DNA of 64,000 nucleotides from Acidobacteriota bacterium (GCA_965209055.1 OZ242374.1:3744001-3808000); one strand, 5' to 3'. Counted from the first letter of the stretch, positions 1-64,000 are shown. Notes: generated by a model not told the origin, from the letters alone. Numbers and translations: made by a program.

Positions 1-882
1 GGCAAACAATACATTCTGACCGTCAAGCATCGGGGTCCTTTCGGCCGGTCGATCTACCTCGCGCTGAGCCGGGATTTCGAGCAATGGACCGATCCCCAGC
101 TCATTTTCCATGCCGATACCCTGGATCAGAAGCTGGGCGTAGAACGCATCCGGGAACACTTGGTCGACCCCCGGCTCTACACCCCCGAGTTCCATCAGCC
201 GGAGAATTACAACGTCGAGATCTACAAGATGCCCATCTTCCCCTACGAGGGCGTCTACATCGGCCTGCCCAACTATTTCGAGTCCAGCGGGCTCACTCCT
301 CCCCACCACAATAACCAGGACGGCGTCAATTCGGCCAAGCTGGCCACCAGCCGCGACCTGCTCAACTGGGTACCGGTGGGCACCCGCGAGTCTTTTCTGC
401 CGGTCTCCAGGCTGGGTGAGGGACGGATCGACACGGCCCAGGTCCTGCCGGTGTCTCGGCCCATCATCAAGGGGGACGAGATCTGGTTCTATTACAGCGG
501 GGTGGACGTCCGGTACCCGGCCAACGGCGCCTTTCAGGCCGCCATCCACCTGGCCCGTCTCCGCCGCGACGGTTTCGTCTCGTTCTGGGCCGACGAAAAG
601 GGAGGGTTCGTCGAGACCCGAGCCCTGCGTTTCGGCGGGACCCGGCTCTGGCTCAATGCGGACGCCTCCGGGGGCGAAATCCGGGTGGAAGTCAGAAATC
701 CCAAGGGCCGCAAGGCTCTGGACGGTTGGAGCCGCGATGCTTCGAAGCCGCTGACCACAGACCAGTTGAAGGTGCGGATGGAGTGGGAGGGGAAAGGCAG
801 TCTGGAGTCCCTCAGCGGGCAGAGGATCCGCTTCCGAATCCATCTCAAGAACGCCCACCTCTATTCCTTTTGGTTTGAGTAA
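1..882 (+). CDS. Glycoside-hydrolase-like beta-propeller protein with C-terminal beta-sandwich; 5'-truncated by the window edge
   Basis: Frame 1 is open from base 1 (GKQYILTVKHRGPFGRSIYL...). It has an Asp-box-like ATSRDLLNW, IWFYYSG, and a RLRRDGFVS...LWLNADASGGEIRVE...RFRIHLKNAHLYSFWF tail typical of this uncharacterised family. Confidence 0.6.
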   Translation, partial: GKQYILTVKHRGPFGRSIYLALSRDFEQWTDPQLIFHADTLDQKLGVERIREHLVDPRLYTPEFHQPENYNVEIYKMPIFPYEGVYIGLPNYFESSGLTPPHHNNQDGVNSAKLATSRDLLNWVPVGTRESFLPVSRLGEGRIDTAQVLPVSRPIIKGDEIWFYYSGVDVRYPANGAFQAAIHLARLRRDGFVSFWADEKGGFVETRALRFGGTRLWLNADASGGEIRVEVRNPKGRKALDGWSRDASKPLTTDQLKVRMEWEGKGSLESLSGQRIRFRIHLKNAHLYSFWFE

Positions 883-897
883 GGAAGGTTCCGGGAG

Positions 898-2166
898 ATG
901 ACTCCTGAGGATCGCGCCGTCGACGCGGTGGACGCCCTGGGTGAGGAGTACCTGCGGTTTCTGGCGGACTTGGTCCGATGCCCCACGCTGCTGGGGCAGG
1001 AGGCGGAATGCCAGGAATTGATCTGCCGGCGGCTCGTCGACCTGGGTCTGGAGACCCGGAAATGGGAACCGGACCCCGATTTGTTGGAGTCGCACCCCGA
1101 TTTCGTACCCGTGGAGCGTGATTATGCTGGCCGGCCCAATGTGGCCGGCGTTCTTGTTCCCACGGGAAGCGGCGGGCGGAGCCTGGTCCTGAACGGGCAC
1201 GTGGACGTGGTGCCGCTCGGACCCCTCCACTGGTGGAGCGTCGATCCCTGGGGAGCGGAGGTTCGGGACGGCCGGATGTACGGCCGCGGCGCCCTGGACA
1301 TGAAGAGCGGGCTGGTGGCGGCCCTGCTGGCGGTGGCGGCGGTCCGGGAGTCGGGCGCCCGGCTGCGGGGACCGGTCCGGGTCGAGAGCGTCATTGAGGA
1401 GGAGTGCACGGGCAACGGAATGCTGGCGAGCCGACTGGATTCGGGGCCGGTCGACGGCGCCGTCCTGACCGAGCCCACGGGGCTTCAGGTCTGGATCGCG
1501 ACACTGGGCGTGCTCTGGTTCGAGGTCTGTGTACGGGGTCGGCCGGCTTACGTGGGCGATCCGGGACGCCAGGTGAATGCGGTCGAGAAGGCGGCGTCCC
1601 TGATCCACCGGCTCAAGCCGGCAGTCGTCGAAGCATTGAATCGGGACTTCCGGCATCCGTCCTATGGTCACCGTCCCCGGCCCCTAAGCCTCAACGTCGG
1701 ACGGATCGAGGGCGGGGACTGGCCTTCCAACGTGGCTCTCGAATGCCGGTTCAACTGCCGCATGTCGTTTCCCATCCACTGGCCGCCGGAGCGGGCCCAG
1801 GAATTCGCCGAGGATCAGGTCCGCCGTGCGGCAGCGACCGATCCCTGGCTGGTTCGGAACCCGCCCCGGATCCGCTATAACGGGTTTCGAGCCCGAGGCT
1901 GGGTCGCGCCTGAAATAGCCGGGCGTGACAGTCTGGTCGACTTGTTGGAGGAGTGTCACCGGGGCGTCACCGGCAGGGAACTGGATTGGGATGGCTTTCC
2001 CGGCACTGCCGACGCCCGTTACTTCAAGGCCGCGTTGGGGGAGCAGTCCATCTACTATGGACCGAAGGGAGGAAACCTCCATGCGCCCGACGAGTACGTA
2101 GAACTGGAGTCGGTCCTGGAGGCCGCCCGCGTGCTATCGCGGCTGGTGATCAGGTGGTGTGGTTGA
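898..2166 (+). CDS. M20 family ArgE/DapE-like deacetylase/peptidase
   Basis: Zn-binding motifs LNGHVDVVP, YGRGALDMKSG, IEEEC, EPT and HAPDEYV. Confidence 0.9.
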   Translation: MTPEDRAVDAVDALGEEYLRFLADLVRCPTLLGQEAECQELICRRLVDLGLETRKWEPDPDLLESHPDFVPVERDYAGRPNVAGVLVPTGSGGRSLVLNGHVDVVPLGPLHWWSVDPWGAEVRDGRMYGRGALDMKSGLVAALLAVAAVRESGARLRGPVRVESVIEEECTGNGMLASRLDSGPVDGAVLTEPTGLQVWIATLGVLWFEVCVRGRPAYVGDPGRQVNAVEKAASLIHRLKPAVVEALNRDFRHPSYGHRPRPLSLNVGRIEGGDWPSNVALECRFNCRMSFPIHWPPERAQEFAEDQVRRAAATDPWLVRNPPRIRYNGFRARGWVAPEIAGRDSLVDLLEECHRGVTGRELDWDGFPGTADARYFKAALGEQSIYYGPKGGNLHAPDEYVELESVLEAARVLSRLVIRWCG

Positions 2167-2167
2167 A

Positions 2168-2920
2168 ATGGAAGCCAATAACGAAAGCGTGGTGTTGATC
2201 ACCGGGGCCAGCCGCGGGATCGGGGTCGGATTGGCGGAAGGGTTCGCGGTCCCGGGAGCCCGCTTGGCGCTGACGGCCCGCCGGCGGACGTCGCTTCAGG
2301 AGACCTGCCACAGGGTCGAGGCTCTCGGAGCTCACGCTCTACCCCTGGCGTTGGACATGCGGCGGCTGGAGGGCATGCCGGCTGTGGTCGACCAGGTGGA
2401 GGAAGAGCTGGGTCCGATCCGGGTGCTGGTCAACAATGCCGGAGTCAACATCCCCCGTCCGGCCGAGCAGGTCACCGAGGAGCAGTGGGACGAAATTCTG
2501 GACGCCAACCTCAAGGGGGCCTTCTTTCTCTCGCAGGAGGTGGGACGCCGGATGATCCCCCGGAGACGGGGAACCATCGTCAACGTGGCTTCGGCGGCCG
2601 GGCTGGTGGCCCGCGAGGAAAGAGCGGCATACGGCTCCAGCAAGGCGGGGATGATCATGTTGACCCGGGTGCTGGCTCTGGAATGGGCCCGGCACGGCAT
2701 CACCGTCAACGCCGTCGCACCCACCTTCGTGGAAACCGACCTGGCGGCGCAGACTCTGGATCGTCCCGGCATGCGCGAGAAGATCCTGGGACAGATTCCG
2801 CTACGGCGGCTGGCGACGGTGGAAGATGTCGCCGCTTCGGTGCTCTTCCTGGCGTCACCACAGGCGAGCTTCCTGACGGGGGTGGTCATCCCCGTGGATG
2901 GTGGCGCGACGTTACGTTGA
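2168..2920 (+). CDS. Short-chain dehydrogenase/reductase (SDR)
   Basis: TGASRGIG, NNAG, YGSSK and PVDGG motifs; ATG at 2168 follows the upstream stop. Confidence 0.92.
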   Translation: MEANNESVVLITGASRGIGVGLAEGFAVPGARLALTARRRTSLQETCHRVEALGAHALPLALDMRRLEGMPAVVDQVEEELGPIRVLVNNAGVNIPRPAEQVTEEQWDEILDANLKGAFFLSQEVGRRMIPRRRGTIVNVASAAGLVAREERAAYGSSKAGMIMLTRVLALEWARHGITVNAVAPTFVETDLAAQTLDRPGMREKILGQIPLRRLATVEDVAASVLFLASPQASFLTGVVIPVDGGATLR

Positions 2921-4023
2921 AGAGGGGTCGTAGGAGCGGGGGTTTTTAACCCCCGATTCCGGAGTGGCGCTGAAGAGGGGGACAGGAATGTCCCCCCTCC
3001 GGAGAGGCCCGAGATGATGGTGTCCACGTGCATGGTGAATTCCAGGGCGTTGTGGATCAGGCGGCCTCGAGTGGAAGGGCCGTCGGTGGGGGGCCAGTAG
3101 CCGTCCCGGTGCTGCTGTCGGACGAACCAGTCGCCCATGCGGTAGGTCCAGGCCTCATAACGGGGATCTCCGGTGACGAGGTAGAGCAAGGAACTGCCCC
3201 AGCCGCTCTTGCAGACCGGGTCGTAGTTGAACTGCCCGTCAGTGGCGGCCATGGAGAAGTCCTGGTAGAGGCGGGCCAATGCCAGGTATTCCGGATCGGG
3301 GTCGGCCAGATAGAGGCGGCACAGGAACCCGGCGGCGATCCCACCCACGGTCCAGCGCTGGAGCCGGGCGACGCGATTCTCCACCACGAACCAGAAGGCT
3401 TGCTCGGGGTGAAACTCGCGGTTGGGCGTTTGGCGGGCGCGGGACCAGTCGTAGTAGAAGCGGTCGGGAAGCTCGTCCTGGGCGTCGTAGATCCGGCGCA
3501 GGAAACTCGCCACCGACCGCGCCGCCGCCAGATTTCCCGTTGCCAGGCAGGCGAAGCCGCCTCCGGCAGTGTAGGGGATACTCTGATCGTCGCTCTTGGA
3601 GCCGTCCTCGCGGCGGTCGTTGGCGAAAGCGCCTGAAGCCGGGTCCTGCCAACGCAGGAGCGCCGGCATGAGACCATGGGAAAGGTCGTATTGACCCGCC
3701 ATCTGTGCGCCGACGATCAGAGCCGAGTCCCGGTAGGCCCACGCGTCGTTGATCTTTCGGCAGGGTCCGCCGATGCGGCCGTCCGGTTGGAGCATGTGCT
3801 TTCGGATCCAACCGCACAGGCGGCTCGCCGCCTCCGTCTCCCCCACCAGGCTGAAGGTCCAGGGGCCGCGGTAGAAGAAGTACCCTTCGCTCGCGTCGCC
3901 GATGGACCCGTCGGGATTCGTCTGATCCAGCAGCCACTCGGTCGCTCGCGCACGGACCTGCCGATAGAGCGCCAGGCGTTCTCCCCTTTCCGCCGCCGTC
4001 AACTCGCTTCCGGTGGACTGCAT
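2332..4023 (-). CDS. Hypothetical protein, (alpha/alpha)-toroid/prenyltransferase-repeat-like. The plausible domain ends near 3000, but the ORF runs on antisense into the SDR gene.
   Basis: WLLDQTNPDGSI, WQDPASGAF and FVRQQHRDGYW resemble QW-type repeats. There is no stop before 2332; the C-terminal ~220 aa are the repeat element plus the antisense of the SDR. Confidence 0.55.
   Translation of the reverse strand: MQSTGSELTAAERGERLALYRQVRARATEWLLDQTNPDGSIGDASEGYFFYRGPWTFSLVGETEAASRLCGWIRKHMLQPDGRIGGPCRKINDAWAYRDSALIVGAQMAGQYDLSHGLMPALLRWQDPASGAFANDRREDGSKSDDQSIPYTAGGGFACLATGNLAAARSVASFLRRIYDAQDELPDRFYYDWSRARQTPNREFHPEQAFWFVVENRVARLQRWTVGGIAAGFLCRLYLADPDPEYLALARLYQDFSMAATDGQFNYDPVCKSGWGSSLLYLVTGDPRYEAWTYRMGDWFVRQQHRDGYWPPTDGPSTRGRLIHNALEFTMHVDTIISGLSGGGTFLSPSSAPLRNRGLKTPAPTTPLQRNVAPPSTGMTTPVRKLACGDARKSTEAATSSTVASRRSGICPRIFSRMPGRSRVCAARSVSTKVGATALTVMPCRAHSRASTRVNMIIPALLEPYAALSSRATSPAAEATLTMVPRLRGIIRRPTSCERKKAPLRLASRISSHCSSVTCSAGRGMLTPALLTSTRIGPSSSSTWSTTAGMPSSRRMSNARGRA
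2930..3004. repeat. REPIN-like pair of inverted GGAG-type REP hairpins
   Basis: + strand GGAG-CGGGGG-TTTTTAA-CCCCCG; - strand GGAG-GGGGGACA-TTCC-TGTCCCCC. Relatives occur at 14087, 38159 and 62137. Confidence 0.7.
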
Positions 4024-4163
4024 TCGGTTGGCGATTCTACCAGCCGGTCCGGTCGACTGCCGGGTCCGCTCGAGCCGCGGGCAGCCGCAACAGGGAAGCA
4101 GAGCAACTCGGCGTCATGGCCGGGGAGTAGTCTTTACCGGGAACGGGGAGTCCGCCGAGACTC

Positions 4164-5813
4164 ATGAACGAAATGACGAAAAGGCTTCTGATCGTAGCGC
4201 CGGTCGCGTTGGTCATCCTCCTGTTCCTGTCGTTGTTGCCCGTGGACCAGAACTACCTGTCTTCCCGGCAGTTGGACGCAACCTGGCTGGCGTTGCTGCC
4301 GCCGCTGGTGGCCATCGTCTCGGTTCTCATCACCCGCTGGCTGGTTCCGTCCCTCATCTTCGGAATCGCCAGCGCCGCCGTGATTCATGCCTGGCCCTCG
4401 CCCGGCGCCATGGCGGAGTCGCTCTTCGTGAATTACTTCTGGGATTCGGTTCTCGATTCGTTCCACCTCTCCATCCTCGGCTTCACGGCGTCGCTGCTGG
4501 CCCTGGTCAGTGTCACCACCGCCAGCGGCGGGATCCAGGGAATGATCAACCTCATCCTGCGGCTGGCCCGGGGACGCCGCGGAGTATCGGTGGCGACGGT
4601 GGGCATGGGCTTCACTATCTTTTTCGACGACTATGCCAATACGGCGATCGTGGGGCCCACGGTCCGGCCCTTGTTCGATCGGCTGAAGCTGTCCCGCGCC
4701 AAGCTGGCATACCTCATCGACTCGACCGCGGCTCCCATCGCCGGTCTCGCGTTGGTCTCGACCTGGATCGGGACCGAGGTCTCCTACCTCCAGGGCGCGG
4801 CCCGGGACCTGGGATTGGACGCCAGTGGATACGGCCTCTTCCTCTCGGCGATGGGGTACCGGTTCTATTGCATCTTCGCCTTGTTCCTGGTGATCGTGGT
4901 GGCGGCCACGGGCCGCGACTTCGGGCCCATGCTGAAGGTGGAGAGAAAGGCGCGCCGGGTGCCCGAGCCCTCCGGCCTTCAGTCCTCGGCGGAGTCACCG
5001 GAGATCGAGCCGCGCTGGTACAACGCCGTGGTGCCCATCGGCACGGTGCTGTTTCTCATCATGATCCAGATCTACTACTGGGGAAGCCAGGGTCCGGGGA
5101 CCGACTTGACCTCCTTGTCGGGATGGAAGGATGTGTTCATCCGGGCCGCCGCGGCCCAGGACGGCGAAGCCCTCACGTTCGCCATGCTCTACGCGGGCGT
5201 CACCGGAGCCGCTCTGGCGATCCTGTTGCCGGCCCTGCAGGGCGTGATGACGGTGCGGGAGGGGCTTCTGGCGTGGGTCGGGGGTGTCCGGCATATTTCG
5301 GGGGCCCTGGTGGTGATCGTCTGCGCCTGGGCTCTTTCGGCCGGATGCCGCGACTTGGAGACGGCCCACTACGCCGTCGCCGTGTTGCGCCAGGGCGTGA
5401 GCGTCGAGTGGGTTCCGCTTGCGGTGTTCGTCACCGCCGGACTGGTCGCCTTCTCCACCGGGACCAGCTACGGGACCATGGCTATTATTATTCCCACCGC
5501 CGCCCAGTTGGGGTATGAATCGGGCGGTGAGGCGGTGATGATCCTGGCCATGGCCGCCGTCCTGGACGGCGCCATCTTCGGCGACCACTGCAGCCCCATC
5601 TCCGACACCACCGTCCTCTCTTCCATCTGCAGCGGGTGCGAACACCTGGAGCATGTGCGCACCCAGATCCCATACGCTCTTCTCGGGGCGGTGGTGGCCG
5701 CCCTGGCCGGCTATGCCCTGGTGGGCGCCTGGGGAGCCGATCTCTGGGTCGGAATGGCCGCGGGCATGACTGGGATCCTCGTCCTGATTCACGTCGCGGG
5801 CCGGCGGGCCTGA
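4164..5813 (+). CDS. Na+/H+ antiporter NhaC-family membrane transporter
   Basis: IFFDDYAN, YLIDSTAAPIA, FSTGTSYGT, GAIFGDHCSPISDTTVLSS and HVRTQIPYA motifs; many TM segments. Confidence 0.9.
   Translation: MNEMTKRLLIVAPVALVILLFLSLLPVDQNYLSSRQLDATWLALLPPLVAIVSVLITRWLVPSLIFGIASAAVIHAWPSPGAMAESLFVNYFWDSVLDSFHLSILGFTASLLALVSVTTASGGIQGMINLILRLARGRRGVSVATVGMGFTIFFDDYANTAIVGPTVRPLFDRLKLSRAKLAYLIDSTAAPIAGLALVSTWIGTEVSYLQGAARDLGLDASGYGLFLSAMGYRFYCIFALFLVIVVAATGRDFGPMLKVERKARRVPEPSGLQSSAESPEIEPRWYNAVVPIGTVLFLIMIQIYYWGSQGPGTDLTSLSGWKDVFIRAAAAQDGEALTFAMLYAGVTGAALAILLPALQGVMTVREGLLAWVGGVRHISGALVVIVCAWALSAGCRDLETAHYAVAVLRQGVSVEWVPLAVFVTAGLVAFSTGTSYGTMAIIIPTAAQLGYESGGEAVMILAMAAVLDGAIFGDHCSPISDTTVLSSICSGCEHLEHVRTQIPYALLGAVVAALAGYALVGAWGADLWVGMAAGMTGILVLIHVAGRRA
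5750..5813 (+). repeat. Left copy of the diverged direct repeat (current 3' end of the NhaC-family gene)
   Basis: Aligns by hand to 8105-8166 at 51/62 nt plus a 2-nt gap. Confidence 0.8.
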
Positions 5814-5891
5814 GTTAATTTGAAGTTTTCGTAGCAGAGTCTGCACAACCTACGATCCGGAAGGAGAGGACTATCATCCCTTTCGTGAATG

Positions 5892-5958
5892 TGGAGTAGT
5901 CTCTGGAAAGGGACAGTCTGGAGTACTCTCTGGAGTAGTCTCTGGAAAGGGACAGTCT
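5892..5958. repeat. Repeat cluster 1: 28-bp perfect direct repeat TGGAGTAGTCTCTGGAAAGGGACAGTCT x2 (period 39)
   Basis: 5892-5919 equals 5931-5958; the core is the inverse of the one in clusters 2 and 3. Confidence 0.92.
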
Positions 5959-6212
5959 CGATTCCCGGCGGGAAGCGAATCTACGGCATTCTCGAGTTCC
6001 GTTTCTTTACGATTGTGGGGGATCAGAGAAAGCTTGTCAGGCACGGCCGCCGGGATTGGACCACCTCGACACTATCCTCGTTCAACCCAGCTTACCCAGG
6101 TCTCCCGAACCGTCAGAAAATAAGGGAGAGTCCAGGGTCTATTCGGTGGATCCTGTGATCCGGATGGTTCGGTGCCGCAGTGGCCCAATCGGCGGCCGGC
6201 GATCAGACAAGT

Positions 6213-7148
6213 CTACGGGACCAACGCGTGCGAGCGCTGCTCCCGCAGGGAAAACAGCACTCCGCCCAGTTGGGGGATTGGGTGTCGGCGACGTCGATAC
6301 CGGCCTTGCTGCCGATACGCCTCCAGCAACTGCGCCACCTTCTCGGCTGGCCCCACGGCCAAACCGTCCGTCAGGAATCGCAAACGCCGGCGGAACGCTC
6401 CGGCTCGGGCGAATCCACGCCGCTCCTCCTGCTGGAGGATCCACTGCGGGATCGCGGCTTGGTTGTCTTTGGTGGGGACGGCTCCCCGATAGTACAAGCG
6501 AGCCCGGTAACCACCGTACACGTCGGTTCCGGGAACCGACGGAAACAGTTCCTCCAGGGGAATCAGGTCCTCGTCCTTGCCCAACCGTCGCCAGCGGGCC
6601 GAGCCCCACTTCCACTGCTCCGGCCGGTTGGCCAGTCCCGCCCGCACGGCGTTGAGTTCCACGTACAGGACGGCGTCCTGGACGGCTTCCATTCCCAAGA
6701 GTTCCGAGTTCTTGAAACGATCACTCCAAAAATGGCCTCGCCGGCCGAACTGGCGGTTGAACCACCGGGCATAGAGTCCGTTGACGTCCGCCATCAGCCT
6801 CGACACGTCGAACAGACGCCGATTGAGAGCCTCCCACTGGACGTCGGTCCAATCGGCGGTCTTCTTCTCGGCCTGCTCGCCATAGAGCTTGTGGGTGCTC
6901 TTTTTCAACTCCTTGCGGGACAACGACCGGGGCTTCTCGAAATGGACGATGAGGTGGTAGTGATTGCCCATGATCTGGAAGGCGGCCAGACGGCAGCGGT
7001 AGGCATTGACGTAAAACACCATCATGTCCAGGAATTTGCGACGGGCCTGGGGGTCTTCCAAGGGGAACCAATCGGGTCGGCCGGCGACTCGATTGGTGAG
7101 GTGATAGAAGGCGGCTTCGGTGCTCTTGTGCCGTGCGGTTCGGGGCAT
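6213..7148 (-). CDS. Y1 HUH transposase (IS200/RAYT-like tyrosine transposase) with C-terminal extension
   Basis: MPRTAR...FYHLTNR, HUH motif IMGNHYHLIV, FWSDRFK, and catalytic Y in YVELNAVRAG...PEQWKWGSA; start placed at ATG 7148. Confidence 0.9.
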   Translation of the reverse strand: MPRTARHKSTEAAFYHLTNRVAGRPDWFPLEDPQARRKFLDMMVFYVNAYRCRLAAFQIMGNHYHLIVHFEKPRSLSRKELKKSTHKLYGEQAEKKTADWTDVQWEALNRRLFDVSRLMADVNGLYARWFNRQFGRRGHFWSDRFKNSELLGMEAVQDAVLYVELNAVRAGLANRPEQWKWGSARWRRLGKDEDLIPLEELFPSVPGTDVYGGYRARLYYRGAVPTKDNQAAIPQWILQQEERRGFARAGAFRRRLRFLTDGLAVGPAEKVAQLLEAYRQQGRYRRRRHPIPQLGGVLFSLREQRSHALVP

Positions 7149-7246
7149 GGCGGTGGTCCTAGGTCGTCCGAACTCGGAATCGGCGGAGATCGGTTCGTGC
7201 CTCTGATAACAAGAACGACTCAGAACCGGGAAAGGCGAAGGAAACT

Positions 7247-7382
7247 CAAGAAAATCAGCATACGGAGATACAGACAGCATACGGAGATACAGACTGTCCC
7301 CTTCCAGCAAGAAAATCAGCATACGGAGATACAGACCGGAGATACAGACTGTCCCCTTTCGGAACGGTCCCCTTCCGGAACG
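7247..7382. repeat. Repeat cluster 2: nested tandem duplications around ACAGAC-T-GTCCCC
   Basis: 29 bp 7247-7275 = 7308-7336; 19 bp at 7256/7275; 13 bp at 7324/7337; 16 bp at 7351/7367 (1 mismatch). Confidence 0.92.
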
Positions 7383-7524
7383 GAATGCGCCCTTCGTTTA
7401 CTATCTGGGAGGGATTACCCTGGATCCGCACACTGACCGGCGATTCAGGCAGGCGACATTGATTTTGCGATGATGTCAGACATTCGCAATGCGGGGGTCA
7501 ATGAGAAGGAAAGAGAAGGAGCCC

Positions 7525-7962
7525 ATGCTGATCGCAACCGGGGCACTACTCGTTTTGCTGGGGAACCTCGCTTGGGCGACGGGTGAACGCGTCTCCTGCG
7601 GCGGCCAGGCGCCAGGCGCTGAGTGTTGGATGGAGGTGGCCAACCGGCCAGGATGCTACATCTGGAACGGGCACCTCATGCGTAACCAGACGGTGACTTG
7701 GACGGGCGAGTGCGCCGGGAGCTTGGCTCAAGGGGTGGGGACTCTCAAATGGGTCTGGGCGAAGGGAAAGAAAACATCCGAGGAGACTGGGCAGCTCCGG
7801 ACCGGCAGGCAACACGGGCGATGGGTTGTGCGGCTCGCGGATGGCACTGTCGCACAAGGCCCGTTCGTGGAGGGGAAGCGACACGGGCGGTGGGTCGTGC
7901 AGGATGCGAACGGAAACAGACGAGAGATCGCCTTCAAGAAAGGCAAGCGGAGTTCTCGCTAG
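7525..7962 (+). CDS. Small secreted Cys/Trp-rich protein with MORN-like repeats (island cargo)
   Basis: AAGGAG RBS and signal peptide MLIATGALLVLLGNLAWA; VTWTGEC...AQGVG; repeats GQLRTGRQHGRWVV and GPFVEGKRHGRWVV. Confidence 0.7.
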   Translation: MLIATGALLVLLGNLAWATGERVSCGGQAPGAECWMEVANRPGCYIWNGHLMRNQTVTWTGECAGSLAQGVGTLKWVWAKGKKTSEETGQLRTGRQHGRWVVRLADGTVAQGPFVEGKRHGRWVVQDANGNRREIAFKKGKRSSR

Positions 7963-8005
7963 CTCTTCTCTCCCAGCGTAGAGGCGTGCGGAGAAACATG
8001 CAGGG

Positions 8006-8114
8006 AAACAGACTGTCCCGTTCCGCGCGCGGTCCCCTTCCGCGTTCCTCGCAGAAACAGACCGCAGAAACAGACTGTCCCCTTCCGGAATGGCCGTCCC
8101 CTTCCGGAATGGCC
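8006..8114. repeat. Repeat cluster 3: nested tandem duplications around ACAGAC-T-GTCCCC
   Basis: 13 bp CGCAGAAACAGAC at 8050/8063; 19 bp GTCCCCTTCCGGAATGGCC at 8077/8096; GTCCC(G/C)TTCCGCG at 8015/8032. Confidence 0.92.
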
Positions 8115-8166
8115 GGGCGCGACGGCCATTCTCATCCTGATCCACGTCGTGGGCCGTCGGGCGTGA
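8105..8166 (+). pseudogene. Orphan second copy of the NhaC-family gene 3' end (…ATAILILIHVVGRRA*)
   Basis: Translates like the real C-terminus …MTGILVLIHVAGRRA*, including the TGA. Confidence 0.8.
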
Positions 8167-8194
8167 ACGGTCTCCGAGCGTGTCCGTCTTCCCG

Positions 8195-8224
8195 TTGACA
8201 GGGCCGGAAAAGCCGCTATATGCT
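8195..8224 (+). promoter_or_regulatory. Sigma70-type promoter candidate
   Basis: TTGACA-N18-TATGCT upstream of the GGAGG RBS and ATG 8267. Confidence 0.6.
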
Positions 8225-8266
8225 GACGCCCTTCCCGGTTAGTCATCGACGTATTGGAGGACCTGA

Positions 8267-9118
8267 ATGATGTTGCGACGGACAAGCATATTCCTTTTGC
8301 TGGCGGGGTTGGGATTCACCCAGGCCTGTCAGGCTTCGAGCCATAAGGATCAAGGGACCCGGTATCTGCGTTTCAGCGTGGACGGCCAGGAAGCGTACGG
8401 CATTCTGGAGGGGGATCAGGTCCGTCAACTGAGCGGGGACCTCTACGGCGAATGGGAAAAGACCGAAACCACCCATGCCCTCTCGGACGTCACCATTCTG
8501 GTGCCCAGCAAGAACCCCTCCAAGGTCTTGGCCCTGGCCGGAAACTACAAGTCCCACATCGGGGATTCGGAGCCGAACCCCTATCCGGAACCCTTCATCA
8601 AGCTTCCCTCCTCCTTGCTGCCCCAGGGGGGAGATATCGTCCAGCCCTCCGACACGGATCCGGTGCACTACGAGGCCGAAGTCGTCATCGTCATCGGCAA
8701 GCGGGCCCGGAACGTGTCGCTTGAGCAGGCTATGGACTATGTCCTGGGCATCACCTGCGGCAACGACATCAGCGCCCGGACCTGGCAGAGAAACGACGTC
8801 CAATGGTGGCGGGCCAAGGCCGCGGATACCTTCAGCCCCACCGGGCCCTACATCCTCTCAGGCGTGGATTTCAGCGACTTGAACATGGTGCTCAAGGTCA
8901 ATGGGGAGGTCCGCCAGGAAGCCAAGATCTCCGACATGATCCACGGCATCGCCGAGTCGGTCAGCTTCATCAGCAAGTACGTGACCTTGGAACCGGGAGA
9001 TCTGATCTTCACCGGAACCCCGGGGACCACCAAGGGCATGCAGCCCGGAGACGAGGTCACCGTGGAGATCGACGGGGTCGGAGTCCTGAAGAACAAGATC
9101 GTCGCCGCCGGTTCCTGA
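8267..9118 (+). CDS. Fumarylacetoacetate hydrolase (FAH) family protein with N-terminal signal-like segment
   Basis: NYKSH, HYEAEVVIVIGK, GNDISAR, AKAADTF and TLEPGDLIFTGTP motifs. Confidence 0.9.
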   Translation: MMLRRTSIFLLLAGLGFTQACQASSHKDQGTRYLRFSVDGQEAYGILEGDQVRQLSGDLYGEWEKTETTHALSDVTILVPSKNPSKVLALAGNYKSHIGDSEPNPYPEPFIKLPSSLLPQGGDIVQPSDTDPVHYEAEVVIVIGKRARNVSLEQAMDYVLGITCGNDISARTWQRNDVQWWRAKAADTFSPTGPYILSGVDFSDLNMVLKVNGEVRQEAKISDMIHGIAESVSFISKYVTLEPGDLIFTGTPGTTKGMQPGDEVTVEIDGVGVLKNKIVAAGS

Positions 9119-9137
9119 CGGCTCGAGAGAACAAGAA

Positions 9138-9176
9138 TTCGGCGTCCCCCGGGGCACTCCCCAGCGGGACGCCGAA
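9138..9176. terminator. GC-rich hairpin between convergent genes
   Basis: 11-bp stem TTCGGCGTCCC…GGGACGCCGAA; no long U-tract. Confidence 0.5.
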
Positions 9177-9183
9177 GATCCAT

Positions 9184-10377
9184 TCAGCTCTTGGAATCGT
9201 AGAGCACGGATGCGGTGAAGCTCAGCAGGTCTCCCTGGTCTTGGGACACCTCGCGGAGGCGGTCGTAGTCTCCGGAAATCTGGCAGAGCTGCGGGACCGA
9301 CAAGCACTTCAGTTCGTGAGCCGGAAAGTCCTTCAGATACTTCACCCCGACCTCGATGGCCTCGTCGTAGCGTTCGATCCTCTCCAGCAGGCGCACCAGG
9401 GCCTGGGCGGCGGCGGTCCCATCCGGGTCCGAATCCGAACCACCCAGCTTCTTCCTGAAATGCGCCACCCCCTCCGAGACCTCCCGGCCCAGTAGCGCCT
9501 TCAGGTAGAAGGAGTGGTCCGTGTAGAGATCCTCGAACGGAGGCTCGCCGGGATATTGGAACATTTCCGACAGGCACCGCCCATAGTCGGTGAGTTCCAG
9601 GGCCAGGATCAGAGAGTCTCGATCTTCCAATCGGGGACTCAATTGGACCACGGAACTGACGTGCGAGGTGTCGATGTAGTAGGTGTTGCCTTCGAAGAGC
9701 CAGTCCCGGCCGGCGATCAGCTCGCTGATGCTCCCGGTGTCCGGAGCCGTCCCGTCCCGGCGCCGGACGCTGCTTTTCAGGTTGGCTAGCAGCTCCGCGT
9801 GGAGCGTCCGCACCAGTAGCCGTCCCGACTCCTCCTGTCCGTCCGAACTCGGAAACTGGGAGAATGAGGTGATGGCCCGGCAGGTTCCGTAGCGGGCCAG
9901 GATCATCTCGAATCCCTTGCTGGGATTCGCCCCTTCGTAGAAGGCGATCTCGATGACGGCGTCCTCGGCTTCGTCGGCGGGGATGGCCTCGATCGCCCCG
10001 GCGATGGAACCGTTCTCGCCGATGGCACGGAAATAGGGCCAGGAAGCGATGATGTCGCCGTCCGCCAGGAAGTGTTCTCCCACCTCCCGGGCGGCGGCGA
10101 TGGTGGCCTGCTCGTATTCGCCCTGAGTCTCGGGATCGAGTCCGGAAGCCGATTCGGTCAGGATCAGCGGAAGCCCCAACTGATGGCGCTTCTGCATCAG
10201 TCTGGCTTCGAAGAGCAGCGGATATTTCTTCTCCGCCTTGAGGTTCGAGATCAGGGACCCGAATGCTGCTTCCGATCCCGCGGACCGGGCCGATTCCAGA
10301 ATCTCTCCGAAGGGGTCCCGAACCGGATTCACGGTCGCGGTCAGGCCTTTCAGGAACCCGCGCCGGTCATGTGCCAT
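9184..10377 (-). CDS. Hypothetical alpha-helical (TPR-like) protein
   Basis: 397-aa ORF with normal composition and helical-repeat-like C-terminus; no catalytic motif recognised. Confidence 0.65.
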   Translation of the reverse strand: MAHDRRGFLKGLTATVNPVRDPFGEILESARSAGSEAAFGSLISNLKAEKKYPLLFEARLMQKRHQLGLPLILTESASGLDPETQGEYEQATIAAAREVGEHFLADGDIIASWPYFRAIGENGSIAGAIEAIPADEAEDAVIEIAFYEGANPSKGFEMILARYGTCRAITSFSQFPSSDGQEESGRLLVRTLHAELLANLKSSVRRRDGTAPDTGSISELIAGRDWLFEGNTYYIDTSHVSSVVQLSPRLEDRDSLILALELTDYGRCLSEMFQYPGEPPFEDLYTDHSFYLKALLGREVSEGVAHFRKKLGGSDSDPDGTAAAQALVRLLERIERYDEAIEVGVKYLKDFPAHELKCLSVPQLCQISGDYDRLREVSQDQGDLLSFTASVLYDSKS

Positions 10378-10503
10378 GGGTCACACTATAGCACTTCCAG
10401 ACGTGGCGGAGAGTCGGCGAACCGCCGCCGAAGCTCCTGGAATCAGGGCGGCTCAATTGACACTCCCTGGTTCAGCGCGTATACGGGTGCGACCGATCAA
10501 CCC

Positions 10504-11724
10504 GTGGCGAAAAATCAGCAAAAGATCACGTCTGAACTTTGGGGATGGAGCCGGGACTTCAAGCTGCTGGCGCTGTCCTCCGGACTCTTGAGCGCCGGGT
10601 TCGCGGTCTACATGACCACCTTCAACAACTTCATCGTCGAGGAGATCGGGATCCAGCCCCATCAATTCGGCGTCTTGGAGTCGATCCGGGAAATCCCAGG
10701 GTTCCTGACGGTGGGGTTGGTCGCCATCTCCATCCGGTTTCCGGCCGCTCGCCTCGCGGGGTTTCTGCTGATCCTGACCGGCATTGGCGTCGCCGCCTAC
10801 TTCGGCGTCCACTCCGTCGGCAGCCTGATCCTGGCCTCTCTGGTCTGGAGCGTGGGCTTTCACGGCTGGCTTCCGCAGCGGGAGACCCTGGCCCTGACCC
10901 TGTCGGACGCCCACAAAGGGAGGCGCCTGGGGCAACTCCGAAGCATCGACGAGTCGGGCTTTCTGCTGGCCATGGCCCTGACCTTCGGGTTCATCGGATT
11001 CGTGGGGTTCCGCTGGGTCTTCCTGGCGGCCGGTTTGGCGGTGATCCTGGGAGGATTCGCCATCTTTCCGGTCCGTGTCCCTGCGGCCGTCACATCCGAG
11101 GACCGGTTCGTTTTCCGCCGTGAGTACTTCATCTATTATCTCCTGACCTTCTTCCAGGGGTGCCGGCGCCAGGTCTTCGTCATTTTCGCCGTCTTCTCCA
11201 TGGTCTTCGTCCATGGCGCGACCACGGAGCACATCATCGTCCTCATGTTCGTCAGCACCCTGCTGGCGGTCCTGGCGGCGCCCACGGTCGGACGCCTGAT
11301 CGACCGGTTGGGAGAGCGCAAGATTCTCAGCGCCGCCTACTCGATGTTGATCCTGATCTTCTGGGGCTACTCCTTCATTCAGAACAAGTGGGTGCTCTAT
11401 GCCCTTTATTGCGTGGACCGCCTTCTGTTTCTGGCTTCCGTATCTTTGAGCACCTATCTCAACAGGATCGCCCGCACCGCCGACCTGCGCCCGACCATCT
11501 CACTAGGTGTGACGCTGAACCACGTGGCGGCGGTGACCCTGCCACTGGTCGGCGGATTCCTGTGGGATCGATTCGGGTACGCCCTCATCTTCCAGATCGG
11601 ATCCGTGGTGGCGGTGATCATTCTGATCATTGCCCAGTTCATCGAGCCTGCTGAAACCACGCCCTCAACTGACAGCGTTGAGGAATCGTTCAGAACAGCT
11701 CCAGCTGACGATCATCACCGATGA
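10504..11724 (+). CDS. MFS transporter
   Basis: About 12 TM segments, GRLIDRLGERK loop motif and SIREIPG; GTG start at 10504 is inferred. Confidence 0.85.
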   Translation: MAKNQQKITSELWGWSRDFKLLALSSGLLSAGFAVYMTTFNNFIVEEIGIQPHQFGVLESIREIPGFLTVGLVAISIRFPAARLAGFLLILTGIGVAAYFGVHSVGSLILASLVWSVGFHGWLPQRETLALTLSDAHKGRRLGQLRSIDESGFLLAMALTFGFIGFVGFRWVFLAAGLAVILGGFAIFPVRVPAAVTSEDRFVFRREYFIYYLLTFFQGCRRQVFVIFAVFSMVFVHGATTEHIIVLMFVSTLLAVLAAPTVGRLIDRLGERKILSAAYSMLILIFWGYSFIQNKWVLYALYCVDRLLFLASVSLSTYLNRIARTADLRPTISLGVTLNHVAAVTLPLVGGFLWDRFGYALIFQIGSVVAVIILIIAQFIEPAETTPSTDSVEESFRTAPADDHHR

Positions 11725-14005
11725 CCTTCGCGAACTTCAGGCCCAGGTGGTCCAGGACCGGTTGGGCTACCGAGCGAACCTGTTTTTGGACGTAGTGCTC
11801 ACGGTCGATGCCGGCCGTGGTCTCGCCCGCCGGTTCCGGACCGGCCAGAGTCATGAGATAGGAGATCCGGCGTCCCGGCTTCCCGGTCATCTTGCGGGCC
11901 GCGGCAACGTGCGGGGGAGTCGTGCTCCGGTATTCGTCGAGCGGTTTCCCCAGCGTCTTGCTGTAGACGAGCAGGTGGTCCAGACGGCCCGCGCGGAGGC
12001 TCGCCACGGTATCGCGCAGGTAGGGGCCGACGTCGGTTTCGGCGAAGAGCCTCCGGTACAGTTCCTTCTGGACCCTCCTGGCCAGTGCGGTCCAGTCGGT
12101 CCGGACCACCTCCATGCCGGTGAAGACCACCTCGGCATCGGGCCCGTCGCCGACGAAGCCCACGTACCGCTTGCGGGCGCCGCGCCCCCCTTGGCGGGTC
12201 GCCGGGATGAAGAATTTCCGGTAGAGCCGCTCCAGCTCCAACTCCAGGCGGCTCTTCACCCTCCACTTTTCCGAGACATGGCTCACCAGGTCCCGGTTGA
12301 GGCGCCGCGCCAATTCGTCTCCCCGGGCCTGGGCCGCGGCGGTGGTCTGCTCGCCGGAGAGTACGAAGAGGCTGTCGGTGTCTCCGTATAGGACGCGGTA
12401 ACCGTAGTGCCTGAATCGGTCCCGGGACCAGAGCAGGATCTCCCGGCCGAAGGTGGTGATGGCCGCGGCCAGTTGGGGCCGGTAGAAGCGGCAGGCCGGA
12501 GTGCCCAGGACGCCGTAGAAGGAGTTCATGAGGATCTTGATGGCGTGGCTGGCGACCTGGTTGCCTGCGGCCTTGGCGGCGTCGCGGCGCGGAAAGAGAT
12601 GGTTCAGCAGTTGTGTCAGGATGCCGGGTTCGCGCCGGAAGGCGGCCCCGTTGGGGGCCACGATGGAGTCCTGATCCGGATCGGGCCGGGCGAGGTAGCC
12701 GAGGGGATCGATCTGGAAGGTGCGGATCAGGCTGGGGTAAAGGCTCTTGAAGTCGAAGACCAGAACCTGTTCGTAGAGGCCCGGCTCGGGCTCCAGGACG
12801 TGTCCCCCCGGACTGGGGGCCGCGCTGGAGGCGGCGCCGACACTGGGCGCGGCGATGCGCCTCTTGTGGAGTTCCGTCAGGTAGCGGAAGTCGAAGGCCG
12901 CGATGGACCCGCTCACCCGGTCGATGGGGAGACCGGTCAACCGGCTTCGCTCCACGGCCAGGTCCATGACCTTCAGTTTTTCCAGGATTTCCAGGGCCAG
13001 CCGGGCGTCGGTCCGGTTGTAGAGCACGAATCGTTCCCGGTCGTTGCGGAAGCTCTCCACGATCTCGGCCGGGCGGTCGGCCCCGTGGAGCGTCTTCCCC
13101 TCTCCCAGCACCTGCCGGGCGGCGAAGTCCAGGGAGTAGCGTTCGAGCCGGACGAAGGATCCCCGGAGAAGGTGGATCCCGTCGGCCACCACCCGGCCCG
13201 GAATCCGGGCCTCCCGATTGGCCCACGGGGAGCGGGAAGGCCGCAGCCTCATGGGCTCGCGTCCGCGCCCCAACCGGAGTGGAACACCGCAGTCACGGCT
13301 CAGGCGGTCCAGGACACGAAGGTCGAAGTCCACCACGTTCCAGCCGGTGAGGACGTCCGGGTCCAGTTCCCGGATTCTCCGGCAGAAAGCCCGTAGAAAT
13401 CCCTCCTTCCGCCGGAAGCAGACGGCCCCTCCCGCCGATTCGCCCCCGTCCGGGTCCAGCAGCAGGACCTCCGACGTCCCGCAGCCGTGCAGAGCCACCG
13501 AAAACACGGTCTTGGCGCCGGGGTCGGTCTCGATATCCAGGGAAAGGGTCGAAAGCCGTGGTGTCCAGTTCGCCGGAGACAGATTGGGGTTCTGGTAGAC
13601 CCATCCCAGTCCGGGGACCCGGCGCCCCTCTCCGTCGATCTCCAGCGAACCGCGGATCCCGCGATTGATCAGGAACCGGGTGGCGAAGGGGATGTCCGCC
13701 TCATAGCAGGGGATGTGATGCTCGATGAGGCGATTGCGCAGAGCGGGAGTGTCGGACGGCATCCGGAGATTGACTCGCGCCAGAGGAGTTCCATCCATGG
13801 CGCGAAAGCGGGACGGGACCAGGGACCGCGCGTTCAGTTGCCGCGCCCGGGCCTGGTGCCGCGAAGCGATGTAGAAGTGGGGGATCTCCCGGTCGTCACG
13901 GACCAGAAACGGGTCTCCGCTCTCCAGGCGGCCGAACAGATGCACCACGGGACGCCGGGATTCGATGCGATAGGTGGCTTGCAGAATGAAACCGCGGATG
14001 GGCAT
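11690..14005 (-). CDS. polB: DNA polymerase II (family B)
   Basis: Exonuclease motifs LDIET and TGWNVVDFD; polymerase motifs DFKSLYPS, KILMNSFYG, YGDTDS and KRY. Confidence 0.95.
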   Translation of the reverse strand: MPIRGFILQATYRIESRRPVVHLFGRLESGDPFLVRDDREIPHFYIASRHQARARQLNARSLVPSRFRAMDGTPLARVNLRMPSDTPALRNRLIEHHIPCYEADIPFATRFLINRGIRGSLEIDGEGRRVPGLGWVYQNPNLSPANWTPRLSTLSLDIETDPGAKTVFSVALHGCGTSEVLLLDPDGGESAGGAVCFRRKEGFLRAFCRRIRELDPDVLTGWNVVDFDLRVLDRLSRDCGVPLRLGRGREPMRLRPSRSPWANREARIPGRVVADGIHLLRGSFVRLERYSLDFAARQVLGEGKTLHGADRPAEIVESFRNDRERFVLYNRTDARLALEILEKLKVMDLAVERSRLTGLPIDRVSGSIAAFDFRYLTELHKRRIAAPSVGAASSAAPSPGGHVLEPEPGLYEQVLVFDFKSLYPSLIRTFQIDPLGYLARPDPDQDSIVAPNGAAFRREPGILTQLLNHLFPRRDAAKAAGNQVASHAIKILMNSFYGVLGTPACRFYRPQLAAAITTFGREILLWSRDRFRHYGYRVLYGDTDSLFVLSGEQTTAAAQARGDELARRLNRDLVSHVSEKWRVKSRLELELERLYRKFFIPATRQGGRGARKRYVGFVGDGPDAEVVFTGMEVVRTDWTALARRVQKELYRRLFAETDVGPYLRDTVASLRAGRLDHLLVYSKTLGKPLDEYRSTTPPHVAAARKMTGKPGRRISYLMTLAGPEPAGETTAGIDREHYVQKQVRSVAQPVLDHLGLKFAKVIGDDRQLELF

Positions 14006-14086
14006 CCTGGATTCCCGGGTTTCCTTCCATTTTACGCGTCCTCGGCGGAAATGCCTCACCGTGGCCGGGGACGCGGGTCACGTCCA

Positions 14087-14166
14087 GGAGCGGCGGTTTC
14101 CCAACCGCCGGACTCCGGTGTGACAACCTGGCGGCGAAGACTGGGCGATTGGAATTCGCCCCTCAT
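14087..14166. repeat. REPIN-like inverted hairpin pair
   Basis: GGAG-CGGCGG-TTTCCCAA-CCGCCG and inverted GGGCGA-TTGGAAT-TCGCCC-CTC. Confidence 0.65.
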
Positions 14167-14176
14167 GAGGAGGCAA

Positions 14177-14866
14177 TCAATTCCGATCCGGGGGAATGGG
14201 TTTCCGGTAGTCCTTGTTCCGATGTCGGATCAGATCACCGTCCACCATGAAGACCACGTCTTCGGCAATATTGGTGCAAAGGTCCGCAATCCGCTCCAGG
14301 TTCCGGGAGGTGGACAGCAGGTGGACCGACCGCTCCACCGTGTCGGGGTCCTGTCTCATCAGTTCTTGCAGCGAGGTGAACATATCCCGGTTGATGGCAT
14401 CGATCTCGTCATCCATGCTGAGGACCGTCCGGGCCAGGTTGGTGTCCATCCGGATGAGGGCGTCCAGGCTGTCCCGTACCATCCGGCGGACGCCCGTCAC
14501 CATCTGCGCGAAGTCCAGCGAAACCTTCAGCGCCGGGTGAACGGAAAGGTAGGACGCTCGTTCGGCGATATTGACGGCCAGATCGCCCATGCGCTCCAGA
14601 TCGTTGTTGACTTTCAGCACCGTGATGATGAATCGAAGGTCTCCGGCAACCGGTTGATAGAGCGCCAAGGCCTTGAGGCAGTCCTCCTCCAGATCCACTT
14701 CCCTGATATCGATCTGGCGGTCTCCGGAAATGACCTCTTCCGCCAAGTCGTGCCGGCGGTCGAGCAACGCCAGGATGGCGTTGTTGATGGCCTCCTCGAC
14801 GATGCCTCCCAAGCCGAGGAGCTTCCGCTTCAGGTTTTCGAAGTCGCGCACCATGTGCTTGGTCAT
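14177..14866 (-). CDS. phoU: Phosphate signalling protein PhoU
   Basis: QPVAGDLR, DLERMGDLAVNIA, DDEID and LERIADLCTNIAE; follows pstB. Confidence 0.95.
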   Translation of the reverse strand: MTKHMVRDFENLKRKLLGLGGIVEEAINNAILALLDRRHDLAEEVISGDRQIDIREVDLEEDCLKALALYQPVAGDLRFIITVLKVNNDLERMGDLAVNIAERASYLSVHPALKVSLDFAQMVTGVRRMVRDSLDALIRMDTNLARTVLSMDDEIDAINRDMFTSLQELMRQDPDTVERSVHLLSTSRNLERIADLCTNIAEDVVFMVDGDLIRHRNKDYRKPIPPDRN

Positions 14867-14930
14867 GGTTAGCCTCGCGGACCGGGGCTGCCTGACGTCG
14901 GTATCGTCGGGTTACAGCCCGCCGATTCTC

Positions 14931-15683
<753 letters not shown>

Positions 15684-15704
15684 GGCCAACAATTCAGTCT
15701 GGAC

Positions 15705-16562
15705 TTATCTTCCCGTTTTTCTCCCCAGCCGGTGCCGGATATAGATGGCAGTCGCGTTCATCAGAAGCAAGACTACCAGCAGCACGATGATGCCGGCGGC
15801 GGCCACATAGTGGAATTCCTGCTGGGGCCGTGAAGACCAATTGAAGATCTGGATGGGAAGAGTCGTAAAAGGGGACATCGGATTCTCCGGCACGAAGGCC
15901 ACGTAGGTGAGGGCTCCGATCATGATCAGGGGAGCCGTCTCGCCGATGGCGCGGGAAACGGCCAGGATGACGCCGGTGAGGATTCCAGGGAAGGCGGACG
16001 GTAGAACATGGTGCCGCACCGTCTCCCAACGAGTCGCTCCCAGGGCGTACGAGGCGTGCCGGATGGACTGGGGCACGGCCCGGATCGCCTCCCGGGAGGC
16101 AATGACGATCACCGGCAGGATCAGCAACGCCAAGGTCAGGCTGCCGGCCAGCACGCTCCGCTCAAGGGCCATCATCCGCACGAAGATGACGAGTCCCAGG
16201 ATGCCGAAGACGATGGAGGGGACTCCCGAAAGATTGGACAGGTTGATTTCGATCCAGCGCGCCAGCCTCCCCTTCCTTGCATACTCCTCCAGGTAGATGG
16301 CGGTCGCCACCCCCAGAGGGATGGAAAAGAGGGCGGTGAAGCTGATCACCCAGCAGGTTCCCCAGAGCGCCGACTTGATGCCGGCCCGATCGGGAAAACG
16401 GGAGGGGAACGATTGGAGGAACTCCAAGTTGAGCCAACCCACTCCCTGGCGGCTGACGTGATAAAGCAGCATCGCCAGCAGCAGGACGCCGCCCCAGGTC
16501 ACCATGGCGCAGACGTGACGGAAGATGGAAGCCAGACGCCGGCGAGCGGCCAGACTCTTCAT
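15705..16562 (-). CDS. pstA: Phosphate ABC transporter permease
   Basis: [16 protein letters not shown] and RAIGETAPL. Confidence 0.95.
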
Positions 16563-17458
16563 TCGTACACCTCCCGGAACCGGCGCAGGACCCGGTTGGC
16601 GACCACGTTCATGAACAAGGTGATGGCGAAAAGCAGGGCGGCGACCGCAAAGATGGTCTGGTATTCAATGGTGCCGGCCGGGGTGTCTCCGAGACTGACC
16701 TGGACGATGTAGGCCGTCATGGTCTGGATGCTCTCCGCGGGATTCAGCGTCAGCTTCGGAGTCGCTCCCGCCGCCAGGGTGACCGCCATGGTTTCTCCGA
16801 TGGCTCTCGAGATCGCGAGCACGAACGATGCCACCACACCCGATGTCGCCGACGGAAGGGTCACGCCCAAGGTGACTTCCAGCCGGGTGGCGCCCAGGGC
16901 GTAGGCCCCATACCGGAGCGACTTGGGCACGGCCCGGAAGGCGTCGTCGCAGAGAGAGGCCACCATGGGCAGCACCATGATGCCCACGACGATGGAGGCG
17001 CTGGCTGCGTTGAAGATGCGGATCTGGTCGAAGAACGTCTGCAGAACCGGCGTGACGAACGTCAGGGCAAAGTACCCGTACACGACGGTGGGGATGCCGG
17101 CAAGGATTTCCAAAACCGGTTTGACCCCCTCCCGGATCCGGTCCGAAGCGTATTCAGACAGATAAATTCCCGTGGCCAAGCCGACCGGAAGAGCGACCAG
17201 GGAAGAGCCGATCACGATGAGCAGGGTTCCGGAGAGCAAGGGCAGGACGCCGAAGGAGCGCGGTTCCAGCAGCGGCGTCCAGCGGGTGCCGAACAGGAAA
17301 TCCAGGATGGGGACTTCGCGAAAGAAGAGGGCCGATTCCGTCAGCAGAACCAGGATGATGGCCACGGTCGTGGCCACCGAGACGCAGGCGCAACCCAGCA
17401 GGAGCCAACCGATGAGCTTCTCGCGAACGTTCCCTTTCTTCCGGAGCTGGAGTGTCAT
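16559..17458 (-). CDS. pstC: Phosphate ABC transporter permease
   Basis: [16 protein letters not shown] and RAIGETMAV. Confidence 0.95.
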
Positions 17459-17496
17459 TTCTGAGGTGAATTGTGCGGAGGAACTTTAGTTGGCGG

Positions 17497-18480
17497 TTAG
17501 CTGCCCACCTGGAACAGATCCAGCAATGAGACGCCTGCAGCATGCCCGCCGCCGTAGACCGTTCCCGTGATGCCGTTGGTGAAGCGGTGCAATGCCAACT
17601 CGTAGATTTCTGGCGGCAGCGCCACGTACCCCACTTCCTGAACCAGATTGGGTGCCTCCCGGAGGTAGAATTCCACGAACGCCACGACCTCCTCCCGGCG
17701 GGCCTGGTCGTTGACGTAGATGAAAACGGGCCTGGAGAGTGGCTTGTACGTGTTCTGGTTGATGGTCTCGTGCGTCGGATAAACGGGTCCGTCGCCCCCG
17801 TCGATGGGGATCAGTTTCAGGCGCGAGGCATTTTCGGCGTAATAGGCGAACCCGAAAAAGCCCAGAGCGTCCGGATCTCCCGAGATGCCTTGAACCAGGA
17901 CGTTGTCATCCTCGCTGGCAGTGAAGTCGGGACGGCAGACTTGGGACTTGCCGTTGACCGCCTCGGTGAAGTAATCGAAGGTCCCCGAATCGGGTCCGGG
18001 CCCGTACAGGTTGAGTTTCCTGTCGGGCCATTCCGCACGGATGTCGCTCCATTTGTTCACCATGCTCCCGGGCTGCCAAATCTTTCTCAACTCCTCCACG
18101 GTCAAATGGTCCAGGAAATCGTTTTCGGGATTGGCGACGACGGAAATCCCGTCGAAGGCCACGGGCAGTTCGATGAACTGGACCGAGTTCGCCTTGGCGG
18201 CCTCCTCCTCGATGGGTTTGATGGGACGGGAGGCGTCGTTGATGTCGGTTTCACCGGCACTGAACTTCTTGAATCCTCCGCCCGTCCCGGAAATCCCCAC
18301 CGTGACCTGGACCCTGCCATGGACCTTCAGAAATTCCTCGGCGACGGCCTCGGTGATGGGAAATACCGTGCTGGAACCATCGACCCTGACTCGGCCGCGC
18401 ATCCCGCCTGAATCGTCGCCACCGCCGCAAGAGGTCAGGAGAAACCCCGAAAGACACAGCCAGCGCATCATTTTCGTCAT
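17497..18480 (-). CDS. pstS: Phosphate-binding lipoprotein
   Basis: Lipobox LTSC; DGSSTVFP, SGTGGG and SGTFDYF. Confidence 0.95.
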   Translation of the reverse strand: MTKMMRWLCLSGFLLTSCGGGDDSGGMRGRVRVDGSSTVFPITEAVAEEFLKVHGRVQVTVGISGTGGGFKKFSAGETDINDASRPIKPIEEEAAKANSVQFIELPVAFDGISVVANPENDFLDHLTVEELRKIWQPGSMVNKWSDIRAEWPDRKLNLYGPGPDSGTFDYFTEAVNGKSQVCRPDFTASEDDNVLVQGISGDPDALGFFGFAYYAENASRLKLIPIDGGDGPVYPTHETINQNTYKPLSRPVFIYVNDQARREEVVAFVEFYLREAPNLVQEVGYVALPPEIYELALHRFTNGITGTVYGGGHAAGVSLLDLFQVGS

Positions 18481-18510
18481 CGATCCGGTTTCCTCATCTG
18501 GTTGCAGAAA

Positions 18511-19794
18511 TTAGAAATTCAGTTGGAGCCGCGTGACCACGGCGTGGGTGGTGCCGACCTCGTACAGGTCGCCGTGGACATAGTTGAACATGACCCGGGC
18601 CACCGGATTCAGGTACCAATTCACGGCCGCCGTAACGTTGTTGAGGCGGCCTCCCTGGATGGCGCGGTCGGTCAGGTCGAGCCTGGAATACCGGAGCGCC
18701 AGCTCCCAGGCCCCAGGTCCCTCTCCCGGTGCGAAATTCTTTCGGGGCCGCAGCCGGTCGAAGAACCCCGAGGAAGCCTTGTAGTTCCGCTGCTCGCCGG
18801 TCAGGAAGACGCTGGCATAGACATAGAAGCCCCCGAAAACCGGGTCTCCGGCGATTCGCGACCGGGCCGCCGAGTGAGTGTATTCGGACTGGACCGAAAA
18901 CGGTCCGCTCACCACGGCGCCCTCCAGGACCAGCATTTGAACCCGATCGGCCGCAAAGGAACGGGTGTCCACGTAACGGTCGGTCAGGTGGAGTTCCGGG
19001 CGCTGCCGCCAACGCAGGACGCCGTCGCTGGGCCGTCTCAAACTGTAGCTGACACCCAGGTGCGCCAGCCGGTCCTTCTGCTTGTCGAGGGCCGGTACAC
19101 CCGTCAGGCGAAAGGTGCTGCCGACTCCGTTTCCCAGGCTGGTGCCGCCGTTGTCCGTATCCCGGAAGACGCCGGCGGCCCAGGTCAATCGCTGGCCCAA
19201 TTGGGAGTTGTAGAAGGTCAGTCCCACATTCCTGGAGTAGGAGAAGACGTTGGCCACCGATCGCTCCACGAACGTCATGTAGTTGCTGCTGGTGAGTTCC
19301 TCCAGGCTGAATGGTTCCTTGTAGTGGCCGACCTTGACGTTCCCGAATCCGGGGATCGACTTGAGGGCGACGAATACGTCTTTCAGCGCCGTCGACCCTC
19401 CGGCGAAGTCGAACTGGCTCTTGAAGCTCAAGTTACCGTACAGGTCGCCCGACATGTATAGGCGCGTCCTGCGGAATTCACTGCCGCTGGTTTGGTCTCC
19501 GATGGCGTCCCTCACGGCTTGATCCTCGTTGATCCACATCCAGTCGGCCTGGATTCGTCCGCCGATCTTGAGACTCACACGCTTGTCCGGAGTTTCGAGC
19601 CGGACTCCATCCTTCCAGTAGGGCCGGAGGGAGTTCGGGTCCTGAGGTCGGTCTGTCGATTCCTTTTTTCCAGGCTCGTCCTGCTGCGCCCGGGGGCCTT
19701 TCTCCTGGACAGCCGACGACAGCCCGGCGGTCAGGAAGGCACCACCAGGTTGCAGCAGAAGCGAGCTGAGGATGAGCAGACCTGTGCGCTTCAC
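18511..19794 (-). CDS. OprO/OprP-family phosphate-selective porin
   Basis: Signal peptide, EFRRTRL, KEPFSLEELTSS…FVERS, GAWELALRYS, VNWYLNP and terminal F. Confidence 0.92.
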   Translation of the reverse strand: MKRTGLLILSSLLLQPGGAFLTAGLSSAVQEKGPRAQQDEPGKKESTDRPQDPNSLRPYWKDGVRLETPDKRVSLKIGGRIQADWMWINEDQAVRDAIGDQTSGSEFRRTRLYMSGDLYGNLSFKSQFDFAGGSTALKDVFVALKSIPGFGNVKVGHYKEPFSLEELTSSNYMTFVERSVANVFSYSRNVGLTFYNSQLGQRLTWAAGVFRDTDNGGTSLGNGVGSTFRLTGVPALDKQKDRLAHLGVSYSLRRPSDGVLRWRQRPELHLTDRYVDTRSFAADRVQMLVLEGAVVSGPFSVQSEYTHSAARSRIAGDPVFGGFYVYASVFLTGEQRNYKASSGFFDRLRPRKNFAPGEGPGAWELALRYSRLDLTDRAIQGGRLNNVTAAVNWYLNPVARVMFNYVHGDLYEVGTTHAVVTRLQLNF

Positions 19795-19828
19795 GGGGCT
19801 CTCGTTTCAGTTTCCACACTCGGAGGAT

Positions 19829-19867
19829 ACGAAAGGAATATGAAGAAAAAATGAAGAAGGCATAAAA
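19829..19867 (-). promoter_or_regulatory. Pho-box-like array of four hexamers at 11-bp period
   Basis: - strand TTTTAT-N5-CTTCAT-N5-CTTCAT-N5-TTTCGT, 35 bp upstream of the porin-pst operon. Confidence 0.65.
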
Positions 19868-20140
19868 AAACCGATACCTCCAACCTTGTCGAATGTCCGA
19901 TCTTGAGAGTTTCCCGCGCCTGGTCGGCAGGGCGCCTCACCGGGCTCGGCGCCGTCCAGGGCTTTCAGCGCCGACGCGCACGCCATTTATTTCGATCAGC
20001 CGGATCGCTTGGCGTACACAGGTGGAGATTATACTTGCGAAGCTGATGGCTGCAAGGCTCCGCCGGAAATATCCTCGGCAGCGCGCGGCCTCGCTAACTG
20101 GTCGAATTCCGCCTTGAATCCCGCGGTCCGGTGTGGGTTT

Positions 20141-21613
20141 TCAGTCGAAACAGTAGAGGGCGCTGACGGTGCGTAAATAGAGCTTGCCGTCAACCAGCGC
20201 CGGCGTGGCGTAGGCATCCTCACCCATTCGATTTACGGCCAGCACCTCCCATTCCGGTCCGGCCTTCAGGACCGGGACGTCGCCGTTCTCTCCGAGCAGG
20301 TAGACCTTGCCGTCGCCTCCGACCGGAGACGCGAAATACCGGCTCATAGCCTCCGTCAGCCTGGCCAGCTTCAGGACGGCTCCGGTGTCCGGATCGAGAG
20401 CAGTGACGATGCCTCCGTCCTTGATCAGGTAGATGACGCCGTCGTAAAGGAGAGGGGAGGGCACGTTGGGCAGACTCTTGTGGTATTGCCACCCCCGGGC
20501 GGTCTCGGTCACGTCGCCCGTTCCTCCGAGGCGAATCCGCTGAATGGAGTTGACCGATGCCCGGCGCATACGAAACAGCTCCCAGTCCCGTTCTCCCAGG
20601 TAGCCGTCCAGATCAAGATCCATGTTGCGCCAAGACGTGGAGAAGTTGGGCGAAATCGCTCCCTCGGCTTCTTCCTCGGAGAGTTTCCGGTCGCCGTTGC
20701 CGTCGTGTTTCTTCAGGGCTTCGTCAAAGGGGATCACGTTCTCTTGATTGCCCGGGTCGGCGGCGCCCGCCCACCCCAGGACGTAAGCGTAGTCTCCGTC
20801 CATCACCGGCGTCGGTTTCATCTGCCACGTCAGTCCTCGGCTCCACCAGATCTTCTCGCCCGTGGCCGCCGAATAGGCGACAAGTTGAAATGACCCCGGA
20901 ACCAGGACCTGGAGCTCTCCGCCACCAGGCCGGTAGAGGACCGGAGTCGAGAAGCCGCGTCTCATCAAGGGACGCTCATTTCGCCAGGCGACCCGTCCCG
21001 TCTCCCTGTCCACCGCCACCATGAACGATCCGGATTCACCGTCGCAGACCTGAACGACATGGTTGCCGGCGAGAATCGGAGAGGCGGCGATCCCGAAAGG
21101 AGTATTGTATGGCCCCAGCGAAACCCGCCAGAGTTCGTTTCCCCGGGCGTCGTAGGCGAGAAGGCCCAGATCCTGGAAAAAGACGTAGACGTTGCTTCCG
21201 TCCGTCACCGGACTGGGAGAGGCGGGGGAGTTGTCCCGGTGGAGCTTGCCCTCTCTGTTTCTGGCGACGTTCCGGGTCCACTGGATTTCTCCTGTTTTCC
21301 GATCCAGAGCCGTCGTGGAGAGGATTTCTCCTTGGAAGCCGGTCACGAAAATGCTCTCCCGGGAAAAGACGGGAGAGGAATGGCCCGGAGGAAGGGAAGT
21401 TTTCCAGTGGACATTTTCCTCGGGGCCGAAACGATGCGGCAGATCCCGGGTGGTAGAGACACCCGACCCGTTGGGACCCCGAAACTGCGTCCAGTCTCCG
21501 GCCTCCGAGACCTGCATCAGGAAGGCCAGCAGAGGGAACATCGCCAAGCGGGACCGGAGCCCGATGCAGGCGGGACGCCGCCGGGAAAAGCAAGAACGCG
21601 TTAGGGGTCTCAT
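20141..21613 (-). CDS. PQQ-like beta-propeller (BamB-like) secreted protein with EF-hand-like insert
   Basis: DWTQFRGPNGSG and repeated SP/TP blade motifs; DGNGDRKLSEEE and DLDLDGYLGERD; start uncertain. Confidence 0.85.
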   Translation of the reverse strand: MRPLTRSCFSRRRPACIGLRSRLAMFPLLAFLMQVSEAGDWTQFRGPNGSGVSTTRDLPHRFGPEENVHWKTSLPPGHSSPVFSRESIFVTGFQGEILSTTALDRKTGEIQWTRNVARNREGKLHRDNSPASPSPVTDGSNVYVFFQDLGLLAYDARGNELWRVSLGPYNTPFGIAASPILAGNHVVQVCDGESGSFMVAVDRETGRVAWRNERPLMRRGFSTPVLYRPGGGELQVLVPGSFQLVAYSAATGEKIWWSRGLTWQMKPTPVMDGDYAYVLGWAGAADPGNQENVIPFDEALKKHDGNGDRKLSEEEAEGAISPNFSTSWRNMDLDLDGYLGERDWELFRMRRASVNSIQRIRLGGTGDVTETARGWQYHKSLPNVPSPLLYDGVIYLIKDGGIVTALDPDTGAVLKLARLTEAMSRYFASPVGGDGKVYLLGENGDVPVLKAGPEWEVLAVNRMGEDAYATPALVDGKLYLRTVSALYCFD

Positions 21614-21801
21614 CCTCAATGTCTCTCCTGCCGACGGGGTTTGCGGCCTGTTGGAGTCGTGACGGAAACTATCGTCCATGGACGCTTGGAGACTAGGCTG
21701 AAACCGGGACTGAGTCAAACTCCGGACGGTTGTTCTTGGGGTGGACTTTCCGCGCTGGTGATCCATACTAAAGTCGATTTGCAGAGAAACGAGGGGAGGG
21801 C

Positions 21802-22461
21802 ATGATGGCCGAAAGCAGCAATGGACCGGGTTCGGTCAAAGAGATGATTCTGGTGCCGGGAGTGATCACCTTGGCCGTGACCATCCTGCGCCTGACCGGA
21901 GAGCTCAACGGTTGGTCTCCGGTGTTGTTCAATTCCGAAGCGGGCGGCGGCGGTGCCATTGTGGGGATCGCCTGGCTGGTGCCGGTCTTCGGGATCCACT
22001 TCGCCTTGAAGCTGGTCAGGTCGGGCAGTGCTCCCGCCTCCGCGGGCCGGGTGCTCGCCTATTCGGCGGCGGGGCTGGCGGCGGCTGTGGCCATCATTAT
22101 CGGGGGCAGCTGGCTCGTGGGCGAGAACTACCCGGTTGCCATGCTGGTTCCGGCCGCCGGCGGAATCGCCGGAATGGCCATCGCCTGCCGGGGCTGGTGC
22201 GCATTGGGCAGGGTCCTGTTCTACTACGCCCTGGCGGCCCGGATTCCGGTGATCCTCATCACGCTGCCGGCGGTTCTGGGCAACTGGGGCACCCACTACG
22301 ACGCCGCGCCTCCGGGGTTTCCGGAGATGAGCGCCATGGGGAAGTTTTTCTGGTCGGGCGTGGTTCCCCAAATGACCGTCTGGGTGGGCTACACCATGAT
22401 CGTGGGAGCTCTGTTCGGAGGAATCGCCCTCGTGGTGGCGGGCAGGAGAAGATCGGCATAG
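21802..22461 (+). CDS. Hypothetical membrane protein (~6 TM)
   Basis: Strong RBS GAGGGGAGG and hydrophobic segments. Confidence 0.75.
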   Translation: MMAESSNGPGSVKEMILVPGVITLAVTILRLTGELNGWSPVLFNSEAGGGGAIVGIAWLVPVFGIHFALKLVRSGSAPASAGRVLAYSAAGLAAAVAIIIGGSWLVGENYPVAMLVPAAGGIAGMAIACRGWCALGRVLFYYALAARIPVILITLPAVLGNWGTHYDAAPPGFPEMSAMGKFFWSGVVPQMTVWVGYTMIVGALFGGIALVVAGRRRSA

Positions 22462-22479
22462 GGACGCCGGAGAGATCGC

Positions 22480-22884
22480 ATGACGAAGGCCAGGCTTGGC
22501 CGGTTCGATGATTTGGTCCGGCTCTCGACCGGACCGCTGATACCCGTCGTTCATCGTCTGCGTGGAGTGATCCTGGAGATTCATCCGGATGCCTGCGAAG
22601 TGGTCCGCCTGGGCGACCGGGCCGCGACTTACGGTTGCGGGCCCCGGAAAATGATCGACGGGTACGCATACATCATGCCGTTCAAGTCCTGGGTCAATCT
22701 CGGCTTCTACCGGGGCACGAGCCTGGCGGACCCGGAGAAGCTGCTGGAAGGGACCGGCGTCAGGATGCGCCATGTCAAGATGCGGACGGTTGAAGACGTC
22801 GAACGGCCCGGCGTCCGGGGGCTGATCCGGGAGGCCTGTGCCGAGCGCGGGGCCGCGCTCGGAATCAGTCGAGCGGAAAGGTAA
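22480..22884 (+). CDS. DUF1801-family protein
   Basis: VNLGFYRGTSLADPEKLLEGTG..MRHVK signature. Confidence 0.8.
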   Translation: MTKARLGRFDDLVRLSTGPLIPVVHRLRGVILEIHPDACEVVRLGDRAATYGCGPRKMIDGYAYIMPFKSWVNLGFYRGTSLADPEKLLEGTGVRMRHVKMRTVEDVERPGVRGLIREACAERGAALGISRAER

Positions 22885-24547
22885 CGGCGCCGTCCGAGGG
22901 TGAGGAGACCGTACGGGCGTACTTGGCCAGGACGCCGGTCCTGGACCGCTCCGCGGGGGGCTTCCGGTTCCGGAGGCGGACCCGGATCTCCTCGTCGCTC
23001 AAGTCCACGTTCATCACCCGTGCCTCGATGTCCAGCGTGATGATGTCGCCATCCTTCAGGGCGGCCAGGGGGCCGCCGACGGCCGCTTCGGGAGCCACGT
23101 GCCCCACCACGAAGCCCCGGGTGGCGCCCGAAAAGCGCCCGTCTGTGATCAGAGCCACCTTGTCGCCCAGGCCGGAACCCTGCACGGCTCCGGTGACCTG
23201 CAGGAGTTCTCGCATGCCCGGTCCGCCCACGGGGCCTTCGTTGCGGATCACAATGACGTCTCCCGCCTTGATCCGGCCTTGCTTGATGGCGGCGAACGCC
23301 GGTTCCTCCCGGTCGAAGACCCGGGCCGGACCCGTGTGACCGTCCCGGTCGACGCCGGAGATCTTCAGAACGCACCCTTCGGGGGCCAGGTTTCCCCGCA
23401 GGATGATGAGGCCTCCCGTCTTCTTGATGGGGGCGGACAAGGGCCGGATGACCTCTTGTCCCTCCGGCGCCCGGCCGCGGCCCAGTTCCTGGGCCAGGGT
23501 CCTGCCGGTGACAGTGGGGAGGTCGCCGTCGACAAGTCCCGCTTCCAGCAGCAGGCGGCCGACGTAGGTCATGCCGCCGGCCTGGTGCATGTCGGGGGCG
23601 GTAAAGCGCCCCGCCGGCTTCAGGTCGGCCAGAACCGGCGTTTTCCGCGAGATCAGGTCGAAGTCGTCGATGTCCAGGGGGATGTCCGACTCCCGGGCGA
23701 TGGCCAGCAGATGGAGCACCACGTTGGTGGATCCGGCGGTGGCCATGGCGCCGGTGATGGCGTTGAGGATGGCCTGCCGGTTCAGGATGTCCCGGGGCCG
23801 CAGTCCCTGCTCCAGGAGTTGCATCACCAGGCGGCCGCACTCCCGGGCCGCCTCTTCCTTCTTGAGGTCCACCGCCGGGATTCCGTTGAAGCCCATGGGG
23901 GAGATGCCCAGCATCTCGAACGCCGTGGACATGGTGTTGGCGGTGAACTGGCCGCCGCACGCCCCCGCGCCGGGACAGGCGTAGTTCTCGATGCCCCTGA
24001 GTTCCTCCCGGTCGATGCGTCCCGCATTGTAAGCCCCGATGGCTTCGTAGGCGTCCTGGACCGTGAGCTTACGCCCGTTGTATTCCCCCGGCATGATGGA
24101 ACCGCTGTAGAGAATCAGGCTGGGGATGTTGAGCCGGGTCAACGCCATGGCGGCGGCCGGGCTCGTCTTGTCGCATCCCGTGATGGCGACGAGGCCGTCG
24201 AAAAGGTGTCCCCGGCAGACCAGCTCGATGGAGTCGGCGATGACCTCCCGGCTGACCAGCGACGATTTCATGCCCTCGGTCCCCATGGCGATCCCGTCGG
24301 TCACCGAGATGCTGTTGAATTCGAGCGGAGTTCCGCCGGCGGCCCGAACCCCTTCCTTGACCTTTTCCGCCAGTCTCCGGTGGTTGAAGTTGCAGGGCGT
24401 GACCTCGATCCAGCAGTGGGCGACTCCGATGAGGGGTTTGGCCAGGTCCTGGTCGGTGAAACCGATGGCCTTGAAAAAGGATCGAGCTCCCGCCCGGTCG
24501 GGTCCGTCCAGTAGAGTTCGGCTCTGGTGTCTCATATCGAATGGCAT
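22865..24547 (-). CDS. ilvD: Dihydroxy-acid dehydratase
   Basis: TPCN, DGIAMG, SREVIADS, GCDKT, CGGQFTANTM, GPVGGPGMRE and TDGRFSG. Confidence 0.95.
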   Translation of the reverse strand: MPFDMRHQSRTLLDGPDRAGARSFFKAIGFTDQDLAKPLIGVAHCWIEVTPCNFNHRRLAEKVKEGVRAAGGTPLEFNSISVTDGIAMGTEGMKSSLVSREVIADSIELVCRGHLFDGLVAITGCDKTSPAAAMALTRLNIPSLILYSGSIMPGEYNGRKLTVQDAYEAIGAYNAGRIDREELRGIENYACPGAGACGGQFTANTMSTAFEMLGISPMGFNGIPAVDLKKEEAARECGRLVMQLLEQGLRPRDILNRQAILNAITGAMATAGSTNVVLHLLAIARESDIPLDIDDFDLISRKTPVLADLKPAGRFTAPDMHQAGGMTYVGRLLLEAGLVDGDLPTVTGRTLAQELGRGRAPEGQEVIRPLSAPIKKTGGLIILRGNLAPEGCVLKISGVDRDGHTGPARVFDREEPAFAAIKQGRIKAGDVIVIRNEGPVGGPGMRELLQVTGAVQGSGLGDKVALITDGRFSGATRGFVVGHVAPEAAVGGPLAALKDGDIITLDIEARVMNVDLSDEEIRVRLRNRKPPAERSRTGVLAKYARTVSSPSDGAVTFPLD

Positions 24548-24658
24548 GATTCATCGATTATACTCCGAATATTCCTGCTTTCCTGGAAGCGGAGAGCACC
24601 GGTTCGGAAATTGCAGGCCGGGATGACGTTTTCCTGGTTCTGAATAAAGGGAGACTGC

Positions 24659-26050
24659 ATGGATTTCGAGAAGCTTCAGCGCCTGATTCGGGGGAAGATC
24701 TACCTCGACCAGGAGTCCCGCCGGGACGTGGCCACCGATTTCGGCCGGATCCTGACGAAGACTCCCAAGGCCCTTGTGGCCCCGGAATCGGTCGAGGACG
24801 TGGCCACCGTTGTGGCAACGGCTTCCCGGGCAGGCTGGCCGGTCTCGACCCGCGGAGCTTCCCATTCCCAGAGTGGCCAGTCCCTCTCCCAGGACGGGGT
24901 CCTCGTCGATCTGAGTTCGTTGAATGGGATCGGCGCCGTGGAAGGGGAGACGGTGAAGGTCCAGGCGGGCGTCCTGTGGCGCGATCTGGTGGCCTTCACT
25001 TCCGATAGGGGATTTCTTCCCCCGGTTCTCACCAACAATCTCAACGTGACCGTGGGAGGAACGCTCTCCATGGCCGGCATCGGCGTGTCTTCCCATCGGC
25101 ATGGCACGCAGGCCCACCAGGTGTTGGAACTCGAGGTCGTGACGGGGGAGGGCCACCGGGTACGCTGCTCTCCGGAGGAGAACTCCGAGCTCTTCTTCTG
25201 CACCTTGTGCGGACTGGGCCAGTTCTCGGTCATCGTAAGCGCCCGGCTCCGCCTCCGCCGGGTGGCGCCCAGGGTCCGGACCTTCTATCTCCTCTACGAT
25301 GACCTGACCGCTCTGATGGCGGACCAGAAGCATCTCGTTTCCCGGCAGCGCTTCGATTACATCGAGTCCTGGGCCTCTCCGTGCGTGCAGGGCTTGAGGC
25401 GAATGGGCGGCGTCCGGGTCCCCTTCGCCGAGTGGTTCTTTCCCATGCACCTGACCGTGGAGTGCGATGACGAGGATCCTGGGGAGGAAGAGTTGCTCGA
25501 TGGCCTGAACTTCTATCGAAAGCTGCAGGTGGAGGATTCCAGCGCTCTGGAGTTCGCCCATCGGCTGGAGCCGGTCTTCGAGTTCTGGCGGCAGAGCGGG
25601 GCATGGGGCATGTGCCACCCCTGGATGGAGACCATTCTGCCCTGGGATCAGGCCCCGGCCTACATCGGCGGCGTGCTGGCCAACTTTCCCCCGCAGCTCC
25701 TGGCCGGCGGCCACGTCCTGATTTGGCCCTGCCGCTTCCAGGGAGACCCGCTTCCCCTGTTCAGGCATCCCCGGGGCGAGTTCATCCTGGGCTTCGGGAT
25801 CCTGCCCGCGGTGCCTCGGCAGATGCTCCCCCTGGCCCGTCAGCTACTGAAGACAGCCAGCGATCTCTCGATGCGAGTCGGAGGAAAGCGCTACCTCTCG
25901 GGGTGGGTGGAATTCACTCCCGAACAGTGGAAGAGCCACTTTGGAGAAACCTGGGAAGACCTGCAACGGTGGAAGCAGTTTTACGATCCGGCGGGAATAT
26001 TGAACCCCGGCTTCATACCCTTCCCGGAGCGAACGGAGAGTCCGGATTGA
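24659..26050 (+). CDS. FAD-linked oxidoreductase, cytokinin-dehydrogenase-like (VAO/PCMH family)
   Basis: RGASHSQSGQ (FAD-His), TVGGTLSMAGIG, GLGQFSVI, HPWMET and YDPAGILNPG. Confidence 0.8.
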   Translation: MDFEKLQRLIRGKIYLDQESRRDVATDFGRILTKTPKALVAPESVEDVATVVATASRAGWPVSTRGASHSQSGQSLSQDGVLVDLSSLNGIGAVEGETVKVQAGVLWRDLVAFTSDRGFLPPVLTNNLNVTVGGTLSMAGIGVSSHRHGTQAHQVLELEVVTGEGHRVRCSPEENSELFFCTLCGLGQFSVIVSARLRLRRVAPRVRTFYLLYDDLTALMADQKHLVSRQRFDYIESWASPCVQGLRRMGGVRVPFAEWFFPMHLTVECDDEDPGEEELLDGLNFYRKLQVEDSSALEFAHRLEPVFEFWRQSGAWGMCHPWMETILPWDQAPAYIGGVLANFPPQLLAGGHVLIWPCRFQGDPLPLFRHPRGEFILGFGILPAVPRQMLPLARQLLKTASDLSMRVGGKRYLSGWVEFTPEQWKSHFGETWEDLQRWKQFYDPAGILNPGFIPFPERTESPD

Positions 26051-26096
26051 AGAACTTGTGAATCTGAATTACTTCTTTAATGAAGCAAGTTAAAGA

Positions 26097-27734
26097 CTAA
26101 TCTTTTAGAAGCCGCTTCAGTATTTTCCCGATCGCGCTCTTGGGAAGCTCGTCCCGGAATTCCACGTATCTGGGGATCTTGAATCGAGCCAGCTTCCCAT
26201 GGCAGAAGCGAATCACGTCCCGTTGGGCCAGCTCGTGACCTTCCTTGAGCACGATGAAGGCCTTGGGGACCTCGCCCCGAACCTTGCTGGGGACGCCAAC
26301 CACGGCAGCATCCTGGACGCTGGGGTGCTGGTAGAGGACCTCCTCCACTTCGCGGGAATAGATGTTCATTCCGGCGCTCAGGATCAGATCCTTCTTCCGG
26401 TCGACGATGGAGAAGTACCCGTCCTTATCCATCACCGCCATGTCGCCGGTCTTGAGCCAGCCGTCCTGCAGCACGTTTGCGGTCTCTTCCGGTTTGTTCC
26501 AGTAGCCTTGCATCACCTGTGGTCCGGAGACTGAAAGCTCGCCCACCTCGCCTTGGGGCAGGACCTCCCCGGTGTCGCCGTCCACGATCCGCGCATCGGT
26601 GTCGGCGACGGGCACTCCGATGGTTCCATTCTTGCGATTGCCGAAGATCGGGTTCACGCTCACGATCGGTGAAGCCTCGGAGAGGCCGTAGCCCTCCACC
26701 AATTTTCCGCCGCTCATCTCCTCGAAGCGGGCCTGCACGTCGGATGGCAGGCCGGCTCCGCCACTGACGCAGAGGCGGATGGAGGAGAGGTCCGAACTCG
26801 TGATGCCCGTGTAATTGTTGATGGCGTTGTACATGGCCGGGACGCCGCAAAAGATGGTGGGCCGGTGCTTGCGGATTCGCTTGACCACGTCGGCCAGATC
26901 GACACGGGGAAGGAGAATCATGGTAAAGCGGCAGAGGATGGCCAGATGAAGACCGGTGGTCAGGCCGTAGCTGTGGAAGAAGGGGAGGGCGCAGAGCAGG
27001 ATCTCCTTCCTCATTTGAAGGTCCGAGAGCCACGACTTGGTCTGGTGAACGTTGCAGACCAGGTTGCGGTGGGTCAGGGTCGCCCCTTTGGAGAGCCCGG
27101 TGGTGCCTCCGGTGTAGAGCAGCATGGCGGTATCGTCCGGTGCGATCGCCGGGGCCTCCCGGGACGGGACCTTGCGCTTCATCAGCTCGCGGTACTCATA
27201 CAGTCCGGGCGCCGTTGGCGGCGGCTCGGATGACCGGTTCTTGAGTCCGTACAGAATTCCCAGGATGGCAGGCAGAAACTCCTGGATTCCGGCCGAGATG
27301 ATCCGTTTCACCGGCGTCTTTTCGCGGACCGCAAGCAGGCGCCCCATGAGCTTGTCCAGCACCACCACCGTTTCCGCCCCCGAGTCGGTGAGCTGATACT
27401 GCAGCTCGCGCTCCACGTAGAGGGGGTTGGTGGGCACCAGGACGGCCCCCAGCTTCAGAACCGCGAAATGGGCGATGGGGTACAGAGGCATGTTGGGCAG
27501 TATCAGGGCCACCCGATCCCCCTTTTTCACACCCAGGGATGCCAGGACCGTGGCAAATTGGTCCACTTTTTTCCCCAACTCGCCAAACCGCGTCCGGCGG
27601 CCGAAAAAACGAGTCGCAGTGCCGCGGGGATGATCCTCCACGGCTTGCCGAAACATGGAGTAGAGGTCGATATCCGGATAGTCAATGGTTGTGGGGACAG
27701 CCTCGTCGTAGTGTCGCAACCAGATCTTTTCCAC
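26097..27734 (-). CDS. Long-chain fatty-acid--CoA ligase
   Basis: YTGGTTGLSKG, EGYGLSE, WLKTGD, DRKKD and LPKSAIGKIL; GTG start at 27734 with GGAG RBS. Confidence 0.92.
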   Translation of the reverse strand: MEKIWLRHYDEAVPTTIDYPDIDLYSMFRQAVEDHPRGTATRFFGRRTRFGELGKKVDQFATVLASLGVKKGDRVALILPNMPLYPIAHFAVLKLGAVLVPTNPLYVERELQYQLTDSGAETVVVLDKLMGRLLAVREKTPVKRIISAGIQEFLPAILGILYGLKNRSSEPPPTAPGLYEYRELMKRKVPSREAPAIAPDDTAMLLYTGGTTGLSKGATLTHRNLVCNVHQTKSWLSDLQMRKEILLCALPFFHSYGLTTGLHLAILCRFTMILLPRVDLADVVKRIRKHRPTIFCGVPAMYNAINNYTGITSSDLSSIRLCVSGGAGLPSDVQARFEEMSGGKLVEGYGLSEASPIVSVNPIFGNRKNGTIGVPVADTDARIVDGDTGEVLPQGEVGELSVSGPQVMQGYWNKPEETANVLQDGWLKTGDMAVMDKDGYFSIVDRKKDLILSAGMNIYSREVEEVLYQHPSVQDAAVVGVPSKVRGEVPKAFIVLKEGHELAQRDVIRFCHGKLARFKIPRYVEFRDELPKSAIGKILKRLLKD

Positions 27735-27918
27735 GGTGTTCTCCAGGGTGAGCCGAAGGTGAATCGACCAGACTATAGCAGTTCCGGCAACGATCCCGAA
27801 ACTCCCCCTTTCCATCGGAAAGCAGCGGAGGGAAGGGTCATCGTGAACGGTGCGGTGCAGGCGTCTCCCATGCTGGAACGCGGCGCTTCCGTCGATATAC
27901 TGAGGAGCGTGGAGACGG

Positions 27919-28950
27919 ATGCCCATGAGCGAGCCGCCCTTTGACGCGCTGCTGGTTATTTCCTTCGGAGGACCCGAGGGCATGGACGAAGTGGAGCCGT
28001 TTCTCAGGAACGTTCTGCGGGGCAAGCGCGTGCCGGAGGAGAGGATCCGGGAAGTGGCTCATCATTACCGGATCTTCGATGGCGTGAGCCCCATCAATCG
28101 GCAGAACCGGGAGCTGATCGAAGACCTGCGCCGGGAACTGAGGGAGAAGGGGCCCGATCTGCCCATCTATTGGGGAAATCGAAACTGGCATCCCTTGCTT
28201 TCGCAGACTCTCAGAGAGATGGCCGCCGACGGCATCAGGAAGGCGCTGGCCTTCGTGACCTCGGCCTACAGTTCCTATTCCGGATGCCGCCAGTACCTGG
28301 AGGATATCCGGCGTTCCCAGAAGGAGACGGGGGCTCCGCCGCCGGAAATCCATAAACTCCGGGTCTTTTACAATCATCCGGGCTTCATCGAATCCAATCG
28401 GGATCGAGTTCGGGCCGCCTTGGAGCAGATTCCCGGGGACAGGAGGCCCCGGGCGCAACTGCTGTTCACCGCGCACAGCATTCCACTGGCCATGGCCCGG
28501 GGCTGCGACTACGTGGACCAGTTGCGGGAGACCTGTCGGCTGGTGGCGGAACAGGTTCCTCATTCCGCGTGGAGCCTGGCCTACCAGAGCCGCAGCGGAC
28601 CGCCTCACCAGCCCTGGTTGGAGCCGGATGCCGGCGACCATCTCCAGGTACTTGCCGGCCGGGGTGTCCGGGACGTGGTGGTTTCTCCCGTCGGCTTCAT
28701 CTCCGACCATATGGAGGTGGTCTTCGACCTGGATGTAGAGCTGATGGATCAGGCCCGCTCACTGGGACTGAATCTGGTGCGAGCCGCGACGGCGGGGACC
28801 CATGCCGCTTTCGTGAGCATGGTCGGAGAACTGATCCGGGAACGGACGGACGGAGTCCGGCGCCGGTATTCGGGTTCCCGTGAGCCTGCGCCCGATACCT
28901 GTCCGGAGGGTTGCTGTCCCTACTCGATTGCGGCTCCGGCGCGATCTTGA
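27919..28950 (+). CDS. hemH: Ferrochelatase
   Basis: SFGGPEG, FTAHSIP, YQSRSG…PWLEPD and GFISDHMEVVFDLD. Confidence 0.93.
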   Translation: MPMSEPPFDALLVISFGGPEGMDEVEPFLRNVLRGKRVPEERIREVAHHYRIFDGVSPINRQNRELIEDLRRELREKGPDLPIYWGNRNWHPLLSQTLREMAADGIRKALAFVTSAYSSYSGCRQYLEDIRRSQKETGAPPPEIHKLRVFYNHPGFIESNRDRVRAALEQIPGDRRPRAQLLFTAHSIPLAMARGCDYVDQLRETCRLVAEQVPHSAWSLAYQSRSGPPHQPWLEPDAGDHLQVLAGRGVRDVVVSPVGFISDHMEVVFDLDVELMDQARSLGLNLVRAATAGTHAAFVSMVGELIRERTDGVRRRYSGSREPAPDTCPEGCCPYSIAAPARS

Positions 28951-29030
28951 ACGGACGTTGTCCCTGGCCCGCGAAACGCGCCCGGAACTCGATGCTCGCG
29001 CCGAGCCGTTTGTGCTAACATCGCCGCACG

Positions 29031-29984
29031 ATGGTCAAGAAGCTGGTCCTGGCGAGTCCCCGGGGTTTCTGTGCCGGAGTGGTTCGAGCCATTGACGTCG
29101 TCCGGATTGCACTTGACGTCTGTCCCCCGCCCATCTATGTGAGAAAGCAGATCATTCACAACGCGTACGTGGTGGACGAGCTCCGCAGGGAAGGCGCCAT
29201 CTTCGTCGATTCGCTGGAACAGGTGCCCTCGGGAGGGACGGTCATCTTCAGTGCGCACGGCGTGTCTCCCGAGGTCTGGGCCGATGCCCGATCCAGATCG
29301 CTCAAGGTCATCGACGCCACCTGCCCGCTGGTCACGAAGGTGCATGTCGAGGCCATCCGGTATTCCAAGCGGGGATTCACCATCGTCCTCATCGGTCACG
29401 AGGGACACGAAGAGGTCGTCGGGACCATGGGAGAGGCTCCTGATGCCATCGTATTGGTGAGCACCACCGATGACGTCGAGAAGCTCGAGGTCAAGGATCC
29501 TGGAAAAATCGCCTACCTGACCCAGACCACACTGAGTCTCGAGGACACGAAGGGGATAATCGCGGCGTTGAGACGGCGTTTCCCCATGATCCAGGGACCA
29601 CCATCGGAAGACATCTGTTACGCGACGCAGAACCGGCAGCTTGCGGTGAAGGAACTGGCCGCGGCCACGGACCTGATTCTGGTCGTGGGATCATCCAACA
29701 GCAGCAATTCCAATCGCCTGGTCGAGGAAGCGATCGCGTCGGGTGTCCCTTCGTATCTCATCGGCGATGTGAGCAAGATCCGGCAGGAATGGCTCCTTGG
29801 CGTGGAGAACGTGGGCCTGACGTCGGGTGCATCGGCCCCCGAAGTCCTGGTCGATCAGGTTGTCCGCTACTTCGAGCGCGGCGGGGCCGTCGTCGAGGAT
29901 CTGGTGACCCGGGAGGAGAACGTCCACTTCGCCCTTCCTCCCGAGCTGAGGCAGCCGCAGAGCCAATTGCACGTGCTTTCGTAA
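29031..29984 (+). CDS. ispH: 4-hydroxy-3-methylbut-2-enyl diphosphate reductase
   Basis: GFCAGVVRA, DATCPLVTKVH, GHEEV, ICYATQNRQ and SSNS. Confidence 0.97.
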   Translation: MVKKLVLASPRGFCAGVVRAIDVVRIALDVCPPPIYVRKQIIHNAYVVDELRREGAIFVDSLEQVPSGGTVIFSAHGVSPEVWADARSRSLKVIDATCPLVTKVHVEAIRYSKRGFTIVLIGHEGHEEVVGTMGEAPDAIVLVSTTDDVEKLEVKDPGKIAYLTQTTLSLEDTKGIIAALRRRFPMIQGPPSEDICYATQNRQLAVKELAAATDLILVVGSSNSSNSNRLVEEAIASGVPSYLIGDVSKIRQEWLLGVENVGLTSGASAPEVLVDQVVRYFERGGAVVEDLVTREENVHFALPPELRQPQSQLHVLS

Positions 29985-30051
29985 CGGCCGCGCGACTGCC
30001 GGCGGCAACGTTCCCATCTGAAGCAAATTTCTGCGCCGGAGAGGGAGAGGC

Positions 30052-30399
30052 ATGTCGAAGCAGATTCTGGAGACCTTTCCGAACCAATATCCGGGCCGGG
30101 AGTACCAGGTCAACATCGAATGCCCCGAGTTCACGTCGTTGTGCCCCAAGACGGGACAGCCGGACTTCGGGACCATTCGGATCCGGTACGTTCCGGATCA
30201 ACACATCATCGAATTGAAGGCCCTGAAGTTCTACCTGTTCTCTTATCGGAACCAGGGAATCTTCTATGAATCGGTGGTCAACAGGATCCTGGACGACCTG
30301 GTGGCCGCGTCCCGGCCGATTCGCTGCGAAGTGATCGGGGACTTTACCGTCCGGGGAGGCATCTCCACTTCGGTTCGAGCCGTTTACGAAGGGGAGTGA
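30052..30399 (+). CDS. queF: NADPH-dependent preQ0 reductase (type I)
   Basis: EFTSLCPKTGQPDF, ELKALK and RGGI. Confidence 0.95.
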   Translation: MSKQILETFPNQYPGREYQVNIECPEFTSLCPKTGQPDFGTIRIRYVPDQHIIELKALKFYLFSYRNQGIFYESVVNRILDDLVAASRPIRCEVIGDFTVRGGISTSVRAVYEGE

Positions 30400-30406
30400 G
30401 GCTTTG

Positions 30407-31411
30407 GTGGACCTGATCGAACTGACCCGGTCTCTGGTGAACATCCCTTCGGTGACGGGAGACGAAGGACCCGTCGGACGCTTCCTGCTGGAGTCCCTTC
30501 AGAACCGGGGATGGAACTGCCGGTCCCAGACCGTCACCGGGGACCGTATCAATGTGCTGGCCATCCGGGATGAGCCACGGATTCTGCTAACGACCCACAT
30601 GGATACGGTCCCTCCCTTCTTCGAGTTCCGCCAGGATGAGGAATTCATGTACGGGCGCGGCGTTTCGGATGCCAAAGGGCTCATCGCGGCCATGATCTGC
30701 GCCGCGGACGGACTCCTCCAGGAGGGCATCTCGGACGTGGGCCTTCTCTTCGTGGTGGGGGAGGAGACGGAAAGCGACGGCGCCTGGAAGGCCCGGGAGC
30801 TGGGTCTGCGTTGCGACTACATCATTGATGGCGAGCCCACCGACAACGAACTGGTGGTGGGACACAAGGGCATGGTCTACGCCGTCTTGAGCTGTGACGG
30901 GGTCACGGCCCATTCCGCCTATCCGGAGCAGGGCGTGTCGGCCATCGACAAGCTCGTCTCCCTGCTGGCCGGGTTGCAGACCCTGGAGTTCCCCTCCGAC
31001 GCCACACTCGGTGAGACCACCATCAACGTGGGGTTGATCCGGGGAGGCCATGCTCCGAACGTGATTCCCGATCTGGCCGAAGCCGAGATCCTTTTCCGGA
31101 CCGTAGCGGAAAGCGCGGCCTACGTGGACATCCTGAAGGAATGGGCTTCCGGGCGGGCGAATCTGGAGATCCGTGCGACCTCGGAACCTCAGGAAATGGC
31201 GTCCATCCCCGGGTTGCCCACGAAGGTCGTGGGGTACGGCACGGATGTGCCGGCTTTGAGGGCCCTGGGCCGCCCGTTACTGGTGGGGCCCGGGTCCATT
31301 CTGGTGGCCCACACGGCCGAAGAGAGGGTTTCCAAGGCCGAACTGGAGGCCGGCGTCCGCCTCTACCAGGACCTGGTGCGGAGACTCCGTGTCGAGGACC
31401 CCGGCTCGTGA
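30407..31411 (+). CDS. M20 family metallohydrolase (ArgE/DapE-like)
   Basis: THMDTVPP, GRGVSDAKG, VGEE, GEPT and AHTAEE. Confidence 0.9.
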   Translation: MDLIELTRSLVNIPSVTGDEGPVGRFLLESLQNRGWNCRSQTVTGDRINVLAIRDEPRILLTTHMDTVPPFFEFRQDEEFMYGRGVSDAKGLIAAMICAADGLLQEGISDVGLLFVVGEETESDGAWKARELGLRCDYIIDGEPTDNELVVGHKGMVYAVLSCDGVTAHSAYPEQGVSAIDKLVSLLAGLQTLEFPSDATLGETTINVGLIRGGHAPNVIPDLAEAEILFRTVAESAAYVDILKEWASGRANLEIRATSEPQEMASIPGLPTKVVGYGTDVPALRALGRPLLVGPGSILVAHTAEERVSKAELEAGVRLYQDLVRRLRVEDPGS

Positions 31412-31430
31412 CGCGGCCGTGTCCCGCGGT

Positions 31431-32306
31431 TCAGTACGCTGCGCGCTGAATATAGTCGGAGAAGTCCCGAAAGTTGGGGATGTACTCGTCGTAGGAAAGG
31501 TCCTTCCGGGATCTGGGCGTCGAAAAACCCGGACCCAACAGAAGGACCGGAATACGATAGCGATCACAGGCTTGGTTCAGCACCCGGAACCGGTCTTTCA
31601 AATTGGCGCTCAGTCCTTTCCGGGCCAGGACGCAGGCCATGTTCACCGGCTGCTCCTCCACGATTTCGGCCATCGCCTCGAAGGGAACCCTGCTGCCAAG
31701 ATTCAGGGCGTCCCATCCTTCTTCGTTCAAGGCCCGGGAGATTCCGTTGACGAGATGGCTGCAGTAGGCGGCAGGCGCCGCGCAGAGGCCGGTCTTGCCC
31801 AGAGGTCTGCGGCGGACCACACCTGGAAAGAAATAGTACAAGGCCTCTTCGAGATTCTTTTCCACCAGCCGAGCCTGACCCAACCGCATGGAATTGGAGG
31901 AATGGTTTCCGTGGGAACGCATGAATATGGGGGTCAGCACCTCGTCGTAGAGGTCTGCCACGCTCAATCCACGAATGTAGAGCCGCTCCAGCAAATCCTT
32001 GATCGAAGCGCACTGGTTCTCCGATGCCAGATAGAGGATCAACTCTCTCACCCGTGACCAGTTCCTCTGGTTGATGAAGGTTTCCAATCGGGGGTCCTCC
32101 CAATCGGTGGAGGTCAGCAGACCGGTTCCCTCGAATCGGTGGCGAGCCTGAAAGTCCTGGATATGCCGGAGCTGGAACCTGCGATGGCCGCCGGGAGTCC
32201 GATGGCATTGAAGCTTCCCGGTATCGGTCCACCGTTTGATGGTCGATTCGCTCAGGTTCCAGAGTTGGGCAAGTTCTCGCGTGGAGTAGATTCGTTTCCT
32301 GACCAT
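31431..32306 (-). CDS. Excisionase/MerR-type HTH regulator with degenerate B12-binding-like domains
   Basis: YSTRELAQLW…STIKRW…RTPGGHRRF; C-terminal Rossmann-like GWDALNLGSRVP. Confidence 0.75.
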   Translation of the reverse strand: MVRKRIYSTRELAQLWNLSESTIKRWTDTGKLQCHRTPGGHRRFQLRHIQDFQARHRFEGTGLLTSTDWEDPRLETFINQRNWSRVRELILYLASENQCASIKDLLERLYIRGLSVADLYDEVLTPIFMRSHGNHSSNSMRLGQARLVEKNLEEALYYFFPGVVRRRPLGKTGLCAAPAAYCSHLVNGISRALNEEGWDALNLGSRVPFEAMAEIVEEQPVNMACVLARKGLSANLKDRFRVLNQACDRYRIPVLLLGPGFSTPRSRKDLSYDEYIPNFRDFSDYIQRAAY

Positions 32307-32510
32307 ATAGGGACGGACGAACCGGAAAAACGAGTGGCTGAGTTGGTCGACCAGAAACTCTGGGAGGGCAGACTAGAAGGTTTCCGCCAGAAAGTCAATT
32401 TGAGGAGTTCGGAATAAAACGGCAGGAAAAAACGGGAGATATCCGGCACGGCGAGGGGGTGGCCGGCGGCAGGTCGATGCCCGGGTAAAGGGTGCGATCA
32501 GCAGGGCGTT

Positions 32511-33371
32511 TCAGCGGCTTGCGTCTTCGCACAAGAGGTTGTCGATCAGCCGGACTCCGCCGACGCGGATGGCGGCGGCGGCCCGGGCCGGGCCGCGAAC
32601 CTCGGAAATGGGCTGCATGGTTTCCGGATCGACCATTTCCAGGTACTCGACCTCGACCAGGGGCTCCCGGCGCAAGAGCCGGAGTCCGCTTCGGCGGATC
32701 CGGCCGGCGTCCCGGGCTCCCTGGAGCACCATGGTCCGGATCTCCTTCAGGGCCCGGAAGAGAACGGCGGCCGCCCTTCGCTCTTGGGGACCAAGATGTT
32801 GGTTCCGGGAACTGATGGCCAAACCGTCGAAGTCTCGAACTGTCGGGACTTGGCGGATGCCTACCGGAAGGTTCAGGTCTTTCACCAGTTGCCGGACGAT
32901 CACCGTCTGTTGGGCGTCCTTCTCGCCGAAGTAGGCCCGGTCCGGTTGCAGGATGTTCAGGAGCTTCAGCACGATGGTGGCGACGCCGCGAAAATGTCCC
33001 GGGCGGAACCGGCCGCACAGGTGCGACGTCACGGTCTCGACCTCCACGAAAGTCCTGTGTGTGGCCGGATAGACTTCGTCGCGGCCGGGCTGAAAGACCA
33101 GATCGACTCCCAATTGCCGGCACATGGCGAGATCCGAATCCAGGTCCCTGGGATAGGTGTCGAAGTCTTCTTCCGGACCGAACTGGGTCGGATTCACGAA
33201 GATGCTCACGGCGAGCCAGTCGCATTCGCGCCGCGCCACCTGGATCAGCTTCCGATGTCCCTCGTGCAGAGCTCCCATGGTGGGAACGAAGCCGCTGGAC
33301 AATCCACCCCGACGGGCGGCTTCCATCGCCTCCCGTGCTCCGGCGATGGAGGTGGCCGCCACCAGGGCCAT
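32511..33371 (-). CDS. panC: Pantoate--beta-alanine ligase
   Basis: FVPTMGALHEGH, SIFVNPTQF, RPGHFRGV, FGEKDAQQ and RLIDN; TGATG overlap with panB. Confidence 0.96.
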   Translation of the reverse strand: MALVAATSIAGAREAMEAARRGGLSSGFVPTMGALHEGHRKLIQVARRECDWLAVSIFVNPTQFGPEEDFDTYPRDLDSDLAMCRQLGVDLVFQPGRDEVYPATHRTFVEVETVTSHLCGRFRPGHFRGVATIVLKLLNILQPDRAYFGEKDAQQTVIVRQLVKDLNLPVGIRQVPTVRDFDGLAISSRNQHLGPQERRAAAVLFRALKEIRTMVLQGARDAGRIRRSGLRLLRREPLVEVEYLEMVDPETMQPISEVRGPARAAAAIRVGGVRLIDNLLCEDASR

Positions 33372-34222
33372 CAGGATCTCTCTTTGACCAGCTCCGGCTC
33401 GCTGGAACGGAAGAAGTCTGTGGTTCTGGAAGCGGGGAAACGCCCGGTGCGGACGTCGTCGACGTAGGTTTCGGTGGCGTTCAGGATGGTGCTGCCCAGG
33501 GAGGCGTAACGTTTGACGAATGAAGGAACGAAGGAGTCGAAGAGGCCGAAGGCGTCGTAGCTCACCAGGATCTGACCGTCGCAATAGGGTCCGGCTCCGA
33601 TTCCGATGGTGGGTATCCGGAGCTGCGACGTCACTTCGAAAGCGACTTCGTCCGGAATGCATTCCAGGACCAGAGCGAAGACACCGGCATCCTCAAGGGC
33701 GTCGGCGTCGGCCAGCAGGCGTGCCACGCTCCCGCGGTCGCGAGCCTGCTGCCGGTGGCCGCCAAGCGCATGCACCTTCTGTGGGGTGAGACCCAGATGA
33801 CCCATGACTGGGATACCCACATCCACCAGGTGGCGAACCGACTTCACCACGGGTCCGGCCCCTTCCACCTTGACCGCGGAGACTCCACCTTCCTGCATGA
33901 GGCGCGCCGCATTGCGAAGCGCCTCGGATGCCGAAACCTGATACGTGGCAAAGGGCATGTCGGCAACCACCAATGCCCGCCGCGCTCCCCGGGTGACGGC
34001 CCGGCTGTGGTGCACCATCATGTCGAGGGTGACCGGTACCGTCGTGTCGCATCCCAGAATCACGGTGCCCAGAGAGTCGCCCACCAACAGAACGTCGATT
34101 CCGGCCCGGTCCAGCAGGGCGGCCATGGTAGCGTCATAGGCGGTGAGTGCGGCGATCTTCTCGCCACGGCGCTTCTTCTCTTCCAAGTCAGGCACTTTCA
34201 ATGCTTTACCGTGCTTTGGCAT
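33371..34222 (-). CDS. panB: 3-methyl-2-oxobutanoate hydroxymethyltransferase
   Basis: LTAYD, LVGDS, ADMPF, GHLGLTPQ and GIGAG..CDGQILV. Confidence 0.96.
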   Translation of the reverse strand: MPKHGKALKVPDLEEKKRRGEKIAALTAYDATMAALLDRAGIDVLLVGDSLGTVILGCDTTVPVTLDMMVHHSRAVTRGARRALVVADMPFATYQVSASEALRNAARLMQEGGVSAVKVEGAGPVVKSVRHLVDVGIPVMGHLGLTPQKVHALGGHRQQARDRGSVARLLADADALEDAGVFALVLECIPDEVAFEVTSQLRIPTIGIGAGPYCDGQILVSYDAFGLFDSFVPSFVKRYASLGSTILNATETYVDDVRTGRFPASRTTDFFRSSEPELVKERS

Positions 34223-34254
34223 GGAAGAACTCCTTCCCGGGAGGACTTCCGACT

Positions 34255-35988
34255 CTAGCGGAATCGGAGTTCGGGAGCAAGCAGCCACGCACCGGGGGAT
34301 TCCAGCTGCCGGATCAGGGTCAGCGTCCACCGGTTCACTGGGGAGGCCGGCATGGAGGAGCGAACACCGGACACCAGGTCACCACTGAGGGCCGCCTCCC
34401 ACCAGGACTTGCGTTTCGGATACAAATCCAGTTCCAGCGGGGTGTCCTCATCCAGGGACATGGCCCGCTTCAGTTCCAGGATGGCCGCATCGAACCCACC
34501 CAGAGAATCGACCAGTCCCAGATCCTTGGCCTGAGCTCCGGTGTAGATGCGTCCCCGGGCCTTCTCCTCCAAGTCCTGAAACTCCATCTGTCTCGAGTCC
34601 GCCGCCTTCGTCACGAACTTCTGGTACAGGTCCGCGATCCAGTCTTCCACCCGCTTTCTCTGTTCGGACCCCAGGGATCGACTGAACGAAAAGATATCGG
34701 CGTGGGGGTAGTTCTTGACCTGATCGACGCTGATGCCCATCCACTGGTACAGGTTGGTCAGGTCGAACTTGCCGAAGATCACTCCGATGGAACCGGTGAT
34801 GGTCGAAGGCTGGGAAACGATATGGCCGGCCCCCATGGAGATGTAGTACCCGCCCGAACCGGCGACGCCCGACATGGAGACGACAACGGGCTTGCCCTCC
34901 TGCTCCAGCTTCCGGACCTCCTCCCAGACCATGTCCGAGCCCACTGCCGATCCTCCCGGGCTGTTGACTCTCAGAATGACTCCTTCGATCCGGTCGTTCT
35001 GACGCAGTTTCCGAAGCTGGCGGGCGAGGCCGACGCCGCTCAGAACCTCCGTCATGGGATCACCCTTCCCGACCATGATGGCCCCGACGCCGGGCAGGAC
35101 GGCGGCCCGGTGCTGAGCCGGAGCCTCGGAACCGCCACGCGCGGCCTTCAGAAACCTGGCGCCGGAAATCGACCGGTACTCGCTGTCCTCGCCATCGCCG
35201 GCCAGCAATTCCTCTACTTGGTGGCGGTATCCCGTCTGGTCGATGAGACCCAGTTCCAGGCCCTGATCCGCGGAAGCCACACCCAGCTTCATGAAGTCCT
35301 CGAGGACGCCTTCTTCCAGGTTCCTGTCCTGGGTAACCGTGCTGATGAACCTCCCTTCGAGGTCGGCGACGATCGTCTCCAGCATCTCCCGGACCGGCGG
35401 ACTCAGGCTGTCCCGGCTATAGGATTCGGCGCTCTTGTACTCCTTGAACTGGATGAACTCGGGGCGGATCCCCAGCTTCTCCATAGTCCCCTTGAAGAAG
35501 GTCTGCTCCACCAACAGGCCGTTGACCAGGAACCCGGCATCGGGATTCAGGGTCACGCTGTCCGTGGCCGATGCCAGGTACAACTCCGCCTCCCCGACCA
35601 GGTCGACGGCCAGCAGCGAGTGAACCGGTTTGCCAGACTCGCGGAAGACCTTGATCTGGCCCCGAAGTTCCTCGATCTGGGCCCAGCTCCACCCCAGCGG
35701 ATGGATCTCCAGGAGTATCGCCTTGATGCGTTCGTCTTCCGCCGCCCGGCGAAACACCTGGCGCAGTTGCCAGAGGCTGGTCCCTTGCTGGGAGAAAATC
35801 TGAAGGAATGGATTGTTCGAAGGAAACTCCCGGATCTGTTGGGAAACCACGATCTCCACGACCGAGTCGTTCTCAACCTTGGGCACCGAGCCGCGGAGGC
35901 CGTAGTACAGGCCCAGCGAGACGGCGGCGGCCCCCGCGAAGATAATGATCAGAACGATTGAAAGAATCCACGTTTTTCTCTTGCTCAT
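34255..35988 (-). CDS. sppA: Signal peptide peptidase A (67K type)
   Basis: N-terminal TM; EYKSA, LRVNSPGGSA, VSMSGVAGSGGYYI and TGSIGV. Confidence 0.93.
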   Translation of the reverse strand: MSKRKTWILSIVLIIIFAGAAAVSLGLYYGLRGSVPKVENDSVVEIVVSQQIREFPSNNPFLQIFSQQGTSLWQLRQVFRRAAEDERIKAILLEIHPLGWSWAQIEELRGQIKVFRESGKPVHSLLAVDLVGEAELYLASATDSVTLNPDAGFLVNGLLVEQTFFKGTMEKLGIRPEFIQFKEYKSAESYSRDSLSPPVREMLETIVADLEGRFISTVTQDRNLEEGVLEDFMKLGVASADQGLELGLIDQTGYRHQVEELLAGDGEDSEYRSISGARFLKAARGGSEAPAQHRAAVLPGVGAIMVGKGDPMTEVLSGVGLARQLRKLRQNDRIEGVILRVNSPGGSAVGSDMVWEEVRKLEQEGKPVVVSMSGVAGSGGYYISMGAGHIVSQPSTITGSIGVIFGKFDLTNLYQWMGISVDQVKNYPHADIFSFSRSLGSEQRKRVEDWIADLYQKFVTKAADSRQMEFQDLEEKARGRIYTGAQAKDLGLVDSLGGFDAAILELKRAMSLDEDTPLELDLYPKRKSWWEAALSGDLVSGVRSSMPASPVNRWTLTLIRQLESPGAWLLAPELRFR

Positions 35989-36079
35989 TGACCCTCTCCC
36001 AGAGATGATTTTACGTTGAATCGCGGTCGGCGTGCCAGCCGTGCCGACCGCTCGTATCAAATTCCAAAAGGAGGATCCT

Positions 36080-36964
36080 ATGGCGAACAAGCCATCCGTC
36101 GGTTTCATCGGGCTCGGAATCATGGGGCTTCCCATGGCGGGACACATCTTGAAGTCCGGATATCCCCTCACGGTCTACAACCGCACCCGGTCCAAGACCG
36201 GGTCGTTGGAAGCGGCGGGAGCCGCGGTGGCCGCTTCTCCTCGAGAGGTGGCCGCGAATTCCCGGATGATCATCACCATGGTCTCCGACTCGCCGGATGT
36301 GGAGGCGGTGGTCGCCGGCCCCGAGGGCGTTCTGGAGGGGATTCGGCCGGGTTCGGTGGTCATGGACATGAGCACCATCTCCCCTCAGGTCGAACGGGAG
36401 CTGGACGAGCAACTTCGATCAAAGGGATGCGCCCTGGTGGACGCACCCGTGTCGGGGGGCGACGTGGGGGCGCAGAATGCCACCTTGGCCATCATGGCCG
36501 GCGGAGACCGCGAGGCGTTCGACCGGGCAGTCCCCATTTTCGAGACCATGGGCAAGACCATTACCTACTGCGGGCCCGTGGGGAGCGGGCAGCTGACCAA
36601 GTTGTGCAATCAGATTCTGGTGGCCGTCACCCTCATGGGGGTCAGTGAAGCTCTGGTCTTTGCCGGGAAGAACGGCTTGGACCAGGGGGTGATGATCGAA
36701 GCCGTCAAGGGAGGCGCCGCCGGCAGCTGGCAGTTGAGCAATCTGGCTCCCCGCGTCGTGAATCGCGACTTCGCGCCCGGTTTCATGGTGGACCTCATCC
36801 AGAAGGACCTGCGACTGGTGATGGAGAGTGGCGCTGCCGCTCAGGCCGCCCTTCCGGCGTCGTCCCTGGTCAACCAACTGTTCCGCACCTCTCAGGCCCG
36901 GGGGGAAGGCCTCGAGGGAACCCAGGCTCTGGTCAAGGTCCTGGAGCAATTGGCGGGACTATAG
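36080..36964 (+). CDS. beta-hydroxyacid dehydrogenase (3-hydroxyisobutyrate dehydrogenase/tartronate semialdehyde reductase family)
   Basis: GFIGLGIMG, DAPVSGG, KLCNQ and KDL; AGGAGG RBS. Confidence 0.92.
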   Translation: MANKPSVGFIGLGIMGLPMAGHILKSGYPLTVYNRTRSKTGSLEAAGAAVAASPREVAANSRMIITMVSDSPDVEAVVAGPEGVLEGIRPGSVVMDMSTISPQVERELDEQLRSKGCALVDAPVSGGDVGAQNATLAIMAGGDREAFDRAVPIFETMGKTITYCGPVGSGQLTKLCNQILVAVTLMGVSEALVFAGKNGLDQGVMIEAVKGGAAGSWQLSNLAPRVVNRDFAPGFMVDLIQKDLRLVMESGAAAQAALPASSLVNQLFRTSQARGEGLEGTQALVKVLEQLAGL

Positions 36965-36979
36965 GATTTTCGCGGATCG

Positions 36980-37699
36980 TTATTCGGCTGTCGGCGGAAT
37001 CGCCGCCGTTCGCCGGTAGTATTGGGCCATCCTGCGAGGAGACACGCCCAGGAGATGGGCGGTCACCATGACCTGATTGAGCAGCGTCGTTCTCACGACG
37101 CCCAGACGTTCCCATCGCCTCGCCGAGGTGACGACAGCTTCCGGCGCCAGTATGACGCGGCCTCTTCGGGTCAGCCTCCGGACCAGGTCGTAGTCCTCCA
37201 TGAAGGGGAGGTCCGCATAGCCTCCCAATTCGAAAAAGAGCCGGGACTGTACAAAAAGGCCCTGGTCTCCATAGGGGAGTTGGAGCCACCGGGATCTCCA
37301 GTTGGCTCCCGTCTCGATCCAGCGGAGACTCCTCCGGCGACTCTCGATACCCAACCGAAAGGCCCCCGCCACCACGCCGGGTGGCGCCAGCAGGCGTCGC
37401 ACCAAGCCGGCATACCTCGAAGGAAGAACCGTGTCCGCATGCAGGAAGACCAGAATAACTCCGCTGGACGCCCGGGCTCCCGCGTTCATCTGGCCGGCTC
37501 GACCTGCAGGGACCGACAGCGTCATGGCGCCTTCCCGGCGGGCCACCTGAAGTGTCTCATCCCGGCTGCCCCCGTCGACGACGATGACCTCGACGCCCGG
37601 CTCTTGGGCCGCGCTGGCGATGGACCTTGCGATCCCTTCCGCTTCATTGAGCGCAGGGATGATCACCGAGATCTGGGGCCTGGGTTTTCCTGCCGCCAT
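36980..37699 (-). CDS. GT2 glycosyltransferase (TIGR04283-like)
   Basis: SVIIPALNE, VDGGS, RAGQMNAGA, FLHADT, PYGDQ, MED and TSARRW. Confidence 0.88.
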   Translation of the reverse strand: MAAGKPRPQISVIIPALNEAEGIARSIASAAQEPGVEVIVVDGGSRDETLQVARREGAMTLSVPAGRAGQMNAGARASSGVILVFLHADTVLPSRYAGLVRRLLAPPGVVAGAFRLGIESRRRSLRWIETGANWRSRWLQLPYGDQGLFVQSRLFFELGGYADLPFMEDYDLVRRLTRRGRVILAPEAVVTSARRWERLGVVRTTLLNQVMVTAHLLGVSPRRMAQYYRRTAAIPPTAE

Positions 37700-38112
37700 C
37701 AATTCCTGTCCGATTCCGAACGGCGGCTCCGAGGCCAAAGAGCCCAGAGCAGACACGCCCACCCGGCCAGCAGAAGCGTTCCCCCGACGGGAGTCAGCAT
37801 CACCCAGGCGAGCGCTGCGGTCAGGCTGTAGGCGTAGAGCGTTCCGGAGAAGAGGATCGCTCCGGTGCAGAACCCCCATCCGGCCAGGACTCCGCACCGC
37901 GGTTCCAGGCGGCCGGACAAGGCGCCCAGCAGGAGTAGTGCCAGAGCGTGGACCATGAGGTAGCGGGTGGCCAATTCGAAGATCTCCAACATGTCGGCGG
38001 AAAGCTTCGCTTCCAGGACATGCGACCCGAAGGCGCCCGCCGCCACGCTCACGAGACCGAAAAACGCGCCCAGAGCAGGGAAGAACCGGAGGCTCGAATG
38101 AGATGACCGCAT
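37699..38112 (-). CDS. DUF423-family small membrane protein
   Basis: GAFGSH, RYLMVHALAL, LFSGTLY and TPVGG…GW. Confidence 0.88.
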   Translation of the reverse strand: MRSSHSSLRFFPALGAFFGLVSVAAGAFGSHVLEAKLSADMLEIFELATRYLMVHALALLLLGALSGRLEPRCGVLAGWGFCTGAILFSGTLYAYSLTAALAWVMLTPVGGTLLLAGWACLLWALWPRSRRSESDRN

Positions 38113-38158
38113 CGGTTCATTTTACCCGCGCCTCTTCCGGGGCGATAGCTCCGGGTGC

Positions 38159-38243
38159 CGGCGGTTTCCAACCGCCGAACTCCGGACAGCGCTGGGGGAA
38201 TGAGCACGCGGGCACGGAGGAACAGGCGACTGGTTGCTCCTCC
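38159..38243. repeat. Degenerate REPIN-like element
   Basis: CGGCGGTTTCCAACCGCCGAACTCCGG nearly matches 14091-14118; decayed partner GGCGACTGGTTGCTCCTCC. Confidence 0.6.
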
Positions 38244-38372
38244 AGGTTTTCTGCGGGGTGTGCAATGGGTGGCACTTTTGCGTCTCCAGCCCTGTGGTAG
38301 ACTACACGTTCTTTACCGGCACTCTGTTGAGCGATGTCGCCCCCCAATCCTTCCGCTCCCGGCGCTCACGAC

Positions 38373-39575
38373 ATGGAGATCGTCAACCAGAGTTTCACCC
38401 TGGATTTCGACTACCCGGTGATCTTCACGGAGGGTGTCTTCGATCCGGGGAATCCGGTCTTCTCGCGGGTGGTGAACCGTCTCGAATCGGACCGGCGCCA
38501 CCGCCTCTTCCTGGTGATGGACGAGAACGTCTCCCGCGCTCATCCTCAATTGCGCGCCCGTATTGCCGCTTACGCCGAATCCCGTCCTCAGGAACTGGAA
38601 CTGGTTTGCGCGCCCGTGGAGGTGCCCGGGGGCGAGGCCGTCAAGGCGGATCTCCGCCATGTCCTGACCCTGGTGGAGAAGATGAACCGGCTGGGCCTGG
38701 ACCGCCAGTCCTTCATGGTGATCGTGGGCGGGGGTGCGGTCCTGGATGCCGCGGGATTTGCCGCGTCCATCTGTCACCGGGGGGTCCGGGTCATCCGTGT
38801 CCCCAGCACCGTCCTCGCCCAGAGCGATTCCGGAGTGGGGGTCAAGAACGGGGTCAATCTCTTCGGCAAGAAGAACTTTCTGGGCGCCTTCAGCCCCCCC
38901 TTCGCGGTCGTCAACGACCGTTCCCTGATCGAGACCCTGGAGCATCGAGACAAGATCGCCGGCATCGCCGAGGCCGTGAAGGTGGCGCTGATCCGGGACC
39001 GGCCCCTTTTCGAGTATCTGGAGAAGAACGCCCCGGAACTCTCACGGGGAGAGGGGGAACCTCTGCACTATCAGATTCGGCGCTCCGCGGAGCTCCACCT
39101 GGAGCACATTCGCAGTTCCGGCGATCCCTTCGAGTTCGGCAGTGCGAGGCCGCTGGATTTCGGACACTGGTCCGCCCACAAGCTGGAGTCCATGACCGAA
39201 AACCGGCTCCGGCACGGAGAGGCGGTCGCCATCGGAATGGCCGTCGACCTGGCCTACTCGGTCCGGGCGGGGTTCCTGAAGCGGGAGGTCCTGAATCGAG
39301 TCCTTTCCTTGCTCCGAGACCTGGGCCTGCCGGTCTGGGACGAGGCCCTCTCCATGAATCGGAGCGGGGAGAGGGTGGTCCTGGAAGGACTGGCCGAATT
39401 TCGGGAACACCTGGGCGGAACGCTCCACGTCAGCCTGATTCGGGACATCGGCGACAGCTTCGAGGTGACGGAAATGGACGACGGGCTCCTGCTCGATTCC
39501 ATGGAATGGCTCCGGCGCTCTTTCGGAAAGGCCGGCGCCGGTGTGGTCGAGACTGAAACGCCCCAGGCCGGGTGA
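38373..39575 (+). CDS. 3-dehydroquinate-synthase-like sugar-phosphate cyclase (EboD-like)
   Basis: GGEAVK, GGGAVLD, DSGVGVKNG, RPLDFGHWSAHKLE and HGEAV; lies next to eboE; alternative start 38334. Confidence 0.88.
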   Translation: MEIVNQSFTLDFDYPVIFTEGVFDPGNPVFSRVVNRLESDRRHRLFLVMDENVSRAHPQLRARIAAYAESRPQELELVCAPVEVPGGEAVKADLRHVLTLVEKMNRLGLDRQSFMVIVGGGAVLDAAGFAASICHRGVRVIRVPSTVLAQSDSGVGVKNGVNLFGKKNFLGAFSPPFAVVNDRSLIETLEHRDKIAGIAEAVKVALIRDRPLFEYLEKNAPELSRGEGEPLHYQIRRSAELHLEHIRSSGDPFEFGSARPLDFGHWSAHKLESMTENRLRHGEAVAIGMAVDLAYSVRAGFLKREVLNRVLSLLRDLGLPVWDEALSMNRSGERVVLEGLAEFREHLGGTLHVSLIRDIGDSFEVTEMDDGLLLDSMEWLRRSFGKAGAGVVETETPQAG

Positions 39576-39589
39576 CGCAACGAGGCACG

Positions 39590-40819
39590 ATGCAACTGGT
39601 CCCGGGATTTCATCTGACCTACTGCCTGAACATCCACCCGGGCGAGACCTGGTCCGAGGTCTGGGAGAATCTCAAATCCTATCCGGGTGCGGTTCGAAAC
39701 CAGCTCTGTCCGGGCCGGCCCTTCGCCATCGGGCCGCGTCTTTCGGGCCAGGCCGCCGACGCCCTGGCCCGTCCTGAAAACCTGGAGGCGCTTCTGGAGT
39801 TCCTGAGAACGGAAGGCGCCTACGTCTTCACCATCAACGGATTTCCCTACGGTGTCTTCCACCGGGCCCGGGTCAAGGAGAACGTCTATCTTCCCGATTG
39901 GAGAGACCGGGTCCGCTTGGAGTACACGAACCGTTTGGCCCGGATTCTGGCCCGGTTGCTGCCCGAGGACGCGGCCCTGGAAGGGAGTATCAGCACGGTT
40001 CCGGGGGCCTTTCGGGCGGAGGTCCGTTCCTCCGGCGACGTTCGCCGGATGGCCGAGATGATGCTCCGCAGCGTCGCGTACCTCCACCGGCTCCGGGAGC
40101 AGACTGGAAAAACCATCACCCTGGCGCTGGAGCCCGAGCCGTGCTGCTTCCTGGAAACGACGGACGACGTGGTGGCCTTTTTCGAAGGCCACATCCTCTC
40201 GCAGGAAGGACTCGGGACCCTGGTCCGGGAGTTGGGTCTGACGCGTGGCCAGGCGGAACGAGTCGCGCGGCGGCACCTGGGAATCTGCTGCGACGCCTGT
40301 CACGTGGCCGTGGAGTTCGAGGACCCGTCAGAGGTGCTGGATCGACTGGAAGCCGCCGCGATCCGAATCCTGAAGGTTCAAATCAGCTCGGCCCTTCGGC
40401 TCCGCTTCCGGGAGGGGGACGGCAGCCCAGAACGGACGCTCCGCCCTTTCGCCGAGGAGACCTACCTGCACCAGGTGGTGGAGACGTCGGGGCGGGGAGT
40501 CGTCCGTTATCAGGACCTGCCCCAGGCCCTGGACCGGGAGGCGGATTTCCGGGAACACGGCGCCGGATCACCCGGCATCCGGAAGGAATGGAGAGTTCAT
40601 TTCCACGTTCCCATCTTCCTCTCTCGAATGAGCGGTTTCGACACCACCCAGGATGACCTGGCGGCCCTGCTGCTCCGGCTGAAGTCGAAGCCGGCATGCC
40701 CCTACCTGGAGGTGGAAACCTATACCTGGGACGTACTCCCCCGGCGTTACAAGACCCTGGATACGACCGACGCCATCGCCCGCGAGCTGGCCTGGGCGCG
40801 GGACAGGCTCCTGCAATGA
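39590..40819 (+). CDS. eboE: Metabolite traffic protein EboE (TIM barrel)
   Basis: HLTYCLNIHPGE, TINGFPYG.FH…VKENVYLPDW, LEPEP, YLHQ, WRVHFHVP and EVETYTW. Confidence 0.92.
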   Translation: MQLVPGFHLTYCLNIHPGETWSEVWENLKSYPGAVRNQLCPGRPFAIGPRLSGQAADALARPENLEALLEFLRTEGAYVFTINGFPYGVFHRARVKENVYLPDWRDRVRLEYTNRLARILARLLPEDAALEGSISTVPGAFRAEVRSSGDVRRMAEMMLRSVAYLHRLREQTGKTITLALEPEPCCFLETTDDVVAFFEGHILSQEGLGTLVRELGLTRGQAERVARRHLGICCDACHVAVEFEDPSEVLDRLEAAAIRILKVQISSALRLRFREGDGSPERTLRPFAEETYLHQVVETSGRGVVRYQDLPQALDREADFREHGAGSPGIRKEWRVHFHVPIFLSRMSGFDTTQDDLAALLLRLKSKPACPYLEVETYTWDVLPRRYKTLDTTDAIARELAWARDRLLQ

Positions 40820-41730
40820 ACGCGGAACCGCCGCGCACGGCCCGCAGACCCCGCTGGCGCGTCTACCTGGACCTGGGGCGGGTGTCCAATCTGCCCACCG
40901 TCTGGACCAACTGCCTGGCGGGAGCTACTCTCTCCGGCGCGGCTTTGGAGATGCCCACCTTGCTGGTCCTGGCGGCCGCAATCTCCTGCTTCTACACCGG
41001 GGGCATGTTCCTCAACGATGCCTTCGACCACCGGTATGACGGGAGGTCACGTGCCAGCCGGCCCATTCCATCCGGGGAGATCGGCCTGTTCGAGGTCTAC
41101 GCCCTGGGCTTCGGGTTGCTGGTTGTGGGCCAATCGGGAATCTACGCGGCCTCGGTGCTGCAGTCCGGTCCCCGCCTGGAGCCCCTGTTCATCGGGTTGA
41201 TCCTCGGCGTCCTGATCGTCTACTACAACTACCGGCACAAGACCGATCCTTACAGTCCCGTGGTGATGGCCGTCTGCCGCGGGCTGATCTACCTGATCGC
41301 CGGCTCCATTGCGGCCGGGTCCCCTCCCGGTGAGGTCTGGGCCGGTGCTCTGGTGCTGGCGAGCTACGTCGCCGGGTTGACCTGGCTGGCTGCCCAGGAG
41401 GACCTGAACCGGGTGAAGGCGCTGTGGCCGGCTCTCCTGCTCCTGGCCCCCATGGCGTTCGGCCTGCACGCGGCCGTGTGGGGCCCGTCCTACTTGTCGT
41501 TGTTGCTGCCGCTGCTGGGTTTCTTCCTGTTCTGGACGCTGTGGTCGGGGTCGTTTCTCTCGGCGCGGCAGCGAAACGTTCCCCGGGCCGTCACCGGTCT
41601 CATCGCCGGCATCTCTTTGGTGGACGGGATCCTCATTGCGGCCGTCTCTTCGGAACTGGCCGGACCCGCTCTCGCATTGGCCGGCCTGCTGTTGACCCGG
41701 GCTTTGCAGCGATTCGTCCCGGGAACCTGA
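40816..41730 (+). CDS. UbiA-family prenyltransferase (EboC-like)
   Basis: RVSNLPTVW, GMFLNDAFD…RPIPSG and YN..HK; ATGA overlap with eboE. Confidence 0.88.
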   Translation: MNAEPPRTARRPRWRVYLDLGRVSNLPTVWTNCLAGATLSGAALEMPTLLVLAAAISCFYTGGMFLNDAFDHRYDGRSRASRPIPSGEIGLFEVYALGFGLLVVGQSGIYAASVLQSGPRLEPLFIGLILGVLIVYYNYRHKTDPYSPVVMAVCRGLIYLIAGSIAAGSPPGEVWAGALVLASYVAGLTWLAAQEDLNRVKALWPALLLLAPMAFGLHAAVWGPSYLSLLLPLLGFFLFWTLWSGSFLSARQRNVPRAVTGLIAGISLVDGILIAAVSSELAGPALALAGLLLTRALQRFVPGT

Positions 41731-41745
41731 AGGTCGTCCGGGGCC

Positions 41746-42405
41746 TCAGGAAGCGCTTCTTGCCGTCCGGGATTCCAGCCATCCGATCAGTTGCGCCGAG
41801 GAGAGGCTGACCAGGAGGAAGAGGAGGCCGACCAGGGTCAGGGGCTCCAGGTACCGGAAACTCTCGGCGCCGATGAGCTTGGCCGTCTGGAGCAGTTCCT
41901 GAACCGTAATGGCAGCCAGGATGGGGGTCTCCTTGAACATGCCCACCAGGTAATTGCCCAGGGCCGGAACCATGGGAGGCACAGCCTGGGGCAGGATGAC
42001 CGACTTCCAGGTCTCCATCCAGCCCAGGTTCAGGGCCCGGGCGGCTTCCCACTGGCCGGATGGGACGTTGTCGATGCCGGCCCGGTAGACCTCGGCGGTA
42101 TAGGCGCTGTAGTGGAGCCCCAGGCCCAGGGCGCCGGTGACGAAGGGCGACCAGGAGACGCCGAACTCCGGCAGGACGTAAAAGAGGAAATAGACCTGCA
42201 CCAGCAGCGGCGTGCTGCGGACGAACTCCACGATCCACGTGGCCGGCCAGGCCAGAATGCGGCGGGAAGACCGGCGCATCAGGGCCCAGGCCAGACCCAG
42301 CACCAGCGCCAGGCTCATGCCCACCAGTGTGCATTGGAGCGTCACCAGGGCGGCTTGAAGCAGGGCGGGCAGGATCTCCAGGGCGAATCCCCAGTCGAAG
42401 ATCAC
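41746..42405 (-). CDS. ehuD: Ectoine/polar amino-acid ABC permease
   Basis: FDW N-terminus, RSTPLLVQ, GLHYSAYTAEVYRAGI and GNYLVGMFKETP. Confidence 0.8.
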   Translation of the reverse strand: MIFDWGFALEILPALLQAALVTLQCTLVGMSLALVLGLAWALMRRSSRRILAWPATWIVEFVRSTPLLVQVYFLFYVLPEFGVSWSPFVTGALGLGLHYSAYTAEVYRAGIDNVPSGQWEAARALNLGWMETWKSVILPQAVPPMVPALGNYLVGMFKETPILAAITVQELLQTAKLIGAESFRYLEPLTLVGLLFLLVSLSSAQLIGWLESRTARSAS

Positions 42406-43064
42406 GCCGCACCCCCGGAGTCCCGTCCCGCCGCCAACCTGGACTCCAGAAATCTCATTCCCCTCGCGATCACCTGGGCCAACAGGAAGTAGAGGACCAG
42501 AATCAGGGCGAAGATTTCGCCGGAACGCAGCGTGGACGTCCGGAGCGTCTGCCCCTGAAACGTGAGGTCCGCCAGGCTGATGAGGGAGACGAGGGCGGTT
42601 CCCTTGAGGAGTTCGATGAAGAGGTTCCCGAAGGGCGGAATCATGCGCAGCGCGGCCTGAGGCAGGATGATTCTCCAGAGGGTCTGGCCCCGGCTCAGGT
42701 TCAGGGCCCGGGCCGCGTCATACTGGGACCGGGACACATTGCGGATCGCCGACCGGACGATCTCCGATCCGTAGGAACCCAGATTCAGGCCCAGGACCAG
42801 GATTCCCACCGTCACCGCTTCGAGCCGGATTCCCAGCAGGGGAAGGGCGAAGAAGGCCCAGAAGAGCTGGACCAGCGCCGACGTCCCCCGAAAGACATCG
42901 ACGTAGAGGCGCGAGAATCCCCGGACCGACTTGCGCTCCGAGAGGCGGCCCAGTCCCGCCAGGAAGGAGGAAGCCAGCGCCACCACCGCGGCGCCGGCGG
43001 TGATCTGGAGCGTCACCAGGAGTCCCGTCAGGAGGCTGGGGAGAAGGTCCAGAGGCGGCGGCAT
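42402..43064 (-). CDS. ehuC: Ectoine/polar amino-acid ABC permease
   Basis: FRGTSALVQLFW, YGSEIVR and PPFGNLFIELLKGTAL. Confidence 0.8.
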   Translation of the reverse strand: MPPPLDLLPSLLTGLLVTLQITAGAAVVALASSFLAGLGRLSERKSVRGFSRLYVDVFRGTSALVQLFWAFFALPLLGIRLEAVTVGILVLGLNLGSYGSEIVRSAIRNVSRSQYDAARALNLSRGQTLWRIILPQAALRMIPPFGNLFIELLKGTALVSLISLADLTFQGQTLRTSTLRSGEIFALILVLYFLLAQVIARGMRFLESRLAAGRDSGGAA

Positions 43065-43079
43065 TGTGGTCGAAAAAGA

Positions 43080-43937
43080 TCAGCGAGCCACCGCGCAGAG
43101 CTCTTCCGCCGTCATTCCCGCGGGGAGCTCGGCTTCCGTAAATCCGAAGGCGCGAATCAACTCCAGGTGTTCGGGAGTTCCGATGAAGGCGGTGAGGTGG
43201 CGGTTGAACTCGTCCCGGTGCCTCTTGTCCTCTTTCCGGAAGCCGATCCCGCTGCAGGTGCGGGCCGGGAGTCCGGCTGCGCGGGGCTGCGCGAACGGGT
43301 CGATGGCCTCGAGTCCCGTGGCCGAGGGCTTGCGCAGCAGGTCCCGGTGGGCGGGCGCCGGCCCCGCATTGGCGTCCACCCGACCGGCCTGGAGGCCGGC
43401 CACGGCGCTGGGCTGGTCCGGAAAGATGAAGAGCCTTGACTCGGGAATGCCGGCGGCTCGGGCGAACATGAGCTCCACACCTCCGGCCACCACCCCCAGC
43501 CGGGCGCTCGCATGCCGGGTCACGTCCACGTAGCTGTGGAGATTCAGCGGATTGCCCTCCCGCACCAGCATTCCCTGGAGGATGCAGGAGAGGGGTTCGG
43601 AAAAGAGGATCTCCCGGCACCGGGGCGGCAGGATCCACATGCCGGCAGCGATCAGGTCGAAGCGTCCCGCCTTGAGCCCCGGGATGAGGGAGGCGAACTC
43701 GGTGATGACACCCTCGACGCGGGCGTATCCCATTGATTCCAGGACCCGGCGCGTCACCTCCACCGACTCGCCCGTCAGTTGTCCGGTCCGGTTGTCGTAG
43801 TACGCGAACGGCGCCTCGTTGGAGTAGCCGATGCGGACGGGTCCGGTCCCGTCGAAGCCTCCCGGCGGGTTTCCAGCGGAGCAACCCAGCAGCAGGAACG
43901 GCAACAGAGAGAAAAAGAGGGCCAAAGGGTTTTTCAT
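43080..43937 (-). CDS. ehuB: Ectoine/polar amino-acid ABC substrate-binding lipoprotein
   Basis: Lipobox LLGC; NEAPF, FASLIPGL..GRFD..AAGM.I...RC, GNPLNLHSY and C-terminal TAEELC. Confidence 0.8.
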   Translation of the reverse strand: MKNPLALFFSLLPFLLLGCSAGNPPGGFDGTGPVRIGYSNEAPFAYYDNRTGQLTGESVEVTRRVLESMGYARVEGVITEFASLIPGLKAGRFDLIAAGMWILPPRCREILFSEPLSCILQGMLVREGNPLNLHSYVDVTRHASARLGVVAGGVELMFARAAGIPESRLFIFPDQPSAVAGLQAGRVDANAGPAPAHRDLLRKPSATGLEAIDPFAQPRAAGLPARTCSGIGFRKEDKRHRDEFNRHLTAFIGTPEHLELIRAFGFTEAELPAGMTAEELCAVAR

Positions 43938-44058
43938 GAATCCTGTCCGGACCGGCGGGCCGAAGTCTACCTTCCGGAGCGGAAAGGAGGAAAGAGGGAA
44001 AAAAGAGGACCTGCCGGTGCGCGAGAGTCGGGTTTGGGGCTGATAGACTGGGTTCGCC

Positions 44059-46089
44059 GTGGGAGACACGAAGAAACTCTCGTTTGAAGACGTCGTGGGG
44101 CGGGATCTGGACTGGGGCGGAGTGCGGACCCGGAGCGCGGGGCCGGAGGGCCAATTGCCCCTGACCGAGGAGATGCTGCTTCACGAGCCCAGCGGCAACC
44201 TCTTCGGTTGGACCCAGGACGTGGGGATGGGTTGGAGTCCCGGCAAGGTCGACCGGGATTCCTACCTGATCGTGAGCACCCAGGGCGGACTGCGGGACAG
44301 CGATGGGACTCCGCTGGCCCTGGGGTACCACACCGGGCATTGGGAGATCGGCCTGCTGGCGGCGGCCGCCGCCGGCGTCTTCCGGGACCAGGGGGCCCGT
44401 CCCTATGCGGCCTATTGCAGCGACCCCTGCGACGGCCGGAGCCAGGGGACGGAGGGGATGATGGACAGCCTCCCCTACCGCAACGACGCCGCCGTGGTCC
44501 TGAGGCGGCTGGTGAGGTCCCTCCCGACCCGGCAGGGCGTCCTGGGAATCGGGACCTGCGACAAGGGGTTGCCGGCCGTCCTCATGGCGCTGGCGGGCTG
44601 CGCCGAGCTGCCGGGAGTGATCGTCCCCGGCGGCGTGACCCTGCCTCCGACCAACGGGGAAGACGCGGGAACGGTCCAGACCATCGGCGCCCGTTTCGCC
44701 CACGGACTCATCAGCCTGCAGGACGCCGCCGCCATGGGGTGCCGGGCCTGCGCCTCTCCGGGGGGCGGCTGCCAGTTCCTGGGGACGGCGGCCACCGCGC
44801 AGGTGGTGGCCGAGGGACTGGGAATGGCTCTGCCTCACACGGCCCTGAGTCCGTCGGGGCAGCCGGTCTGGCTGGACGCGGCCCGGCGGTCGGCCCTGGC
44901 GCTCATGCGGCTCAGGGAACGGGGTCTGCCCCTCTCCCGGATCCTGACTCCAGCGGCTCTGGAAAACGCCATGCTGGTCCATGCGGCTTTCGGGGGCTCC
45001 ACCAACCTGCTGCTCCATATTCCGGCCATCGCACACGCCGCCGGTCTGGAACCGCCCCGGGTTGAGGACTGGAACCGGGTCAACCGAAGCACGCCCCGCC
45101 TCGTGGACGCCCTGCCCAACGGGCCCCGCAACCATCCCACCATCCAGGTCTTCCTGGCCGGCGGAGTGCCGGAAGTGATGCTCCACCTTCGGGACCTGGG
45201 CCTCCTGAACCTGGAAGCGAGGACCACGACGGGCGAGAAGCTGGGAACGGTGCTGGACTGGTGGCGAGACAGCCGAAGGCGGCGGGACAGCCGCCGGGTC
45301 CTGCAGGACTCCGGCGAGGCGGACGTGGACCGGATCATCATGGACCCGGATACGGCCCGCCGGAACGGACTCACCAGCACTGTCGTCTTTCCTTCGGGAA
45401 ATCTGGCGCCCGAGGGTTCGGTGATCAAGGCCACCGCCATCGATCCGAGCCTGGTGGACGAGCGCCAGGTCTACCGGCACCGCGGACCGGCCCGGGTCTT
45501 CTGCTCGGAGCGGGAGGCCGTGCGGGCCATCAAGGGCCTGGGGTCCCGGCCCATCCGGTCGGGCGACGTCCTGGTCCTGGCCGGCCTGGGACCTTCAGGG
45601 ACCGGCATGGAGGAGATCTACCAGGTCACCTCGGCCCTCAAGTTCATTCCCTGGGGCAAGACGGTGCCCGTCGTCACCGATGCCCGCTTCTCGGGGGTGT
45701 CCACCGGCCCCTGTATCGGCCATGTGGGACCGGAAGCGCTGGCCGGCGGACCCATCGGCCGTGTCCGGGACGGGGACCTGCTGGAACTGGTCATCGACCG
45801 TCGGCGGCTGGAGGGCCGGATCAACTTCCTGGGACCCGAAGGGGAAGAGGTCCCCGAGTCTGAAGCCGACGGAATTATCGCGGGAAGGGAACTGCATCCC
45901 GAGCTCGCCCCTCATCCCCGCCTGCCCGCTGAGACCCGGCTCTGGGCGGCGCTCCAGTCGGCCAGCGGCGGAGCCTGGCAGGGTTGCGTCTACGACGTGG
46001 ATCGGATCGTGCAGCTCCTGGAGGCGGGCCGCCGGGCGATTGGAGAAGGGGAGGCTCCGGACCCCCCTGGAATTGGCGCCGAAAATTGA
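44059..46089 (+). CDS. YjhG/YagF-family sugar-acid (D-xylonate) dehydratase
   Basis: [38 protein letters not shown] and TDARFSG. Confidence 0.9.
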
Positions 46090-46130
46090 ACGGAACAACC
46101 CCTCCCCTCGTGCAATAAGCCAGCAGCGAC

Positions 46131-46928
46131 ATGAAGATCCTCGTAATCGCGGGTCCGAACGGAGCCGGCAAGACGACGTTTGCACGGGACTACCTTAAGC
46201 GTGAGGGGGGCAAGCGGCCCTTCGTGAACGGCGACGACATTGCGGCGAAGCTTCGTCCAGATGAGCCCGCCGCAGTTGCGCAGACGGCGGGGAGGTTGGC
46301 GTTGCGCGAGATGGAGGCCCACGTCGCCACTGGCGAGGACTTCGCAACCGAGACCACCCTCAGCGGCCGAGCCTACGCCAAGAGGATCCGGCGGTGGCAG
46401 TCCGCCGGATATCGGGTCGCCATCATCTACCTTCGGTTGCCGAGCGCGGATCACTCAGTTGCGCGGGTCGCCCGCCGCGTTCGCGAAGGAGGTCACCACA
46501 TTCCGGAGCACGTGATCCGCCGGCGCTTCGAGCGGAGCTGGAGGAATTTCCGCGACCTTTACCAGAAGGTTGTGGACGACTGGCGGGTGTACGACAATTC
46601 CGGCGAGGTTCCGGTTTTGCTGTCGGAGTCCGAGGAATGGAATGCGGTTCACGAGCCGGGTACGGAGTGGCGGCCATCACGCCCCAGGCAGCAATCCACA
46701 GATTCAAGGAGACTACAGATGACCCAGCAGCCGGGCAGGTTTCCAGAAGGCGAACCATCGGCCAAGAGCATTATGGCCGCCCTCGTCCGCGCACGGAAAA
46801 CGGCGATGCGCAGGGTAGCCGAATACGAAGCCAAGGAAGCTGCGAAGGCAGCGGCGGAAGCGCGGGGCGGCGCCGGTGAAGAGCAGTTGACTCAACCCGT
46901 CGCCGAAGGCGAGCCCGTTGGCAGTTGA
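46131..46928 (+). CDS. Zeta-toxin-like P-loop ATPase/kinase with C-terminal in-frame extension
   Basis: IAGPNGAGKTT, FATETTLSG, RVARRVREGGHHIP…RRRF and YDNS. Confidence 0.85.
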   Translation: MKILVIAGPNGAGKTTFARDYLKREGGKRPFVNGDDIAAKLRPDEPAAVAQTAGRLALREMEAHVATGEDFATETTLSGRAYAKRIRRWQSAGYRVAIIYLRLPSADHSVARVARRVREGGHHIPEHVIRRRFERSWRNFRDLYQKVVDDWRVYDNSGEVPVLLSESEEWNAVHEPGTEWRPSRPRQQSTDSRRLQMTQQPGRFPEGEPSAKSIMAALVRARKTAMRRVAEYEAKEAAKAAAEARGGAGEEQLTQPVAEGEPVGS

Positions 46929-47026
46929 GAACACCCGCCAACTTTTCAACGAGGCGCGGAGCTACGCGCAACTGCTTCGCGACGACGGCCCTTCCTTTTG
47001 AAGATGGGAGTCCTGCCCATCCTGGA

Positions 47027-47983
47027 TCAGCGACGCCCGTCCAGGCTCCCGTTCCAGGGAGGGACCACGACCGTCACGTCCCCGTAGCACTTGGACTGGC
47101 AGGCCAGCCGGATCACGGGGTGGGATTCGGTGTGGGAAGAGGAGTCAAGGTACCCGAAGTAATTCAGGCGCCGGCGCTCGTGTGCGCTCACCTCGACGAT
47201 TTTCTCCCGGCCGCTCAGAACGCCGATCCAGCAGTACCCGCATGAGGCGACCCGGCATTCGGCCGGGATCGGTCCGGCGATGCACCGGTGGTCCCGGGTC
47301 TGGTAGTCCCGTTCATCCCCGGCGGAGGCGGAGGAAAGGTCCTGTCCCTCGATGCAGGAGAAGGTGGCGTCCCGCTTCGATTCGTCGAATCGCACCGTGA
47401 ACTTGCGGTTGACGGTGCGGAGGAATCCGAAGAGTCCCTGACTCGTCGTTCGGGATCGCTGTTTGAGGATCTTTGCGGCAGAGGGCCGCTTGGTGCGGGA
47501 CGATCCGGAAGCGGAGCCGTTTCTGAAGGGTTGCTCGCCCACTTGCTGGAAGGCCATGAAACCGACCGCGGAGATTCCCAGCAGGAGCGATGCCTCAACC
47601 TTGAGCTGAGACGCGACGCCGCCCGCCAGACTGCGAATCTCGTTCCCGAGGCTCTCCAGGTTCCGGCCGGGAGCCGATTCACTCCGCTCCAGAAGGGCCG
47701 CCTTGACCCGGTCCCAGTAAATCGATCCGAACAGGAAGTCGACGGACTCGTCCAACTGGTGCTCCAGCCGGTAGCGGCCGTCCAGGAGATACTGCTGCGC
47801 CGTTGCCGCCTCGTCGGTGGACTCCCGCAGGATCCGCTGGAGTTTCAGAGGCCAGAAGCCGAACCAGATCCGGGTCGCTTCCCGATCCACGGGATGAAGC
47901 GAGGGCTCCAGGTCCGCCAGCACTTCGTCCCATGTCGGTTCGTCATGCAGGTTCAAGAAGGCTCGAAACGCATCCATGTCCAT
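47027..47983 (-). CDS. Protein with unknown N-terminal helical domain and C-terminal [2Fe-2S] ferredoxin-like domain
   Basis: CRVASCGYC (CX4CX2C) followed by IRLACQ. Confidence 0.8.
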   Translation of the reverse strand: MDMDAFRAFLNLHDEPTWDEVLADLEPSLHPVDREATRIWFGFWPLKLQRILRESTDEAATAQQYLLDGRYRLEHQLDESVDFLFGSIYWDRVKAALLERSESAPGRNLESLGNEIRSLAGGVASQLKVEASLLLGISAVGFMAFQQVGEQPFRNGSASGSSRTKRPSAAKILKQRSRTTSQGLFGFLRTVNRKFTVRFDESKRDATFSCIEGQDLSSASAGDERDYQTRDHRCIAGPIPAECRVASCGYCWIGVLSGREKIVEVSAHERRRLNYFGYLDSSSHTESHPVIRLACQSKCYGDVTVVVPPWNGSLDGRR

Positions 47984-48125
47984 TTTGCGGCGGCCATGAT
48001 ACCGCAGTTCCGTCGTTGAAGCAGTTCTCCGGCCTCGCGAGGTACACGCCATCGTGATTCGTCGTGACTTGGCCTGATGCCGGGATTTCGATAGAGTTTC
48101 GACTTCTCACGGAGAAATCCATCCG

Positions 48126-49670
48126 ATGCTGCACTATCTGAGGTGGCCCGATTTTGTGGTCATCTGCCTGAACCTGGGAGCCATGATCGCCATCGGGATC
48201 TACACCTCCCGCCGCAGCAAGTCGTCGGAAGCCTACTTCCTGGCCGGCCGCAGCATGCCCGGTTGGGTGGTGGGGATCTCCCTGATGTCCACCATCATCA
48301 GTTCCATGACCTTCCTGGCCATGCCCGGGTTCGCCTACCAGGGGGACTGGCGTTACGTCCCCGGGCACATGACCTACCTCATCGCCAACCTTGCGGCGCT
48401 GTTTCTGTTCATGCCCTTCTTCCGGGCCGGCCGGTTCCCGTCGGCCTACGCCTACCTGGAGCGCCGCTTCGGCACCTGGGCCCGGCTCTACGCCGGCGCC
48501 GGTTTCATCCTCTTCCAGGTGTTCCGTCTGGGGGTCATCCTCTACGCCGTCTCGCTGGCCATCGAGACCCTCAGCGGATTTCCGCTCCCCCTCATCATCG
48601 TGGTCTTCGGCGTCCTGGTGGCCTTCTACACCACGGCCGGCGGACTGGAGGCGGTGATCTGGACCGATGTGCTCCAGGGGGTGGCCCTGGTGGGAGGCGG
48701 GCTCCTGTGCGTGCCGGTGGTGGCCACGCTCCTTCCGGGAGGGTTGGAGCAGATCCTGACCGAGGCATCTGCGGCCGGGAAATTCTCCATCGGAGACACT
48801 CATTTCTCCTGGGACGAGAAGACGCTCTGGGTCACGACGCTGCTCTACTTCTTCCTCTTCCTCCAGATCATGAGCACCGACCAGATGACGGTCCAACGCT
48901 ACTCCGCCATGAAGACGGACCGCGAAGCCCGGAAAGGGGTCATCCTGGGCGCCTTCTCCACGATTTCGGTCTGGTGCTATTTCACCTTTGTGGGAACCGC
49001 CCTCTACGTCTTCTACAATCACTTCCCGGCCCCGGAGTTGTCCGGTATGGCGCCCGAGCAGGTCTTTCCCTTCTTCATCCTCACCCAGATGCCGGCCGGT
49101 CTGGCCGGGCTGATCGTCTCGGGTCTGCTGGCCGCGGCCATGTCCACCCTCGACTCCAGCATCAACGCCTCCTCCGCCACCGTGACCACCGACTTCTACC
49201 GGCGGCTGGTGGCGCCGGACCGGGACGAGGCGCACTACGTCACGGTGGGCCGCTGGCTCTCGGTGGTCTTCGGGGCGGTCATGATCGGTGCTGCGCTGAC
49301 CATCTACCTCACCCGCACCGAGACCCTGATGGACCTCCAGAGCCTCCTCATGTCCATTCTCAGCGGCGGACTGCTGGGACTCTTCCTGCTGGGTTTCCTC
49401 ACTCGCCGGGTGGACAGCCGGTCGGCCGCCGCGGCCACCGTCTTCGTCGTGGCCGGTGTCTGTCTCTGGGTCTTCGTGGGCAGCGAGACGGGCGCCCGAA
49501 TCTGGCCGGCGCTGGCCGGGTTCTTTCCCGACCGGTTCTGGATCATCGTCCTGGCCAACCTGGCACTGCTGGGTTTGGGATACCTGATCAGCTGGCTCCC
49601 GCGGAAGAGCCCGGTCCGGGACCTGACGAATCTCACCGTCTGGACTCAGAAAAAGCGACCGTCAGGTTAG
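48126..49670 (+). CDS. Sodium:solute symporter (SSS)
   Basis: YFLAGRSMP, YLERRF, GGLEAVIWTD, VQRY and AAAMSTLDS. Confidence 0.93.
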   Translation: MLHYLRWPDFVVICLNLGAMIAIGIYTSRRSKSSEAYFLAGRSMPGWVVGISLMSTIISSMTFLAMPGFAYQGDWRYVPGHMTYLIANLAALFLFMPFFRAGRFPSAYAYLERRFGTWARLYAGAGFILFQVFRLGVILYAVSLAIETLSGFPLPLIIVVFGVLVAFYTTAGGLEAVIWTDVLQGVALVGGGLLCVPVVATLLPGGLEQILTEASAAGKFSIGDTHFSWDEKTLWVTTLLYFFLFLQIMSTDQMTVQRYSAMKTDREARKGVILGAFSTISVWCYFTFVGTALYVFYNHFPAPELSGMAPEQVFPFFILTQMPAGLAGLIVSGLLAAAMSTLDSSINASSATVTTDFYRRLVAPDRDEAHYVTVGRWLSVVFGAVMIGAALTIYLTRTETLMDLQSLLMSILSGGLLGLFLLGFLTRRVDSRSAAAATVFVVAGVCLWVFVGSETGARIWPALAGFFPDRFWIIVLANLALLGLGYLISWLPRKSPVRDLTNLTVWTQKKRPSG

Positions 49671-49679
49671 GACGAAAAG

Positions 49680-49705
49680 TGGGCGCCCACGAGGGGTGTC
49701 CCTAC
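49680..49705 (-). repeat. GTAG-type REP hairpin
   Basis: - strand GTAG-GGACACCCCTCGTGGGCGCCCA; relative at 59542. Confidence 0.65.
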
Positions 49706-50976
49706 GGTTCCTGGGCCGCCCCCAGGTACCGGTCGGCCCGTTCCAGGTCCGACCGGTTCTTGAGGAAGCGCCGCCGCCGCTTTTTCCGGATCTCCACCAG
49801 CAGGAGCGGATAGTTTCGGGACAGTTCCGCCAGGGCGTCAGCCAGAGGCGACCCGGCTTCGAGGGAGTCCCGCGCCCGGATCTTTCGGGCCCGGTCGCGC
49901 AGTTCCACCAACCGGCTGTAGCCCGTGTGGAAGAAGGACTGCAGGTAGTGGCGCCCGAGTCCGTCCCGGGCCCGGTTCAAGTCTCCTTCGGCCCAGACCT
50001 CCAGTCCCAGGTTGATGCCGGTGAGCGCCTTGCGGATCGCCCGCTTGACCCGGGAGGTCCGGTTGGGAGGGATGAGGTCGGCGGAGAGGATCTTGTTGCA
50101 GACGAAGAACAGCTCCTCCAACAGCGGTTCCAGCTCGTGGGGCCGGGCGAAGGCGGCCATGGCCTGGAAAAGGAGGAGGGGACCCTGCTTCATCCGGGCC
50201 ACTGGTGCGGGCAGGGTGCCTACGGCTCGCAGCTGGTCCCGCATTTTCTCCGGAAGCGGCGTTCCCGGAGGCAGATAGGCATACACGTCCAGGGCGTCGA
50301 AGTAGTCCTGGAAACCCAGGTCCTCGATCCGCCGTTTCCGATTCTGATAGGCGGCCTCCTCCAGTTCGATAGAAGTGCGGTAGCGGGATTCCTGGATCCA
50401 GAGGCGGGTCTCCTCCGGGCCCAGCTCGTACAGCTTCAAAAGCAGGGCGCGGGCGAGCCGGGATTCCTCCGGATTCCTGGGCAACTGGATCAGGTAGGAG
50501 CGGTCCGGGGTCTCCATGAAGTCCCCGTCTGGAGCGGGACCCGGATCGTCGTCCACGATCTCCTCGATCCTGATCCGGCGTTTGAGCCAGAGTTCCAGGA
50601 GTTGCCGGTCGGTGCCCCGGACGATTTTGGCGGCCACCGGGTTCTCGGTTTGGACGATCTGTGCCGCCCAGAAGAGGAACTTCCCGGCGTTGGCGCGGTC
50701 GCGGTTCCAGAGGTCCAGGTCCAGAACGCCCTGCCACTGCGCCTCGGTGATGTGGGGCAACAGCGCCTGGATGCGGTGCTCGCCCAACTCCTTGAGTCCG
50801 AAATAGAGCTGGGGGACGGAAAGGCGCCGAATCCGGGAGCGGTTCTCCGCGGTCTCCAGAAGACCGGCCAGGTCCACCGGGGCGTAGCAGGTCCGGTAGA
50901 TGAGTTCGGAAGGACGGCGGAGCCCCACGGAAGCCAGGGCGGATGCTTTCGGATCCTGATCAGTCACGTGCGTCAT
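49702..50976 (-). CDS. Conserved hypothetical protein (DUF6178-like)
   Basis: LDLDLW.RD, ELEE.AY..R.RR.EDLGF.DY and NKILSAD; family call from memory. Confidence 0.6.
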   Translation of the reverse strand: MTHVTDQDPKASALASVGLRRPSELIYRTCYAPVDLAGLLETAENRSRIRRLSVPQLYFGLKELGEHRIQALLPHITEAQWQGVLDLDLWNRDRANAGKFLFWAAQIVQTENPVAAKIVRGTDRQLLELWLKRRIRIEEIVDDDPGPAPDGDFMETPDRSYLIQLPRNPEESRLARALLLKLYELGPEETRLWIQESRYRTSIELEEAAYQNRKRRIEDLGFQDYFDALDVYAYLPPGTPLPEKMRDQLRAVGTLPAPVARMKQGPLLLFQAMAAFARPHELEPLLEELFFVCNKILSADLIPPNRTSRVKRAIRKALTGINLGLEVWAEGDLNRARDGLGRHYLQSFFHTGYSRLVELRDRARKIRARDSLEAGSPLADALAELSRNYPLLLVEIRKKRRRRFLKNRSDLERADRYLGAAQEP

Positions 50977-50990
50977 TATACGGGAGAGCG

Positions 50991-51659
50991 TTACCGGCTC
51001 CCGGTCTGTTTGGCCGCCAGGTTGTGGGCTTGCCGGATCGGCTCCGGGAGCCGGTAGCGGGGGGTGACGGCTCGGGTCCAGTTCACGCAGGCTTCCAGGG
51101 GCAGCCCGTATCCCACCGAGACGAAGACGGGCCGGACCCCGGTGCGAGTGCGCAGGACCACGCCCAGAAGTTCGTGCCCGTCCAGCAGCGGGCTGAGCGA
51201 TCCCTTGGTCGATCCCGGTTCCTCGTATTCGCCGCAGAGGCGGGTTTTGCCCACGCCGATGGTGGGAATCCCGAGCCACAGGCCCAGGTGGCAGGCGATT
51301 CCGAATCGCCGGGGATGAGCCCGTCCGTGACCGTCCACCAGGATCATCTCCGGCGGCGCCGAGAGCCGGTCCAGGGCCTTCAGGATTGGAGGCAGTTCCC
51401 GAAAGCTCAGCAATCCGGGGACGTACGGGAAGGGCGTGGGTGTGGTGGCCACCACCGATTCCACGAGTTCCAGGGAGGGGAAGGCAAGGACCGCGACGGT
51501 GGCGACGGAGAGGCCGAGCGGGCGGCTGTATCCGACGTCCACGCCGGCGATTTTTCCCGGGTCAGGCAAGGGAAGATCGGTATGGATGCGGGAGCGGAGC
51601 CGCTTCTGGAGTTGGACCGCCTCCTTTGGAGTGAGGTCCCACGAGTGCAGCGGTTCCAT
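50991..51659 (-). CDS. nfi: Endonuclease V
   Basis: AGVDVGY, PFPYVPGLLSFRE, VDGHGRAHPRRFGIACHLG, IGVGK and RLPEPIR. Confidence 0.96.
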   Translation of the reverse strand: MEPLHSWDLTPKEAVQLQKRLRSRIHTDLPLPDPGKIAGVDVGYSRPLGLSVATVAVLAFPSLELVESVVATTPTPFPYVPGLLSFRELPPILKALDRLSAPPEMILVDGHGRAHPRRFGIACHLGLWLGIPTIGVGKTRLCGEYEEPGSTKGSLSPLLDGHELLGVVLRTRTGVRPVFVSVGYGLPLEACVNWTRAVTPRYRLPEPIRQAHNLAAKQTGSR

Positions 51660-51691
51660 GCAACGGGCTCCGGGTCGAATTGGGGACCGCT

Positions 51692-53317
51692 TCAACGCCG
51701 GGGAATGGCCAGCCCCTCTGCGTCGCGGGTATCCCGATAGCGTTTCAACCGGGCATGAATGTCCCGGTACCGGTCGCGGATCTCCGGAGTCAGGGCCGAG
51801 CGGATGGACCCTTCCAGGCGCGCCAGAATCTGCCCGCAGGCGTCGTCGTCGAAGGGGAGCCGTCCGCCCACGTCGACGTAGACCGGGTTGGAGTGAGCCT
51901 CGGTCCCCGGATCTCCGTAGGCCCTGACACCGACCCATCCGCTCCCGGAGACCTGAAGCCGTTCCGCATGGTCCCAGATGCCTCGTCCGTCCGCGTCGAA
52001 GTACCGGGAGACGACCCTGCCGTTCCACACGATCTCCAGGGTCCGGACCGGATAGAGTGGACTTCGGACCCGGGCCTCCAACTCCAGGGCGACGGGTTCG
52101 CCTCCGGAGAAGTGAAGCGATTCTCCGGGACCCTTGCCGTTGACCGAGACCAGGAGCATGGGGCCGCTGGTGACGAAGCTGCGTCCCTGGACCACCCCCT
52201 CCATGAAGCCGCGCGGCGTCGGTTCCGTCTCCGAGAAGACGTAGGTGATGCTGTCTCCCAACTCCCGGCTGTAGGGAAAATCGGACGCGCCCACGATGGG
52301 CCAGCGGTAACCTAGGTTCAGGAAATCGTACCAGCCGTCCAGACCCAGTCCCCGGTAGCCGCCCAGTTGCAGCAACTCCAGGAAGTCCGACTTGCCGGTC
52401 AGGCCCACGTAGTCCGCCTCCAGGCGGTAGTAGCCGCCGTGGTTGAGACCCATGTAACCCCCCAGTTCCCGGGCCTGGTCCCCGATGACGGCCAGTGAGG
52501 GGCCCAGATTGGCGTCGGCGGTCCACCCTGCGGCCGGAACGTAATCCTTGGCCAAAACGACGGTGACGTGCCCCATGGAGGAGTTGCGGTATTCCTGGCC
52601 CGACGACAGGAAATAGCCGCCCCGCCGGACCTCCGACGCCGGACCCAGACCGTGGGCCTGGCGCCACGATTCGAACTCCCGGCCCAGGGCGTAACCGCCC
52701 GTGTTCATGGACAGGCTGTAGGCATAGCGGATGTCCTTGGCGGAAGTGAGCACCAGCAGTTGGTCGTCGTTGCTTCCGTCCCGCTCGAAGTGGATGTGGG
52801 TGTCGCCGGAGTACCAGCCCAGCTCCGCCATGTCGATCCAGCGGGACACGGCGATGGTGGCTTGGCGGACCTCATTCTTCTCCAGCCGGAACACCCGCCG
52901 GCTGCGCTGGTATTCGTATCCTTTTCCCACCTCCACCACGCAGTGGCCGGGAGGGACCCGGACGCTGACGGAGCCGTCGGTGAAGAAGTAGTCGTCGAGC
53001 TTCCGAAACCGCATGGGCCCCTGACGCTCTCCGTTGGTACGCCGCAGCGAGTAGGAGAGATACGGATCCTCCTGAGGCTCCTGGGTGCCTCCGTTGATGC
53101 TGACCGTGGCGCTGACCGGGCGGCCGGTCCGCCCGTCGACGATCCGAAGCTGGAGCGTCGCGGCGTCGGGGCCGGGATCCGGCAGGGGAGGCGGAAGGGG
53201 ACGGTGCTCGCTGATCTGGGCGTAGCGGCGAGTCTGCATGGAGTGGACGAAGGTCAGAAACAGCAACCCCGCAAAGGGGAGAATCAGCCGCAGGCGAATC
53301 CGTCCGGGTCGGCTCAT
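51692..53317 (-). CDS. CehA/McbA-like PHP-type metallohydrolase, membrane-anchored (paralog 2)
   Basis: GWYSGDTHIH, GQEYR, NHGG, WYDFLNLG, ASDFP and AHSNPVYV. Confidence 0.8.
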   Translation of the reverse strand: MSRPGRIRLRLILPFAGLLFLTFVHSMQTRRYAQISEHRPLPPPLPDPGPDAATLQLRIVDGRTGRPVSATVSINGGTQEPQEDPYLSYSLRRTNGERQGPMRFRKLDDYFFTDGSVSVRVPPGHCVVEVGKGYEYQRSRRVFRLEKNEVRQATIAVSRWIDMAELGWYSGDTHIHFERDGSNDDQLLVLTSAKDIRYAYSLSMNTGGYALGREFESWRQAHGLGPASEVRRGGYFLSSGQEYRNSSMGHVTVVLAKDYVPAAGWTADANLGPSLAVIGDQARELGGYMGLNHGGYYRLEADYVGLTGKSDFLELLQLGGYRGLGLDGWYDFLNLGYRWPIVGASDFPYSRELGDSITYVFSETEPTPRGFMEGVVQGRSFVTSGPMLLVSVNGKGPGESLHFSGGEPVALELEARVRSPLYPVRTLEIVWNGRVVSRYFDADGRGIWDHAERLQVSGSGWVGVRAYGDPGTEAHSNPVYVDVGGRLPFDDDACGQILARLEGSIRSALTPEIRDRYRDIHARLKRYRDTRDAEGLAIPRR

Positions 53318-55011
53318 CTCGATGCCGTTCCTTTTGCGGCGACCGGCCCCGCGGCGGACCGGTTTGCTTCAGTTTCTGCGATCCGGGCGGCGGAGGGGAG
53401 CGCCAAGCCTAGCGGATCGCCGGTATCCCGGTAGCGGGCCAGCCGGTCCCGGAGGGTCCGGACCCGGGCCAGCACGCTCTTTGCGGGAATGGCGCGGAGG
53501 GAGGAATCCAGCCGGGCCAGAATCTGGCCGCAGGCGTCGTCGTCAAAGGGGAGCTTGCCGTCGAAATAGACGTAGACGGGATTGGTGTGGGCTTCGGTCC
53601 CGGCGTCGGAATAAGCCCTCACCGCCACCCAGCCGCTGGAAGAGGCTTCGATCCTGCGGCTCAGTTCCCAGTGGGATCGGCCCTCGGCGGCGAAGGCCCG
53701 CGACACGACGCGTCCGTTCCGGATCAGGTCCACGTATCGGACCGGATAAAGGGGACTGGAGACTCGGATCTCCACTTGCAGATCCAAACTGGTTTTCTCC
53801 TTCGCCAGGATCGACTCTCCCGGCCGCTTCCCGTTGACGGTGACCAGGAGCATGGGCCCGGAGGTGGCGAAGCTTTCCCCCCGGAGCAGTCCCTCGATGA
53901 ATCCTCGGGGGGTGGGGGGCTCGGAAGCCCGCACATAAGTGATGCAGTCCCCCAATTCGCGGGTGGCCGGGTAGTCGGAGGCGCCCGCCATGGGCCAGCG
54001 GTAGCCAAGGTTCAGGAAGTCGTACCACCCGTCCAGACCGAGACCCCGATACCCTCCGAACTGGAGCAGTTCCAGGAAGTCCATCTTTCCCGAAAGAGCC
54101 AGGGAGTCCGCCTCCAGACGCGTGTAGCCGCCGTGATTGAGACCGATCACTCCCCCCAGTTCCCGAGCCTGGTCGCCGATGATCCCCAGCGACGGCCCCC
54201 TGTCGGTGTTCGGGGTGTGACCGATTCCCGGGACGTAATCCCGGGCCATGAGGATGGTCGCGTGCCCCAGGGTCCGGGTCCGGTACTCCTGGCCGGAGGT
54301 GAGGAAGTAGGGGCCTCGATTGCGGATTGAGCCCTCGCCCAGGCCGTGGGCCTGATGCCACGACTCGAAAGCTCCTCCCAGCGAGTAGCCCCGCATGTTC
54401 ATGGAGAGGCTGAAGGCGTAGCGGATGTCCCGGGCCGAGGTCAGCGTCAGCAGGCTGTCGTCATTGGTTCCCGTGCGGTCGAAATGGATGTGGGTGTCCC
54501 CGGAGTACCAGCCCAGAGCGGCCATGTCGATCCAGCGGGAGAGGGTGACGGCGGCGTCCAGGACCTGCCCCGGATCCAGTTCGAAGGTGCGGTGCGACGG
54601 AACGTATTCGTAGCCCTTGCGCACCTCCACCGTGCACCGCCCGGGCGGCACCTTCAGACTGAGGGCGCCGTCGGAGTAGAAGTAGTAGTTCAGCGGTCGG
54701 AACCGGATCGGTCCCTTGTGCCGGTTCGCCGAACGCCTCAGCGAATGTTCCAGGTACGCCTCCTCGCCCTCGACGGCTCCTCCGTTGACGCTCACGGTGG
54801 CGCTGACGGGAGTATCCGATCCTCGCTCCACGATCTTCAGGTTCAGGGTCGCCGCGTCGGCTCCGGCCTCCACCGGTGGAGGCGGCGCCGGAGCCGGCAC
54901 TTCGATCTGACGGTGGCGGCTCAGTTGCATGGAGTAGGCGAACGAGATCAGGAGGCTGCCCAGAAACAGGATCCGGAGTCGTTTCACGGCCGGACGGGTC
55001 GGGCTCGTCAT
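53314..55011 (-). CDS. CehA/McbA-like PHP-type metallohydrolase, membrane-anchored (paralog 1)
   Basis: GWYSGDTHIH, GQEYR, NHGG, WYDFLNLG, ASDYP and AHTNPVYV. Confidence 0.8.
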   Translation of the reverse strand: MTSPTRPAVKRLRILFLGSLLISFAYSMQLSRHRQIEVPAPAPPPPVEAGADAATLNLKIVERGSDTPVSATVSVNGGAVEGEEAYLEHSLRRSANRHKGPIRFRPLNYYFYSDGALSLKVPPGRCTVEVRKGYEYVPSHRTFELDPGQVLDAAVTLSRWIDMAALGWYSGDTHIHFDRTGTNDDSLLTLTSARDIRYAFSLSMNMRGYSLGGAFESWHQAHGLGEGSIRNRGPYFLTSGQEYRTRTLGHATILMARDYVPGIGHTPNTDRGPSLGIIGDQARELGGVIGLNHGGYTRLEADSLALSGKMDFLELLQFGGYRGLGLDGWYDFLNLGYRWPMAGASDYPATRELGDCITYVRASEPPTPRGFIEGLLRGESFATSGPMLLVTVNGKRPGESILAKEKTSLDLQVEIRVSSPLYPVRYVDLIRNGRVVSRAFAAEGRSHWELSRRIEASSSGWVAVRAYSDAGTEAHTNPVYVYFDGKLPFDDDACGQILARLDSSLRAIPAKSVLARVRTLRDRLARYRDTGDPLGLALPSAARIAETEANRSAAGPVAAKGTASR

Positions 55012-55030
55012 GTCAGCTTCTCCAAGGGCG

Positions 55031-56338
55031 TCAATCGTCCGCCCGGGCTTCCACTGCCGAAGAGGCCAGGGCGGCGCCGATTCCGGACCCGTCCTTGACC
55101 AGACGGCATTCTATCCGTTCGGCCCGGGATCCGAGGACATTTCGGAACATCCGGCGCATGGCTTCCGGATAACCCGGAGCGTGTTCGAACAGCGAGCCGT
55201 CCACGGTCATCACGTGGTCGTCCTCCAACTTCGGATCGGCCCACTCCGCCGTGGCGATCATGGCCAGCGCACTGAGTTGTGCCGACCGCCTCAGGATCAT
55301 CCGGGCCAGCGAGACCGCCTGCCGCCGCTGCTCCAGGCCATTATCCACCACGCCCGACCCTTCCAGGAAGCGGCGGGTCTCGGGCAGGCCGCCCGCGTCC
55401 GCCGCCAGATGCGAGAGGTCCTCCGCTCCCACGGCGCCCCGCTTTCCGAATCTCCCCTGCGGATGGATCCCGGCCAAGAGCCGCCGAAGAAGCCCGCCCA
55501 GGTAGCGGCCGGCCACCATCTTCTCGAACCGTTGCTGTCCCGGATTTCGGGACCGCGAGTCCAGGTCCCGGTCGACGGGCGTGAGGACCCGGTTCCGAAG
55601 CGGGCCGAAGTCGAAGTTGCCGCACTCGAAATTGATGGCCGTGGACCCGAGCCAGGCGGCCAGGTTGGTTCCGGTCCCCAGGATTCCCCCGGCGAGGGTC
55701 CGGCGGTCCTGGAAATATCCCAGGATCAAGGTTCCCACCGTGTCGTTCAGCAGAACGTTGACCTTCACTCCTTGCAGACCGGCCTCCCGGCAGGCCCGGG
55801 CCAGTTCGGGGACCGGATCCCGTCCCACCAGGTCGGGGAGGTCCCACTCCTTGGTCCATTTCAGGAGGACGCCCCGGTCCGCCGACTCCATGCGGGTGGG
55901 AAAGGCGAAGGTGAACCCCACCCGGAGGCCGGAGGCGGCGACCCCCTCCTCCTCCAAAGTCCGGGCGATGCCGCCGGCGAGGAATCGAAAGAGGTCCCGT
56001 GAATGGACCTCGCGTCCCGCCTCTCCCCCCTTGAGCTTCGAAGGAATGGGAAAGATCCGGATTCGGGGGCTCCCGGCGAGACTCTGATCCGGGTCGACCG
56101 AGAGCACCACCACCCGGAAGTTGGTTCCGCTCAGGTCCAGACCCACGTAGGTTCCGGGGTGGAAACGGGCCGTTTTGGGAATGAAGGTCCGGATCATGGC
56201 CAGGGAACCGGAGCGTTCCGCCGCCAGTCCCAAGTCCATCTGACGCTTGAATTCATCGATGATGGAACGGGCCGTCGCCGGCGTTGAAAGGTCCCAACTC
56301 CGGGCCGGGGAACCGTCTTCTGCGGGGTGGGAAACCAA
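55031..56338 (-). CDS. Eukaryote-type hexokinase (Hexokinase_1/2 fold)
   Basis: LDLSGTNFRV, GFTFAFP, LKWTK, LLNDTVGTL, ILGTGTN, INFECGNF, SRNPGQQRFEKMVAGRYLG, VDGSLF and DGSGIGAAL; start uncertain (TTG 56338). Confidence 0.9.
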   Translation of the reverse strand: MVSHPAEDGSPARSWDLSTPATARSIIDEFKRQMDLGLAAERSGSLAMIRTFIPKTARFHPGTYVGLDLSGTNFRVVVLSVDPDQSLAGSPRIRIFPIPSKLKGGEAGREVHSRDLFRFLAGGIARTLEEEGVAASGLRVGFTFAFPTRMESADRGVLLKWTKEWDLPDLVGRDPVPELARACREAGLQGVKVNVLLNDTVGTLILGYFQDRRTLAGGILGTGTNLAAWLGSTAINFECGNFDFGPLRNRVLTPVDRDLDSRSRNPGQQRFEKMVAGRYLGGLLRRLLAGIHPQGRFGKRGAVGAEDLSHLAADAGGLPETRRFLEGSGVVDNGLEQRRQAVSLARMILRRSAQLSALAMIATAEWADPKLEDDHVMTVDGSLFEHAPGYPEAMRRMFRNVLGSRAERIECRLVKDGSGIGAALASSAVEARADD

Positions 56339-56340
56339 AT

Positions 56341-56856
56341 TTACATTCCCGGCGGGTTCTCGTCGGCCGAGGGACCGTAGAGGGCGGGGACTGGGATGTC
56401 GTTGAGCCGCAGGTAGACTCCCAGTTGGGCGCGGTGGTGAATCAGGTGATTCATGACGAAGCTCCGCAATACCGCGATTTTGGGCATGCTGAATATGGTG
56501 ACGCCGTTTTTGAGGAGCGACCAGGGCGCCAGGAAGGCCGCGTCGTCGGCGCCGGCGATGGCGGCGCGCGCCTCCCGGACGTGCTGGTCGAATTCGGCGA
56601 GCATCTGGTCCACACTCGTGGGAGCCGGGGGTTGCGGGAGGGGTTTCCCATCGGGCATGAGGTCCAGCTCGCCCTCCTGGATGGTGAGGGTGGCCCAATA
56701 GGGGATGTTGGCCAGGTGACCCGCCAGCCAGATCATGCTTCCGGACTTGGCGTGCGGTTTCCAGTCGAACCGGTCTTCCGGAACCCGCTCCAGGGTCCTG
56801 CGGGCGCCGTCCATCTCCTGGTCGAACTCGGGCAACAAGGCTTCGCTGATGGACAT
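56341..56856 (-). CDS. DinB/YfiT-family protein
   Basis: WKPHAKS…LAGHL and NHLIHHRAQLGVYLRLND..VP..YGPSADE. Confidence 0.9.
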   Translation of the reverse strand: MSISEALLPEFDQEMDGARRTLERVPEDRFDWKPHAKSGSMIWLAGHLANIPYWATLTIQEGELDLMPDGKPLPQPPAPTSVDQMLAEFDQHVREARAAIAGADDAAFLAPWSLLKNGVTIFSMPKIAVLRSFVMNHLIHHRAQLGVYLRLNDIPVPALYGPSADENPPGM

Positions 56857-56963
56857 CTTTTGACACCTCCGTGGGCCGGCGGCTCCGGGGACCTTGTCCG
56901 CCGAGGCCGTTCTCCGGCAGAATCTCTCAAAGATCGGAAAAGGGGTCAATCGGAAAACACATC

Positions 56964-57923
56964 ATGTCTGTTCGGATCACCCCGCCTGCCGAGTTCGGAC
57001 TCCGTTCGGAAGCTCCCCTGGCTCCCCTGACCACCCTGGCCATCGGAGGAGACAGCCGTTGGCTGCTGGAACTGCGCGACCCGGGCCTGCTGGACACCGC
57101 CTGGAACTGGGCCCGGAGCCAGGGCCTGCCGGTGCTTTTCCTGGGAGCGGGAAGCAATGTCCTCTTTTCGGACGCCGGATACGACGGCTTGGTGATTCGG
57201 AATCGCCTCCGGGGGCGGGAGCGCGCCGGAAACGAGGTGCGGGTCTCGGGAGGGGAGGACCTGGGGGAGACCATCCGTTGGGTCAACCGGCTCGGTCTGG
57301 CCGGGATGGAGCGCCTCTACGGCATTCCCGGAACCGTGGCCGGAGCCGTGGTGGGCAACGCGGGCGCCTACGGGCAGGAGATCGGGGGCCGAATCCGGGA
57401 GGTGTCCTTCTGGTCGCCGGAGGAGGGGGTGACGACCCTCCCCGCTTCGGCCTTGGACTTCCGTTATCGCCACAGTCGCTTCAAGGAGCGTCGGGAGTGG
57501 TTTCTGCTCTCCTGCACCCTGGCCCTGGAGGCGGCCTCGGAGCCGCTTCAGCCGGTCTCGGACCAGATCCTGGCCACCCGTCTGGCCAAGTACCCGGTGG
57601 GGTTGAAATGCCCGGGCAGCTTCTTCAAAAACGTGATCGCGGACGAACTCGATCCTCAGGGTCTGAGCCGGATTCCCGAGGATTTCATTTTTTACGGGAA
57701 GATACCGGCCGGCAAACTCCTGGACGAGGTGGGCGCCCGGGGGCGGCGGATGGGAGGCGCCCTCATCGCGAGTCATCATGCCAACCTGTTCGTCAACGAA
57801 GAAGGCGCAGCCAGCCGTGATATGCTGGCTCTGGCCCGGAAATACTCGAATCGGGTCCGTGAGAAATTCGACATCGAGTTGGAACCGGAAATCCTGATCG
57901 TCAGTCCAAACCAATGGCGTTGA
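56964..57923 (+). CDS. murB: UDP-N-acetylmuramate dehydrogenase
   Basis: GAGSNVL, GIPGTVAGAV.GNAGAYG, FRYRHS, GSFFKN, HANLFVN and LEPEI. Confidence 0.94.
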   Translation: MSVRITPPAEFGLRSEAPLAPLTTLAIGGDSRWLLELRDPGLLDTAWNWARSQGLPVLFLGAGSNVLFSDAGYDGLVIRNRLRGRERAGNEVRVSGGEDLGETIRWVNRLGLAGMERLYGIPGTVAGAVVGNAGAYGQEIGGRIREVSFWSPEEGVTTLPASALDFRYRHSRFKERREWFLLSCTLALEAASEPLQPVSDQILATRLAKYPVGLKCPGSFFKNVIADELDPQGLSRIPEDFIFYGKIPAGKLLDEVGARGRRMGGALIASHHANLFVNEEGAASRDMLALARKYSNRVREKFDIELEPEILIVSPNQWR

Positions 57924-59206
57924 CCGCGATAGACACCCACCGGGCGCCCACACGCAAGTTCCTCATCGAGGGGGGATACACCCTCTACGGCGACTACCCG
58001 GTCCAGGGCAACAAGAATGCCGCCCTGCCGCTGATCTGCGCCGCCCTGCTGGCCCGTTCCCGGGTGGTTTTGAACCGCGTCCCCCGCATCGACGACGTGG
58101 AGAACCTCCTCCGGCTGGTCCGGGTCGTGGGCGTGGAGGCGGAATGGCAGGAAGAGAACCTCCACCTGGACTCCAGCGCTCTGAAACCGGAGCAGCTTCC
58201 CGCCGATCTGGTGGAGAAGCTCCGGGGCGCCATCCTGCTTCTGAGTCCCTTGGCCGCCGCCTTCGACCGTGTCTCCTGCGTCAGTCCCGGCGGCTGTCCA
58301 ATCGGACGGCGCTCCTTCGACGTCCACTGGTCGGTCCTGGAAGCGGCCGGCTTCCGGGTTCGGGAGGACAGTTCCTCCATCGACATCTTCAAGAGCCGTC
58401 AGGTGGAAGACCCGGTGGTCTACCTGGAGGAGGCGTCGGTCACGGCCACGGAGAACGCCCTGATCCTGTTCGCCGCATTGGGGGGCGGGACGATCCGCAA
58501 TCCGGCCCGCGAGCCGCACGTCCTGGCCGTGGTGGATTTCCTGCGGAATCTGGGTTGCCGCATCGAGCTCCACCCCCTCTACTACCGGGTGCTCAACGGC
58601 GTCGGCGAACCGGGGGAGGAGGTCGAATTCGACGTGCCGCCGGACTACATCGACGCCGGCACTCTGGCCATCGCCACTGCCGTGACCCACGGGTCGGTTC
58701 GTCTCCTGGGTGTCGGACAGCAGGACCTCATGGGCGTCATCCCCGTTCTGGAGCGGTTCGGAATCGAGTTTCGGGACTGCGAAGGAGGTCTGCAGGTCGA
58801 GGCCTCCAGAATGGTCAGTCCCTCGCAGCTCACCGCCGGTCCGTGGCCGCTGTTCCCCACCGACCTGGTGTCGCTGGTGATCGTGTTGGCGACTCAGGCC
58901 CAGGGCCTGTGCCTGGTCCACGACTGGATGTACGAGGCCCGGATGTTCTTCGTGGACAAGCTGGTGCGGATGGGCGCCCGGATCACCATGTGCGATCCCC
59001 ATCGGGTTCTGGTGGAAGGCCCGCGCCGGCTCCGCGGCAAGCAACTGGAGTCTCCCGACATCCGGGCCGGCATGGCGCTGCTGGTAGCCGGCCTGTGCGC
59101 CCAGGGAGACACGCGAATCGAGCACGCCGAGGTGGTGCTGCGGGGTTACGAAAACGTGGTGGGCAGGCTGCGCGGCGTCGGCGCCCGGATCCGAGGCGAG
59201 AGCTAG
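57914..59206 (+). CDS. murA: UDP-N-acetylglucosamine 1-carboxyvinyltransferase
   Basis: KNAALP, PGGCPIGRR (active-site Cys), SVTATEN, AREP, FPTD, DIRAG and RGYE. Confidence 0.94.
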   Translation: MALTAIDTHRAPTRKFLIEGGYTLYGDYPVQGNKNAALPLICAALLARSRVVLNRVPRIDDVENLLRLVRVVGVEAEWQEENLHLDSSALKPEQLPADLVEKLRGAILLLSPLAAAFDRVSCVSPGGCPIGRRSFDVHWSVLEAAGFRVREDSSSIDIFKSRQVEDPVVYLEEASVTATENALILFAALGGGTIRNPAREPHVLAVVDFLRNLGCRIELHPLYYRVLNGVGEPGEEVEFDVPPDYIDAGTLAIATAVTHGSVRLLGVGQQDLMGVIPVLERFGIEFRDCEGGLQVEASRMVSPSQLTAGPWPLFPTDLVSLVIVLATQAQGLCLVHDWMYEARMFFVDKLVRMGARITMCDPHRVLVEGPRRLRGKQLESPDIRAGMALLVAGLCAQGDTRIEHAEVVLRGYENVVGRLRGVGARIRGES

Positions 59207-59218
59207 CCGGTGTCCCGG

Positions 59219-59386
59219 ATGCTCCTCCGCAAGACTCTGAGGCTGACAGCCGTGGCCGGATGCATCGTCCTGGCCAACTTCTGGCCACCCTGCAGCTACC
59301 TCATGCTGCCGCATTATCACGAGATCCGGCGGCGCGACGCCGTCGTCCGGGTCGATCCCGATCTGCAGTACTTCGGAGCCATCTGA
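59219..59386 (+). CDS. Small hypothetical protein (55 aa, hydrophobic N-terminus)
   Basis: MLLRKTLRLTAVAGCIVLANFWPPCSYLMLPHYHEIRRRDAVVRVDPDLQYFGAI*; fills the gap after murA and overlaps the next ORF by TGATG. Confidence 0.45.
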   Translation: MLLRKTLRLTAVAGCIVLANFWPPCSYLMLPHYHEIRRRDAVVRVDPDLQYFGAI

Positions 59387-59484
59387 TGCCGGTCGACTCG
59401 AATTCCATCCCTTGGAACCGGCTCTACTGGGCGGTGGGCGGATACACCCTCGTCCTGATCTTTCTCCTGTATCTCATCAGTTGA
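59386..59484 (+). CDS. Single-TM small protein preceding the SSS symporter
   Basis: MPVDSNSIPWNRLYWAVGGYTLVLIFLLYLIS*. Confidence 0.65.
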   Translation: MPVDSNSIPWNRLYWAVGGYTLVLIFLLYLIS

Positions 59485-59541
59485 GAGCCGAGAGACCGTG
59501 GTAAATCTCCTGGCCTTTTCCGCTCCCCGCAACGCAGGAAA

Positions 59542-59563
59542 GGGCGGCCACGAGGGTCGCCCC
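59542..59563. repeat. REP-like hairpin
   Basis: GGGCGGCC-ACGAG-GGTCGCCC, similar to 49680-49705. Confidence 0.55.
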
Positions 59564-59592
59564 GGCACTGCTTTCATTGATCCTGCAACGCC

Positions 59593-61260
59593 GTGACGGG
59601 TCTGGACTGGGCGGTTTTTACCCTCTACGTGGTCCTGATCCTCATGGTGGGCCTGTACCAGAGCCGCAAGAGCTCCGGTATCGAAGGCTATTTCCTGGGA
59701 AACCGCAGCCTTTCCTGGGGCCTGATCGGCCTCTCCGTCATGGCCACCCAGGCCAGCGCCATCACCTTCATCGGGACCACGGGCCAGTCCTACGGCTACG
59801 GGATGAAATTCGTCCAGGTCTACCTGCCCCAGCCTCTGGTGATGGTGGTTCTCTGCGTCCTGTTCGTCCCCTTTTTCTATCGGCGGAAGATCTACACCGC
59901 GTACGAGTTCCTGGAGCAGCGGTTCGACGCACGGACCCGTTCCCTGACCAGCTTCCTGTTCCTGGTCTCCCGCGGCCTGGCCGCCGGGATCGTCCTCTAT
60001 GCTCCCGCGGTGGTGCTCTCGGTCCTGATGGGCTGGGACGAACGGGTCACGGTGCTGATCATGGGAGCCGTGACCATCCTCTACACTGCGGCCGGCGGGA
60101 TCACGGCGGTCATCTGGACCGATGTGCTGCAGATACTGCTCATGTTCGGCGGCATCGGAGCGGCCCTCTTGACCCTCTTCGGAGAGTTGCCCCCGCAGGT
60201 GGACGTCGCCGACGTCTTCTACATCGGCGGCATCGAGGAGATGTGGAAGAGCGTGGACCTGTCGCCGGACCCGCGGGAGACCTATACGCTCTGGTCCGGC
60301 CTGGTGGGCGGATTCTTCCTGGCGCTGGCCTACTTCGGGTGCGACCAGAGCCAGGTTCAGCGGTATCTGACTGCCAAGTCCCTGACCCAGAGCCGCCTGG
60401 CCCTCCTCTTCAACGCCTTCCTCAAGGTGCCCATGCAGATCTTCATCCTGGCCATCGGGGTGCTGCTCTTCGTCTTCTACCACTTCGAGCAGCCGCCTCT
60501 GATCTTCAATCCGGCGGAGGAGGCCCAGGTGCGGCAGAGCGGAAAGGGCCCGGCCTTCGAAGAGCTGGAAAGGGACTACCGCGATCTGCACTCGCTCCGG
60601 CGGGAGGCGACTCTGGACCTGCTTCGCGTTCGCCGGGAAGGTGGTGACCTGGAGTCCGGGCGCGCCCGGATTCGGCAATACCATGACGAGATGGAGGCGT
60701 TGCGCGGCCGCTCCAAGGTGTTGGTCGAGACGGTCAAGGGCCGATCCTCCACCGACGTCAACTACGTCTTTCCCTCCTACCTGGTCCAATACGTGCCGGC
60801 CGGGATCCTGGGGCTGATGATCGCCGTCATCTTCGCCGCCGCCATGTCCTCGCTGGACTCGGAGCTGACTGCCCTCTCCAGCGCCACGGTCATGGACTTC
60901 TACCGCCGCTATCTGGTTCGGGGAGCCTCCACACGGCACTATCTCTGGGCGGCCCGGCTCACCACATTGGCCTGGGGGGTGCTGGCCACGGGGGTGGCGC
61001 TCTATGTCGGCCAGCAGGAGGCGTCCCTCCTGGAACTGGTCAACAAGGTGGGCTCGTACTTCTACGGTTCGCTGCTGGGGGTCTTCCTTTTGGCCTTTCT
61101 GGCCCCTTGGGCCACCGCCCGCGGTGCGTTCTGGGGCCTGATCCTGGGGATGGTCTCCGTATGGGCGGTCAGCGAGTTCACGTCGCTTTCGTTTCTCTAT
61201 TACAACGTGGTGGGTTGCTTGACCGTCGTTGCGGCGGCGTTTGTGCTCAAGCGCAGATGA
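59593..61260 (+). CDS. Sodium:solute symporter (SSS)
   Basis: SVMATQASAITF, FLEQRF, AVIWTD, YFGCDQSQVQRY and AAMSSLDS. Confidence 0.93.
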   Translation: MTGLDWAVFTLYVVLILMVGLYQSRKSSGIEGYFLGNRSLSWGLIGLSVMATQASAITFIGTTGQSYGYGMKFVQVYLPQPLVMVVLCVLFVPFFYRRKIYTAYEFLEQRFDARTRSLTSFLFLVSRGLAAGIVLYAPAVVLSVLMGWDERVTVLIMGAVTILYTAAGGITAVIWTDVLQILLMFGGIGAALLTLFGELPPQVDVADVFYIGGIEEMWKSVDLSPDPRETYTLWSGLVGGFFLALAYFGCDQSQVQRYLTAKSLTQSRLALLFNAFLKVPMQIFILAIGVLLFVFYHFEQPPLIFNPAEEAQVRQSGKGPAFEELERDYRDLHSLRREATLDLLRVRREGGDLESGRARIRQYHDEMEALRGRSKVLVETVKGRSSTDVNYVFPSYLVQYVPAGILGLMIAVIFAAAMSSLDSELTALSSATVMDFYRRYLVRGASTRHYLWAARLTTLAWGVLATGVALYVGQQEASLLELVNKVGSYFYGSLLGVFLLAFLAPWATARGAFWGLILGMVSVWAVSEFTSLSFLYYNVVGCLTVVAAAFVLKRR

Positions 61261-61278
61261 TCTCTCTCGGAGTCGGTC

Positions 61279-62124
61279 TTACCCGCCGTTGGATCCACCC
61301 AGACGGACGCTGAGGTTTTCTCCGCGGCTGCTCTTGGAACTCGAGGCCTGGCGCATCAGGTATTCGTTGGCCGGCAGGTGCGGGTAGACGTGGGGATTGA
61401 GCACCTGGTACGCCTCGGCGTACGAGACCGAGGAGTGAAGCCCCATTCTCCCATTGGTGACTTCGATGCATTTCCGTCCCAGGTCTCCCGTGTAGTACTG
61501 GCTCGCCACGCAGTCCAACGCTTGGGCCTTCTTCTCCACGACCGGGGTGATGTCCACCAGCACATTTGCGAATCGCCGCCCCTCGGCGGATAGCTGGTTG
61601 GTGTGTCCGTACATGGTGATGAAAAAGACCTGCGCCGGCGTGACCGGGTCCTCGGCGTCCTGGACGTAGTTGGAGGTCTTGACCAGGTCACATGCTCGGA
61701 GGGCCGCCTCCGCCGTCTCCTGGTGGGCGAACCCCAGTTCCTCGGTGGGATTGTGCAGGATCAGGAGATGGGGCCGGACATCCGCCAGCTCTTTGGCGAT
61801 GGCTTCGATCAACTCCCGGCTCTGGATCACCACGTCGTCCTTCAGGCGCAGGAACCGGACGTCCCGAACCCCCAGGATCTCCATCCCCCGGCGGGCCTCG
61901 TCCTCCTTCTCCCGAATGGCCTCCTCCAGATCGGAGACCTGATCGAGCCGGCCGCTCTTGATGAGCTCGTTGCGCCGGGTGTGGTGGGTGTCCACACCGT
62001 GGGTACAGACCACCATGGTGACCCGGTCCCCGCGTTGGGCATGGAGACAGAGGGTTCCTCCCGCATGGTCGATGGCATCGGCGGGATGACACATGACGGC
62101 CATGATCTTGAGACGTTCTTCCAT
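61279..62124 (-). CDS. PIG-L/LmbE-family deacetylase-like protein
   Basis: MAVMCHPADAIDHAGGTL, VDITPV.EKK..AL....SQ and YAEAY. Confidence 0.8.
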   Translation of the reverse strand: MEERLKIMAVMCHPADAIDHAGGTLCLHAQRGDRVTMVVCTHGVDTHHTRRNELIKSGRLDQVSDLEEAIREKEDEARRGMEILGVRDVRFLRLKDDVVIQSRELIEAIAKELADVRPHLLILHNPTEELGFAHQETAEAALRACDLVKTSNYVQDAEDPVTPAQVFFITMYGHTNQLSAEGRRFANVLVDITPVVEKKAQALDCVASQYYTGDLGRKCIEVTNGRMGLHSSVSYAEAYQVLNPHVYPHLPANEYLMRQASSSKSSRGENLSVRLGGSNGG

Positions 62125-62136
62125 GGCGGACCTCCT

Positions 62137-62166
62137 GGAGGGGGGACATTCTTGTCCCTCCTCTTC
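62137..62166 (+). repeat. GGAG-type REP-like hairpin
   Basis: GGAGGGGGGACATTCTTGTCCCTCCTCTTC nearly matches the reverse complement of 2972-3000. Confidence 0.7.
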
Positions 62167-62321
62167 GTTCCCTATACTTTGAGGAGAACGAAATGCTGAA
62201 TCAACGCCGCCGACGATGTCAACCGCCGGGAGAACCCATGTGGATGCCCTCTCTGGCCATCCGTCGGAAACATGCGATATCATGGCGCCAATCTGAGTCC
62301 GGGTCTTTTGGAGGAAAGTAT

Positions 62322-63296
62322 ATGCGTCGCAGAACCTTTTTCGGCAGCGCCCTGGCTGGCGTGTTGGCTCTTCGGAGCAAGGCTTGGGGGCGGAGCCCGG
62401 TACCCGCTTCCACCGGTGGCGACATTCCCAAGCGCGTCTTCGGCAAGACGGGAGAGAAGCTGACCATCGTCGGGCAGGCCGGCGGACGCTATCCCATGAT
62501 CTCCTTCGAGGACGCCAAGGCGGTGACGCTCCGGGCCTACGAGCTCGGCGTCAACTACTTCGACAACGCCCATTCCTACTGGTCGGGGCGATCCGAGGAG
62601 GTGTACGGCGAGGTGCTTCCAGCTTTTCGCAAGGATGTCTTCGTCACCACCAAGAGCGTCGTCCGAGACCGGGAGGGCGCAGCCAAGGAACTGGAGATCT
62701 CCCTGAAGCGGCTCAAGATGGACTACGTGGACCTGTGGCAGATCCACTCCGTCAGCCGGATGGAGGACGTGGAGCAGATCTTCGCTCCCGGCGGCGCCAT
62801 CGAGGCCTTCGAGGAGGCCAAGCGGAGCGGCAAGACCCGGTTCATCGGCTTCACCGGGCATACGGACCCCCACGTCCACATGGAGATGCTGAAACGCTAC
62901 GACCAGTTCGACACCATTCTGATGCCGCTGAATCCGGCCGACCCGTCCTACCTGAGCTTCGAGCAGATCGTGCTTCCCGAGGCCGTCCGGCAGGGACTGG
63001 GCATCCAGGGCATGAAGAGTCTGGCCAACGCCAAGCTTCTCCAGTCCTTCAGCGTCGAGGACTGCATCCAATACGTCCTGAGCCTCCCCATCCATTGCCT
63101 GACCATGGGCGCCACCACGCTGGGCCAGATCGAGGACGATGTCCGGATCGCCAAGCGCTTCGCCGCGTTGGAAGAACCTCAGATGGCGGAGCTCCGGGAA
63201 AGAGCTCGCCGTCTGGCGGGTCCGGAACTGGAGGACTGGAAGCGCGGTCCGGAGCGGGCCGGCCTGGACCCCGCGGGGGCCGAGATCCACGGCTGA
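62322..63296 (+). CDS. Aldo/keto reductase with Tat-like signal
   Basis: MRRRTFFGSALAG, GVNYFDNAHSY, FVTTK, SLKRLKMDYVDLWQIH and IGFTGH. Confidence 0.9.
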   Translation: MRRRTFFGSALAGVLALRSKAWGRSPVPASTGGDIPKRVFGKTGEKLTIVGQAGGRYPMISFEDAKAVTLRAYELGVNYFDNAHSYWSGRSEEVYGEVLPAFRKDVFVTTKSVVRDREGAAKELEISLKRLKMDYVDLWQIHSVSRMEDVEQIFAPGGAIEAFEEAKRSGKTRFIGFTGHTDPHVHMEMLKRYDQFDTILMPLNPADPSYLSFEQIVLPEAVRQGLGIQGMKSLANAKLLQSFSVEDCIQYVLSLPIHCLTMGATTLGQIEDDVRIAKRFAALEEPQMAELRERARRLAGPELEDWKRGPERAGLDPAGAEIHG

Positions 63297-63306
63297 CTCC
63301 CAGCGG

Positions 63307-64000
63307 GTGATCGAGACGGCTTCGACCCGGCGGCGAGAGCTTCTGGACCGTTACCTGCGGTCTCTTCCTTTCGAACCCTATGTGTTTCAGAGGGACGCTC
63401 TGGAGGCTTGGTACGCCTCGGGTGAGGATCTTCTGGTAACCTCGCCCACCGGCACCGGCAAGACCCTCATCGCCGAAGGTGCCCTCTTCGAGGCGCTTCA
63501 CGGCGGTCGGACCGCCTATTACACCACTCCCCTCATCGCGCTGACCGAGCAGAAATTCCGGGAGATGCAGGCGGCCGCCGTACACTGGGGGTTTCCCGCC
63601 GACAGCGTGGGGCTGGTGACCGGGAACCGCCAGGTCAACCCGGACGCGCCGGTACGGGTGGTGGTGGCCGAAATCCTCCTCAATCGCCTGCTGCACCCCG
63701 GCAACTTCGATTTCGATCGGGTCGCCGTCGTGGTCAAGGACGAGTTCCACACCTTCCGGGATCCGGAACGGGGCATCGTCTGGGAATTGTCCCTTTCGCT
63801 GCTCCCCAGGCACGTGAGGCTTCTCCTGCTCTCGGCAACCGTGGGCCGTCCCGAGTCCTTCACGACCTGGCTCCGGAAAAGCCATGGACGGCAAATGCAG
63901 TTGTTCCGGGGAAGGGAACGGCGGGTCCCGCTGACTTATGAGTGGGTGGACGACCTGCTGTTGGAAGAGCTGCTGGTGGAGCTGGTTCGGGGCGGGAAAA
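63307..64000 (+). CDS. Ski2/HelY-like DExH-box helicase; 3'-truncated by the window edge and absent from the ORF track
   Basis: Own translation from GTG 63307: PYVFQ…SPTGTGKTL…YTTPLIALTEQKF…GLVTG…DEFH…ERGIVWE…LLSAT. Confidence 0.9.
   Translation, partial: MIETASTRRRELLDRYLRSLPFEPYVFQRDALEAWYASGEDLLVTSPTGTGKTLIAEGALFEALHGGRTAYYTTPLIALTEQKFREMQAAAVHWGFPADSVGLVTGNRQVNPDAPVRVVVAEILLNRLLHPGNFDFDRVAVVVKDEFHTFRDPERGIVWELSLSLLPRHVRLLLLSATVGRPESFTTWLRKSHGRQMQLFRGRERRVPLTYEWVDDLLLEELLVELVRGGK

Follow-up and report, generated by a model that had tools for sequence, protein, structure and literature searches.

TIRtrons and their TIRYT transposases (Di Nocera et al. 2013, PMC3733652) are an already known, small and little-studied type of bacterial mobile element. 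TIRYT proteins have been equated with subclass 2.1 of the TnpA-Y1 enzymes (Quentin et al. 2018, PMC6006769) and with group 1 of the RAYT proteins (Bertels et al. 2017, PMC5581495). The consulted sections of these three papers already describe a sharply defined subgroup in Acidobacteria, a repeat motif GGGGWSAS (PMC3733652, PMC6006769) and, for subclass 2.1, an HTH-like domain (Bac_DnaA_C, HTH_23 or HTH_28; PMC6006769) in a C-terminal extension; direct repeats or a target duplication around TIRYT elements are not mentioned in these sections. Elements of the IS200/IS605 family, according to the consulted part of PMC2817692, have no inverted repeats at their termini and do not generate larger duplications of the target. 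Insertion of the DDE elements IS1549 and IS1634 gives direct repeats of variable length (8-514 bp), for which the excerpt used of PMC2266710 names no accepted mechanism.

Here we describe a locus of an Acidobacteriota bacterium in which the 3' end of an nhaC gene is present twice, on both sides of such an element. The window, to which all coordinates refer, is a stretch of 64,000 nucleotides (GCA_965209055.1 OZ242374.1:3744001-3808000). The element is a TIRtron, probably a long-resident one, in which inverted GGGGACAG-type repeats lie on both sides of a TIRYT-class transposase gene. It directly follows the nhaC stop codon and is bracketed by direct copies of at least the last 64 bp of nhaC.

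Structure of the nhaC locus

The order of features along the window is nhaC, three repeat clusters enclosing a Y1/HUH transposase and a small ORF, a second nhaC end, and the promoter and coding region of a fumarylacetoacetate-hydrolase-family (FAH) gene; ORFs, Pfam matches and repeats place every part where a previous sequence-only reading had put it. The nhaC gene (4164..5813, plus strand; PF03553, E 5.6e-43) encodes an intact member of the Na+/H+ antiporter family, with orthologues of 91-97% amino-acid identity in 8 congeneric genomes. Its last 64 bp including the stop codon (5750..5813, plus strand; allele type A) constitute copy 1 of the repeated gene end, e1, whose final codons form a G+C hairpin (5797-5812). 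The transposase gene (6213..7148, minus strand, 311 codons) has repeat cluster 1 (~5889..5975, minus strand) on its 3' side and cluster 2 (7247..7385, plus strand) on its 5' side. The small ORF (7525..7962, plus strand) is followed by cluster 3 (7997..8114, plus strand), a diverged copy of cluster 2. As had been noticed before, cluster 1 is inverted relative to the other two, and cluster 3 continues directly into the second gene end. The 18-nt arms 5903-5920 and 7290-7307, for example, show 94% complementarity, and the final stutter unit of cluster 3 (19 nt) takes in the first 10 nt of the second gene end. This copy 2, e2 (8105..8166, plus strand; allele type B), is a non-functional relic contiguous with the native upstream region of the FAH gene. 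A promoter-like site, TTGACA-18-TATGCT (8195..8224, plus strand; 10/12 matches), is kept in sequence in all relatives read, and the FAH gene itself (8267..9118, plus strand; PF01557, E 1.3e-59) is the native downstream neighbour of nhaC, which it directly adjoins in the sister species G001.

The transposase ORF, whose likely start is the ATG at 7148, matches PF01797 (E 2.8e-9) and carries an HUH motif (NHYHLIV) and a Y-x3-N motif (YVELN); the catalytic residues H64, H66 and Y163 do not vary among the 6 paralogues of the genome. Together with the fit of the repeats to GGGGWSAS, this bears out the suggestion of a RAYT-like Y1/HUH enzyme with inverted GGGG(A/T)CA(G/C)-type repeats. The score against NF047646 is 52.7 bits (cut-off 80). 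The length of 311 aa fits TnpA-Y1 subclass 2.1, and residues 158-312 match no Pfam family even at E 10. The window's genome holds 6 TIRYT copies, and genomes of the genus hold 4-12 gene copies each.

The small ORF had been proposed as secreted cargo. It encodes a MORN-repeat-like protein of 145 aa with a hydrophobic N-terminus and without a Pfam or NCBIfam match; all 30 of the 30 nearest protein-atlas clusters carry MORN (score 0.93). The protein belongs to a large MORN-like host family (18-43 matches per genome in the genus), its only orthologue being found in G008 (97%), and the right-hand repeat cluster flanks the ORF in two copies that have diverged from each other. As a real ORF the proposal holds, its role as cargo less so: 5-kb stretches around three other TIRYT loci contain no match to it.

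Two alleles of the nhaC end

The two gene ends align over 64 columns with 79.7% identity (54 bits, E 9e-9), and e2 is the best non-self match of e1 in the whole 6.08-Mb genome, the runner-up reaching 29.7 bits (E 0.19). Read in frame, e2 ends in AILILIHVVGRRA and the working gene in GILVLIHVAGRRA, with 10 of 13 residues identical and the stop codon at the same place. Both junctions recur in contigs of three other studies (X1, X19, X3), so that a duplicated nhaC 3' end on either side of the island is well founded and an assembly artefact can be rejected.

The locus was compared across eight congeneric genomes. Type A comprises e1 of the window's genome (G000) as well as the ends of G008, G001 and G004; type B comprises e2 of the window's genome and the working nhaC ends of G002, G003, G006 and G007. 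Orthologous e2 relics are found in G002 (95 bp) and in G003 and G005 (7-9 nt). The e2 relics of G000, G002, G003 and G005 all read G-TGA and the e1 copies C-TGA, except in G004, where e1 ends in GCG-TAA. Since e2 represents an allele type that still works in the other clade, it is an old relic and not a recently displaced native end. On this comparison, the left copy is the lineage's own allele, which remained the working gene end and evolved with the gene, and the right copy a decaying relic that retains the ancestral allele; a stretch of the flank was therefore duplicated and no foreign end exchanged.

Both clades of the locus tree include genomes with the element between nhaC and FAH; G001 and G005-7 lack it. 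G005 has kept ~43 nt of the sequence that follows e1, together with its e2 relic; G001 provides the one clean empty site. The element and its duplication at this site thus appear to be ancestral and older than the radiation of the genus, and not to have arrived recently.

Repeat clusters and a probable nick site

The cluster repeats are of the GGAAR-GGGACAGTCT type, and the inverted clusters bracket the transposase gene. Cluster 1 comprises a pair of units built on core GGGACAGTCT and, in addition, partial copies of 12 nt; it contains AGGGACAG, which has one mismatch to GGGGWSAS. In cluster 2 the cores read CAGACTGTCCCC and are abutted by tandem stutters of 19, 13 and 16 nt; it shares a 44-nt block with cluster 3 (86%), and GGGGACAG occurs in both on the reverse strand. 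The inverted pairs span 15-28 nt at 75-94%. REP-type hairpins were not detected in the clusters, with fold z-scores of +0.6 to -2.9 against shuffles; one strand of cluster 3 (z -2.9) gives the only fold better than shuffles. The core AGACTGTCCC occurs 66 times in the genome, compared to ~14 expected.

Differences between strains at the locus are confined to the clusters: units of cluster 1 are gained or lost, cluster 2 carries deletions of 74 and 91 nt in other strains, and cluster 3 has additional units in strains X1 and X19. The clusters change by tandem duplication of short stretches, one boundary of which falls on the central base of the palindromic core GAC(A/T)GTC. Of the 6 tandem duplications inside the clusters of the window, 5 precisely adjoin GAC(W)GTC; genus-wide the figure is 23 of 118, and eleven of the 12 shifted positions in each series gave 1-7, the exception being 13 at shift -3. 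From this pattern GAC(A/T)GTC is probably the nick site, although the anchoring is not sharp and thirteen arrays begin 3 nt past the proposed cut.

Recurrence at other TIRYT loci

The same footprint, sought as a core-free direct repeat of at least 35 bp just outside the clusters, is indeed found at other loci of this transposase clade. Of the TIRYT copies in the genus, 18 of 62 are bracketed by long direct repeats of host DNA (40-264 bp, 70-98% identical, usually containing a gene 3' end); among random positions, 25 of 600 gave such a repeat. In the window's genome three of six copies are bracketed: T1 (64 bp), T3 (129 bp at 91%) and T5 (~40 bp). None of 30 TIRYT loci outside the genus carries long repeats; the footprint is therefore restricted to this lineage, and the host may have as large a part in it as the enzyme. 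Excision footprints were not detected.

Several loci are informative in detail. At locus L095, six other species carry the element at the same junctions and without a repeat; G001 alone has a 136-bp repeat (97%). Locus L108 represents the one clear recent transposition (99% identity to L107 and to the copy in G003) and has no long repeat. G007 contains a tandem in which the element and a 183-bp flank occur twice, and in G006 a repeat reaches 1618 bp, each copy with an intact empty junction. G005 harbors three ~95%-identical copies, two of which carry repeats that are themselves 95-96% identical. At the T3 locus, G000 and G005 have different junctions. Transposase genes of one genome group together though their loci are syntenic, and orientation differs at one locus. 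Gene identity therefore cannot date insertions, and the statement that recent copies lack repeats depends mainly on the one clear case, L108.

Origin of the long flank duplications

The explanation we prefer, with a probability of roughly 0.55 for the whole, combines a long-resident TIRtron, a relic gene end, nick-driven stutters and a secondary re-copying of element and flank. The enzyme would nick either strand 3' of the central A/T of GAC(A/T)GTC; the 3'-OH would be extended and the enzyme-linked 5' end then re-joined, giving rise to short stutters. Long flank duplications would arise secondarily, where this activity acts on copies already in place: element plus flank are re-copied into a tandem pair, and one element copy is then lost. 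They would not be an obligatory target duplication at each insertion. This secondary origin is favoured by the repeat that only G001 has at L095, by the repeat-free L108 and by the twofold element and flank in G007. Against it, the G005 repeats, 95-96% identical in ~95%-identical copies, would fit duplication at insertion equally well, and the T3 junction difference is explained more simply by independent insertions, each with its own target duplication.

We regard it as rather unlikely that the duplications arise at insertion itself, the element ends being joined to opposite target strands 40-260 bp apart and fill-in leaving a long, variable target-site duplication. A gene end hit by the element would then stay intact. 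At nhaC, T3, T5, L078, L079, L083 and L095, the order of native flank, X, element, X and native flank is exactly what this process would leave, the agreement of repeat and paralogue identity in G005 and the junctions that vary between species at one locus point the same way, and the variable repeats of IS1549 and IS1634 (8-514 bp, in the excerpt used of PMC2266710) provide a precedent. However, the clearest recent insertion, L108, lacks a long repeat; a repeat is absent at 44 of the 62 copies in the genus and at all 30 outside loci; the repeat of G001 at L095 is young and missing from the six species with the same junctions; and no common motif was seen by eye at the repeat boundaries.

Unlikely to a greater degree is an origin by homologous recombination, which would likewise yield X - element - X with copies that may differ from the start. 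Either a circle with the element and an old piece of flank re-integrates by homology into an empty allele of the same locus, or two alleles that carry the element on opposite sides of X are joined by a crossover inside it. Such exchange would agree with the occupation of the same loci across species, with transposase genes that group by genome and with the one differing orientation; moreover, one repeat boundary coincides with the simple-insertion junction as the other varies, and repeat length is unconstrained, as seen in the 1618 bp of G006 with an intact empty junction in each copy. But alleles that carry the element on the opposite side of X were observed neither at nhaC nor at L095, neither circles nor empty-allele contigs were seen, and short diverged repeats (37-64 bp, ~80-90%) are generally poor substrates for RecA-type recombination.

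A site-specific island that integrated in nhaC, supplied the new end 5750-5813 and displaced the native end 8105-8166, as the sequence-only reading had it, is very improbable. Direct repeats of a gene 3' end do bracket the island, and the displaced copy is of the allele type of working genes in the other clade. The working end, though, is the clade allele, common to G000, G008, G001 and G004 and thus also to the element-free sister species. G001, in whose empty site the distal allele had been expected as the working end ahead of FAH, carries the proximal e1 allele instead. A foreign origin is also unneeded: e1 differs from type B at ~12 of 64 bp (counted by hand) with a gene-wide identity of 86.6%, and the two gene-end copies of G002 are 93% identical. 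No integrase is encoded in 5814-8104, as had already been stated, the Y1 transposase and the MORN-like ORF being the only functions assigned there; and the footprint occurs at many different genes, which rules out a single att site. Neither chance similarity nor a chimeric misassembly is tenable in view of the E-value of 9e-9 for the top non-self match in the genome, the orthologous second copy in G002 and relics in G003 and G005, and the contigs from three other studies that span both junctions.

Returning to nick-driven re-copying, a wider formulation is put forward only tentatively: TIRYT elements may be HUH elements that cut GAC(W)GTC on either strand and build both stuttered end arrays and long, variable duplications of neighbouring host DNA by nick-primed re-copying. 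If so, an element landing in or behind a gene tail would leave the gene end intact, a self-mitigating residence at gene 3' ends that would explain the persistence at the same loci genus-wide despite transposase genes homogenised within genomes.

Comparison with known systems

Islands carried by integrases into att sites resemble the locus in that direct repeats containing a gene 3' end bracket the insert and the working gene is intact. They possess a tyrosine or serine recombinase, which is absent here; unlike in such islands, different genes are hit at many loci, and repeat length varies at one and the same locus.

The IS200/IS605 'peel and paste' elements share the Y1/HUH catalytic core (PF01797). 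Their left and right ends carry different subterminal hairpins on one strand, and their transposase measures ~150 aa; the present element combines inverted ends with long flank repeats and an enzyme of 311 aa. Membership is rejected on account of the inverted ends and of the long direct repeats that flank 18/62 copies.

IS1549 and IS1634 are alike in their long variable repeats only, as their DDE enzyme and the HUH/Y1 enzyme belong to unrelated classes; in the excerpt used of PMC2266710 these repeats are reported as arising on insertion, which for TIRYT loci is a rival reading only. An IS1634-like element is rejected, the sole enzyme being the Y1/HUH protein.

The REP/RAYT (REPIN) systems of Proteobacteria (Nunvar 2010, PMC2817692; Ton-Hoang 2012, PMC3333891) have a homologous enzyme, cognate inverted flanking repeats, repeats located behind genes and loci that are mostly vertically inherited. 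Here, in contrast, the NF047646 score stays below its cut-off, the repeats form no hairpins, there are only ~66 cores per genome (~14 expected) and not hundreds, and the gene is present in 4-12 copies per genome and not in one or two. A REPIN system is rejected on the missing hairpin signal, the mere 66 occurrences of AGACTGTCCC and the six transposase copies.

The closest likeness is to TIRtrons, for which the consulted sections describe a ~310-aa RAYT-like Y1/HUH enzyme, inverted repeats that are not REP hairpins, the motif GGGGWSAS, repeats elsewhere in the genome as singles, dimers and clusters, and several diverged gene copies per genome. New with respect to those sections are the long flank duplications, the core-anchored stutters and the strain-level variation of the clusters, as well as the genus-wide syntenic residence and the concerted evolution of the transposase genes.

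The nhaC–FAH locus and its two gene ends

The source genome (G000) consists of one contig of 6.08 Mb with a G+C content of 62.8%. All features that the sequence-only reading had described at this locus were recovered: nhaC (4164-5813), a minus-strand Y1 transposase ORF (likely start at 7148, stop codon at 6213-6215, 311-aa protein), a small ORF (7525-7962), and the FAH gene (8267-9118). Three repeat clusters accompany these genes; cluster 1 is oriented opposite to clusters 2 and 3, and cluster 3 directly adjoins a second copy of the nhaC end (8105-8166). The copy aligns with the working gene end (5750-5813) over 64 columns at 79.7% identity with one indel of 2 nt (54 bits, E = 9e-9), and is the top non-self match of the nhaC end genome-wide, with the next best match at 29.7 bits. 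It is in frame and retains 10 of the last 13 residues as well as the stop codon; by reading of the sequences, four codon differences between both ends are synonymous. The last codons of nhaC (5797-5812) constitute a G+C-rich hairpin followed by a T-rich run, resembling a terminator. A terminator-like hairpin is also present in the duplicated segments of another transposase locus, L083.

Both gene ends and the whole architecture are reproduced in three contigs from other studies that cover the same locus (X1, X19, and X3), and an artefact, such as the chimeric misassembly considered in the sequence-only reading, is an unlikely origin of the two ends. None of these contigs joins nhaC directly to the FAH gene or contains a circle junction. 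Since contigs drop rare variants, the missing junctions are silent on excision.

Classification of the transposase and its repeats

The transposase matches PF01797; on the NCBIfam model for REP-associated tyrosine transposases it reaches 52.7 bits and stays under the cut-off of 80. The six paralogues of G000 (T1 to T6, T1 being the window copy), whose identity to the window protein is 72-82%, all preserve the HUH and Tyr motifs without change. The flanking repeats share a common core, GGAAR-GGGACAGTCT, in inverted orientation. REP-type repeats were considered and rejected, as folding of the clusters revealed no REP-like hairpins. Judged by protein and repeats, the element matches the published TIRYT/TIRtron class with its GGGGWSAS motif. 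To our knowledge, no member of this class has been studied biochemically. A search of Pfam for an HTH domain in the C-terminal half of the protein gave no match, and a sequence search for relatives of solved structure gave none at E = 0.01. Homologues at E = 1e-30 or better are found in 42 of the 137 genomes of the taxonomic class searched. In the accessible portions of three publications, TIRYTs are equated with subclass 2.1 and RAYT group 1, and constitute the second largest Y1/HUH subclass (14.9% of strains) as well as the largest RAYT group (PMC3733652, PMC6006769, PMC5581495).

The AGACTGTCCC core occurs 66 times in G000 compared to approximately 14 expected occurrences, and clusters at all six transposase loci as well as at some transposase-free loci. 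Dense transposase-free clusters are located outside the window (G000:C1, positions 1751901-1752487, 3176689-3176954, 5152368-5152708, and 1733479-1733575), and some transposase-free clusters lie about 10 kb from T2 or T3. The DNA just downstream of T6 (L006) and T4 (L004) resembles tyrosine-integrase genes on reading of the sequence; T6 itself is shortened at the C-terminus.

History of the locus in congeneric genomes

The nhaC gene is present in all eight congeneric genomes (G001-G008) with an amino-acid identity of 91-97%. In G000, G002, G003, and G004, a TIRYT is found between nhaC and the FAH gene in identical orientation. The second gene end comprises 95 bp in G002 (93% identical to the first), is reduced to a relic of 7-9 nt in G003, and in G004 repeat units on the side of nhaC enclose a fragment of that gene of 245 bp. 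In G001 the junction is clean: the nhaC stop borders immediately on the region upstream of the FAH gene. G005, G006, and G007 harbor no transposase and retain approximately 100 nt between stop and promoter; in G005 the first ~43 nt of this leftover align to the sequence following the first gene end of G002 (~34 identical, counted by hand), and its final part is a relic of the second gene end. The locus of G002 also contains a putative IS, an insertion of ~1.3-1.6 kb between the left cluster and the TIRYT gene (L034, ~2700-4040 in nhaC sense) with a long reverse-strand ORF that by eye resembles an IS transposase. The assembly of G008, the closest relative, comprises 670 contigs and its nhaC locus is fragmentary: past the first repeat unit behind nhaC the sequence runs into unrelated genes (L027, C552), and the small ORF is located on another short contig (G008:C451), where a fragment of a transposase (residues 148-182) lies only 107 nt away. 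This arrangement reflects either a rearranged locus or an assembly problem of the MAG.

A tree of the flanking genes, midpoint-rooted and restricted to this locus, groups the genomes into (G004,(G001,(G000,G008))) and ((G002,G003),(G005,(G006,G007))). Since the element is found in both clades, the simplest history would be an ancestral presence between nhaC and the FAH gene, with losses in G001 and in the branch of G005-G007.

The alleles of the gene end bear on the origin of the second copy. The working end is of type A throughout the first clade, including the element-free G001, and in the second clade G002, G003, G006, and G007 have type B. The second copy of G000 is also of type B. All second-copy relics end in G-TGA, and first copies end in C-TGA except in G004 (GCG-TAA). 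By its allele type and the shared G-TGA, the second end is therefore an old relic in which ancestral states are retained, and the first copy evolved along with nhaC. The sequence-only reading had proposed that the island swapped the 3' end of nhaC upon integration. Given that the empty site of G001 carries the type A end found clade-wide, no foreign gene end is needed, and an integrase-type swap is unlikely.

Long flank repeats across the genus

Of 63 listed full-length TIRYT copies, 62 were searched for direct repeats within 1.5 kb on either side (G006:C16 was left out), with boundaries set by BLAST. A core-free direct repeat of at least 35 bp was found at 18 of the 62 copies (range 40-264 bp, 70-98% identical), usually at an outward distance of 3-50 nt from the first core on one flank and of 5-80 nt from the last core on the opposite flank. 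At five further copies the repeat holds one core-like heptamer, and the repeats at T1 (64 bp), L104 (95 bp), L076, L071, and L112 (1618 bp) were detected with other settings. The same search at random positions of G000 yielded 25 of 600; both counts are given without a P value, as related copies are not independent. The stop codon of a frame of at least 100 codons lies inside 15 of the 18 repeats, which is a soft measure in a G+C-rich genome. Loci read by eye revealed no common target motif at the repeat boundaries. Outside the genus, long direct repeats were found at none of 30 TIRYT loci from about 20 genomes (two sets of 18, 6 shared). Among the loci compared, the footprint is general within this genus and confined to it. 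For annotation, short orphan gene 3' ends beside such repeats are to be read as relics of a duplication process, not as att sites of missing islands.

Residence and turnover of the elements

Transposase genes group mostly by genome, yet they occupy syntenic loci. An element is present at the T3 locus in each of G000-G007, with the contig of G008 ending in the left flank, and the repeat boundaries of this locus are common to G000 and G004, so the repeat is old. Within G000, the T3 gene shares 95-97% identity with T2 and T4, against ~86% with the syntenic copy of G004, which points to concerted evolution or cassette replacement. Gene identity is therefore unusable for dating insertions, and we dropped this approach. 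In G002 the flanks of the T3 locus are 3.5 Mb apart (C1:5093229-5094475 and C1:1621807-1622861), beside the TIRYT copies L106 and L103, suggesting a chromosomal rearrangement via recombination between transposase copies.

Other loci differ in occupancy. At the L083 locus, 5 species carry an element, and G000 and G001 lack one. Seven species carry one at the L095 locus, in varying orientation, and G008 has a clean empty site there with a single copy of the flank segment. In six of the seven the junctions coincide and no repeat is present; only in G001 do 136 bp of the far flank occur a second time (97% identical). A clear case of recent transposition is L108 of G002, which from one repeat to the other matches L107 and the copy of G003 at 99% identity; its locus is occupied in G002 only, and no long repeat was found. 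In G007 (L068, C2:1198435-1214577), three TIRYT copies are located inside 10 kb, two of which form a tandem at a spacing of ~2.3 kb; behind either one come the same 3' region and repeat cluster and a host segment of 183 bp (87%). In G006 (L112, C2:113438-121132), the 1618-bp direct repeats on both sides of a TIRYT copy are 97.7% identical, and both contain an intact unoccupied junction of the L107 locus. A block of 1259 bp is 100% identical at two TIRYT loci of a further genome, G011 (L214 and L215), and extends to the outer boundary of the 3' repeat. The pair was rejected as a guide to the element ends, as the block starts ~95 nt inside the 5' repeat, with the intervening 95 nt unrelated.

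Stutters at the core and a proposed mechanism

In the window, 5 of 6 tandem duplications in the clusters (periods of 13-19 nt) have one boundary precisely on the central base of the palindromic core GAC(A/T)GTC, and the sixth starts 2 nt beyond it. Genus-wide, the 62 copies contain 118 exact tandem duplications, of which 23 have a boundary at this base, whereas 11 of 12 shifted control positions per series gave 1-7, the exception being 13 at 3 nt beyond. The anchoring of these stutters at the core is real but not sharp. The final 19-nt unit of cluster 3 takes in 10 nt from the start of the second gene end, hence this stutter is later than the junction. The contigs X1, X19, and X3 (95-99% alike) keep the architecture in full, and the only structural differences are gains and losses of units in clusters 1, 2, and 3: insertions of, for example, 22 and 26 nt, additional stutter units, and losses of 39, 74, and 91 nt. 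These differences are evidence that the element ends are still undergoing remodelling between strains.

The mechanism considered here is drawn from comparison throughout. What comparison shows is that the duplication exists, is old at nhaC, and recurs in the genus, that the stutters are anchored at the core, and that the clusters vary between strains. The enzyme would nick either strand at the palindromic core, and a short extension of the 3'-OH with subsequent re-joining of the enzyme-linked 5' end would give rise to stutters. Long repeats would arise when element and flank are secondarily re-copied and one element copy is then lost, which would give back native continuity on both outer sides. 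We favour such secondary re-copying, with which the L095 locus, L108, and the tandem of G007 agree. A serious rival is a long target duplication coupled to insertion itself; the copies of G005 and the junctions that differ at the T3 locus speak for it. Re-integration driven by homology, or recombination between alleles, is a less likely source of the repeats.

With respect to excision, motif counts and context gave no support for the expected footprint of fused outer repeat halves (GGGGAC-W-GTCCCC). GGGAC[AT]GTCCC, with palindromic arms of 5-6 nt only, occurs 28 times (7.4 expected), and was rejected as a footprint since its context is that of ordinary 3'-type repeat variants. The inner-half fusion CAGAC[AT]GTCTG occurs once. 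For nicking at the core, the window locus and its 61 relatives in one genus supply a concrete, testable candidate cut site.

The small ORF

The sequence-only reading had regarded the 145-aa ORF as cargo. Its place within the island held up, and it is fixed among the strains compared (X1, X19, and X3). That it travels with the element was not borne out: no match was found in 5-kb stretches around three other TIRYT loci. The ORF is enclosed by clusters 2 and 3, both of them copies of a single composite unit that have diverged (44 nt at 86%). Pfam and NCBIfam gave no match to the protein; MORN repeats occur in 30 of the 30 nearest atlas clusters (score 0.93), which serves as a lead only. There are 18-43 matches per genome in the genus, and the sole orthologue (97%) is found in G008, on a short contig beside a transposase fragment.

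Relation to known systems

Flank duplications at TIRYT loci were not found described in the accessible portions of PMC3733652, PMC6006769, and PMC5581495, nor in those of the wider literature searched. The only precedent found for long variable repeats are IS1549 and IS1634, elements with DDE enzymes whose repeats are described as unexplained in the portion of the source available (PMC2266710). IS200/IS605 Y1 elements, according to the accessible part of the corresponding account, make no larger target duplication (PMC2817692). In contrast to these Y1 relatives, the TIRYT footprint consists of long and variable duplications of gene tails.
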